Position numbers and translations under genes: made by a program. Shown here in pieces: positions 1-64,000 of a DNA stretch of 64,000 nt. The stretch covers positions 32,984,001-33,048,000 of the forward strand of contig OX597818.1 in NCBI GenBank assembly GCA_951406725.2, given 5' to 3'. Every line of letters begins with the position of its first letter. Within the stretch, counting starts at the first letter, position 1. Below the pieces are notes generated by a model. That model was given only the letters and a program-made list of their open reading frames with translations. It searched no databases and was not told where the DNA came from. The DNA is from Octopus vulgaris (Eukaryota).

Positions 1-81
1 CACACATATAGGTATATAATGTCTGTATTTGTGTGTGAGTGTGTGCATGTGCGTTTGTGTGCGTGTGTCTGTATATTTAGG

Positions 82-2118
<2,037 letters not shown>

Positions 2119-2436
2119 TTTTATGCTGTCTGAATTAGTGAGGCCTAATTCATAATCAAAATCGTTCGCTTATAGAATCAAGCATGAGTTTAATGCTCTT
2201 AAAATTTTGTATAAACCGTTTGCAAATCCATAGGCTTCGAGATGAAAATTAAAGAAAGGATCAAACAACAATTCGTAAGGGGGATTACGTACGGTAATGC
2301 TGCTGATTATGTTGGTGATGGTTTTAATTTTTAATGCCTCCCTTATTTTTACAAATAGGTGAATAAAATTTTAATTCAATATAGAGGAGATACTGGAGAT
2401 TAATTTGAATTAATCGTTTTTCATCATTCCTTTACA

Positions 2437-2960
2437 TTACGTATGAAAAATGACATCTTTTAAATGCCAACCATTTTCAGCTTTACACATACGTGCTCTT
2501 TCCAAAATATGTTCCATGACAGGGTTTCAGGGTTCATTTCCTTGATTTCTCTAGTGATATTCTACTTCAATCGCTCCAAAGTTTCTGGTTTGTTGACATG
2601 AACCTTCTCCTTGAGGTATTCCCAAGTCAGAGCTGTTCAAGTCTGGGGAACGCGATGACCAATTGACATCGCAGTAGCGAGAGATGATTCTTTCTCCAAA
2701 ATATTGCCTCAATAACTGTATTGTCTCTCATGCAGTATGAGGAGTTGCCTCATCTTGCTGGAACCAATTCACGGGCCTATTTTGAATGACTGGGCGCAAA
2801 AAAGTTCTCGATCATAGACCTGTACCGCTAACCAGTCACAGTTTACAGCACCCCCATTATCGTTCTCAAAGAAATAAGGCCCAACTATCTCATCACTGTA
2901 ATTTCACACCATACTGTACGCTTTATGGGCTGCAATTCACCACGGTGTTCTCTGGGTTTG
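2437..2960 (-). mobile_element. Decayed Tc1/mariner-superfamily transposase, DD41D (rosa/Visitor-like) type, C-terminal half
   Basis: Minus-strand translation with stops and frameshifts: TVWC..EIVGPYFFENDNGGAV..RYRSMIENF..WFQQDEATPHTA*ETIQLLRQYFGERIISRYCDVNWSSRSPDLNSSD / WEYLKEKVHVNKPETLERLK..NGWHLKDVIFHT*. There are 41 residues between the 2nd and 3rd catalytic D. Confidence 0.85.
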
Positions 2961-3855
2961 AATTATTGACCCCTGATATTGATAAAACAATTTCACCATT
3001 TGGGTGTGATGTGCGGTGCCGTAATTTGCAGGACCTAGTCCGAATAATCTCTGAAAAGAAAAAAGGTCAAAAAATAAAACAATGGTCAAAGATTGCAACC
3101 CCTCACTGACTTAAGATCCACTCTCTCTATATATATATCTGTGCCAGGAGTAGCTTATTGAAGATGGTCTGTGTTTCAGGCGGTATTGGTGCATATTAAT
3201 AAATAAATGTATATTTTCCTCACAAATAAAGCTATCAAATGGTTATTTGTAGCAAAATTAAGTAGTCGTGAACGCTATAATTAAATCGAATTATCGAATT
3301 TAAAATCTGTTATTTATAATTAATTAAAAAGCTAACTCTCAAAATTATCACCATATACTGTTCAGAATATTTATAGATAGATTAGTGAAGGTAAACATTT
3401 ATATTTTCGCCCACCATGTGTACATACGAGCAAATACGTGCGCGTGAACGACTTTTCCCTCCATTCTTTTTCCAAATAACCGAAATACAGAAGCACATGG
3501 TAAACCTGCAAATTTGGCTGATTTCTTTTCCTTATGAGTATAATTTTTAACTTCTTGCATTGTACCGGCTTTACAGAAAAAAATCTCTCTTCACACACGC
3601 GCGCGCATACACACACACAATATATATATACATGCATATATATGTATTATATATACATTTATCTATTATGACATATATATTTATTTATTATAATATATAT
3701 ATTTCATTTTGGGATTTGGTTTGCGACTCTCCTCAGACACAACAGAATACATATACTTTTATTCTTTTACTTGTTTGAGTTATTTGACTACGGTCAAGCT
3801 AGAACATTACTTTTAGTCGAACCAATCGACCCCTCGAATTATTCTTTGTACTTAT

Positions 3856-3947
<92 letters not shown>

Positions 3948-3949
<2 letters not shown>

Positions 3950-4195
3950 AGGTGCATGGCTTAGTGGTTAGGGTGTCAGCACTATGATCGTAAGATCGTG
4001 TTTCGATTCCTGGAAATGGCCACGCGTTGTGTTCTTGAGCAAAACACTTCATTTCACGTTGTTCTAGTCCACTCAGCTGGCAAAAATGAGTAACGCTGCG
4101 ATGGACTGGCGTCCCGTCCAGCTGGGGAACACTTACGCCATTGAAACCGGGAAAGCGGGCCCATGAGCCTGGCTAGGCTTTAAAAGGGCGCAAAA
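3948..4195 (+). mobile_element. tRNA-derived SINE, family C (CORE-like block plus V-domain-like gatggactggcgtcccgtccag)
   Basis: A box tggcttagtgg, B box gtttcgattcc, gttgtgttcttgagcaaaacacttcatttcacgttg core; related copies elsewhere in the window. Confidence 0.8.
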
Positions 4196-4307
4196 AGGGA
4201 AAAAATATGTATGTATGTATGTATACATATATGTGTATGTATACATATATATGTATGTATACAGACATACTCGTATGCATTCATACATAAATACATACAT
4301 ATATACA

Positions 4308-6065
4308 TGCCGAAAGAAGTCTACCGCAACCTATCATCAAATGATAGGATGAACATATATGAGCAGACGACCAAGCATGAATATGTTATTAGAAAGCTTC
4401 GAGTTGATAGTTACATCAAAGCAGTCTGTCATAGACCAGTAACCGGATTACTAACTCCCACTTTGAAGAGTGTGCGTTTTCAATCCAGGAAGAGGAAATA
4501 TCAGCCAATTACATAATGTACAAGAGGGATAGAAATGCAGGAAAAACAGTAACATGTTACAACTGATGCATACTTTGTGTAGTTAACACCGAATATATAA
4601 CACACATCATAAACTGTCGTCCTAAAATGTCATCATGGTATTATCTACAGATGAGATATGACGTTGTAGCTAGGACACTCTATAATGAAATCCGTCGGAA
4701 GGATAACTGCGCAGGAAAGAAATAAGAAACCACAGTATGGTAGAAGCCAGAGCTACTCATAATAATAAGGAATACTGGTGGAATGTACCAGTGAAGACCT
4801 CAATAAAAGGTAAGCGCAACAGACCTGAGATAATGATTTGGGATAGAGAAGAGAAACTGTGTACAGTGGTGGAAATTAGCTGCCCGGCGGATGTTAACAT
4901 AAAGCTGAAAATCAATGGAAATGAGAATATCTACCTTGATATATTGAGAAATCTGCAGTAACTCTATCTAGATTACAGGTTCAGGTTTATACCTGTAATT
5001 ATTGGGACACTGGGATATGTAAGATACTGTCTAATTACCAATTTTGAGAAATTAGGCTTCTGAAAACCAGGAAGGAGAAAGCTGATTCGAAGACAACAGA
5101 TCCAATCCAGCACTGGAACTGTAAACATTTGTAGAACTTTCCAGAAGTTCATCCTTTAAGTATATATGAACATGTCTATATTTGCAATTATATGCATGAA
5201 AATACATACATAAAAGAAAACATACAAACTTACACTTATACATACTTACATGCATACATACATACATACATACATTCATGCATACATATATACATACATG
5301 CATACATACTTGTATACATACATACATGCATACATACACACTTACATACATGCATACATACATGCATACATACATACATACATACATACATGCATAATAC
5401 ATACATACATGCATACATACATACATGCATTCACACATACATACATGCATACATACATACATACATACATACATACATACACACATACATGCATGCATTC
5501 ACACATACGTACCTACATACATGCATACATACATGCATAATACATACATGCATACATACATGCATCCATACACACATACATACATGCATACATACATACA
5601 TACATACATACATACATACATCCATACACACATACATACATGCATACATACATACATACATGCATACATACATTAATACATACATACATACATTAATACA
5701 TACATACATACATACATCCATACATACTTACATAAATACATACATACATTAATACATACATACATACATACATACATACATACATACATACATACATAAA
5801 TACATACATACATGCATGCATACATACATTAATACATACATACATACATTAATACATACATACATACATACATACATACATACATACATACATACATACA
5901 TACATACATACATGCATACATACATACATACATAAATACATACATACATGCATGCATACCCTGTTGCTGATGTTGAAATTCCAATAAAGGAGACTTGGAT
6001 CTAGGTTAGAAACCGGCTCTTTCTCTATTGGTATGAAACTTTGAAATAAAACTGAATAATGATAT
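4308..6065 (+). mobile_element. 5'-truncated RLE non-LTR retrotransposon (R4/Dong-like), decayed; coding remnant 4308-5159, followed by (TACA)n and a probable 3' UTR
   Basis: IQEEEISANYI..C-IL-C-VVNTEYIT-H-IIN-C (CCHC knuckle), MRYDVVAR (RHD-like), EYWWNVPVKT..NRPEIMIWDREEKLCTVVEISCPADVN (PD..E RLE motif), FIPVIIGTLG; ends ..RTFQKFIL* at 5159. Confidence 0.85.
5240..5957. repeat. Degenerate (TACA)n microsatellite, about 700 bp
   Basis: Visible tetranucleotide array with tgca/taat variants. Confidence 0.95.
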
Positions 6066-6448
6066 ACATATAGTCGGCAATGGCAGTTTTCGTCATCTTT
6101 AACAGCAACTGTGCACGAGCGAAATTTTAATAGATTCGGAACTTATTTTGTAATGTGTTCACTACAACTGCATGACTGGTTCGAGATCCGGGGGGAGCTT
6201 ACGGCAATTTTCCTAATCTAGCTTTAACGGGATAAGACTATATCATTATCTTTTGTCATATACTTGCTTCAGTCATTGACTGCGGCGCAGCTGGGGGACG
6301 GCCATGAGAAGTAGACTTCTTATAGAACACTTCATCACACATTTCCAGAGGGTTCTATAACTACGTTATGAATGTAAACAAAATACCTTTCTCTTGCACA
6401 AATCTATATACATACATATATATATATATAAATATATAAATATATAAG

Positions 6449-6519
<71 letters not shown>

Positions 6520-6521
6520 TT

Positions 6522-6650
6522 ATTTATTTTATAGAAGGAGCTTCTACAGGACTAGAACTGTTTCATTCAAAAGAAATCATCAGGAAGCCTGATGATTTCT
6601 TTTGAATGAAACAGTTCTAGTCCTGTAGAAGCTCCTTCTATAAAATAAAT
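6522..6650. repeat. Perfect fold-back palindrome, 63-bp arms and 3-nt loop
   Basis: 6522-6584 is the exact reverse complement of 6588-6650; loop aag. Confidence 0.95.
6540..6588 (-). ncRNA. Minimal type-I hammerhead ribozyme motif (Penelope-like-element type), C3-G8 core
   Basis: Minus strand: GCTTC-CTGATGA-t TTC tttt GAA t-GAA-ACAG ttctagtc CTGT-A/GAAGC. Stem I GCTTC:GAAGC, stem III ACAG:CTGT, GUA cleavage triplet; stem II is weak (U.U closing pair). Confidence 0.7.
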
Positions 6651-6753
6651 TAATTTACTCTGCTATGTATTGAGTACCTTATTTACTGTGGTTAACCCCG
6701 ACTCAACCCGGGACCTACATATATATATATATATATATACATACATACATATT

Positions 6754-6814
<61 letters not shown>

Positions 6815-6912
6815 CGCCCATAATATTATTATCAAATAATGTATATATGTATTTTAATACTTTTGTGACAACCAGTAGTTAACACAACAAAGCTTATACA
6901 AAGCTTTACGTT

Positions 6913-6958
6913 TTACTTTTGACGATCTTTTTCTAAAAATGTGAAACCGGTCAAGTGA
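6913..6958 (+). ncRNA. Degenerate minimal hammerhead motif (U3.G8)
   Basis: ttACTT-TTGACGA-tctttttctaaaaatgt-GAA-ACCGGT-C/AAGTga, followed by aataaa. Confidence 0.55.
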
Positions 6959-7037
6959 ATAAACATCTTTAAAATTGCATTTTCAAGCTTCTTTCATATA
7001 TATTTCCACTCGTGCGGTACCTTGCAACTTCAATTTG

Positions 7038-7104
<67 letters not shown>

Positions 7105-7392
7105 ATTGAGATAGGGGTTGTGAGTGCAACCCACGATGGGATACCCATATCTGCATGGGTGAAAAAGCTGTAAGATGTAGTTTATTTATATTTATTTATA
7201 TTCACTTATACATATTGTACTTATTGTATCATATTACTCATTGATGTCCATTGTCTTGTTCTATATTATTATGTTTGACCTTGATGTTCATATGTAGTGG
7301 TTTAATAAATTATGTGATTGGGTATTATCTGGTCGTTGATTATTGATTAAGGTGTATTTCTCCATTTTCTTATTTATGTATATATATATATG

Positions 7393-7450
<58 letters not shown>

Positions 7451-7531
7451 AAAGTTTGTTTGGTAAAGCACGTGGAAATCTCCTGGAAATAAAAACAACG
7501 ATAATTCCATGCAATATAAACATAACGTCAC

Positions 7532-7571
7532 AAGAAATTTGAAAAGCTACACTCGAAACCGGTAATTTCTT
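7532..7571 (+). ncRNA. Minimal hammerhead motif with U3-A8 core variant
   Basis: AAGAAAT-TTGAAAA-GctacactC-GAA-ACCGGT-A/ATTTCTT: 7-bp stem I, palindromic stem III, GUA site. Confidence 0.65.
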
Positions 7572-7705
7572 TAAAAATTTTAAAATTATGTCATTTTAAG
7601 GAAAGGGAAAAAAAATTTTTCCTATATTCTCCAGACATTTTGACACAAATATATATATTTTTTAACATTTAAGCCTTCTGTCGTTTTTTCACACTGTACT
7701 ATTTT

Positions 7706-8062
<357 letters not shown>

Positions 8063-8884
8063 GCGCACTCACATGCACCACCCCTACATATATATTTATA
8101 TGTTGGCTTGTTTCTGTGCATCTACATCTGTATATATATATGTCAAACAAACGTTATGTAGAGAATATTTACTAAGATGTAGTAAAGAATCAATACTGGT
8201 CCACGTTTGCAAGATAGTATTGTTATTGTCGATATGACGGTTCGGTCGCTATTTCACAAACCTCATGCGATCTTTAATTGTGATCCACCCCACTCCACGC
8301 AAACACGCACTCAAACACATAGACACACACACACATAGACACATACAAACGAACACACACAAACACACGTACGCACACACATATACGTATATAAAACTAT
8401 ATATTATTCATACACACAAATAACTACACAAATGTATTTGTATAACTGTATGTGTATATAAAGGCAGAAAGCGATTGACAGAGGCAGAGGCAGAGAGATA
8501 GTGAGAGACAGATAAAGAGGGAGAATGAAATTGAGAGAGTGAGAAAGAGAAGGTGAGAAAAACTTGAAAGTCAGAGAATAGAAGGAAAAATTAGCGGAAT
8601 TTGGTGGGGTATATATGTCACAAGTAAATAGACATGTCGACATGTCATCTCAGTAAAAATAACATGTCAAGTCTGGAGAAATGGTACGGAGTTAAATAAA
8701 AATTGCCTTCGCATAAACTGCCACACGCACACGCTTACACGCCACTCACCTACAGACACACACATATACACACCCATAATATAATAATATATATATGTAT
8801 GTATATACCCGTACATATATACATGCATATATATATATACACATTTATATATATATAAGTGTACAAATATACATGTATATATAT

Positions 8885-8919
<35 letters not shown>

Positions 8920-9039
8920 CATATATATAAATATATATAATATATATATATATTAATATATATGCACATATATACATATATACATATGTACATATGAATG
9001 TATATATATATAATGTATATAATATATATATATGTATAT

Positions 9040-9079
<40 letters not shown>

Positions 9080-9782
9080 GGGAACGTGAGAGGTGGCTAT
9101 ATAGGGAGGAGATTGTCCAAATGACATCAAATCTATTGTACATCTCTCCATATACATATATGTATATATTTGTACGTGTGAGTGTGAGTGTGTGTGTGTC
9201 TGTGTGTGTATTTGTGCGTGTGTCGTTGGTGGTATGAGTATCTGTAAAAAAAATTGTATGTGAAATATCTACGTGGCCAATGAACGTATGCTAACGCATG
9301 TCTGTAATCATTCAAATTTGTCGCTGGCATAATTTGATATATGCTGGCAGCATAGGAAGATAGGAAGACAGGAAGATAATTTCTGCAATAAGATTCCAAA
9401 GTCAACACCGTTTACCCCTGACAAAAATTACTCCAATTTCGAATCATATGACATTATGTTTTCATTTTCTGAAGATTCCCTCAATTATATATTTATACTT
9501 ATTTCATGTATTATCTAGGAGTTTTTTTTAATACATTTTATTGGTCTTTATTGTGGGATTTTCTTGCTGTTTTATTTTTTGCTAATAGTTTTTTTTTCCC
9601 TTTTATATGCCATTATATCTTTTTATCTGGATATGTTTTTCTCCTTCCTTTCTAGTTCTTCTACCTAACGTTTATTATCCTCATTGCCATTATCAATATT
9701 CTCTTCCGTGTATTCTGTTACTGGTTATTACACGTCACCAGGTCATTCGGAAGTGGTAAACAACATACATGTATACACGCAT

Positions 9783-9848
<66 letters not shown>

Positions 9849-9949
9849 TCGTGCATACAAAAACACAATAACATACATACATGCAAGGAATGAAATAATA
9901 AATGTATCAAATTTGCCTGTCAACCAAGATAAAAGAAATAAAACATAAC

Positions 9950-10191
9950 AGATCATCACCGTCGTCATCGTTACCATCATGATCATGATCACCGCCACCA
10001 CGGCCACCATCACCACCACCACCACCAGCAGCCACCTTGAACATGATCATCAACATCATCATCAACAAAATGACCATCATTATCATCATGATCATCATCA
10101 TCTTCCTTTTCTTCTTTATCAACTACTACGGCGAGTACTACTACTACTACTACTGCTTATTTTGATGATGAGAATAATATCAACAACAGCA

Positions 10192-10242
<51 letters not shown>

Positions 10243-10432
10243 GTAATAGTAGTAGTAGTAGTAGTAGTGGTAGTAGTGGTGCTGGTGGTGCTGGTGGTGA
10301 TGGTGGTAGTAGTAATGGTGGTGGTAGTAATCGTAGTAGTAGTAGTAGTAGTAGTAGTAGGAACGATGATGACGATGATGATGATAATAACAATAACAAC
10401 AACAACAACAACAACAACAATAATAATAATAT
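9950..10432. repeat. Compound trinucleotide tract (CAT/CAC/TAA/TAG/CAA)
   Basis: Visible trinucleotide repeats; poly-I/V/L/H ORFs are artefacts. Confidence 0.9.
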
Positions 10433-10889
10433 TTTTTTATTAGCCAGAAGTCGTATATAAAATTGCAATCAAACGTTTTAAGCGAAGGATTGCAAAAATG
10501 CTTGGAGCAACGTGATAAATAACGAGTGGATGGGCCAAGAAGCTATAAAACACGAGTATTAAACTTAAAAAAACCTGAATGAACATTTTTATAAATGGAA
10601 GAAGGGATATTACATAAGTAAAAACTCACAGGTAAACAACGTACACATTCTAAAATATGAAACATACTTTGAGTAACAAGCCGACACAAAGGTGAAAAGC
10701 CTCCTTGATGTGATGAACCACCAGACCCTGTGATACTGGCTATGGGCCGCACCTTGAAACTGGCATATCAACAGGTACCTGTGAGCAGCCTTGGAGTCGG
10801 GCTGGGCAATAAATATTCCAATATTCGCCTCGACTGATCATAGGCTACACTATGGTTTTCATTAGCAGTCCGTCATTTTGCAGGCTTGA

Positions 10890-11399
10890 GTGGAGGCGCA
10901 ATGGCCCAGTGGTTTGGGCCAAGGACTCGCGGCCGTAGGATCGCGGTTCCGATTCCGAGACCGGGCATTTTGAGTGTTTATTGAACGAAAACACCTAGAG
11001 CTCCACGTGTCTCCGGAAGTGGGTGGAGTTGAACCCTGCTGTATTCTTTCACCACAACTTTCTCCCACTCTATCTTCTTGTTTCTGTTGTAACTGTATTT
11101 CAAAGGGCCAGCCTTGTCACACTCTCTGTCACACTGACTCTCCCTGAGATCTACGTTAAGGGTACACGTGTCTGTGTAGTGCTCAGCCACTTGCGCGTTA
11201 ATAAATGAGCTGCGACGTCACTGGTGCCAAGCTGTATCGGCCTTTGCCTTTCCCTTGGATAACATCGGTAACGTGGAGAGGGGAGGCTGGTATGCATGGG
11301 CGACTGCTGGTCTTCCATAAACAACCTTGCCCAGACTTGTGCCTCGGAGGGTAACTTTCTAGGTGCAATCCCATGGTCATTCATGACCGAAGGGGGCTC
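10890..11399 (+). mobile_element. Chimeric tRNA-SINE: family D head and body plus family C 3' tail
   Basis: Head ggaggcgcaatggcccagtgg..ggttccgattcc; body matches 58365-58740(-). After about 11203 it switches to aaatgagctgcgacgtcactggtgccaagctg..gaccgaaggggg, as in 46791-47104(-). Confidence 0.8.
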
Positions 11400-12796
11400 C
11401 CAATCTTTTCGATTAATACCTTATGAACACCTTCATCCTGCAGATCATTTGGTTGCTCTGTTGTTAACTTATACTTTACGTGTGTGCGCTCGCATGTGTA
11501 TGTGTGTGTCTGCGAAGAAATACGAATTTATACAATCCTAGATGACTATGAGCTCCTTCTTACAATTTCCATTGCTTTTCCCACATGTGCTCTTCATGAT
11601 GGGTAGGGGTTACAATTTGTACTTTCAGCTTTTCCTTCTTTCTTCAGCGATCTGCCACCCATGTGATTTTGTTTTCCGTCTCTTTTTCATAGTTGCAAGA
11701 CAAATGCGGAACCGGAGGTGTTCAGTTTCCTGATCACCACATCGAACCGAAGACGAGATGGACTATTTCCGATGTTTCAATGATGTGATTTGTGGAGACC
11801 TTAGAACAAAAGTACAATGGCATTATCTTTTATTGATTGCAGTTCTACCTTCTGCACATCTTCTAGGCAGAAACACTTAGCTTTTCTTCGATAGGTGTAA
11901 CAGCTGAGAATTTGTAGAAGAAGGTCCAGTGGTGAAGGTTTTCTTTCAGCACTCAGGTACACAACTCGGGTTTCATTTTGTGGTGCTGAGGATTAATAGA
12001 GACTTTTATATGCATAGAACTACTGTCCGACTATGCTACTCCAAGTTTAACATCAGTGGTGAAACCCTGCTAATATTTGGCACAGAAGTAACAATGTGCT
12101 ATGAATGAAGGTTGATTTGAGTGTTTTTTAAAACTGACCCAGTGTGTAAAGAGTTAAGGTTGTTCCTTTACTGGTCAAGTTAGATTTAGTTACAAAATAA
12201 CTGTGTTTCAGTTCAGCTAAATACGTCTGGGTGTGTTTGTCTCTGAGATGACAGGATGAAATCAAAATTCCGTGTCTGCTGGATTGTTGACGACTTTAGA
12301 ACTGTTTTTGTTTGTTTGTTTGTTTCATAACCATGTCTCTTTAAAAAGATCCTCTGATAGAAAACAATGGGCTAGCGCCCTTGTACGTTTTTACGCATTT
12401 TGTAGATATTTCATAAATTTTTACTTTAATCTAATACAGATTCAAGATGGTGTATGAATACCGACACACATACATATATACATACATATACACAGACAGA
12501 CGAACACACGCACACACACACACACACACACAACACACACACACACACACACACGCACGTTTGTATCTATACACATGCACACACACACAGACACATGAAC
12601 ATACAGTTATGGAGATTCACATACAAGACTTCATGATTTTGGTTCAACGATACGATGATTATCATTTTCAGTAGTAGTATACCTGGTGACAAATACAAAC
12701 ATTTCCAGCGACGCAAATGGAAAAAAAATCTGCTTTGAGCATTAAATCGTACAATGGAGACAACTGTCTTCAGCTCTTAGCCAGAATTTGGCTAAG

Positions 12797-12828
<32 letters not shown>

Positions 12829-12918
12829 TTTTGAGAACATAAACTTTTTGTGGAGAATAGCGATTTGACGTCTATATCTAGCATGTTGACTGTCCACTTT
12901 TCGTGTGCAGTCCTTAAT

Positions 12919-12954
<36 letters not shown>

Positions 12955-13006
12955 GTAGTAACAGAAAAGAGGAATTTCGATTATCCCCACACGGTGAGTT
13001 GTAATG

Positions 13007-13298
13007 TATATAAGAAATTAAAAGAAGAAAATACGCACACTTACATAGTTTTAATATAATTTTTAATATATCGACCTGTTTCGCTATCGCTATTCATGAT
13101 ATTGTTTTATTTATTAGAATATATATTTTTTCTTAAGAAGAAATTTGGTCCATGTTGTGTGTGATGAAATTCACGAGAATATATATTCTAATAAATAAAA
13201 CAATATCATGAATAGCGATAGCGAAACCGGTCGATATATCAAAAATTATATTAAAACTATGTAAGTGTGCGTATTTACCTCTTTTAATTTCTTATATA
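13007..13298. repeat. Inverted repeat, about 121-bp arms (13007-13127 / 13178-13298), 50-bp spacer
   Basis: Arms are near-identical reverse complements with a few mismatches. Confidence 0.9.
13203..13237 (+). ncRNA. Minimal hammerhead motif with A3-U8 core variant (mirror copy at 13068-13102, minus strand)
   Basis: ATATC-ATGAATA-GC gata GC-GAA-ACCGGT-C/GATAT; the same core is present in both arms. Confidence 0.65.
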
Positions 13299-13339
13299 GT
13301 ATATATATATATAGAAAGAAGGATTGTCCACACAGCTAC

Positions 13340-13760
13340 TTATTGATAAAACATGCAAATATGAGATATTAGTGTCCAAAAATATAATATTGAAATATTA
13401 TATATTAAAAGATTAAAAGAAATGTAAATATTTCAGAGAAAACTTGAAGTTTAAAGGTAAAAAATTAACACTATTAAAAGTTAACGCTGAAATTAATAAC
13501 TGAGAATTACAAATTTTAAAATTTTCATTAAGATATACGGTGTGTTGAAAACTTCAAAATTACTAAATGAAAATAAATAGAAATAAGTAAATAAAGTAAA
13601 TTTAAATAAAGTAAATTTAAATAAAATGGAGAAACGAAACATAAAAGCATTATAAAAAAAATAAAAATAAAATTTAAAAGAGGAAACTTGAAAGATTAAA
13701 TTATTGAAAAACTTAGTAATTAATAATTTAAAAAACAACGATCAAAAAAATTATAAATGA
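13340..13760 (+). repeat. Very AT-rich unclassified repeat; diverged inverted copy at about 16030-16500
   Basis: Ordered shared motifs (ataaaacatgcaaa..tccaaaaat..gaaaa(c/t)ttga..gaatta(c/a)aaattttaaa..gtgttgaaaa) between the two copies. Confidence 0.6.
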
Positions 13761-13911
13761 TTAATTATTAAAAATAGAGGCATACATGAATAATTAAGGT
13801 ATACACACGCACATACACATGGATATGTGTGCATGTATATATGTATATAAGTATATATATATATGTGTGTGTGTGTGTGTATGTATGTATATATACATGT
13901 ATGTATGTGTA

Positions 13912-14250
13912 GGCGCAGATGGTTATGTGGTAAGTAGCTATGTAGTAAGCGGCGAAGTGGTAAGTCGCTTGCTTCCCAACCACATGGTCCTAGGTTCAGT
14001 CCCACTGCGTGGCATCTTGGACAAGTGTCTTCTACTATAGCCTCGGGACGACCAAACCTTGTGAGTGGATTTGGTGGACGGAAACTGAAAGAAACCCGTC
14101 TTAGCTGCTAGACAAAAGAGGCCGTTAGAATAAGTACTAAGCTTACAAATATACATTTCTTTAAGCTTACAAAGAACGAGTCTTGGCATCGATTTGTTCG
14201 ATGCCAGGCGGTGCTCCAGCATAGCCGCAGTCTGAAACAAGTAAAAAAAA
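13912..14250 (+). mobile_element. tRNA-SINE, family B (ggcgcaggagtggctgtgtggtaag head, CORE-like ccttgggcaagtgtc)
   Basis: Matches multiple copies in the window. Confidence 0.85.
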
Positions 14251-14252
14251 AG

Positions 14253-14427
14253 TATTTTCTTCTCTAGGAACAAGACCCCAGTGCGTAACTGGTACTTATT
14301 TAATCGACCCCGAATGGATGAAAGGCAAAGTCGACCTCGGCGAAATTTGAACTCAGAGCGCAACCGCAGGCGAAATACCGTTAAGCATTTCGCCCGGCGC
14401 GTTAACGATTCTGCCAGCTTGCCGTCT
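14253..14427 (-). mobile_element. Meta-domain-like SINE (family A) inserted in the family-B tail, with a 14-bp TSD
   Basis: gcctttcatcc..gggtcgat core; TSD tgaaacaagtaaaa at 14233-14246 and 14428-14441. Confidence 0.85.
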
Positions 14428-14451
14428 TGAAACAAGTAAAAGAATGAAAGA

Positions 14452-14454
<3 letters not shown>

Positions 14455-14531
<77 letters not shown>

Positions 14532-14571
14532 ATATATATGTATATATATGTATATGTATATATATATATAC

Positions 14572-14604
<33 letters not shown>

Positions 14605-14678
14605 CGTATATATATATACATATATATACATATATATATGTATATATATATATGCATATATATATATACATATATATG

Positions 14679-14731
<53 letters not shown>

Positions 14732-14775
14732 GTATATATACATATATGTATATATATACACGCATACACACACAC
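14455..14775. repeat. (TA)n microsatellite block
   Basis: Visible simple repeat. Confidence 0.95.
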
Positions 14776-14849
14776 ACCTGCTCATATGTGTACTTACGCT
14801 CCTGCCCCCACACATATATATGTGTTATGAGTGCACACTCTCTAGGTAC

Positions 14850-15430
14850 AAATGAAAATAATATTTTAAATGTAGGTAAAATATATTGCCGTTCATAGAT
14901 AAGCATGTTGATATCCACCTTAAATACAGGGAAATTTTGAGAGATATTTTAAAGATTAGTTTTAGTTCTACACTTGGTTTTAAAAATATAATTGCACATA
15001 AGCGCACATCACCTAGAGAAAACTACTGTTCATTCAGAGACAGGGCTATGTGCCCACTAAATATGTTCTATAAGCACGGAGCCACTATATTTGAAGAGTC
15101 AGTCAAAAGGACAAAAGTTGATAGCACAATCTCTATCGAGAGATACATGGTCGTTGTAGTAGCTAACTACAAGACGAGATTTAATAACAACTCTTCCTCC
15201 TTTGTTATATTTGGCGCTTAAAAGAGAAATGCACCGGTTACACAATAAACTGAAAAATATTAACAAAGGGCAAACCCTATGCCAAATGCAACAGAAAGTG
15301 CGGGCTCAGCAATAAAGAAAGTTGGGTCATCCCGAATCGTTGATTGTACCCCAGCATATGCCTAAATACCAGAAGTGAAGACTTTAGTATCTGCCGATAT
15401 GCCACAAAGTATGTTCTGAAATTTTGTCTC
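14850..15430 (+). mobile_element. Decayed Penelope-like retroelement: RT-EN linker plus GIY-YIG endonuclease (Naiad-like)
   Basis: NVGK..FIDKH..KISFSS..KNIIAHK..YCSFRDRAMCPLN..TIFEESV..YKTRFNNNSSSF / YIWRLKEK..IN*KILTKGKPY..RKCGLSNKE..LNTRSE..ICRYATKYVL resembles the CxCR..CPL..YIG..FKTRYNNH..YIW.LK..CxLC..EK..LN.RSE..CRH pattern. Confidence 0.8.
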
Positions 15431-15635
15431 CCTCTCCAACGCAGCAAAAGACAGTATGGACATATTTTCTTTTAGGACTGGACGTGAACCTCTTTAAATC
15501 AGCTTATTATTTGTTGTATATTGTTATATATGATGTACTTTTACTTACTCTCACATATATTTCATTTTTCATAATCTCTTATTACTTTTGTTTTTGATAT
15601 CATGGCATATATATTCTTGTGGATGTGCGTGTGCG

Positions 15636-15780
<145 letters not shown>

Positions 15781-16744
15781 GTATGTGTGTGTGTGTATAC
15801 ATATATATGTATATATATATACATATATATACATATTTATATATATATATATATATACATATATATATACATATATACACACATATATATATATAGATAG
15901 ATAAATAGATAGATATAGCAGTAGGCGTGTATAAATATTTGTGTGATTATGTGTATGCAATGTGTATGTGTGCGTGTGGGTATGTATTATTCAGGTGTGC
16001 GTGTATGCTTCTTATTTTCTTAAAGAACATGTTGAATTTAACTTCAATTTATTTTTAATTCATTAATTTATAAAATTTTAATTTTGCAATTCTTCAATTT
16101 TTTAATTTTTCAATATTTTGGTTAAATTTTTCGATCTTTACTTTTATATTTCAGTGTTTAAATTCTCTTCATAACCTGTCGTTGCTCATTTTTATTTTCT
16201 CATCTCCATTTCACTTTCAAATTTAGTTCTATTTGTTTCTATTTCGTAACTCTTAAAATTTTCAACACCCTATTAATCGTTATTCAAAATTTAAAATTTT
16301 AATTCCCACTTGTTAATTACAATGTTAATTTCAATATTGATTTCAATTTTAACTTTTGAGTATCTTTGAACTTTTAACCATCAAATTTTCAGAGAAAAAT
16401 TTATTTTTTTCATATTATATTTTTAATGTTTAATTTTTGGATATCAAGGTTTATAAATTACTTTAACCAAAGTACCCATTTTTGCATGTTTTATTCTATT
16501 ATATATTTATTTATTATTGTGGGTTTTTGATAATATTATTTAAATTTTGAATTTAAAATTAACACATAATGATGTGTTCGTCAAGGTCTGACAATAAAAT
16601 CGAAAATAATTATCCCTTTTGTATGATTTAGTGTCCAGAGGAAACGTTTTCTCCGCACCGATGGTGCCAGAGTTTTCGCATTTGTTACCGGGTTTGCGAT
16701 AGCTGAATTACGTTGATCATTGCAACTCTGAAACCAAAATTTGT

Positions 16745-17076
16745 AGTAAAAGGGAAAACAATTATCAATAGGGCTCGTGCATCACAGAAATGTCATGATG
16801 TACAGTGTAAAGGGGGAAGCAGATAAGGTTTATCCGCGGAAAGAAAAGCCTACGGAAAAGACCACCGTAACCTCGGTCAATAATGTCACATGTTAACACA
16901 TTTGCTTGCAAGTAAGTAACCCTCTGTTTTAAATTTTTCCGGGTTCATAGGATTATGCTTAAGGTGGCTTCGTCATTCATACGTGCCATCCTTGCTACAT
17001 TCACCCATTTTTTTTTCAAAACTTGCCTCTCTACTCTCACTTTCCTTTTCAAGTGATACTTGAAGAAATTGATGAG

Positions 17077-17078
<2 letters not shown>
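16745..17078 (-). mobile_element. 3' end of an L1/Tx1-like LINE (ORF2 C-terminus plus 3' UTR) adjoining (GATA)n
   Basis: LINFFKYHLKRKVRVERQVLKKKWVNVARMARMNDEATLSIIL* followed by a UTR-like segment; clade assignment is inference. Confidence 0.55.
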
Positions 17079-17141
<63 letters not shown>

Positions 17142-18433
17142 TCCGTGTATGTATGTATGATTGATGTGATCGTGTGTATGTGAATGTATGTGCATGTGTG
17201 TTTTCCTTCATCTTTTCACCAAAGTGTATTTATGAACGATAGAAAGGACGTCGAACTGGTGTTAACACTAAACTACATTCAATTTTTATATCTATGATGT
17301 AAAAATAAAACTGTTGATTTGACTCTGCAAGCCACAGGGAAAAGTACTGAGTAGAGAAATAGATTTAAGGCTGTAAATTGATATTACCTTACAAATTTTT
17401 ATGGGTGAGATCTTTATCTGACTCCAGTTGTAGATCTTGCAGTATTATACAATGGTTGAAAGTACATTTGCATATCAGTTTGTCGTCATGGAGTATGCAT
17501 CTCACGCTCAAGGTTGTGTCAGTGGGTGATTTCCTGTTTGCGTTGTAGCGCTGTGGATTTTGCTATGTGTACAGATGATACGTAACTGCATGCGAAATAG
17601 TTTTCGGTGTTCTACTTTGTGATGCTGTTGAAGGACATAATTAGGAACAGAGACACCTCCACTGGCTTAGCTATGTTAAATTTATCCGTAGGGAAGTATA
17701 TTAGCAGAGGTAAGTTCAAATCCCCCAGCAGCGTTTAGAGTAATTAGCCCTACTAAAACGACATGCCCTACATACACTGCATGAAGACAATATCTTCATA
17801 TATATAATCCCAAACGACCCTGTTGGTTAAGTGAATTACCAGCAGCAAGGCCGAATATAACACAGAAAACAAATACAGCTTGACATCATCATTAGAAAAT
17901 AAATAAAATACATAACACCATGTTAAAGCAGTGGTAGAGGTCTGGGAACTACATCCTGTTGAAAACTTTTCGTATAATGGGCGCAGGACTGTCTGTGTCA
18001 TAAGAAGCTTGCTTCCCAACCACATGTTAACGGGTTTTTCGGGCCACCCAAGATTTTGTGAGTGGGGATATGTTAGACGGAAAAGCTTGTCGTGTATCTA
18101 TATCTATCTATATACATGTGTGTGTGAGCGCGCGTGCGTGTATGCGTATATGTGTATATGTGTGTGTAAATGTATATTGAAGCAATGCAGGCGCGCTGTT
18201 GACAATTCCAATTAAGATGAACTTGTGCAGTCCAGTGTTCTAGCTTTGTTTCGATCATGCGACAGTTATCTACCCTGTCGCTATATATAAATGTACTGTT
18301 ACATAGCTATAGGTGGTTTAGTACTGGCAATACATCTGCTTGTAGCATATTCAATCACAATTAGTGACGACTAAAATTTACCTGTACGGTTTATATTATC
18401 CAATGTTGCGCACATTAGTTTTATACTATGCTA

Positions 18434-18494
<61 letters not shown>

Positions 18495-18496
<2 letters not shown>

Positions 18497-18700
18497 TTCT
18501 ATTTTCTCTTTTATTTGTTTCAGTCTTTTGACTGCGGCCATGCTGGTGTACCGCCTTTAGTCGAACGAATTGACCATAGGACTTATTCTTTGTAAGGATA
18601 TTAATTCTATTGGTCACTTTTTGCTGAACCCCTATGTTACGGGGACGTAAACACACCGTCATCCATTGTTGAGCGATGGTGGGGGGACAAACACAGACAC

Positions 18701-18770
<70 letters not shown>

Positions 18771-18933
18771 GACGGGCTTCTTTCAATTTCCGTCTACCAA
18801 ATTTACTCACAAGGCTTTGATTGAACCGAGGCTATAGTTGAAGATACTTGCCCAAGGCGCCACGCAGTGGAACTGAACCTGGAAGTATGTGGTTGGTAAG
18901 CAAGCTACTTATCACACTGCCACTCCTGGGCCT
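18495..18933 (-). mobile_element. Family B SINE with internal (TA)n
   Basis: Reverse complement of the family-B consensus seen at 23334-23725. Confidence 0.85.
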
Positions 18934-18951
18934 ATATATATATATATATAT

Positions 18952-19179
18952 AAGGCGGCGAGCTGGCAGAAACGTTAGCACGCCGGGCGACCTGCGTAGC
19001 CGTATTTCGTCTGTCGTTACGTTCCGAGTTCAAATTCCGCCGAGGTCGACTTTGCCTTTCATCCTTTCGGGGTCGATAAATTAAGTACCAGTTACGCACT
19101 GGGGTCGATGTAATCGACTTAATCCCTTTGTCTGTCCTTGTTTGTCCCCTCTGTGTTTAGCCCCTTTTGGGTAGTAAAG

Positions 19180-19184
<5 letters not shown>
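18952..19184 (+). mobile_element. Family A (Meta-like) SINE, full length, inserted in (TA)n
   Basis: aaggcggcgagctggcagaaacgttagc..gagttcaaattcc..gcctttcatcctttcggggtcgataaattaagtaccag..gtagtaaagaaata. Confidence 0.9.
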
Positions 19185-19228
<44 letters not shown>

Positions 19229-19884
19229 AGTGAATGTATATGTCTCTGTGCATATCTGTGTGTGTTTGTATATGTCCCCATTATGTACCATTTTTTTTTC
19301 TTTGCTTCCCCATTACTTCACAATCCGACAATAAAACAGATACTGTAAGTACCAGGCTAAAAAGATACTGCTGTCGATTTCCTCGGTTAAACGTTAGAAA
19401 GCGGTGCACCATCATGGCTGCAGTCCAATGACTAAAACAAACCAGACATAAATGAAAAATAATGAGTAAAATGAACTGACAACCAAATGCCCTACCTCAT
19501 AAAAAATGATGGAACGCTTACATAAGTAAATAAAACTGGCATCCCAGTAGAGAATATCATTTGATATTGAAGCGGGGAAAAATAGCATGTGGAAAATGGA
19601 AGTAGATTAAAGATTCTGTACAATGTATGGCAGGATATGTTTCTGGCTTCATATATTAGAATCTTGGAGATAATTTCTAGACATTTACAAATCCTAAGTG
19701 GTAAGGACTTATACTGCTGTCGCTGCTGGTATCTGAAAACAAACTTACAAAACCTAAAATAAATGAAAAAAGATATATATATAATGTATATATATACAAT
19801 ATATGTATATATATATAATATAATATATATATATAGCATATATATATATATATGTGTATTTTTGTTTGTATATATATATATATT

Positions 19885-19957
<73 letters not shown>

Positions 19958-20453
19958 ATACATATATATATATGATGATGATGATGTATTCCCTTGTATA
20001 TGTAGGATTTGTGAAGGAAGACACAATGTAGCTGCAAATCCGTCTGACATAGTCGTTAAAGATCAAAACAGCATGACGTGTACCTTGATTGATATGTCAT
20101 GATCAACAGCGAGAAATTTTGGAAATGAAATATAAGCTACAAGTTCCTCACAGATATATATATACACATATACCTGCATATATATACGTACATACGTACA
20201 TATATATATATATATACATGAGGCATAAAAAATACGAAAAAATCTTTATGAGCCATGAAACCAACAGCCGTGAACACAATAATTGTGCCCTTGGCTGTGT
20301 TGAAAGAAGAAAGTACTAAAATAATAACATATTTCCCAGGCAATCTAACACTGCAATAACTTCAGAGATGTGAGCTTTCTTCTTCATGATAATGTTCGCC
20401 ATTTAAAAAAAAAATCGGAAAAAGGGGTTCCTACAACGTTTTGTAATAACACA

Positions 20454-20549
<96 letters not shown>

Positions 20550-20568
20550 TGTATGTATGTATGTAAGG

Positions 20569-20639
<71 letters not shown>

Positions 20640-21131
20640 CAAATATGCTATATATACGTACATATATCTTTCAGGTAAAGCCAATGTTTCGTTTTGGCAG
20701 TATCGTATATATAACAAAAAGTATGTCATATACTACTACTACTACTACTACTACTACGATTACGACCATCACCACCACCACTACTACTACTTGTTCTTCA
20801 TTCAGCCGCTAGTGATGTTTGTTCCACAAATACTGCAGATTGTTGTTACTGTTTATTACACGGTATCAATCCTGGGTGGAAATGCCTCTCTCTGAAGAAC
20901 ATTCAGTCATGACAGTTCCGCCGGTTTGTATCAAAAATTTCACTGTATAATATATTTCCTTCGTTTTTTTTCTTGAGATAGTAGATTATAGTTTCATTAG
21001 AATTTGAGTTTTGTTTCTAGATGTCCAGTGAACTGCTTAGGTGTTCCCTCATCGGGTGAATATTGCAGGTAATAATATATGGATGTGTGGTGATAGAATG
21101 TAGTTATATGTTGATATGCATAAAAGATAAA

Positions 21132-21464
21132 ACCCCGATCGCTCATCAATGACCATCGGATTGCACCCATAAAGTTCCCCTCCATGGCACACGTCTGGGC
21201 AAGGTTGTTTTTGGAAGACGAACTATTGCCCTTGCATACCAGTCTCCTCTCTCTGTGCCTCTAATGTTTATCCAAGGGAAAGGCAAAGGCCGATTCAGCT
21301 TAGCTCCAGTGACATCGTGACTCATTTCTACAGCTGAATGAACTGGAGTAGCGTGAAATAAATTGTCTTGCTCAAGAACACAACACATATCCTGGTCCGG
21401 GAATTAAAATCACTATTTGATGATTGTGAACCCGACGCTCTAAACACTGAGACATGCTCCTTCA
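21132..21464 (-). mobile_element. Family C SINE, diverged
   Basis: Homologous to 46791-47104. Confidence 0.8.
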
Positions 21465-22526
21465 CATGTTGATATGAATGAGTATGATAATGGTGATAGC
21501 GTGGACGACTATAAGGAATAACGTGGACGGCTACGATGACAGCATCTAGGACATTGGCGTTGCTGGAGATATGCTTGAGGGATAAACATTTTGTTGCTAA
21601 ATTCAATGCACCAAAACTTTTGCGAGCCCCAGCCATGATTTAAAAGCTGTCGTCTGCTACAATAGACTAAATTTTGTAAAAACCATTTCTACTATGATTT
21701 TTATAAGGAAAGTTTTGCTTAACTTCAAATCACGCTTTGAATTTTCTTTATAATTAAAAGAAGACATATTGAATAATGTTGTAGGGTATAGTTTAGTTGG
21801 GTATGGAAACATTTGATGGTCCCAGATAGAATGCCTCTGATCAGAGATCGGCTCGACCAGAAAGAATTTAGGATTTAAGAGCCGCAACACCTGAATATCA
21901 TCGTTTCTTAATGGTAAGTACGATATTAGTTAGGCGTTCATATAATCAGATACCTATCTTTAATTGATTTTTCTTTAAAAACCATTGAAGCTATAGCAAA
22001 ATAGACTTGTCTACGATGTCAAACAACAGCATCTTAGTTTGGATCTCAGAATTACAAAGCCAACATTTTTACCTCTCCGCTTTTCTTTCGTCTATATTTC
22101 CAATATACATAAGATATCATATAAAATAAAAATAAAAATAAGAGAATGGACACGCATAAAATAATGTCTCCTATCGTAAAGAAAAATTACTGTTTATCCA
22201 AGATACTGACTATAGAGCTGTAGCAAAATATGAAAGAAGCTATTAACAGCGATGAATGTAAGAAACCATATAACGATAACATGATAGGTTCTCAGATACA
22301 CACACGCGAATGCACAAACACAAGAACATAGAGTTAACGTACGCCTCTTGACTACATGCGGGTGAATGTCTGTGTTTGCATATGTATGTGTGTGTATATA
22401 TATATATAAATATATACATACATTCATGCATATATATATATATGTGTGTGTGTGTGTGTACGTAGCTGAACATATATATATATATATTGAGAGGTAGACA
22501 GATAGATAGATATACATACATACATG

Positions 22527-22657
<131 letters not shown>

Positions 22658-23333
22658 ATACATGCTTACGCTCACATATATGTTTTCCTATATATCTTTA
22701 GCCATACCTGCTTGCATTCATTCAGAGCTCCCCATACATCAAAAGACAAACGAAATAAATAAAATTTGAATGAGAGAACAAGAAGAAAAAAAAGAAGTCT
22801 TCAAGATCAAAACGGTTCAAGGATTATTGCTTATGAAAAGACACCACCTTCTTTTGAAATCTTTACAATTAAGCAACGTTTTAAAGAACCCTTATAACAA
22901 CACTAACAGAACATTTCTGAAAGGAATGTCTTTCTTATTTTCTTGTTTAATATTGTTTCCATTATGCAAACATCATTGCTATTTCACGCTACACTGAAGC
23001 CTCTTTCTGATTTCATTATGTGAATCACAGTTTCAGACAAAAACCCTTTCTGCTTTTTCTTCTTCTCACGCATGTAACTGATCTCAGCTCTGCAGTCTAA
23101 CGAGAGAGTTAAAGAGAGACAGAGAAAGAGAGAGAAAGGGAGAGAGAGAGAGAGAGAAAGGGAGAGAGAGAGAGAGAGAAAGAAAAAAGGGAGAAGGGCA
23201 GAGCCTCTAAGCGATCTTTTATTCTGCAAGAAACAGCAGCCAAATTCTTTTGAATCACGCACTTATAGCTTATCAAGTGGCAGAAAAAAGAATAGGTATT
23301 GATATGACTTAGATTAGGATAGAAATTGATCAT

Positions 23334-23725
23334 AGGCGCAGGAGTGGCTGCGTGGTAAGTAGCTTGCTTACCAACCACATGATCCCGGGTTCAGTCTCAC
23401 TGCAAGTGCCTTCTACTATAGCCTCGGGCCGATCAAAGCCTTGTGAGAGGATTTGGTAGACGGGAACTGAAAGAAGCCCATCGTATATTTGTTTGCGTGT
23501 GTGTGCGTGTGTGTATGTGTGCGTGTGTTTGTGTGTCTGTGTTTGTCCCCCACCATCCACCATCGCTTGACAACCGATGTTGGTGTGTTTACGTGCGGTT
23601 TGCAAAAAGACCGATAGAATAAGTACTAGGTTTACAAAGAATAAGTCCTGGTGACGATTTGGTTGACTAAAAGCGGTGCTCCAGCATGGCTGTAGTCAAA
23701 TATCTGAAACAAATATAAGAGAAAA
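23334..23725 (+). mobile_element. Family B SINE
   Basis: Head, CORE-like block, (TG) tract, tail ..gcggtgctccagcatggc..tgaaacaa. Confidence 0.85.
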
Positions 23726-23889
23726 AGACTATAAAACCAGAGCTGAACTAGGGTTCGAGATTAATCGTTATAGTAGGAGCACAGTGGTAACAACAATAAC
23801 AACTAATAAATTCAACAATAGCTATCACCACAAGAAAATAGAATGGAGTTTGTTTCAGCTCTTAGAGTTCTATCCCTAACCAAGCTGCG

Positions 23890-24075
23890 TAGTAAAATGC
23901 TTAGTGGTATTTCGTCTGCCGTTACGTTCTGAGTTCAAATTCCGCCGAGGTCGACTTTGCCTTTCATCCTTTCGGGGTCGATAAATTAAGTATCAGTTGC
24001 GTACTGGGGTCGATCAAATCAACTGGCCCCTTCCCCCAAAATTTCGTGCTTTGTGCCTAGAGTAGAAACGAATAT
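23890..24075 (+). mobile_element. Family A SINE, 5'-truncated, alternative tail
   Basis: Meta-like core plus ccccaaaatttcgtgctttgtgcctagagtagaaa tail. Confidence 0.8.
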
Positions 24076-26236
24076 CACTGTTGGTGTTGTGATTGTGGCT
24101 AATATGTACCATATCACAATAACTGTTTCTGAAACGTTTCAATAAATTTTCGAATAGAAGTCAAATAAAAATTTGTAGAGATGCAGTTATCACTCTATAC
24201 CACCCCGTTGTCCATAGTAGCCAGATAAACTTTTCTCGCGTCTTTCAGGGGACAGTATTGCACCGAATTATAGGAATATATATCTACTTCTGTACTCAAC
24301 CGATTGACCTTATTTAAATGAAAAGCAGAGTAAATTTCAGAACCTAAAAGGCCGAAAGCAAATGTCTGAAAGCATTTTATCCGGTATCTCAAAAATGTTG
24401 CTAATCCAGCGAAACAACTAAAACAATACAAGTTCATGTCTTGTGTATTATTCATCTCTACTGTAGTGAAAAAAGAAAAGGCAGTAGTTTCTGGTGTTAT
24501 CAGAACAAAGAAAAAATGTGTAGTAAAGCTAAATGCGAACGAAAGAACAGAAACCCTTCGTCTGACAGTGTATTTTTTCCGCCTTAAATAGCTCTTTTCT
24601 CACTAGTTAGCCAATTCTTGTAAATCATGTGACTGTAGTTAGTTGCATCGATCTCGCTGTTCAACAGATATCCATTTAATTAGCTGTCGTAAAGCATCTA
24701 ACCGCACACTCTATAACTTGCGCCGTTTTCACCGCCATATTAGCAACAATAATCATTGATATTTAATTCTCCCTATGCTATAACATTTCCTTGTAATTTC
24801 TTCGTTTAATCTGTATCTTAATAACCTTTTCGTGACACACCTGAGCAGCTAACAAACATAGATAACTAACAATGTGAATTCCTAATAAGGATCTCGCTCG
24901 TTTTTATATTCGGTTTCTCAAATTACAATCAATGATCTTTTTATTGAATGTAACAATAAACAGAAATGAGGAAAACATCGGAAGTGGTGGTTGGTGAAAC
25001 AGTATTGCAAACACACAAACAAATAAAACCGTAGGAAACAATAGCTGGAAATAAACTGTCGTTTATTTATTCAAAAAGACGTTCGCATTAATCGTCTCTA
25101 CTTTAATAACAGAACACCTGCTCTCCACCGAATAGCTGCAAGATATCTATTAATATCATTAACGGCAGCAATCTCGTATCAACATGCGCGGGTGCGCAAC
25201 AAACATATGCGCTCACACAGACACTCATATACACTGATATACTGATATACTGATATTCATATGTAGATAATATTAAAATTATGATTATTTACACATATAT
25301 GGATATACGTTTCAGTTTGATATTCTGAAATTGATATTCATAACGCTAGATATCACATCTTTTGTTCGATCTCTCTCTCTCTTTTCTACGTCTCTCTCCC
25401 AACGCACACATGTGTATATGTTTGTGCGTGAGAGAGAGGGGGAGAGAAAGGGAGAGTTGAGAGAGGGGGGTGGGGTAAATAGAGCGAAAGAGAAAATAGG
25501 AGTGCATGTATGTATTTATAATCTTTATAGGTGTGAGGCAGGAGGCGGATTAATGCGCATGTTCAAACAACTTATACCGATATGGTTGAAGTTCACCTTT
25601 AAAGCCTGTAAATGGACGACAGATGAATGTGTGTAAAAATATATCCACCACCTACAGTCTGCTTAAGCAGTTTAATATCAATATCTAAAGTGAATTTAAG
25701 TCACATACTTACTTAAGTGGTTATATCTCTGTTTATTCTCATTTGTTACGTGCTTCATAAAATATTTTGTTAAATTTACTCTAAAAATAAAATGCTTCTA
25801 TGTAACTTAGTATTTGGGGGGGGGGCAAGTCAGCAAATAGGAGCCTATCTTGATTTGAATGTTACTGAGATGAGACATGATCATAAGAACAATAAGAACT
25901 TATGTTTATTCGTAATACTGATGGATTGACTTAGCACAAGTGATGATTTGTGTGTGACTTAGTTCAGCATTATAATCTAATATAATGAAGCATGGTCATA
26001 AGTATTATCTTAAGTCATATCTATTCTTAGTAAGTTCTAGTAAACTGATACATTCTCTTAGCACAGGTTATGGTATTTTTGTAGTTTAAGTTCAATAAAC
26101 ACTGACAGGTCACATCTATAGTCAAACGCATTCCAGCTGTCTTATTGTTTTAATTTAACTATTTTTATTTTCGGGGTCCTTGGTATCCAGCTGGTCTTCG
26201 TATAATCATTTCAAGATATTATTCATATATATATAT

Positions 26237-26455
26237 AAGGCGATGAGCTGGCAGAACCGTTCGCATGCCGGGCAAAATGCTTAGCGGCATTTCGTCCGTC
26301 CTTATGTCTTGAGTACAAATTCCGCCGAGGTCGACTTAGCGTTTCATCTTTTCAAAGTGGATTTAATAAGTACCAGTTAAATAGTAGGGTTGATGTAATC
26401 TACTTGCCTCCTCCCCCGAAATTACTGACCTCGTACCAAAATTTGAAAACAATAT
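26237..26455 (+). mobile_element. Family A SINE, older copy
   Basis: Head and Meta-like core. Confidence 0.8.
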
Positions 26456-26636
26456 TACTCATACATGTGTTGCTGTTGTTGCTTGGATCGAAATCAGCTC
26501 ACTCGGTCTGTCTAATGTTATAATTAAAAGCTTTCAATCCGCGATCATTTCATCATTTTCCAAGGTACAACTATGCACAATCGTATTATCCAGTACAAGC
26601 TTCTTCCCTAAAACAATATACATAGCCATTTTTATA

Positions 26637-26870
26637 TATTTCTTTATTGCCCACAAGGGGCTCAACATAGAGGGGACAAACAAGGACAGATAAAGGGATT
26701 AAGTCAATTACATCGATCCCAGTGCGAAACTGGTACTTTATTTATCGACCACTGAAAGGATGAAAGGCAAAGTCGACCTCAACGGAATTTGAACTCAGAA
26801 CGTAACGACAGAGGAAACACTGCTAAGCATTCCACCCGGCGCGCTAACGTTTCTGCCAGATCGCCGCCTT
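26637..26870 (-). mobile_element. Family A SINE
   Basis: Reverse complement of 18952-19184. Confidence 0.85.
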
Positions 26871-27395
26871 GACATAGACATATATTATAATGTATGCATA
26901 CAATGTAACGTTTTACAGATACAGAATTTGAAACTGTATTTTAAAGGTAAATATTTGAAGTCGGCAGGCATGATGGTCATTGTATATTTATACCGAAAAC
27001 TACAATCTATGTACCTAGCAACCGCACATCTAAGATATAATGTTACGATAAACTGACACATTATAAGGGATTATATTTATCTCGTACAAAATACCGGGGA
27101 TTATAATATAATCACCGGCTTTGGAGACGGTTGGGACTAAATACTCTTTTAAGACGTTTATAATCTTGATGTATTTTGTTTAGTATCAATGGTATTTATT
27201 AGAGGAGAAATCGGTCGTCTGAATATCCCCCAATATATTACTGGAATTTATTTCGTCAAGCTGAGCTAAATGAAGACTGAGTCTTTGAGTCTTATACAAT
27301 TTGAACCCAATTCTGCAGCTCTTTGTAACTACGCATCGTATTTTAAATTCTAAGTATAAAAATATCTCCATGATTTTACATATAGTTAATTTAAT

Positions 27396-27559
27396 TCTTT
27401 ATAGCCCACAAAATGCTAAACATAGAGGGGACAAACAATGACAGACAAAGGGACTAAGTCGATTACATCGACCTCAGTGCGTAACTCATACTTATTTAAT
27501 CGACCCCGAAAGGATGAAATGCAAAGTCGACCTCGGCGGAATTTGAACTCAGAACGTAG
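27396..27559 (-). mobile_element. Family A SINE, truncated
   Basis: Tail and core only. Confidence 0.8.
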
Positions 27560-28150
27560 CACTTTACAAGTAGTTAATGTTATCGTAACTGTAGTGAATG
27601 GCGCCAATGTGTAGCAGACGAAAGACTGGAAAATTCCACTTAAGTTTTTTGACTGATCAGGTTAACTTGAACTCATTGTATCTAGTTGAGTCAAATGTAG
27701 CTCACCTCCAGTTTTATTATATCAACATTTGTTTCTTGCCTACTGTTACCAGTATTTACTCTGTGGCAAAAATTCGAACACCCTCCCACGCTCAAATCTC
27801 TTTTTTCCTTCTTATATTGATCGGAAGATGTTCAGGCTGGTTACTGAAGCCACTGACAGCATCAATTGCAGTAAACAAGGAAGCCGGCAAAGGTCAGAGT
27901 CACATTTTCACCCGTGATAAACTTAAAGATTTAAAAATCATTAATCATGAATATTGATTCAATTTAAGTGAATTTAAACTTTCTATTCCTACATACGTCT
28001 TTCCATAGAGAAAAGAAACCTAAAGTTTTGACATCCTTATTCCGATTTTTCAATAATTCTGATATTGGCTGGTTAAATATAAACTTTTCCATCAAGTATG
28101 ATAAACATTTATAGTGTACTGTTGTCTTAGTTGTTAATATACTTAAAACC

Positions 28151-28367
28151 GGGCAGTGAGCTGGCAGAATCTTTACCATGCTGAGCGAAATGCTTAGCAG
28201 TATTTCGTCCCTCTTTACATTTTAAGTTCAAATTCCGCCGAGGCCGACTTTGCTTTTCAACCTTTCAGGACCGATAAAATAAGTGCCAGTTGAACACTGG
28301 GGATAAAGAAATAGACTTAAACCCTTCTTCAAACTTGCTGGCCTTGTGCCAAAACTTGAAACCAATA
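28151..28367 (+). mobile_element. Family A SINE, older copy; tatacttaaaac TSD-like flanks
   Basis: Head and core; repeated 12-mer near 28138 and 28371. Confidence 0.8.
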
Positions 28368-28647
28368 TTTTATACTTAAAACAATATGTACCACACGATA
28401 CAATTTCTATAAGAGTAAACTACGTTTAATAGAGCGATTAGCTATTTACTGAAGATGAAAAGAGATAAAGAAAAAATATCATTTCGACTTCATGTGTCAG
28501 TTCTGTTTAATTAATGAGATCTTAGTATCTCTGCCTGAATGTCGATAGCATGAAGTTCAGCTGACAGGATTATATTCGGAAATCATGCTCAAATGACACC
28601 GCTATGCATAATGTCTTCAGAGCTGGCAATGAGTCGAACTTGGTAGT

Positions 28648-29226
28648 TATTTCTTTATTGCCCACAGGGGGCTAAACTTAAAGGGGACAATCAAGGACAG
28701 ACAAACGGATTAAGTTCATTACATCGACCCCAGTGCGTAATCGACCCCACGAGGGTGAAAGGCAAAGTCGACCTCGGCGAAATTTCAACCAAGAACGTAA
28801 CGGCAGACGCAATACCTATTTCTGTACTACCCACAAGGGGCTGAACACAGAGAGGACAAACAAGGACAGACAAACGGATAAGTCGATTATATCAACTCCA
28901 GTGAGTAACTGATACTTATTTAATCGACCCCGAAAGGATAAAAGGCAAAGTCGACCTCGGCGGAATTTGAACTCATAACGTAGCGGCAGACGATATACCT
29001 ATTTCTTTACTGCCCACAAGGGGCTAAACACAGAGGGAACAAACAAGGACAGACAAACGGATTAAGTCGATTATATCGACCCTAGTGCGTAACTGGTACT
29101 TAATTAATTGACCTCGAAAGGATGAAAGGCAAAGTCGAACTCTGCGGAATTTGAACACAGAACGTAACGGCAGACGAAATACGGCCACGCATTTCGCCCA
29201 GCGTGCTAACGTTTCTGCCAGCTCGT
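28648..29226 (-). mobile_element. Family A SINE trimer (one head, three bodies) inside one 14-bp TSD
   Basis: TSD agtcgaacttggta at 28632-28645 and 29233-29246; units joined at aaatag|gtatt(t)cgtctgcc. Confidence 0.85.
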
Positions 29227-29349
29227 AAACCTAGTCGAACTTGGTATTGCTAACTGAACAAAACAATGAACGAACGCTAAAACAAATTGTAAGCGAATAA
29301 CTTAAACCGAAAGATAGAAATAAATAAAAGAAAGTAAAAAAGCAAATAA

Positions 29350-29910
29350 ACTTTTCTACTCTAAGCACAAGGCCCAAAATTTTAGGGGAGTGGATTAGTC
29401 AATCAGATGAACTTACAATGCACCTAGTACTAAATTTATCGAACCCGAAAGGCAAAGTCGACCTCGGCGGAAATTGAACTCAGAAAGTAAAGACAGACGA
29501 AATACCTATTTCTATTTCTTTACTACTCACAAGGAGCTAAACAGAGAGGTCAAACAAGGACAGACAAACGGATTAATTCGAATATATCGACTCCAGTGCG
29601 TAACTGGTACTTATTTTTTCGACCCCGAAAGGATGAAAGGCAAAGTCGACCTCGGCGGAATTTGAACTCAGAACGTACCGGCAGACGAAATACCGCTAAG
29701 CATTTCGCCCGGCGTGCTAACGTTTCTGCTATCTCGCACCTTGAAATATTCTTTTCTACTCTAAGCACAATGCCCGAAATTTGGGTGGGAGGGGGCCAGT
29801 CGATTAGATCGACCCCAGTACGCAACTGGTACTAAATTTATCGACCCCGAAAGGATGAAAAGTAAAATCGACCTCGGCGGAATTTGAACTCAGAACGCCA
29901 GCTCGCCGTC
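29350..29910 (-). mobile_element. Family A SINE dimer (about 29350-29742) plus an adjacent internally deleted copy (about 29750-29910)
   Basis: Repeated Meta-like cores; tail-to-ggtatttcgtct junction near 29500. Confidence 0.8.
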
Positions 29911-30074
29911 TTTCAAAATCAAATAAGCGCTATTGAAAATGACGGAAAGTGAGAGTCGATGGTATTATTATAATAGTAGTTATCCTGTGCATGTATGTTC
30001 GTCTTTGTGTTTGTGTGTGTATGTGTGTCTTCTCAAACAGTTGGTGATAAAAGAATGAAATTAATTTTTATGAG

Positions 30075-30242
30075 CGAGGGGTGGCTGTGTGGTAAGTAGC
30101 TTGCTTACCAACCACATGCTTCCGGGTTCAGTCCCATTGCCCCACTGCGTGGCACCTTGGGCAAGTGTCTTCTACTATAACCTCAGGCCGACCAAAGCCT
30201 TGTGAGTAGATTTGGTAGACGGAAACTGAAAGAAGCCCGTCG

Positions 30243-30273
<31 letters not shown>

Positions 30274-30400
30274 ATGTGTTTGTGTGTCTGTGTTTGTCCC
30301 CCCCATCATCGCTTGACAACCAATAGTGGTGTGTTTACGTCCCCGTAACTTAGCAGTTCGGCAAAAGAAACCGATAGGATACTGGAGTCGATTTGCTTAC
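30075..30400 (+). mobile_element. Family B SINE
   Basis: Matches the family-B consensus. Confidence 0.85.
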
Positions 30401-30555
30401 GTTTCTACGTCCGTTTCTACGTTCTGAGTTCATCCTTTCGGGGTCGATAAATGAAGTACCAGTGAAACACTGGGGATCGATGTAACCGACTACTCCCCAC
30501 CTCCGAAATTTCATGCTTTGTCCCTATAGTAGAAAGAACTATTGTATTAGCAATC

Positions 30556-30990
30556 AAGGCGGTGAACTGACAGACTCGTTGGCACGCCGGAGAAAATGCG
30601 TTGTGGTATTTCGCCTAAATAAAGGCGGCGAGCTGGCAGAAACGTTAGCACGCCGGGCGAAATGCTTTGCGGTATTGCGTCTGCCGTTATGTTCTGAGTT
30701 CAAATTCCGCCGAGGTCGACTTTGCCTTTCATCCTTTCCGGGTCGATAAATTAAAGTACCAGTTACGCACTGGGGTCGATGTAATCGACTTAATACCTAT
30801 GTCTGTCCTTGTTTGTCCCCTCTGTGTTTAGCCCCTTGTGGGTAATAAAGAAATAGGTATTTCGCCTAAACGTTCCGATTTGAAATTCTGCTGAAGTCAA
30901 CATTGCCTTCCATTTCTTTCGTGATTGAGGAAATAAGTACCAGTTGTATTCGATTAACCGCTTTCCCCAAATTTCAGGCCTTGTTTGAAA
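30556..30990 (+). mobile_element. Family A SINE (about 30622-30855) nested in an older family A copy, 15-bp TSD
   Basis: TSD ggtatttcgcctaaa at 30605-30619 and 30856-30870. Confidence 0.9.
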
Positions 30991-31053
30991 GTATTATCAT
31001 ATTAGTAATTTTTGCAGTGTTGTTGCGTTGTTATCGTATCCTTGTATGCAAAT

Positions 31054-31363
31054 GGTACTAATTTATCGACACCGAAAGGATGAAAGGCAAAGTCCACCTC
31101 GTCGGAATTTGAAATCAGAACAGACGAAATACCTATTTCTTTATAACCCACAAGGGGTTAAACATAGAGGGGACAAACTAGGACAGACAAAGGGATTAAG
31201 TCGATAACATCGACCCCAGTGCGAAATGGTACTTAATTTATCGACCTCGAAAGGATGAAAAGCAAAGTCGACCTCGGCGGAATTTGAACTCAGAACGTAA
31301 CGACAGACGAAATACCGCTAAACATTTCGCCCGGTGTGCTGACGTCTCTGCTAGCTCGCACCT
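31054..31363 (-). mobile_element. Family A SINE, partial dimer
   Basis: Junction cagacgaaatacctatttc near 31130. Confidence 0.8.
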
Positions 31364-31713
31364 TGAAATATCATAAAGGCTTATCATAAAGGTCCATAGG
31401 AGTTTGACGTGACGACAGTTATGATAGTTAAATTTAAAGTAGAGGTGGGACACCTATGTGAAAGTTCACGGGACCTGTATAATCTCCTTGAAGGGCGAAG
31501 TAGAGGTGATAGGCAATCAGTTAATCAAAGATGGTCTTCACGCACCTATATGCGAGGACATCATTATATTTTTGATTATTAATAATAGAAATTAAAAGAG
31601 AGAAAGGAAGAGTGGAACCGAGACGAAAAGAAGACACCAAGAATATGTAAACATGCTAAATTCTCAGTAAACCATTAAACTAGAAATGAATTATAATGGA
31701 ATATTAAAGTAAA

Positions 31714-31950
31714 TGGCGGCGAGCTGGCAGAAACGTTAGCATACCGGGCGAAATGCTTAGCGGTATTTCGTCTGCGTTACGTTGTGAGTTCAAATTCCGC
31801 CGAGGTCGACTTTGCCTTTCATCCTTTCGGGGTCGATAAATTAAGTACCAGTTACGCACTGGGGTCGATGTAATCGACTTAATACCTATGTCTGTCCTTG
31901 TTTGTCCCCTCTGTGTTTAGTCCCTTGTGGGTAATAAAGAAATAGGTATT
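31714..31950 (+). mobile_element. Family A SINE, young, ending aaataggtatt
   Basis: Near-identical to 30622-30860. Confidence 0.9.
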
Positions 31951-31976
31951 GGTTGAGTGATATACATGGACTCAGA

Positions 31977-32007
<31 letters not shown>

Positions 32008-32049
32008 CATACATACATACATACATACATACATACATACATACATACA

Positions 32050-32098
<49 letters not shown>

Positions 32099-34351
32099 GT
32101 ATACACACACATACATTTATATTCATAAACACATATATACATATCTATGTACATACACACAAGCAATCATAAGCCCATAGATTCTAAGAGGTATTAACGT
32201 TACAACATGAATTAATGATACGTGAGAGAAGATAGAAAAAAATTTAGGTAGAATGTATTTTCCAGGTGAGTGCATAAATGGTGTAACGAATGTATGCGTT
32301 TGTCAATCATGTACTAATGTCTTTTTAATAGGCTGAGCCCTCCCACAAAATTTGCGACATTGCCCCTATATTAGTACTCATAGTTCTTGAGTTAAGGAAG
32401 CGAGTAAATAATTATAGAATTAATTAATGAGATTATATCACTTGTCTATATATATTTTCCACCCTTTTAAATCTCAGAAATTTATATTTCGTTTTGAGTC
32501 GTTTTCATAAATATTTGTGAAATGATTTGTAAATATTACACGTTTATTAGTTGCACAAAAGGAAACTAAATGAAGCCTCGTTAAATTTTGTGTGTGCGTG
32601 TGTGTGTGTGTGTGTGGGGCACGCAAGCGCGTACACCTTTGTGTATATGTTGCTATGTAAGTGTGATCATGTATGTATGTACGCTTGTATGTATGTATGT
32701 ATGTATATATGTATGTATGAATGTATGTGTGTATGAATGTATGTATGTATGTATGTATGTATGTGTGTATGAATGTATGTATGTATGTATTTATGTATGT
32801 ATGTATGTATGTATGTATGTATGTATGTATGTATGTATCAGTACGATTTAGGCCTCATGTATTCATCTTTTCAAGCTCGCATGTGTATATTAGTATATAT
32901 ATATTTACTCATTCGCAGTCCGATATATTCACAAACATATCTATTTAATCACTTGGAAAATTCATTCCGCCCCTTAATCGCCGTCTTTATAAAACCATCA
33001 GTCCAACTTCGGGACCTTCTTTTTAGTTTTGCTTCACTTTGCCGCTACTGTGAGTTGATCTACACTGAATATGTTTGTATGTATACAAATATGTGCTAAA
33101 GGTGACTTGTGTTACCGGAAGATTTCATTTATATACTGTAAATTCATGTCATAGTGCTGACACATCTATCCCGCCCCCTCAATTCAAACTTCCACAATGA
33201 TGGGCATATTTTGTATTCAGTATTGATAATATCGCGTTGATTGTCATCTTGCTAGTTGTTGTTATTTTGTTGTTTAACCCTAAGTCAGTTCTGCTCGAGA
33301 TATTTTAAAATAGAAAACTTTCATCCCGTCATTTGGTATAGCCACCAGTTATATCAGAAACAAACCTGCCTATTGTGTCCTTCCTGAATAGGGCAATATA
33401 ACAGAGAACATATTTTCTGTTATATCCTGCTGGTTAATGAACTTCACAAACCTTCTCGTTGCATTGCGCCGGTATGATTCTCTCAAACTTATTAAATATC
33501 GTATCCATTAACAGCTGGAATGACCGGGTTTTTTTGACTGAAGCAGCTTAGATATGATCCTAAGAAAAATTTGCTGACAAGATTTTAAGCACATAATAGA
33601 TATAAAAGCTGAAACTAACAATTCTATATTACGTTCTCTTAACATTTTCCTTAATTTTATCAGTTCACTATACCTCAGCTCTCATCATAAATGGAGAAAA
33701 ATCAGGAAATGAGAACAAATTGATAGCAACTTCTTTACAAGGACATTTGTAAAAATTTGGTTAATTCATTTGTAACAAGCATGTAAAACATTTCTATTAC
33801 GTGGATTTAAAAATCCGAAAAATAAAGGGCAAGGAGAGATGAACTATATTTTGGAAGACGTCATCTGACACTGCTAAAAGTTTCTCATCGTGTAAAGGTG
33901 AGTTGACTAAGTATTCTTTAGATTACAACCTTTTTAAAATTGCATTTTTGCCTTCGTACGTTTCTGTAGTTGTTTTCCGAGATTGCTTATGATAAAAGTC
34001 CATACGTCTATATCTAGCACATTAGGAGTCTACTTTGTTGGTCATTCCCCTTAATTTTGTATGTGATATAACTTTTAATCTTCGGATTTTTTAACTATGC
34101 CAACCCATTGTTTTTAATTGATTAATATCAATTTCTACCCTCATTACCAAATTTTATATATATAAGTATATAGAAATGTATATGTGAATAATGATAGGAA
34201 ATTACGGGTGAATACTTTCTTGAGCACTCTATGGTTACAGAGCTTGCCAAAATAGATAACCGTTGTGAACTATCAAGTCTACCACTTACTATTGTATTCC
34301 TATTCTCTTTTCCTCATTGTATTATAGATATATATTCATATATATACATAT

Positions 34352-34408
<57 letters not shown>

Positions 34409-35297
34409 TATACATAGATACATACATACATACATACATACATACATACATACATACATACATACATACATACATGCATACATATCTCGTGTCCTTATAA
34501 CAAAGGATCCGGAGTTAAAGCCGTTTACGGTCCCTGTTAGTATGTATGCATAGAATTATGTACTTTAACGACAGCAATCGGTGTTGAAACAGATTTTGTT
34601 ATATTTCGGGACTAGTCCAAGCAGAATGGACCAAACAGAACAGGAGGTGATACGTGGGATGGAGAGCCGCTGAAGAAGTCACAGGACGTGCGATGGAACA
34701 TCTCAGACAAAGGACACTGACATAACAATAATAAAACTGAAAATGTTTATTTGGCAAAAAGAAACGATAAAAACAAATGACCCGAAATATAACAATAATT
34801 TTGTTTTGCATATGTATTTAATTATTTAGTGTAATTATTGGTCATTAATTTTTATCAAAAATTAGTATGTTCTAATACAATGTTATAAATGTTTTCTTTC
34901 CTTCTTTTATTTTTTACATAATTTTTTTCGTTATACCCACCCGTTTTTCTCATAATCTCTGTAACCCATTTATTGTACGTATGAATGGACTCTTGTGGCA
35001 AATAAATGAGGTTATCATTCTTGTTGTTGTTATTATTTTGGTGTTGTTTTCGTCTGCCTGTGGATAACATTTTTTAACTGAAACCACGCCTTTGGGTATT
35101 AGGATAAAGTAGGGTTCAGAACGACTGCGTTGGAGATGGATTAATAGGCAAAGTTGTTATAAAAATCCCAGTTGGAAAGTTTACGGGTGAAGTACAGCCG
35201 TTCCACATTTGATAAATAAATAGCATGGACTATATGAACTGAGATAACCGACACAGATAAAGACTTTGAAGTAAAGATCACTGAAAACTGGTAAAGC

Positions 35298-35377
<80 letters not shown>

Positions 35378-35624
35378 AATGATGACCACCAGCAACAAAA
35401 ACAACTGTCATGCGGCGGCACTGATGACGCTGACGACGATCACAGCGATGATGGTAATGCCCATGACGACGACGACGATGATATTAATGAGGACGACAAC
35501 CACAATGATAATATCGATGCTGCTGCTGCTGATGATGATGATGATAATGCTGATGCTGCTACTGATGCTGCTGCTGCTGATGCTGATGATGCTGATGTTG
35601 ATGATAATGATGATGATGATGATA

Positions 35625-35660
<36 letters not shown>

Positions 35661-35694
35661 GTGATGGTGATGGTGATGGTGATGATGATGATGA
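35298..35694. repeat. (TAA)n and (GAT/GCT)n trinucleotide tract
   Basis: Visible repeats; poly-M/H/S ORFs are artefacts. Confidence 0.9.
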
Positions 35695-35995
35695 CAGCAC
35701 AGCTCCCATGACTTTCGGAAACATTTTGTCACGCTAAGAGTTGCTGAAGTACGGAACAAATTGCCGGCATCAGTTGTTAGTTATCGGAGCACTGTATCCT
35801 TCAAAACTTCCATGCTTCCTGAGATTCGCCAACACTACACCTGATTTTCTATCCTCCATACACCCGCAAGCATGTATCTGACTCATACACTGTTAACTTT
35901 GCAGACATTTGTACATTACTGCATATGCTTTATACGCACTTTTGACAAGTTGTGTTGCACCTGAGCACTGTATACAAGAATTTCATTATTATTTT
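35695..35995 (+). mobile_element. CR1-like LINE 3' end with UTR and (ATT)n tail
   Basis: HSSHDFRKHFVTLRVAEVRNKLPASVVSYRSTVSFKTSMLPEIRQHYT* resembles the R..FF..RV...WN.LP..VV...S...FK C-terminus. Confidence 0.75.
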
Positions 35996-36504
35996 ATTTT
36001 CTAAATAATGATAAAAATAATAGCGAATGGAGATTATACGAGGCACAAACATGGCTAATTACTGCAAAGTCGACGATCTCACACTTAGTTCACGACAACA
36101 TCCACCAAATGTGATGCATCGTAGAACAAGTCTAGAACTGATTTGGCTTTCGAAAGGCGTAGGTCAATTTCGATCAGTTCATTGCATTTAACAGAATGGA
36201 ACATGGATATATATATAATATATATATATTATATATAGTTGTCAGAGGCTGTGTAATCATGATAAACAGTAGTATAGGCACAGGAGTTGCTGTGTGGTGA
36301 GTAGATTGCTTACCAACCACATGGTTCCGGGTTCAGTCCCACTGCGTGGCATCTTGGGCAAGTGTCTGTCAGTATGCATGCATAGAATTATGTACTTTGA
36401 CCGCAGCAACAGAACGCTTTAGCTCTTATTTATTTCTAGCATTCTATGTGTTGCTAGATATTTTTAATATGGGGGGGGGTAATATAATGCTAAACCACTG
36501 CATA

Positions 36505-36545
<41 letters not shown>

Positions 36546-36633
36546 AGCACATCCATCCATCCATCCATCCATCCATCCATAAATACATACATATATATAT
36601 ATATATACAAACAACCACACCCATACATACATG

Positions 36634-36679
<46 letters not shown>

Positions 36680-36767
36680 ACTAATGTAGGATAAAACTTT
36701 TTTCGGGAAAAAAACTTTTATCAATGGCCAGCATATCAAAAAATACCTTTAAAGGTTAAATTTATAA

Positions 36768-37214
36768 ATAATTTACAAGATAAGGACAAAAGAAAAATTC
36801 TAATGCCAAATATGCCGAAAAAAAGACAATACTTGTCAATAAACCATTATAATTTATGCGTCTCCAAACAAACCGATAGAAATCTCTAAAAAATTCGTTA
36901 TTACCGTATTGGTCCAATTTCGGGGTTAATTCGTAAGAAAAATTTTCCCCTCTCCAGCGGCAAATACACGAGATATTAGTGAAATACTTACTCATACCCA
37001 CGAAAAAAGCAAGCACTAAGTCCCGAGCAGAACTAAGTACCCCAGAACGAATTAACCCCGAAATTGGACCAATACGGTAATAACGAATTTTTTAGAGATT
37101 TCTATCGGTTTGTTTCGAGACGCATAAATTATAACGGTTTATTGACACGTGTTGTCTTTTTTTTCGGCATATTTGGCATTAGAATTTTTCTTTTGCCCTT
37201 ATCTTGTAAATTAT
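36768..37214. repeat. Inverted repeat, about 167-bp arms (36768-36934 / 37047-37214), about 112-bp spacer
   Basis: Arms are reverse complements with scattered mismatches; also visible as mirrored ORFs (DQYGNNEFFRDFYRFV). Confidence 0.9.
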
Positions 37215-37795
37215 GTATATATGTATATATATACATTCATCCATACATATACATTCATATATATGTGTATTTACATATATATAAATATATACATATGTAG
37301 ATATATATATTTATATGATTACACATAATGATGTGTATATATTTATGAGAATATATGAGCGTCATGTGTGTGTATGTGTGTAAGGTGTGTGTATGCATAA
37401 GATAAGAATAAAATTATGAATATTAAAGTTAATACATTCCTAAAGTACATTATTACAATCCAATCATTCCAAAATATAATATCATGTATTCAAAACAGAT
37501 TATTTCAATCAAAATATTCCAAAGAATTTTATTACATATTCCAAAATATCATATTAAATCCAAAATATATTGCTACAATCAAATCATATCAAGATTATGT
37601 ATATATATCTATGTGTGTGCGAGCGCGCGTGTATGTATGTGTGTGTAGACAGAGATAGAGCTTGTGTATACATGTAGATAGATGTGTGAGTATATGTGAG
37701 TGTGTGTATGTGGCGGATTGTGTTTGTGTGCGTGTGTCTCTCTGTATAACTATAGGAATGTGCGTGTGTGCCCGTACAATACTGAGGACAGATTA

Positions 37796-37833
<38 letters not shown>

Positions 37834-38111
37834 TGATATTGCTAGAAAAAATCCGAATAACGCGCACTAGTTTGGATGGAATAAAGAAATAGTTCCTCTT
37901 TTTCCTTCCCATTTTCTAACACAGCAACACAATTGGCTCGCATGTATCAGGTTATACTTTTAAATCTTAGTTATCTACAAACGATGAAGACATTTAGGCA
38001 TATTCTTTTCTCATTCATTTCTTCAACACGTTATCTCACATATATTATTTTGCTCATGAAAGGAAACTTATCTAACTAGATGATACACATTTCTATCCAT
38101 TCATCCATCCA

Positions 38112-38142
<31 letters not shown>

Positions 38143-38201
38143 CATACATACATACATACATACATACATACATACATAGAAAATACAGTGTACATTTAAA
38201 C

Positions 38202-38394
38202 ACATTAAGAGGTTTCCGTCATAGGAAACCTTTACGCTAGAAAGAACAGCGAAAGTCCAAATCATTAATTAGGGATAAATTCTCGAAGGGAATGAAAAAT
38301 AAAACCATTTACCGTCTCTTTCCGTAATTAGTGGTTTGAACTTTAGCTGTTCTTTCTAGCGTAAAGGATTCCTGTGATGGAAACCTCTTAATGT
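38202..38394. repeat. Inverted repeat, about 70-bp arms
   Basis: acattaagaggtttcc..cgctagaaagaacagc vs gctgttctttctagcg..ggaaacctcttaatgt. Confidence 0.8.
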
Positions 38395-38521
38395 ATTTTT
38401 TATGAATAATATATACTGTATTGACTAATTTTTTTATACGTTAGGCTAATGGTAGCAAAATTTCTAAAATCATTATTACCCTGATATTATTAATTACAAA
38501 CATACATACATATTTTATATT

Positions 38522-38912
38522 TTACCTTTTGTTTGTTTCAGTCATTAGACTGCGGCCATGCTGGGGCACTGCCTTGAAGAAATGATAGTTAAACGGGTCG
38601 ACCCCAGTACTTATTTTTTTAAGGCTTATACATATTCTATCGTTCTCTATTGCCGAACAGCTAAGTTACGGAAACGTAAACACATCGGCTCCGTTTGTCG
38701 AACTGTGGTGAGGGAGTCAGACAGTGACAAAATGACAGACCTAGACATATTTATACGATGGGCTTCCTTCAGTTTCCGTCTAACAAATCGACTTTGGTCA
38801 CTCCGGGGCTATAACAGAAAAACACACCTGACCATGCGGGTATGCATGGGACTGAACCCAGAAGCATGTAGGTGGGAAGCAAACTTTCTTAAAACATAGC
38901 CAAACCTGCACA
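38522..38912 (-). mobile_element. Family B SINE, diverged
   Basis: Tail ttcagtcattagactgcggccatgctgg and a head remnant. Confidence 0.75.
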
Positions 38913-38941
38913 TATACATATGTGTGTGTATATGTGTCTGT

Positions 38942-39043
<102 letters not shown>

Positions 39044-39207
39044 GTATATATATATGTATGTATGTATGTATATATATATATATATATATCACGTGATCAC
39101 GTGACCGACCAGACCATCAGATGTCGCTGCACATCGCTGGTCACAATGCGTTCGCATTGTTTCATTGTTTTATTCGAATGACGCCACCCCGCTGGCTAAC
39201 CGAGCAG

Positions 39208-39269
<62 letters not shown>

Positions 39270-40186
39270 CGTTTGTATGTATGTATATATATGTATATGT
39301 ATACAGTGATGGTATATTCTGCTAAGAACGTAGTACAGTAAAATGCTTGTCCACCTCCTGATTTAACCCTGTGCTTTCCAGTATTAATATTATAGTACTT
39401 CCAGGTTTGCATTTCAGCTTGTCGTGTGTGAATAGATAATTGAAAAAAAAATTGGATTCAACAAGAAGGAGTACAGTTGAGCATTTATTTTCACTCACTT
39501 CAGTTGTTTTTACGAAACGTAGTTCTACAAGCTTACAGGTACTTGATTATGTAACCGTACTTGCGTTATGAGTTCTAGTTGTATTTCCTCAGGCGATATG
39601 TAAATATTGTCTTTGTAAGTGACCTGGAGTTTTATATATGCTATCTTGTGTGCATACACCGACACAAAATCTTGATCCATATATAATGTATGCCGTGTTA
39701 TGGCTGTCACAGCCATGACTGCTACTTTTTCCCAGAATCCTACTCTCGTCTGTGCACACCATGAACTGGGCTTTGTAGACAAGCTCGCCCCCCTCATATA
39801 TATATGTATATATATATATATCATATGGATGTCATATAAAACTATCCCGCACATACAATAACAGCCATACCAACAATCCAACACACCTCCATCCTCAGCT
39901 GCCTCATAGATATCACCATGGTTTCGACACATGGGCAGTACCATTCAATCCGGTGATGTCAACAGCACTACAATAATATATATGTCTGTTTGTGTATGTA
40001 TGTGTATATGAATGTATATATATTCTTGTGATAATCGTTTTTTCTTTTATATCATTTTGTTATTACCACTCTGTACTCGAGTAACACTTCGTTCTGAAAC
40101 ATACCTATATTCAGTTTTATACCAGATTATTAGTATCGCAATGCCTTATTGAAACATGTGTACATGCAAGCGTGCATACATACATA

Positions 40187-40610
40187 GGCGTGGGAGTGGC
40201 TATGTGGTAAGCAGCTTGCTTACCAACCACATGGTTCCGAGTGCAGTCCCACTGTGTGGTACCTTGGGCAACTGTCTTTTACTACAGCCTCGGGCCAACC
40301 AAAGCCTTGTGAGTGGATTCGGTAGACGGAAACTGAAAGACGTCCGTCGTATATATATATATATATATATATATATGTTTGTATGTATGTGTGTGTATAT
40401 GTTTGCGGGTCTGTGTTTGTCCATCTAACATCGCTTGACAACTGATGCTGGTGTGTTTACGTCCCCGTCACTTAACGGTTCGGCAAAAGAGGCTGGTAGA
40501 ATAAGTACCAGGCTTACAAAGAATATGTCCTGGGGTAGATTTGCTCGACTAAAGACGTTGTTCCAGCATGGCCACAGTCAAATGACTGAAACAAATAAAA
40601 GAATAATAGA
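40187..40610 (+). mobile_element. Family B SINE
   Basis: Matches the family-B consensus. Confidence 0.85.
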
Positions 40611-40611
40611 A

Positions 40612-40925
40612 TTTTATTCATCGAGCACGAATGGATGAAAAGCCAAATCGATCTCGGCATAATTTGAACTCAGAAGGTAAAGACAGACGAAATGCCGCTA
40701 ATTGTTTTACCCGGTGTGCTAACGAATCAGCTAGCTCGTCGCCTTAAATGATTAAATAATATTTGTTTCAAATTTTGGTATTAGATCAACAATGTTTATG
40801 AGGAGGAGATAAGATGATTATATCGACTCTTGTTTTATCGATCCCGAAATAATAAAAGGTAAAATCGAACTCGGAGGAATTTGAACTCGGAACGTTAAGA
40901 CGGACGAAATTGCCGCTAAGCATTC
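40612..40925 (-). mobile_element. Two old family A SINE fragments
   Basis: ggatgaaa..cgatctcggc..atttgaactc motifs occur twice. Confidence 0.7.
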
Positions 40926-41440
40926 TGTCCATCAGGTAATTTTTTTACGCATATTCATAGTGTTTATTATTACCATATTGTGCATTATCGTAATCGTGGC
41001 ATCATTAATCGTCTATTTTTGTGAGGAATTCTATAGTCTGTAGTTATATTGTTCACTGCTGCTTTCCTATCTACATTTATTTTGTATTGTTTAGTGAAGT
41101 GCACTACATTTACAAAACGGTACACTTCATTTACTAATATAACTGTTATCAAGTTTACAACTTTCCGCTTGTAATCGAATTTATAAATCACAATGGTAAT
41201 TACACACGTATTGTTTGCTGTTAAGAAAAACAATTTCAGTTTTAGTGGGGCTTTAAAATTATACACTATTAGTGTTAATATATCGTTTAAAACAATCCCT
41301 TTTGTATTATTTAAAGATGTCTTTGTTTACGCGTTTAGTTATTCAGTTGTTTGTATGCCTTTGTTTCATACAATCTCAATTCTTTATGGTATTTTCATAT
41401 TGGAATATTTCTTGTGGTATCTGATGTATTTACTGAGCTT

Positions 41441-41725
41441 ATTTCTTTACTGCCCACAAGGGGCTACACACAGAGAGGACAAACAAGGACAGACAAACGG
41501 ATTAAGTCGATTATATCGAGCCCAGTGCGTAACAGACCAGGACAGACAAACGGATTAAGTCGATTATATCGATTCCAGTGCGTAACTGGTACTTATTTAA
41601 TCGACTCCGAAAGGATGAAAAGGCAAAGTCGACCTCGGCGGAATTTGAACTCAGAACGTAGCGGCAGACGAATTACCGCTAAGGATTTCGCTCGGCGTGC
41701 TAACGATTCTACCAGTTCGCCGCCT
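41441..41725 (-). mobile_element. Family A SINE with an internal duplication and a 15-18-bp TSD
   Basis: TSD gtatttactgagctt(att) at 41426 and 41727. Confidence 0.85.
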
Positions 41726-41844
41726 GGTATTTACTGAGCTTATTACCTCTACTGATGCTCAGCTGTTCGATCTATTTGCTTGTTAAAATATCAAGTATTG
41801 TAAATTAGAATAAGCAAGAATAGAAAGCTTGTTAAGAAGCTTAA

Positions 41845-42272
41845 AATGAGCGGCCGAAGGGAGGGGATTCTCTCCTGCACGGAGGACCCGACTGGCCTTC
41901 GCAGGTGGCCGCGAAGGTCATGGGGAAGAACGACCTGTTCAGGATAATGAACTCCTTCCTCAAGGATACCTTCAGATTTATGCTAAAGTGGCCCGACTTG
42001 GCGCCGTCCAGATGTTTAACTGAGGCGAGAAGTCTGTGGCCCAACTTGGCGCCGTCCAGATGTTTAACTGAGGCGAGAAGTCTGGTCGGGTGGAAATATT
42101 TGTAACTAATTAAAGTAAGAGGCTTGGTGCCTCAGTTGTATTGTTTCATTGATTTATGATTGACTTGCGTAAGAGGTTTATTGCCTCACAATGGCTTTTT
42201 GTGTTGTAAAAATTTAAGGTTTTTTTTTGCCTCCTTGATGTTTTGTTAAGTAAGAGGTTTGTTGCCTCAAAT
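41845..42272 (+). mobile_element. GC-rich probable LINE 3' end with a 48-bp tandem duplication and four repeated 3' hairpin motifs
   Basis: 41988-42035 is duplicated at 42036-42083 (1 mismatch); gtaagagg..gcctca repeats at about 42115, 42169, 42214 (degenerate) and 42250. Confidence 0.5.
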
Positions 42273-42528
42273 ATGGTACTTATAAAGAACAATGTGCTCG
42301 GGTAAACAGCAATCGGCGGGCGTTGCTGTTGCCCTCATTATTATCATATCGTCTATCATTTCATCTCATTATGTCCTTGTCCAGCCGGCAGATTCCTTTT
42401 TTTGTAAGGCCTTTATGGCCAATTTAATGAATAAAAGAAGAGAAAGCTCTGTACAAAGGGGAGTAAAATTTATTATTGGTATATGATCAGTAGTGTTGCC
42501 GCTTGGTGGTTCATCAATAGGTTACCTT

Positions 42529-43065
42529 GTGGAGGCGCGTGGTTTAGTGGTTAGGGTGTTGGACTCATGATCGTAAGATTGTGGTTTCGGCTCCTGGACC
42601 AGGCGATGCATTGTGTTCTTGAGCAATACACTTCATTTCACGTTGCTCCACTTGACTCAGCTGACAAAAAGGAGAATATATACGCCATAGAAACTGGGAA
42701 ACCAGTCCTTATAAATCAACATAACTCATGAGAAGAATATTTGGAGGCGCGTTGGTTGGTGGTTAGCGTGTTGCGCTCATGACCGTAAGATTGTGGTTTC
42801 GATTCCTAGACCGTGTGATGCTTTGTGCTTTTGTGCAAGACTCGTCATTTCACGTTGTCCCGGTTCCCTCAGCTGACAGAGAAGAGTTTATACCAGTCAA
42901 ATGGCTAGCCTTGTCACAATCTGTGTCACGCTGAATCACCCTGAGAATTACGTTAAGGGTACGTATCGTGGAGTGCTCATCTTCTTGCATGTTAATTTCG
43001 GAAGCAGGCTGTTCCGTTGATTGGATCAACTAGAACAGTCGTCGTCGGAACCGACGGAGTACCGG
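42529..43065 (+). mobile_element. Two tandem family C SINEs; the second carries a family D tail
   Basis: Heads at about 42529 and 42742; tail ..ggctgttccgttgattggatcaac..gtcgtcggaaccgacggagt as in 58365-58500(-). Confidence 0.8.
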
Positions 43066-43188
43066 TATGAGCAGAATTAAACACCTCCAATTAACGATCC
43101 TTTTCTTTCTCACGAATATCCTTTTCAGAGATAATATGTATCTCAATATGGACACACATGCACACGCACATACACACGCACACACACA

Positions 43189-43269
<81 letters not shown>

Positions 43270-44928
43270 TCATATGTACGCTAACACACAAGCACATGAT
43301 TGTTTCTAAACAACGCCTGAGACCTGGCATTTGTAGTGTCAGTACTTTGCCGGTATTTGATTCTATTTACAGTTGAGGGATAAAATACAAAGTTAAAACT
43401 GGTGGGATTTTAACGCAGCCATAAAAACCAGAACAAAAAAAGCAATGAGTAACGATAGTAAGTTCCTACCCGGAGGACACGGCCTTACATTTAGAGGAGT
43501 TTCTAAGTCAATGCCATCATCTCTATCACATGACTGGTACGACGTGCTATCAAAACCAGAAGTGTTAAAAGCAGAGATGATATCCCCCAAATTCAAAATT
43601 ATATCATCAAGACCAGGAATATAAACCGCAACAAAGGCGACAATCATTCTACTGAAAGCAATAACGACTTTGGCACTTCAAAAAAGGCCAGGAACTTAGG
43701 TCTAAAGGTTAGTTAATTGACTTAACTCTAATACATATATGCATACATGCATGCATACATACATAGATACATACATATATATGTGTATATATTTATGGAT
43801 AGATTGATTAATAGATATGTATGTAATTTTTATATCTCTGTCAATGTATCTATCTATTTAACTGCCTTTATTAGTTTCGTATGAGTTGATTCCTTCTGTT
43901 TTGATACTGGATCATAATATTTTAACTGTAACATCAATCACACCAGCCAATATATTTCCGGTGTGTCCTTAGTTCAAAGAAATTGTCATCGAGTTACAAA
44001 CCTAATACAGAGAGAGATAATTAAACATCAAACAACATTTGGTTTTTGTCATTAGACATTGAAAGTAGACACTTTTCCGTTATTTTCTAATCGATGTTGT
44101 TTTACATCATAAATATCCATTATTTATATCCGATCTCTAATCAAGTCTGAAGGTCAATGACAATTACAATCTATACGAAGGGCTTTATAACAAACACAAT
44201 ATGATGCGGTTTTATATGGAATATACAGAAAGATAAAAATTTGCTCACAACCACGTGGTTGTAGTTTCGAATAAACTGCTCGATAATATTGGTAAATGCG
44301 TTCTATAAAATCTTCAGAATGATTCCTGCATTTTCTGGGTGAAATTTGGTAGACAGAGAATTTGTAGAAGTCTGTAAAACAGTACCACTTTTCGGCTAGC
44401 AGATCTGATCTGTATCCCTACTTAATATCTCTGCAGGCTCTTGTCTGCGTTTTGCGAGATGCAGTTTTTGAAAGCATTCCTAACAAGTTCTCCGTTTTGA
44501 GAATATCTTCTGAAATTCATGTGGTGATTTCTACTGCCAGAACAAGTGAGCCGTGCTTCCTGCTTCTCTTTCTTCCCTACTGCTCCCACAGGCCCTGCAA
44601 GAGGCCAAAGACATTACCCTATTTCCTATGAATGTACCATTTTTCGAACATGTTTAAATCATCTCAGCAGCCAAAACATTGACGTTAGCAAATATTAATT
44701 CGTAGTTTCAACATCATTGTTAAACATATTCTATTGTTCATTGTTATTCTATCTAAATCCAGACAAATGTAAATCTATTAAGTTACATTGTTAATGCTGC
44801 TATCGTCTTTAAGAAAAGCATTGGATTTTATGAAACTAGGCACTTGTTTGCAATAACTTTATGTTTAGAAAGAAAATGGCGTCATCTTTGAAAAACAGTA
44901 TAAAGGAAGTACATGTACAAGTGTTTGT

Positions 44929-44965
<37 letters not shown>

Positions 44966-46193
44966 GAAGCACAGGCACAGAGTTATATGTATATACGTGT
45001 AGAAATACATGTATACGTATGTATGTATGTATATATATATATGTGTGTGTGTGTGTTGTATAAAAGTCTTCAGTGTATTGTTTTGTATATGGTGAATAGA
45101 TTTTCTTAAAACATATATATATTTGTGTATGTATATATATATATACATAAATATGTATATAGCCATATACACACACATGCAATTACATTTACGTGTCTAT
45201 GAATGCATGTATGTGTGTGTATGTGCATGTATCTTGGGATTTTGTACATGCATAAACTATGATTAAATAAATACACAATCGTACATTACTCATTCAGAGA
45301 ATGCCCTTGTGAGTGTGTATATGAACATATATATACATATATATATATATGTTTGTGTGTGTGTGTGTGTGAGTGTGAGATTGTATATGCATGTGTGTGT
45401 GTGTGTGTATACATATATACATGTGTGTGTGTGTGTGTGTGTATGTGTGTGTGTGTGTGTGTGTGTGTCTACACACTTATACTCTTTCTAACATACGTGT
45501 ATAATTGTATAATCTTCTCTCTGAATGTATACTTTTCTATGTTTGCGCGGGTGGGTATCCGTTTTGCCAATTACTCTTCAAAGATATTTTACTACAATTG
45601 TCTAAGGAATTCCTTAAAATGACTCGAAGTATAGTGAAAGAATGCTTTTCCTTACAAATAAATGTTATAAATGATATTGCAGACACTCCGATTAACCATA
45701 CACACCCATCAGGACATAGGCTTAAAATTGTATGCCCACACGCTCGTACACATATAAGGCACAGAAGCGCATATACTGTAAGACAACTAGTCGCTGACAT
45801 AAGCAAACCTATAACAAAGAAACACGTGTTGTCACTTAGTATTTTGCTCCGTTTTCTTACAGCGGTTAAATCATATTTTGTAAACATGATGTTTAAAGTT
45901 TGAGAATTCGAAATTCGTTTAGTAAATACACAAGGCAACTAAAATGTTTCGCTCTTTTCTTTTCCTATATAAATGCTACGTATTGTCTGCTGATTAAAGG
46001 ATACTCTCAACCCATTATGAAAACGCCTAATTCTTGTTTCTGCATCCAGTTAATAATATTTAGATACGACAAGGAAATGCAGTGTTGAGTTTACAAGATA
46101 TTATTTGCTAAAAATTATAGAATACGTCTACGTTTATGTATTTGATTTGCAAATATATATATGCGCGTGTATGTGTGTATGTATGTATGTATG

Positions 46194-46247
<54 letters not shown>

Positions 46248-46323
46248 TATATATATATATATACGTTTAAATATTTGTTGTGCAAGATTTTTTATGTGAA
46301 GTCGTGTGTTGAAACAGATATTG

Positions 46324-46689
46324 TTATATTTCGGAATGGTCATATTGCCAGTTTAGCCAATAAAAACACACGCACTATATATTTGGTGTTATTTTGCTTC
46401 AGTGTTATTTATTTTTTACATTAATCTTAATCTTATTTCAGCCAGAGATCTTTCGTTAGAGTTATTTCAAAATACAAAATGGCTGACGGTTAGTAAGGAG
46501 AGACACAAATAAGAAAGAAGAAAACAAAGGACCACTGATGCGGTCACAGGAGTGTGACGAAAGAACTCTGGCCGAAATAAGATTAAGATTAATGTAAAAA
46601 ATAAATAACACCGAAGCAAAATAACACCAAATATATAGTGCGTGTGTTTTTATTGGCTAAACTGGCAATATGACCATTCCGAAATATAA
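46324..46689. repeat. Inverted repeat, about 133-bp arms (46324-46456 / 46557-46689), 100-bp spacer
   Basis: About 3 mismatches between arms. Confidence 0.9.
46529..46573 (+). ncRNA. Degenerate minimal hammerhead motif
   Basis: ggaCCA-CTGATGCg-GTCACA ggag TGTGAC-GAA-AGaaCT-C/TGGcc; the mirror arm preserves the palindromic AGATCT stem III. Confidence 0.5.
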
Positions 46690-46699
46690 TAATAATAAT

Positions 46700-46787
<88 letters not shown>

Positions 46788-46790
46788 TGA

Positions 46791-47104
46791 GACCCCCTTC
46801 GGTCATGACTGACCTTGGCATTGCACCTAGAAAGTTATCCGGGCAAGGTTGTTTATGGAAGACCAGCAGTCGCCCATACATACCGGCCTCCCCTCTCCAC
46901 GCCACCAGTGTTATCCAAGGGACAGGCAACAGGTGATACAGCTTGGCACTTTTGACGTCGCAACTCATTTCTACAGCTGAGCGATCTGGAGCAACGTGAA
47001 ATAAAGTGCCTTGCTCAAGAACACAACACGCAGCCCGATCCGGGATTCGAACTCTCAACCTCACGATCGTAAGCTCGACGCTCTAGCCACTTAGCCATGC
47101 GCCT
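46791..47104 (-). mobile_element. Family C SINE
   Basis: tRNA-like head (gcgcatggctaagtggctagagcg..ggttgagagttcgaatccc) plus CORE-like block. Confidence 0.85.
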
Positions 47105-47251
47105 ACACACACACACACACACACATATGTATATATACATATATATAATTAATAAATAACGGAGAAAAAGAGGACAACAAGAGAAAAACAGCAACACGAG
47201 GACGTGATACATGCAAAGTATTAATAAGACGCTCAGGGAAGAATGAAAGGG

Positions 47252-47288
47252 TGTTTTACGTTTCGAGCAGAACTCTTCTTCAGAAACA
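47252..47288 (-). ncRNA. Canonical minimal type-I hammerhead ribozyme motif within a Penelope-like pLTR fragment (about 47150-47322)
   Basis: TGTTT-CTGAAGA-a-GAG ttctg CTC-GAA-ACGT-A/AAACA. Confidence 0.8.
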
Positions 47289-47478
47289 GGAGACAGGAAA
47301 GTCCAAAAGAAAAGGAAGACATACACATACAATCACCTTATATAAGAACTTGAAAGAATGAAGGATGCGTAAGATAATGTTGTCTAAGCAACATGATGCA
47401 TAAAAATAAGATGAGAGGGTTGTGACTGGAACGTCGCTGAACAAATATAGTCATACTTGGGGATGATCATATTTTGAG

Positions 47479-47683
47479 TGAAGGCGCATGGCTCAGTGGT
47501 TAGAGCGTAGAGCTTACGATCGTGAGATTGTGAGTTCGATACCCGGACTGGGCTGCGTGTTGTGTTCTTGAGCAAGACACTTCATTTCACGTTGCTCTAG
47601 TTAACTCGGCTGTAGAAATGAGTTGCGACATCACTGTTGCCAAGCTGTATCGGCCTTTGCATTTCCTTTGGATAACATCAGTG
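47479..47683 (+). mobile_element. Family C SINE, 3'-truncated
   Basis: gaaggcgcatggctcagtggttagagcg..gagttcgataccc..cttgagcaagacac. Confidence 0.85.
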
Positions 47684-49159
47684 AATATCAAAGCAGAGAT
47701 TTGAAAGTCAAAGCAACTTTCAGCCTTTTGGTGACAATGAAATAAGTACCAGTTACGCACGAAGGGAGCTGTAATCGACTTAAATATACCCCCACCACCA
47801 CCACCAAATAAAAAATTTCAGACTTGTGCCTATAACAGAAATGATTATTGTTGTTGTTGTTGTTGTTGTTGTTTTAGGAAAGGCATTCCGTCACTTCTAG
47901 ATATTTTGAGATATTTTTTAGAGACCTGTAGTAAAGTATCTTTGAAAAGTAACTAGGAAAACGGATACCCGCTCGAGCAAACATTGAAAACTCTACATAG
48001 ATAGGCATAATGTTGTAACTGCTGTAACCGTTTCCTCTCTTTCTCTTTCTAACACAACCAATATATTTCAGGGGGCTCTGGACGTGACGCAGTAACATTT
48101 CCTGTACGTTATATATCGGAAGCCTTGTTCCGTGTTGATTTCGTTTTCATTATTTGGATTCTGGCAAAATTCTATCGTATTCATTAAGGAGCTTACGTAT
48201 ACATCCTCATGCGCATGTGTGGCTATAGACACACACTACAAGCATACCGTGAAGACAAAAGCTGAAATATCATCATCATTGATTTTTAAAACAAACAGAA
48301 TGATCGTATTGACGTTGAATATAGTCATCAGTGTGTAACCAGAGGAAAAAGCCGAAAGGGAATTCAGTAAATACGCATATTTCGATTTTCTCAACAATAT
48401 TATGACTAGCGCGCCAGTAATTCTGATAACTAGCAGCTAACCAACTTTGGAACAATAATATTATCCACAAGATTATCAATACTACAAACAATAGTAAGGA
48501 AGAATGGTGACATAACACTATTGTCTCAGTGATACAAGTAAAACAGTTACAACTACACTTAAAATTAGTAATAGACTAATATGCATCACCAATATTACTA
48601 GCGAAGAAACTTGCACAACTGGAATCAAGAATAATCCAATTAATAGCAATTCATTTTGCCGAGTTTCCGCTAGGTTTGGTCTTATGGTTACGAAGTTTGC
48701 TCTGCAGTCATGTGATTCTTGGTTCGATACCAATGCGTGGCCTCTTCGATATAATTTGCAGTACATTCTAAATGTGTTATGTCGCATGTTCGGATGAGCT
48801 CTACTCAGCTCCACTTTCTACCGACGTCAAGACTTCTCCCTCTATATCTACGTATTGGGCTAGCCTACTTCATCATCTAGGGGCGTCCACCCACCAAAAT
48901 GACATCAACCAAATGAGCGAAGATGTCCAAACAGTATTTTCATGGAAGCTTTTTGGGTGTACTGTACCTGCTATGGAGAGGGGAAACCGTGTTACCCAAG
49001 GTTACTCTGATTTGGCCAGAGCATTAGGATAAGACTTAGATTGTGGAATCTTCATACCAGCAAAATCTGTATTAACTATAACTGGATGTCATCAGCAAAG
49101 ACCCCGTAACACTCATTATTTTCATTTTCTCTAATTGCGTGAGACTATTTAATGTACAG

Positions 49160-49410
49160 TGGAGGCACGTGGCTTAAAGGTTAAGGTATTGGACTCATGA
49201 TCGCAAGATTGTGGTTTTGTTTCCTCGACCGGGTGATGTGTTGTGTTCTTGAGCAAAACACTTCATTCCACGTTATTCCAGTCTATCCATAGGCTAAAAA
49301 TGAGTAATCCCGCAACGGACCGGCGTCCCGTCCACGTAGGCAATAAATACGGCGTGGAAACCTGGAAACCGGCTCTATGAGCCTATGTGACTCGTCAAGA
49401 AGATTTACTG
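49160..49410 (+). mobile_element. Family C SINE (V-like subtype), tatttaatgt TSD-like flanks
   Basis: Homologous to 3948-4195. Confidence 0.8.
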
Positions 49411-49596
49411 CTTTTAGTATTTAATGTGTGGGTGTGTTTCGGGACAATTTCGTCCACCACGAGGTTTGTGATCACGTGCTTATGTGGAATAACTTACATC
49501 GGGACCTTGGTTTCTTAAACAAAGACCGGTTTAGATTTTTCAGTTAAACTCTAACAAGCAGGAATTCAGCACAATCAGCACTACATTATATATGAA

Positions 49597-49982
49597 GGCA
49601 TGGGTGTCTCGAAAACATTAGGCTGCTTCCAAACCACATGATTTCAGGTTCAGTCCCACTACGAGGCACCTTGATCAATAGTGTTCTACAATGGCCTCGG
49701 GCCGCCCAAAGCACCTTGTAAGGATTTGGTAGATGGAAATCAAAAGAAACGTCGTATATGTATGTACTCTTTTACTCTTTTACTTGTTTCAGTCATTTGA
49801 CTGTGGTCATGCTGGAGCACCGCTTTTTTTTTAGTCGAGCAAATCGACCCCAGGACTTATTCTTTGTAAGCCTAGTACTAATTCTATCGGTCTCTTTTGC
49901 CGAACCGCTAAGTTACGGAGACGCAAACACACCAGCACCGGTTGTCAAGCGGTGTTGGGGGGGGACAAACACAGATACACAA

Positions 49983-49985
<3 letters not shown>
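49597..49985. mobile_element. Family B SINE 5' part (+, about 49597-49757) and family B tail (-, about 49765-49985)
   Basis: Family-B motifs in opposite orientations. Confidence 0.75.
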
Positions 49986-50019
<34 letters not shown>

Positions 50020-50480
50020 CATACATACACACACACACACGCACACACACATATATATATACACACATATATATGTGTGTGTATGTATGTGTGTGTGTGT
50101 AAATATATAGACATGTACGTATATATATATTTATATTTACGTATACATATATACATATACGAGGGGCTGCGCAGACACATGAAGAGATTGATATAATGAG
50201 AGAACTAGATTAATACATAACTAGATACATAGTTACACCAATAGCTTCAGAGCCACATGACCCCCCCCCCCACACACACACAAACACATAAAGTAGAGAC
50301 ATTGCACTGCTTAATTCTCTAAGGACGAGTGTATGCTGACTCCTTACAATAATTTTGGTTTCAATTCCGGTTCTAAGACATTAAGATTGAGATATATTTG
50401 ATGGAACTTAAGTGCATCTTCATACACAAACGTACACACGCATAAACAAACATACTTAGATACAGGCATACGTAAATATA

Positions 50481-50582
<102 letters not shown>

Positions 50583-50835
50583 TTGGGACTATGACATCTG
50601 GACGCACAACTGTTTCTCGTTGCTACCTAAAACCAATAGAGTGCTGTTAGAATCAATACTTTAATCCCCTACTTAGAAAAGTGGCTTTTACTAGAACGAA
50701 ATTAATACTCTTAAAGAATGTATGTGAATAAATACGCGTGCATACATACATCCATACATCCATATATACATACATACATACATACGTACATACAAACATA
50801 CATACGTGCATACGCACATACATTCATACATACAC

Positions 50836-50888
<53 letters not shown>

Positions 50889-50954
50889 TGTACAGAGAGA
50901 GAGAGAGATACATAACACTTTTATATATATACGTAAATATCTATATATGTATGA

Positions 50955-51006
<52 letters not shown>

Positions 51007-51040
51007 GTGTGTATCAAATATTTAGGTATGTATATATATC

Positions 51041-51098
<58 letters not shown>

Positions 51099-51540
51099 CA
51101 GTCCTCAAAGCAGTGAAGAGCATATTCAGTAACATTGGAAATAGGCCGTCTCTTGTTACATATATATTTATATTTACGTATACATAATTCTAGGCGTGTA
51201 TATATGCTTTTATATCGACATGAATCTCGAATCTCTATATAGATAATGAACCCATATAAAAATGCACGAAAATATTGTTCATGAATTCAGATGATTTGGT
51301 ATTCCGTGGGTGGAAAATGAAATTGAAATGTCTCCGAATATTTTACCAGTAAGTTTGAATTGAATTTGCATCTACATTGACGAAGCTGTTGTAATCAAGA
51401 AGCTATACGATTCAGTCAACTTATATAAAATGTGTGCTCTAATTATATCTCTGTCACACAACTTGTCTACCAAGTGTGAATACGCAATACTACAGGAAAG
51501 AATTAACTTGGGCCTTCGTGCCTTGACATGCAAAATATTA

Positions 51541-51916
51541 TTTTTACCTCCGCCTTAGTGAAGGAGGAATTATTGTTTGTCAGTCTTGTTTGTTTGTTTG
51601 TCCGTGGGCAAGATATCTCAAGAACCACCGGATGGATTCGGGTGAAACATTCAGGGGTGTTTGGTCTCGTGACTGGCATGAACTGATTAGATTTTGGGAT
51701 CGATCCAGTACCGGACAAGGATCCTGGATTATTTTTCCGTTTTTTTTTTTACTTAATTTTTGAGAGTGGTGGGGTTCATTTTTTGTATTCCCGTTTGTGA
51801 GAGCAGTCGAGTTTATTTCAGATATTCTCATTGTAAAAATCATCTCTGGCTAATCCTTGAGAGAACGTTGGTGTTGCCTTGGCAGAGGTTTGCGCTCTCT
51901 GAGTGCTCTTGTTTTT
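51541..51916 (+). mobile_element. Non-autonomous Helentron-type element (HINE/DINE-1-like)
   Basis: 5' T-run plus subterminal IR acctccgcc (51546-51554) / ggcagaggt (51881-51889), short (GTTT)n, 3' hairpin gcgctc-tct-gagtgc, terminal T-run. Confidence 0.75.
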
Positions 51917-51937
51917 ATTCCTATTATTATTATTGAA

Positions 51938-52268
51938 AGGCGGCGAGCTGGCAGAAACGTTAGCACGCCGGGCGAAATGCGTAGCCGTATTTAGTCTGCC
52001 GTTACGTTCTGAGTTCAAATTCCACCGAGGTCGACTTTGCCTTTCATCCTTTCGGAGTCGATAAACTAAGTACCAGTTACGTACTGGGGTCTTTGTAATC
52101 GACTTAAACCGTCTATCTGTCCTTGTTTGTCCCCTCTGTGTTTAGCCCCTTGTGGGTAGTAAAGAAATAGGCATTTAGTCTATATTTACGTTCTGTTTTC
52201 AAATTCAACCGAGGTTCGAATTTGGTTTTCATCTTTTCGGAGTCAATGAAATAAGTACCAGTTGCGCA
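51938..52268 (+). mobile_element. Family A SINE dimer
   Basis: Full unit then aaatag|gcatttagtct junction into an older body. Confidence 0.85.
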
Positions 52269-53044
52269 CATATATTTCATCCTATTCTTTCCAACATGAA
52301 TAAATGATAAAAAGTAGTTCGCTGAAGACGTAGCCTGCTGAAAGGAGACACAAAATATTCTGGCTGGAATAGTATTGTATATACATGGATTTGATTAGTA
52401 TTTTGCGTATTGTTAAAGCGCATCAACTACAAGAATAACACGCGGATATTAGGTAAAATGCTGAAATATTTTAATCGTTTGCATTTTATTAAAAAATGAA
52501 CAAAATATACGTTAACCACTGAAAACGCGAGGTATCGTCTTCAAAATGAGGTAATCAAATCTATGTAAAAACGTCACGGATGCGGTCGTACTTGTGGTAT
52601 GGAAATGGATTATCACCCTCGATTTACAATGTAAAACAATTAAACGGTTGCTATATAATTGTTGAATTATCATTTCCCTTTCTCGTCATGACATAAATAT
52701 GAAATCTATTCGATGTGACATAAATATGAAATCTATTACGCTAATGAAAGAGATCGGTGAGAAAGCTCATAGAAAGAATCAAACACACATCACCTTTGTT
52801 ATAACCATGGTATATAAATTAGCACCTCTCCCCACAAATTCTCCACAGCGAAAGGAAGGAAAATTTTGGCTAGTGTAGTTTGGTGGACACCACAATGGGT
52901 AAATAGGCAATGATCAGGATTGGGATGCTATTGGGAACAGCTCTTGTAGATCAGATTTGATATGCCTTTAAAACAAAACCGCGAACAAAACCCTTGCTCC
53001 TATTGAAGAATCGAGTCATTTTTCCGCAACGTTTGATAAACTAT

Positions 53045-53477
53045 ATTCTTTTCTAATCTAAGCACAAGGTCCGAAATGTTTGAGGAGAAAACCAGTCGAT
53101 TAGATCGACCCCAAAACGCAACTAGTACTTAATTTATCAACCCCGAAAGGATGAAATGCAAAGTCGATCTCGGCGGAATTTGAACTCAGAGCAAAAAGAT
53201 AGAAGAAATACTGCTAAGCATTTCACCCGGCGCCCTAACGTTTCTTATTTCTTTACTTCACACAAGTAGCTACAGACACAGAGGACAAACGAGGACAGAT
53301 AAACGGATTAAATCGATTATATCGACACCAGTGAGTAACTGCTACTTATTTAATCGACCCGGAAGGATGAAAGGTAAAGTCGACTTCGGCAAAATTTGAA
53401 CTTAGAACATAATGACAGACGAATTACCGCTAAGCATTTCGTCCGGCATCCTAACGTTTCTGCCAGCTCGCTGCCTT
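53045..53477 (-). mobile_element. Family A SINE dimer (junction in the head at agaaa|cgtt)
   Basis: Two Meta-like cores with different tails. Confidence 0.8.
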
Positions 53478-53815
53478 GTTTGACGAAATATATTTTAAGA
53501 TAATATTTTCTGTTTCGTTTATTCACGTAGAAGTAAGAATCAAATCTGCATATTTTCTGTTACTTTTTGTTTCTTTCTCAATATTGAAAAATATATATTT
53601 TATCATGTGTTGTTTTGCCAAAATGGCTAATCTTCAGGGATTAAAACAAAATAGGAAGAGTGTTCATTCTCTTAAACGGTGTATATTTATATATCCAAGT
53701 ATAAAATTTGTATGTGTGTATTTATAGGAATACTTATATTCGCATAAATATGCAGGTACACAAACAGACATGCAAGCAAATGTGTGTGTGTGTGTGTATG
53801 TGTGTGTGTGTATGT

Positions 53816-53847
<32 letters not shown>

Positions 53848-53989
53848 ATACTTTTCAACATTAGCACAAGTGCACGCTTACACAGAGTTCAAACTGAAGC
53901 TAATTTTCCTTTATATCAAATATACATGACGATATTAATATGTAAGCACATTTTTAACTTTCTGAGTCTATAGGAAGAGGCAGTTCTCA

Positions 53990-54700
53990 TGACCTGTGCA
54001 AGCCTTCTAAAACCGGTGAGACTGACGCTGTTATTATTCCTCCTGAATATTCGAAGATACACAACTACGAGAAAGTTATGAGGAGTGAGTGAACTACAGA
54101 AACCCGAATTGCTGGGAAACAAGAACTGAGTGTATGCGATTAGAGGCTGGAGAGTTGGACATAGCGACAATGATTGGAGGTGGAAGAAAGAATGGGATAG
54201 GAATGCAGGAATGGATTTGACACGATCCCAGCTAGATCCGAGGAGCAATGGCCATTAGGGTAGTAGTAGAAAATTAGGAGATGAGACAATACACTTATGA
54301 GTCGAGGCAGAAAACATGTCTGTGAAAGACTTAACGCCTATCAGCCAACGGATCCCTTCTCTGGATGCAACCTATGATGTAGCTATGAGCAGCAGCAGCC
54401 GTATTTCAAATCTGAGAGTAACATTTCATTGTGCATTTCATCAGAGATTTGTAACTCTGAAGAGCGACGTTATTCTTTGGGATGTGATCCTAGCTACGTT
54501 AAACATGTTCTTTCTCGAGAATAGCTCATCGGTGACAGAGAGTGATTTTGAGGGTTCTAGTTGCTCCTGAGTAAGGGATGTAGTGCGATGTTATTTTCTT
54601 GATATGAACAGAGCTTGTGAATTCATGCTGCTGAAACAGAGAAAATTGGCAATTAGCAACTGAAGGATACTATCAAGGTTCCGATGATAGAGCCAGTGTG
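53990..54700 (-). mobile_element. Decayed CR1/Zenon-like LINE ORF2 C-terminal region
   Basis: Minus strand: MFNVARITSQR..MKCYSQI*NTAAAAHSYIIGCIQRR/IRWLIGVKSFTD..HKCIVSS..FYYYPNGHCSSDLAGIV, resembling MEYCSHIW..LDRIQRRAIRLI..FYRYY.G.CS.EL. Confidence 0.7.
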
Positions 54701-55183
54701 CGTTTGGCAGTCTGTGACTAGTCTAGGACTGCATAAAGCATGGTCGAAGAAGCGCAAGAGAAGAAGACTATCAACAGAAATACTGTTAAAGACATATTAA
54801 CGCATACAGGCGTATTAAGTCAAATAAACGCACAACGCATGAACACCTTTAAAACTAAATAGAATTAGAAAAAGCATCGTATAAACCCTTTGTCACTGTC
54901 TATTCATATATGTCACGCATCGTTTACTTGTTTGTATGTGAATTAACAAAAACAAAAAGAATCCCAAAAGAACTCAATACATGTTACACAATTTCCATTC
55001 ACATGGAATTCGTTGATGATACTTCCTTTTATGACTACACACAGATTTAACACATATCCATGTGTGAAGTACATCGCAATCATTTGCGTAACTTGTATGT
55101 GAAGACCTGTACACACACATGCAGGCATATATATATATATACATATACATTCTGTTTTCTCTCCCTGTTTATTTCTGTATTCC

Positions 55184-55217
55184 TTTCTGTCGAAGAGCGT
55201 AGGCTCGAAACGTAAAA
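55184..55217 (+). ncRNA. Hammerhead motif with a mutated core (CTGTCGA), in a pLTR-like cassette at about 55150-55300
   Basis: TTT-CTGTCGA-a-GAGC gtag GCTC-GAA-ACGT-A/AAA; downstream sequence is related to the 47252 cassette. Confidence 0.6.
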
Positions 55218-55300
55218 TACTTTCTCACTTCCCGAGCGTTAAACTAATACATCTATTTGTTGTTTACACACCCGTCTTTGTCTTTCGTAAATTCTCACTA

Positions 55301-55408
<108 letters not shown>

Positions 55409-56202
55409 TGTATTTATGTATGTATGTATGTATTAGGTACATACACACATATACATGTATTGGTATGTATATGTGATTTTATGAATATACTGTTGCATTT
55501 AGGAATATTTAAAAACAAGCAGGTGTATTCTTGAGCAAGCATACAGACGAACACATGTACGCTCAGAGAATTTAATCGACACAATCAGATTAGAAAACAC
55601 ACTTACATGCATGTTTATATAAATATCTACATACATTCATGCATGCATAAATATATGCATGTATATGCATGTTTGTTAGAGTGTGAATGTGTGTATGTGC
55701 GTATGTGTGTGTGTGTGTGTGTGCAAAGAACATGTCAAATGAAACCAATAATAAAATGGTGGAAAGGAAGCGTTATATGGGAAAAGCAAAAAACGGAAGA
55801 TAAATACAATATATCATAATAAATTAAAGTAAAAAAAATATATTTAAAATTTTGCAAACCAACGACAAAAAAACAACCTTTTAAATAAATATATTATCGA
55901 AGTGTGTTTAAATAAAAGTTTTATAGCAATTCTTGCCGAGATCAAAGCGAAGATGTGACAGAACTACAGGGTAAAGCATCTGTGTCATTTCACATGACAG
56001 GATTTATTTAAATTTCATGTATTATGTTTGTAGAGAAGAGAAATTTCTCGGGCAGAAATGTAAGTAGTGGAGCTACAAAATTTCAATGGCAATCTTTCAC
56101 ATGAGAAAGCAAGATCTTGAACCGGAACTGAAAAATGTTAATGAAAATCGAACTTATCTCACCATCAGACCATTTTCAAACATACACAAATGTATATATG
56201 CC

Positions 56203-56234
<32 letters not shown>

Positions 56235-56268
56235 TGTATGTATGTATGTATGTATGTATGTATGTATG

Positions 56269-56299
<31 letters not shown>

Positions 56300-56368
56300 G
56301 AATGTATGTATCTATGTATGTATGTATGTGTGTATGCATGTATGTAAGAATGTATGTATGTATGTATG

Positions 56369-56399
<31 letters not shown>

Positions 56400-56439
56400 G
56401 AATGTATGTATGTATGTATGTATATATGTATGTATGTAC

Positions 56440-56975
56440 GAGGCTGGTGCAAATGTTGAAGTCAAGACCAGGATAGGTAATGCAACGTCAGTACTTCAAG
56501 GAATTCATCCCATATGGAAATCGAAGTCCAACAGTAAGACGGCTAAACCGTAGCTATATTCATGTTATACCAACCGTCATCTACGTCTGTGAAACCTTAA
56601 AGAAGACAGTAATGTCCTCTCAGTTACTGGACGCGTTGCACCGAAGATGTGCATCTCTTACAGACACAAAGAGAGAAACAAAGTGGTGAAGAGAAGAACT
56701 GGCTAGGAAAGCCTTGCTGAACGTGGTGACTAAGTGGCGAATACAGTTTACTGGCTACATACTTCGATTACCACAATGGCGACATGCTACTATCGTGATA
56801 GAGTGAACGCCTCAAGAAGAAAAAAGACCACAGATGTGTCGCAGCACTTTCTGGAACGACATTATAGACATGGGATTTGGTTCGAATGAAGCTAAGAGGA
56901 AAGCGAGCCATCGGAATGTTTGGAGTAAGCTCGTTGGCTGTTGTACTGAGAGCACTTAGAGCTAAGGACTAAGAA
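56440..56975 (+). mobile_element. 5'-truncated RTE-clade LINE 3' fragment flanked by (TATG)n
   Basis: EVKTRIGNATSVLQGIHPIWKSK..VIPTVIYVCETLKKT..LDALHRRC..WRIQFTGYILRLPQWRHA..EAKRKASHRNVWSKLV. Confidence 0.8.
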
Positions 56976-57073
56976 AGTACGTACGTATGTACGTATGTAT
57001 GTATGTATGTATGTATGTATGTATGTATGTATGTATGTATGTATGTATGTATGCATGCATGCATGCATGTATG

Positions 57074-57128
<55 letters not shown>

Positions 57129-57134
57129 GTATGC

Positions 57135-57625
57135 ATGTTTTCCTTTTCCTTTTCATTTTATATTTTATTTTCATTGGCCACATGCCTGGTTGCCGGGTTG
57201 AGCAGGAAGGCCTTTTATTTAGTTTATAATACTTCTAAATCTTAAGAAGGTTAGCAGACGTTTATTGTCTTAGATGTCATGAACATTTGCAGCTTATGAA
57301 TTAGACTTTCTTTCTCTCCCAAAAGACCCAAGGTCTGCCACACTTTGCTCCAAGAGGATGGGCGTGCATCCTGTTCTTTCAATAATAATAGGGATATAAC
57401 AGTAAGTATAAGTTGGATACTGGTTTTGCAAACTTCATATCAATAGGGTGCAGATGTCCTCTAACCCTGTATTCTTGCGACCATATTGGTAGTCAGAAGA
57501 TAACTGATTTCCACAATAGAGCAAATGTTTATTTTTTGGTCCCACACAACAATAACCAGTCTGTTTTCTTTTAACTTGCTGGTTGTTTTAACTTTTGAGT
57601 TTCACTAATATTCTTTTAATCCACC
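57135..57625 (-). mobile_element. Second, diverged R4/Dong-like RLE LINE 3' fragment ending in (TACA)n
   Basis: KEY**NSKVKTTSKLKENRLVIVVWDQKINICSIVEIS..SLQNQYPTYTYCYIPIIIE.. aligns with the endonuclease region at 4770-5060. Confidence 0.75.
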
Positions 57626-57697
57626 GGTCTCGATACACACACATATATATATATATATAAGTACATTCTCAATTTATATATATATACATACATACAT

Positions 57698-57774
<77 letters not shown>

Positions 57775-58364
57775 GTGTGTAAGTATGTATGTCTCCATGT
57801 ACTTGAGCACTCACATACGATATCTGAATCACGAAAGAGAAAAGTTGTTACGGCGTTGTTACGCATTCGCACAATATTGGAATTTACTGTGTTGCGTTTG
57901 TATAGCACTATGACTACATAGTCAGACATATATTTTTGAAGAATTTGGAAATTATGGTTATACTTCAAATCAAAAATTAATAGAGCGTTTTCGATTAATG
58001 GCTGCCTCTCGAAATTAAAGTCTCTTGAAATTTTTTTTTCACAGAATCATAATTATTTTTTAATTTTCTTAGTTTGGTTGCACTCACTGCTGAGGCTGGG
58101 GCTGGGGCTGGGGCTGGAAATTTTAAGACAAAATGATTTATGGAAATATAATCCTTCGTTTAATCTAATTTCAGGACTTTCGTCTTGTTTAATTTTAATG
58201 AGAATAACTTAAGCGCTACCTGAATATAATTTATTTCCAATATGTGCTGTAATTACAGATTACTTTTATCATTGGCTGTGAAGAGGAGTTGTGTTCTTAT
58301 TGACACTGCACAGGGTTAGATAACACGGTGACATACTACGGAGTACAAAAGATATTAAGGAAGA

Positions 58365-58740
58365 CTTCGTCGGTTACGACAACGAGGGTTCCGGTTGATC
58401 CGAATCAACGGAACAGCCTGCTCGTGAAATTAACGTGTAAGTGGCTGAGCACTCCACATACACGTGTACCCTTAACGTAGTTCTCGGGGAGATTCAGCGT
58501 GACACAGAGAGTGACAAGGCCGGCCCTTTGAAATACAGGTACAACAGAAACAGGAAGTAAGAGTGAGAGAAAGTTGTGGTGAAAGAGTACAGCAGGGATC
58601 ACCACCATCCCCTGCCGGAGCCTCGTGGAGCTTAGGTGTTTTCGCTCAATAAACACTCACAACGCCCGGTCTGGGAATCGAAACCGTGATCCTATGACCG
58701 CGAGTCCTCTGCCCTAACCACTGGGCCATTGCGCCTCCAC
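58365..58740 (-). mobile_element. Family D tRNA-SINE, full length
   Basis: Head gtggaggcgcaatggcccagtggttagggc..ggtttcgattccc; tail ..ggatcaaccggaaccctcgttgtcgtaaccgacgaagt. Confidence 0.85.
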
Positions 58741-58783
58741 ACAAAAGATATAACTTCTCAGTACTCATTGAATAATACATATG

Positions 58784-59244
58784 CGAGGGTGTGCTGAAAA
58801 GCTCCTCGGTTTGGCTAAAAGAAAATACAGGAGGAGCAGTTATGATTTTATTCAACATACTCCCCTTTCTGATTCACACATACTTATTGCAGCGGAACAT
58901 CAGTTTTTCTAAGTCCTATATATTTCTTTATTACCCACAAGGGGCTAAACACAGAAGGGACAAACAAGGACAGACAAAGGGATTAAGTCGATTATATCGA
59001 CCCCAGTGTATAAATGGTGCTTAATTTATCGACCTCGAAAGGATGAAAGGCAAAGTCGACACCGGCGTAATTTGAACTCAGAACGTAACGGCAGACGAAA
59101 TACGGCTACGCATTTCACCCAGCGTGCTAACGTTTCTGCCAGCTCGCCGCCTTTTTCTAAGTCCTATAAAAGAACTCGGAATGTTGTGCCTCAAATCAAG
59201 CCTTTCTCGAAACCTTTAAAGCCATGAAAATTGCAGCACCACCC
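58784..59244 (-). mobile_element. Internally deleted mariner (MITE-like) interrupted by a SINE
   Basis: TIR-like cgagggtgtgctgaaaag / decayed ttgcagcaccaccc; minus strand RCNKY../GEYVE* resembles a mariner transposase C-terminus. Confidence 0.6.
58921..59151 (-). mobile_element. Family A SINE with a 17-bp TSD
   Basis: TSD tttttctaagtcctata at 58904-58920 and 59152-59168. Confidence 0.9.
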
Positions 59245-59477
59245 ACACTCATACATATTCATATATTTTGCTTTAATCCCAATAATATACAGAACAGACA
59301 TTATGTTAAATCTTCGAAAAAGTATAAGGACCTGCCCTATTGGCGGAGAAATCAACCTCTCTGTCTATATATCTACCCTCTTTGTAATGTTGGCAAATGG
59401 AATAAGTATAAAAATGTACATTGTCTATTTAATTGGAAAATTCTATATGTGGCTGAAGATTGCTCTACATTTTAAAA

Positions 59478-59885
59478 CTCTCTTTTACTCTTTACTCTTT
59501 TACATGTTTCAGTCATTTGACTGCGGCCATGCTGGAGCACCGCCTTAAATCGAGCAACTCGACCCCGGGACTTATTCTTTTGTAAGCCCAGTACTTATTC
59601 TATCGGTCTCTTTTACCGAACCGCTAAGTTACGGGGACATAAACACACCAGCATCGGTTGTCAAGCAATGCTAGGATGACAAACACAGACACACAAACAC
59701 GCACACGCATATATATATACATATATACGACAGGCTTCTTTCAGTTTCCGTCTACCAAATCCACTCACAAGGCTTTTGTCGGCCCGAGGCTATAGTAGAA
59801 GACACTTGCCCAAGGTGCCACGCAGTGGACTGAACCCGGAACCATGTGGCTGGTAAACAAGCTACTTACCACACAGCCACTCCTG
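59478..59885 (-). mobile_element. Family B SINE, young
   Basis: Full family-B consensus with (ctcttta)-like tail repeats. Confidence 0.9.
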
Positions 59886-59930
59886 ATGTAATACTTACAT
59901 TGTTTAATAAAATTAAGTAGCATGTGTTTC

Positions 59931-60001
<71 letters not shown>

Positions 60002-60051
60002 TGTGTGTGTGTTTGTTTGTGTGTGTGTGTTTGTGTATGTAAGTATGTATG

Positions 60052-60118
<67 letters not shown>

Positions 60119-60851
60119 ATTTATAATAGTATAAAATACAATTATAATTTAAGGGCACAGAGTATAATGTGCCTATATGCTGAAAATAAACGCTAAATCG
60201 TCGAAGCCCTCTAAATCATCACTTTTATAATACGCACATGTTGTAAGCGAGGGAGTAGGCAGACAGAAATTCACAAAATAATTCAGATAGCCTTGGATTG
60301 AACAATTTTTGGATTAGTCTCATGCTTCTTCCTTCGTCAGCAAAGCATACTGAGGGAAATAAATGAGACGTTTATACATAGTCACAGAAAAGCAAACGCA
60401 AAGCTGCAGTTACATACAAATACCACAGATATATCCGCATCCAATTTCGTAGTTTACCTTAACAAGTTTGTATTTGCTCAGTGTAGTACGGAAGTGACTA
60501 AACTATCCAAAAGTGAATGGAAAAATATTCAAATATAATAATGAAGGATAAAATCGTTAAAAATTTGCATCAGTGGCCAGCATATGAAATAGACCTATTA
60601 AGGTGAATTCATAAATAGAAATTTATAATAAGATATAATACAATTCTAATGAAAAGTACAGAAGGCACCATGCATATATGGTGAGAATAAACGCTAAATC
60701 AACGAACCACTCCATCATCACTATTATAATATACACACGTATATATATATATACATATATATATATTATATACATAGACTATATATATTTATATACTCCA
60801 ATTGACGATTACTAGATACATGCTTGAAACTTAGAGTACCAAGGATTCTGA

Positions 60852-60887
<36 letters not shown>

Positions 60888-61144
60888 CGTGTGTGTAATA
60901 TATATTTATGCATATATATATCATGTATATATGCATATATAATACACTCGTACAATCACGCACACACACACACACATATATATTGTAATGTTAATAAGGA
61001 TTATTACGAAGTAGCATAGCATTGCCTTGAATTCCTTTCATAGGGCGCTTGAAATATACCTATATATGCATCGATTAGTAACCATTGCAATCGCAACCCT
61101 ACAATAATACTTGTGCAGCTTCCTCAGGGTCTTCATTTATATGT

Positions 61145-61145
61145 A

Positions 61146-61209
<64 letters not shown>

Positions 61210-61263
61210 CATCCATCCATCCATAAATCTATCTATCTATCATTCTATCTATCAATCTATCTG

Positions 61264-61321
<58 letters not shown>

Positions 61322-61333
61322 AATCTATCTATC

Positions 61334-61395
<62 letters not shown>
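61145..61395. repeat. (TATC)n/(TA)n/(TG)n compound microsatellite
   Basis: Visible simple repeat. Confidence 0.95.
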
Positions 61396-62680
61396 AATGT
61401 ATGTATGCATTCCTAATTTTGTGTACATGTCATGAAATATACAGATGAATATATGACTATCCTGCTATGTGGTACGATAAGAAATTCATAATCGCATTAT
61501 ATCACTATCACTCTAACAGCACCACCAACATCACCACATCACACCATACCATCACCACTGCCACCATAACCACTACACTATCATAATTCACCCCCCACCC
61601 CGCGCAAAAAAAAATCGGTTCTCCACATCTCTACGAAGCGAATCTTTTAGTACAATATTCTGCATGCTTATCGAGCGTGAATGTTTCCTGTGCGTTAGCG
61701 AAATTTGTAGTGGTTCCCAGTCGAAAAAACTGGGTCTTTGTGGGCAGCTGCACTGAAATTATGGGCAAGATGATAAGATCTTTGTGTCACAGAGAGTGCC
61801 AATGAAAATAAGCTATAAAAGATAGAGCGTCCGGAAGAAAGAAACACAAGACGTTTTATTGCAGGTCTAAACGTTCTTAGTATGGGAATGTTTCTTTATA
61901 GTCAGAATATGTACGTTCATACCAAACATTCATATATATATATACAGTAGGAAATACATACGTATACTGAGACACGAGTAGGCAACACACACACTGATGC
62001 CAACACAGAATACTACACGCCACAAATACGTACCCAATCCTGCGCATGAGCGTAATGCTTAATTATGAATGTTTAGAAACACGCAGTAACACACACACGG
62101 CCTATTTCTATCGCAGTTACAACATAAAAAAAAATCAACGCTCACACACACACACAACCTCACACACGGACAAACACATAAACACATATACGAGATATAT
62201 GCACCCATATTATATCATTTAGAGAGGCAAGTATATTGATAAAGAAATAGATAGAATAATTTAATATATAGATATGTATTAATTCTGTGAATCTCTCTCT
62301 CCTAATTTCTCTCTCCTTTTTCTCTCTCTCGCTATCTTTCATCACATATATATGTATGTATATATATGTGTGTGAAGCGCCCATATAAATGCTTGTATAC
62401 ATCTACCCATGTGAAGACGCGTATACTGACGAGTATATATGTGTGCAAAAATATTTATATTAGTTTAATAGGAACCATAAAAGCACTAAACGAAGCTTTT
62501 GACCTATTTAGTGTTTCTATTGCCTTACCTCGAATTCAGAGCTACCCCAAAACATATCTATGATACACATGTTCACATATATAAATGTGAACATATATAT
62601 ATATACAAACATTCCCAAACCTGTACATATATATAAATATATGCATATATGTCTACATATATATGCATATATGTATGCGT

Positions 62681-62711
<31 letters not shown>

Positions 62712-62802
62712 CATATATATATGCGTGTAAATATATGTGAGCGTGTATTGAGTGTATGTGTGTACACACATGCATACATACATACACACACATGTATATA
62801 TC

Positions 62803-62843
<41 letters not shown>

Positions 62844-63084
62844 ATATATATCTATATATGCATATATATGTATGTGTGTATGTTTTATATACGTTGATAT
62901 ATACCGATATATCAACGTGTGTGCGCATTTTTATAGTAGAATGACTCACATACAACTTAGAGCAAGTTTTATATTTTACCGAAATTGTTGAATGCCAGAA
63001 GCAGAACCCATGAAAGTGGGGCATATGTCCGATCATCTACGCTTGTGAAACTCTACAACATCATTTCGGAATTCAATGGTAATA

Positions 63085-63295
63085 TACTCTTTTTTCTCTT
63101 TTACTTGTTTCAGTCATTTCACAGCGTCCATGCTGGAGCACCGCCTTTAGTCGACCAAATCGACCCCAGGACTTGTTCTTTGTAAGCCTAGTACTTTTTC
63201 TATCGGTCTCTCTTGCCGAACCGCTAAGTTACGGAGACGTAAACACACCAGCATCGGTTGTCAAGCGATGTTGGGGGACAAACAGAGACACACAA

Positions 63296-63330
<35 letters not shown>

Positions 63331-63503
63331 TATATATATATATACATACATATATACGACGGGCTTCTTTCAGTTTGCGTCTACCAAATCCACTCACAAG
63401 GCCTATAGTAGAGAATACTTTCCCAAGGTTCCACGTGCTGGGAATGAACCCGGAAACATGTCGCTGGTTAGCAAGCTACTTACCACACAGCCACTCCTGC
63501 GCC
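63085..63503 (-). mobile_element. Family B SINE
   Basis: Reverse complement of the family-B consensus. Confidence 0.88.
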
Positions 63504-63534
63504 TTTGTTTTAATTTTTTTTTGAAAACTTCTGT

Positions 63535-63617
<83 letters not shown>

Positions 63618-64000
63618 TATAAAGAAGCATTGGTTATAGTTTAAGCATTAAATTTGGGCCAACGACTTTACATACAACACCATCCCTCAAACATTTAATC
63701 ATATACTCCTTTATCTTCGTCTCACTTATATTTGAGCACTTCTTTTGCTGTCCTATAAAGCCATTTGTTTCAATTAGAAGAGACAAATCTTATTTCTTGT
63801 TGTACATATATAATACAAATAATTAGAAAGTGGAGAAAACCTCAGTTTAGCAAACATATCGACTAGACCATATTTATAGCTTTTTTTCTTAATGCAATAT
63901 GTTATGCGTTGTATTAAAATATATGCGACAAATGTGGTCCAATCGATGTGTTTGTTACTCTGAGGTTTTCTCCATTTTCAAATTATCTGCATTGGTCCCT

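Follow-up and report, generated by a model that had tools for sequence, protein, structure and literature searches.

The inverted repeat at positions 13,007 to 13,298 of a 64,000-nucleotide stretch of Octopus vulgaris DNA (hereafter the window) carries in each arm a hammerhead motif in which A3 and U8 replace the C3 and G8 of the consensus core, all other core positions matching that consensus. This raises the question of what kind of element carries the motif, whether the A3-U8 pair is a local accident or a maintained state, and whether RNAs bearing it could cleave themselves.

The two arms (13007-13127 on the minus strand and 13178-13298 on the plus strand) can be aligned without gaps over 121 nt, with four mismatches (13228/13077, 13240/13065, 13277/13028 and 13279/13026) and 96.7% identity. 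Each presents ATATC, ATGAATA, GC-GATA-GC, GAAA, a 4-nt loop, TC and GATAT in succession, the layout of a minimal type I hammerhead (Table 1). The three-way junction is complete, with stems I and II, the A15.1-U16.1 pair and an NUH site, the cleavage triplet being GUC. The preliminary description of this DNA had placed an A3-U8 motif in both arms, with C17 at 13232, and the gapless alignment and the motif scan confirm it; it had missed that the stem III palindrome of the left arm reads ACAGGT and not ACCGGT, and the self-duplex energy is 0.0 kcal/mol for the left copy versus -8.3 kcal/mol for the right one. An Rfam scan at gathering thresholds gave no hit in the window.

Table 1. Features of the inverted repeat and of its flanks, in window coordinates (PLE, Penelope-like element).
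Feature	Position	Strand	Basis or remark
Minimal type I hammerhead motif, A3-U8 core	13203..13237	+	Sequence, scan, pair counts; cleavage predicted
Stem I	13203-13207/13233-13237	+	Sequence, scan
Core box ATGAATA (A3 U4 G5 A6 A7 U8 A9)	13208..13214	+	
Stem II, 2 bp, with GATA loop	13215-13222	+	Followed by GAAA
Stem III palindrome ACCGGT	13226-13231	+	
C17, predicted cut position (cut after the C)	13232	+	
Second motif copy, same A3 and U8	13068..13102	-	Stem III palindrome broken at 13077
5'-truncated PLE: 3' pseudo-LTR part, hammerhead, ~50-nt tail	12953..13177	-	All 225 nt match dispersed copies (~90-96%)
Piece of that pseudo-LTR in inverted orientation, joined where the element is truncated at 5' and reaching the 3' end that has no tail	13178..13298	+	Element positions 51-171
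Apparent 50-nt spacer, upstream pseudo-LTR of the element	13128..13177	-	Directly precedes the arm at most of 28 other loci
Optional ~50-nt tail	12953..13006	-	Extends in longer copies as far as the following unit, entering its 5' UTR
(AT)n microsatellite, left flank, likely insertion target	12921..12951		
(TA)n microsatellite, right flank	13300..13313		

Judged from its sequence organization, the locus is one minus-strand, 5'-truncated PLE followed by an inverted piece of its own pseudo-LTR, inserted in (TA)n. Three substitutions and a short deletion are common to both arms and absent from most of 72 copies of the element, which is consistent with a single template for both arms; an early stop of reverse transcription followed by a template switch would have produced the inverted piece. 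The point of truncation and inversion lies inside a small pseudo-LTR hairpin, TTCAC..GTGAA (window 13163-13177), as in L014, and near this hairpin in L028, suggesting that the hairpin is possibly a hot spot for template switching. Since both arms correspond to one PLE insertion, they are not independent evidence, and the mirror arm says nothing on selection. Transcripts of the window locus fold from either strand into one long hairpin (-172 and -177 kcal/mol) and hold only one sense motif, so that no dimer can form in cis. The locus had been put forward as the strongest candidate here for an active ribozyme of non-canonical core; it is in fact a poor one, because the sense and antisense motifs of a read-through RNA anneal into a 121-bp hairpin. 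The window copy is an inert, ordinary broken insertion.

A first search with the arm gave 1395 candidates in the 2.8-Gb genome, of which 40 were scored and found to be 93-95% identical, the two arms themselves aside. Copies terminate around element position 174 or around positions 219-225, two classes about 50 nt apart, and often do so in TA runs. The pseudo-LTR immediately precedes the start of an ORF in three loci (L089, L099 and L098), and the tail of the first of them continues as far as this ORF start. Upstream in longer copies lie a GIY-YIG domain and its CX4CX2C linker, then a reverse transcriptase (RT); the GIY-YIG match in a longer copy has an E-value of 2.9e-4, just under the curated cut-off, and 115 of 2435 candidate homologues have RVT_1 and GIY-YIG Pfam matches. 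The family thus displays the hallmarks of endonuclease-bearing (EN+) PLEs: one ORF with RT then GIY-YIG (present in the longer copies of the genome but absent from the window), a 3' pseudo-LTR, inverted at the 5' end in the window and in L007, L014, L035, L036, L260 and L261, and an optional 3' tail. The Cys linker CX4CX2C before the EN domain and the TA runs at many copy ends are hallmarks of the Neptune clade, the linker being also present in Nematis. Among the loci examined of the A3-U8 clade (hereafter the A clade), none has a full-length intact ORF, every ORF seen being broken, and none has both pseudo-LTRs in direct orientation. An array at C5:101.44-101.52 Mb (L031-L034), considered as a set of full-length elements, was rejected: it is a 2.4-3.6-kb segmental tandem repeat that amplifies an old A-clade copy, whose palindrome in L031 reads ACTTGT. 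The PLE ORF fragment of about 500 codons present in L031 and L033 is separate, 3 kb away, and appears to belong to another family. Elsewhere in the window, 28738-29182 and 41479-41586 consist of tandem units (183 and 53 bp, respectively) of a dispersed SINE-like repeat.

The A3-U8 core is fixed in this clade. Exact matches to a 26-nt motif pattern number 336 in the genome and 0 for the reversed control, so that the motif is not due to chance. With a scaffold held fixed, we obtained 844 matches (reversed controls, 0), namely 787 with A3-U8, 29 with a residue other than A at position 3 and 28 with A3 and a residue other than U at position 8; none has the canonical C3-G8, and the 787 are copies, not independent events. 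In near-complete copies, A3 is found in 70/72 and U8 in 71/72. The preliminary description had supposed that the variant predates the duplication and was carried by the mobilised RNA: it was indeed mobilised, and fixed in a whole family, and its genome-wide check brought no canonical member to light, but the mirror arm, being part of the same insertion, is not independent evidence. U3-A8 occurs in 5 of the 29 non-A3 matches, four of which (L101, L124, L118 and L128) belong to other families and one (L112) is an old mutated copy. The latter was rejected as a U3-A8 member of the clade, its family having mostly ATGATTA (10/18 anchor matches, 7/11 with a stricter anchor). Contigs from sequencing runs bearing four organism labels cover the stretch; no difference at position 3 or 8 occurs among the 40 listed of 169, a sample too incomplete to carry weight. 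Three metagenome matches to the pattern have no proper stem I and no PLE ORF, two of them in a bacterial-looking gene context, and were set aside as chance.

Three A3-U8 subfamilies could be distinguished: A1, that of the window (ATGAATA, stem I ATATC/GATAT), A2 (ATGATTA, stem I TGTC/GACA) and C (ATGATTA, stem I TAGTC/GACTA). The A3-U8 pair is constant across the three, while N7, loop II and stem I vary. Over 12 natural copies, 94.2% of the cells are paired, versus 18-39% in slid-structure controls; these rows were hand-picked, 8 from A3-U8 subfamilies and 4 from the U3-A8 families B and D, and their relatedness inflates the shuffle control. In the same 12 copies, two-sided changes affect 5/5 stem I pairs and the 3-8 pair, the latter being Watson-Crick in 12/12 rows (A-U in 8, U-A in 4).

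The relatives of the clade indicate from which state this pair arose. Hammerhead motifs with a CCGG loop number 1817 with U3-A8 (control 10), family B representing 74 of the 100 listed, and 115 with C3-G8 (control 7), mostly in 359-bp tandem repeats; the two patterns allow different spacer ranges, and the counts do not include the canonical families with loops of another kind that this genome also has. No G3-C8 family appeared among the 100 listed of 1287 purine-3/pyrimidine-8 matches (control 115). Family-level changes at 3-8 in this genome preserve a Watson-Crick pair, including within the 359-bp tandem repeats, which vary between C3-G8 and U3-A8. In the thumb-EN region, family B is 58-60% and family F 57% identical to the A clade, and both have U3-A8. 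A 26-row protein tree with midpoint root, using 14/115 homologues and leaving family D unplaced, has the topology (F,(B+P0001, A)), with supports of 96/94 for the grouping with family F, 98/96 for that with family B and 100/99 for the A3-U8 clade, 2/4 of whose rows are without a confirmed A3-U8 by the ORF (L217 is truncated, with no motif beside it). L107 has C3-U8 in the motif adjoining the ORF and A3-U8 in a second copy. In an earlier 36-row tree, the C-type loci fell inside the A clade (100/98). With the A3-U8 clade nested among two U3-A8 families, parsimony favours a flip from U3-A8 to A3-U8 and not an origin from C3-G8. The path proposed at first, C3 to A and G8 to U, is therefore not the one to which the nearest families point, and A3-U8 was likely derived from the U3-A8 variant by such a flip.

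Several other hammerhead-bearing or related repeats were met in the same genome. Tandem and inverted repeats of about 359 bp with one hammerhead per unit (L162-L191, L139, L142, L144 and L151) are retrozyme-like. In PLE family F (L252-L254, L257) the open frames are 784-785 codons long and the hammerhead, of the U3-A8 type, has GUA as its cut site; L257, which carries two directly oriented motifs separated by 4.4 kb, is a ready model of a dimer. A young PLE family (L222-L251, L255 and L256) has a microsatellite-rich 3' region and open frames of 755-876 codons in 29/30 of L222-L251, and no hammerhead was detected by scan up to 1.5 kb from its ORF. The window itself also contains, next to a TA run, a pseudo-LTR fragment whose U3-A8 minimal hammerhead (7539-7564, plus strand) is that of the sister family B. 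A minimal hammerhead with the canonical C3-G8 core and a CG loop lies at 47283-47257 (minus strand) and, together with similar motifs in L026, L059, L124 and L129, probably belongs to another PLE family.

The PLE context, the fixation of A3-U8, the compensation in stem I and, on a midpoint-rooted tree, the nesting among U3-A8 families are what the sequences show. The reading that we favour, and which seems to us reasonably probable, is that of a pseudo-LTR hammerhead of a PLE clade whose 3-8 pair became fixed as A-U, likely from U-A, and which likely cleaves slowly when two copies pair via the ACCGGU palindrome. A transcript running through a tandem element would bring two pseudo-LTRs together, and their palindromes would form an intermolecular stem III. 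The residue at hammerhead position 8 acts through its 2'-OH; in the active fold, A3 would pair with U8, the 2'-OH of which would act as that of G8, and the RNA would be cut after C17, possibly only with the help of the element protein. Przybilski and Hammann, in 2007, reportedly found any Watson-Crick 3-8 pair to be cleavage-competent in two ribozymes, with pyrimidine-3/purine-8 preferred in one. In the active fold, the canonical C3 and G8 form a tertiary Watson-Crick pair (PMC3884650). Minimal hammerheads of PLEs are described as inactive monomers and weakly cleaving dimers (PMC4209133), and for that of an anole PLE the account given is of cleavage only with its protein and of a tolerated G3-C8 swap (PMC11167929). 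For the A3-U8 clade we infer a slow reaction of dimers. The folding energies speak against it, A3 introducing a competing pairing in the monomer: its lowest-energy fold pairs A3/U4 with U16.1/G16.2 (-3.6 kcal/mol versus -2.6 kcal/mol for the hammerhead fold). The stem II of only 2 bp also counts against cleavage, as do the type III mutational scan considered below (PMC9901934) and, among the A-clade loci examined, the broken ORFs and the failure to find two directly oriented pseudo-LTRs in one copy.

The same fold might have been kept for a non-catalytic job, such as dimerisation by the palindrome or recognition by the element protein, the A3-U8 core having no useful cleavage rate. We consider this unlikely, although several observations speak for it. 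Hammerhead mutants of the anole element are reported to insert normally in vitro, with no RNA-seq reads ending at the site (PMC11167929); a type III hammerhead scanned exhaustively by double mutants was rescued by the G3-C8 swap alone, A3-U8 not being among the rescuing swaps and all other mutants of the region being low (PMC9901934); and in family E, which has intact ORFs, no hammerhead was found by scan. However, U4, G5, A6, A9 and G12-A14, which are unpaired and catalytic, have all been retained together with complementary 3-8 residues, beyond what dimerisation or protein binding should need.

That the motif is a dead ribozyme, in which two chance mutations of a founder spread passively, is very improbable and largely refuted. 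From U3-A8, 3/9 double changes give a Watson-Crick pair by chance, so that complementarity alone is weak evidence, and since the copies of a subfamily share their ancestry, the 787 copies represent few events. Against this, three compensatory swaps in stem I divide the subfamilies, all of which have kept A3-U8, and between subfamilies the motif is identical at 29-32/35 columns, versus 42-65% in the flanks. Twelve core columns are identical in all three subfamilies, compared with 81/207 flank columns; six of these twelve belonged to the anchor, poor alignment understates flank identity, and the A2 tally carries a bias, some of its loci having been selected for their non-A3 cores. According to another proposal, A3-U4-G5 would serve as start codon of the element protein, which would explain the fixation of A3, U8 then compensating. 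It draws on the AUG of the core and on the GTAAG-like donor that follows it in the window subfamily, and is rejected as scarcely credible: the main ORF starts at a separate ATG, some 150 nt beyond C17; the frames opened by the core AUG have only 18, 38 and 23 codons (L089, L099 and L098, respectively); and an acceptor AG was not seen between donor and ORF start in L073 and L089.

The A3-U8 core is a real, clade-wide variant for which cleavage is predicted. We found no report of a natural A3-U8 hammerhead in the literature searched, which was largely open-access. The 2017 work of Lunse, which reportedly lists about 150,000 PLE-linked hammerhead variants, may contain one. More tentatively, and with rather more doubt than conviction, the whole clade might have kept a working purine-3/pyrimidine-8 hammerhead, the first natural case, by way of the U3-A8 flip; such cores would be missed by the standard CUGANGA and UUGANAA descriptors, and many PLEs regarded as 'ribozyme-less' may carry them. 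With this variant, a third 3-8 pair enters the natural sequence space of the ribozyme core that has been studied best. C3-G8, U3-A8 and A3-U8 form a natural series within one genome, U3-A8 and A3-U8 having almost the same scaffold, and this series lets one ask whether PLE hammerheads are selected for cleavage at all. The variant also shows that hammerhead search descriptors undercount, the CCGG-loop motifs of this genome comprising 1817 with U3-A8, at least 787 with A3-U8 and 115 with C3-G8.

The closest known systems are the minimal type I hammerheads of PLE pseudo-LTRs (Cervera and De la Pena, 2014; PMC4209133), which share with the present motif the position in the pseudo-LTR, the short stem I, the G10.1-C11.1 pair and the palindromic stem III, as well as the occurrence of solo motifs and of opposite-strand pairs 100-700 bp apart. 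The descriptors given there correspond to C3-G8 and U3-A8, in contrast to the A3-U8 found here, and none of the motif rows examined in its Fig. S3 has a purine at position 3; unlike those hammerheads, the octopus motif has a stem II of 2 bp and no extra base after A9. At the level of the element, likeness to the Neptune and Nematis EN+ PLEs (Craig, 2021; PMC8557442), by features and not by RT phylogeny with references, extends to the single ORF with RT and C-terminal GIY-YIG, the CX4CX2C linker described for both, and the (TA)n targets, inverted 5'-truncated copies and optional tails described for PLEs, the tail being about 50 nt here and 30-40 nt there. The anole element PAc, a Poseidon element of Anolis (Frangieh, 2024; PMC11167929), has the same pseudo-LTR hammerhead, two 3' ends defining a tail and AT-rich targets, but its natural core is C3-G8 and its ORF starts inside the hammerhead, whereas the ORF lies about 150 nt downstream here. 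Finally, natural U3-A8 hammerheads are known (PMC3088659; PMC4209133), and the U3-A8 variant reported by Perreault (2011; PMC3088659), which occurs in the Cercyon PLEs of Schistosoma, shares with the octopus clade the covariation of positions 3 and 8; U3-A8 is also what the two families closest to this clade have, the order being reversed to purine-3/pyrimidine-8 in the A3-U8 clade itself.
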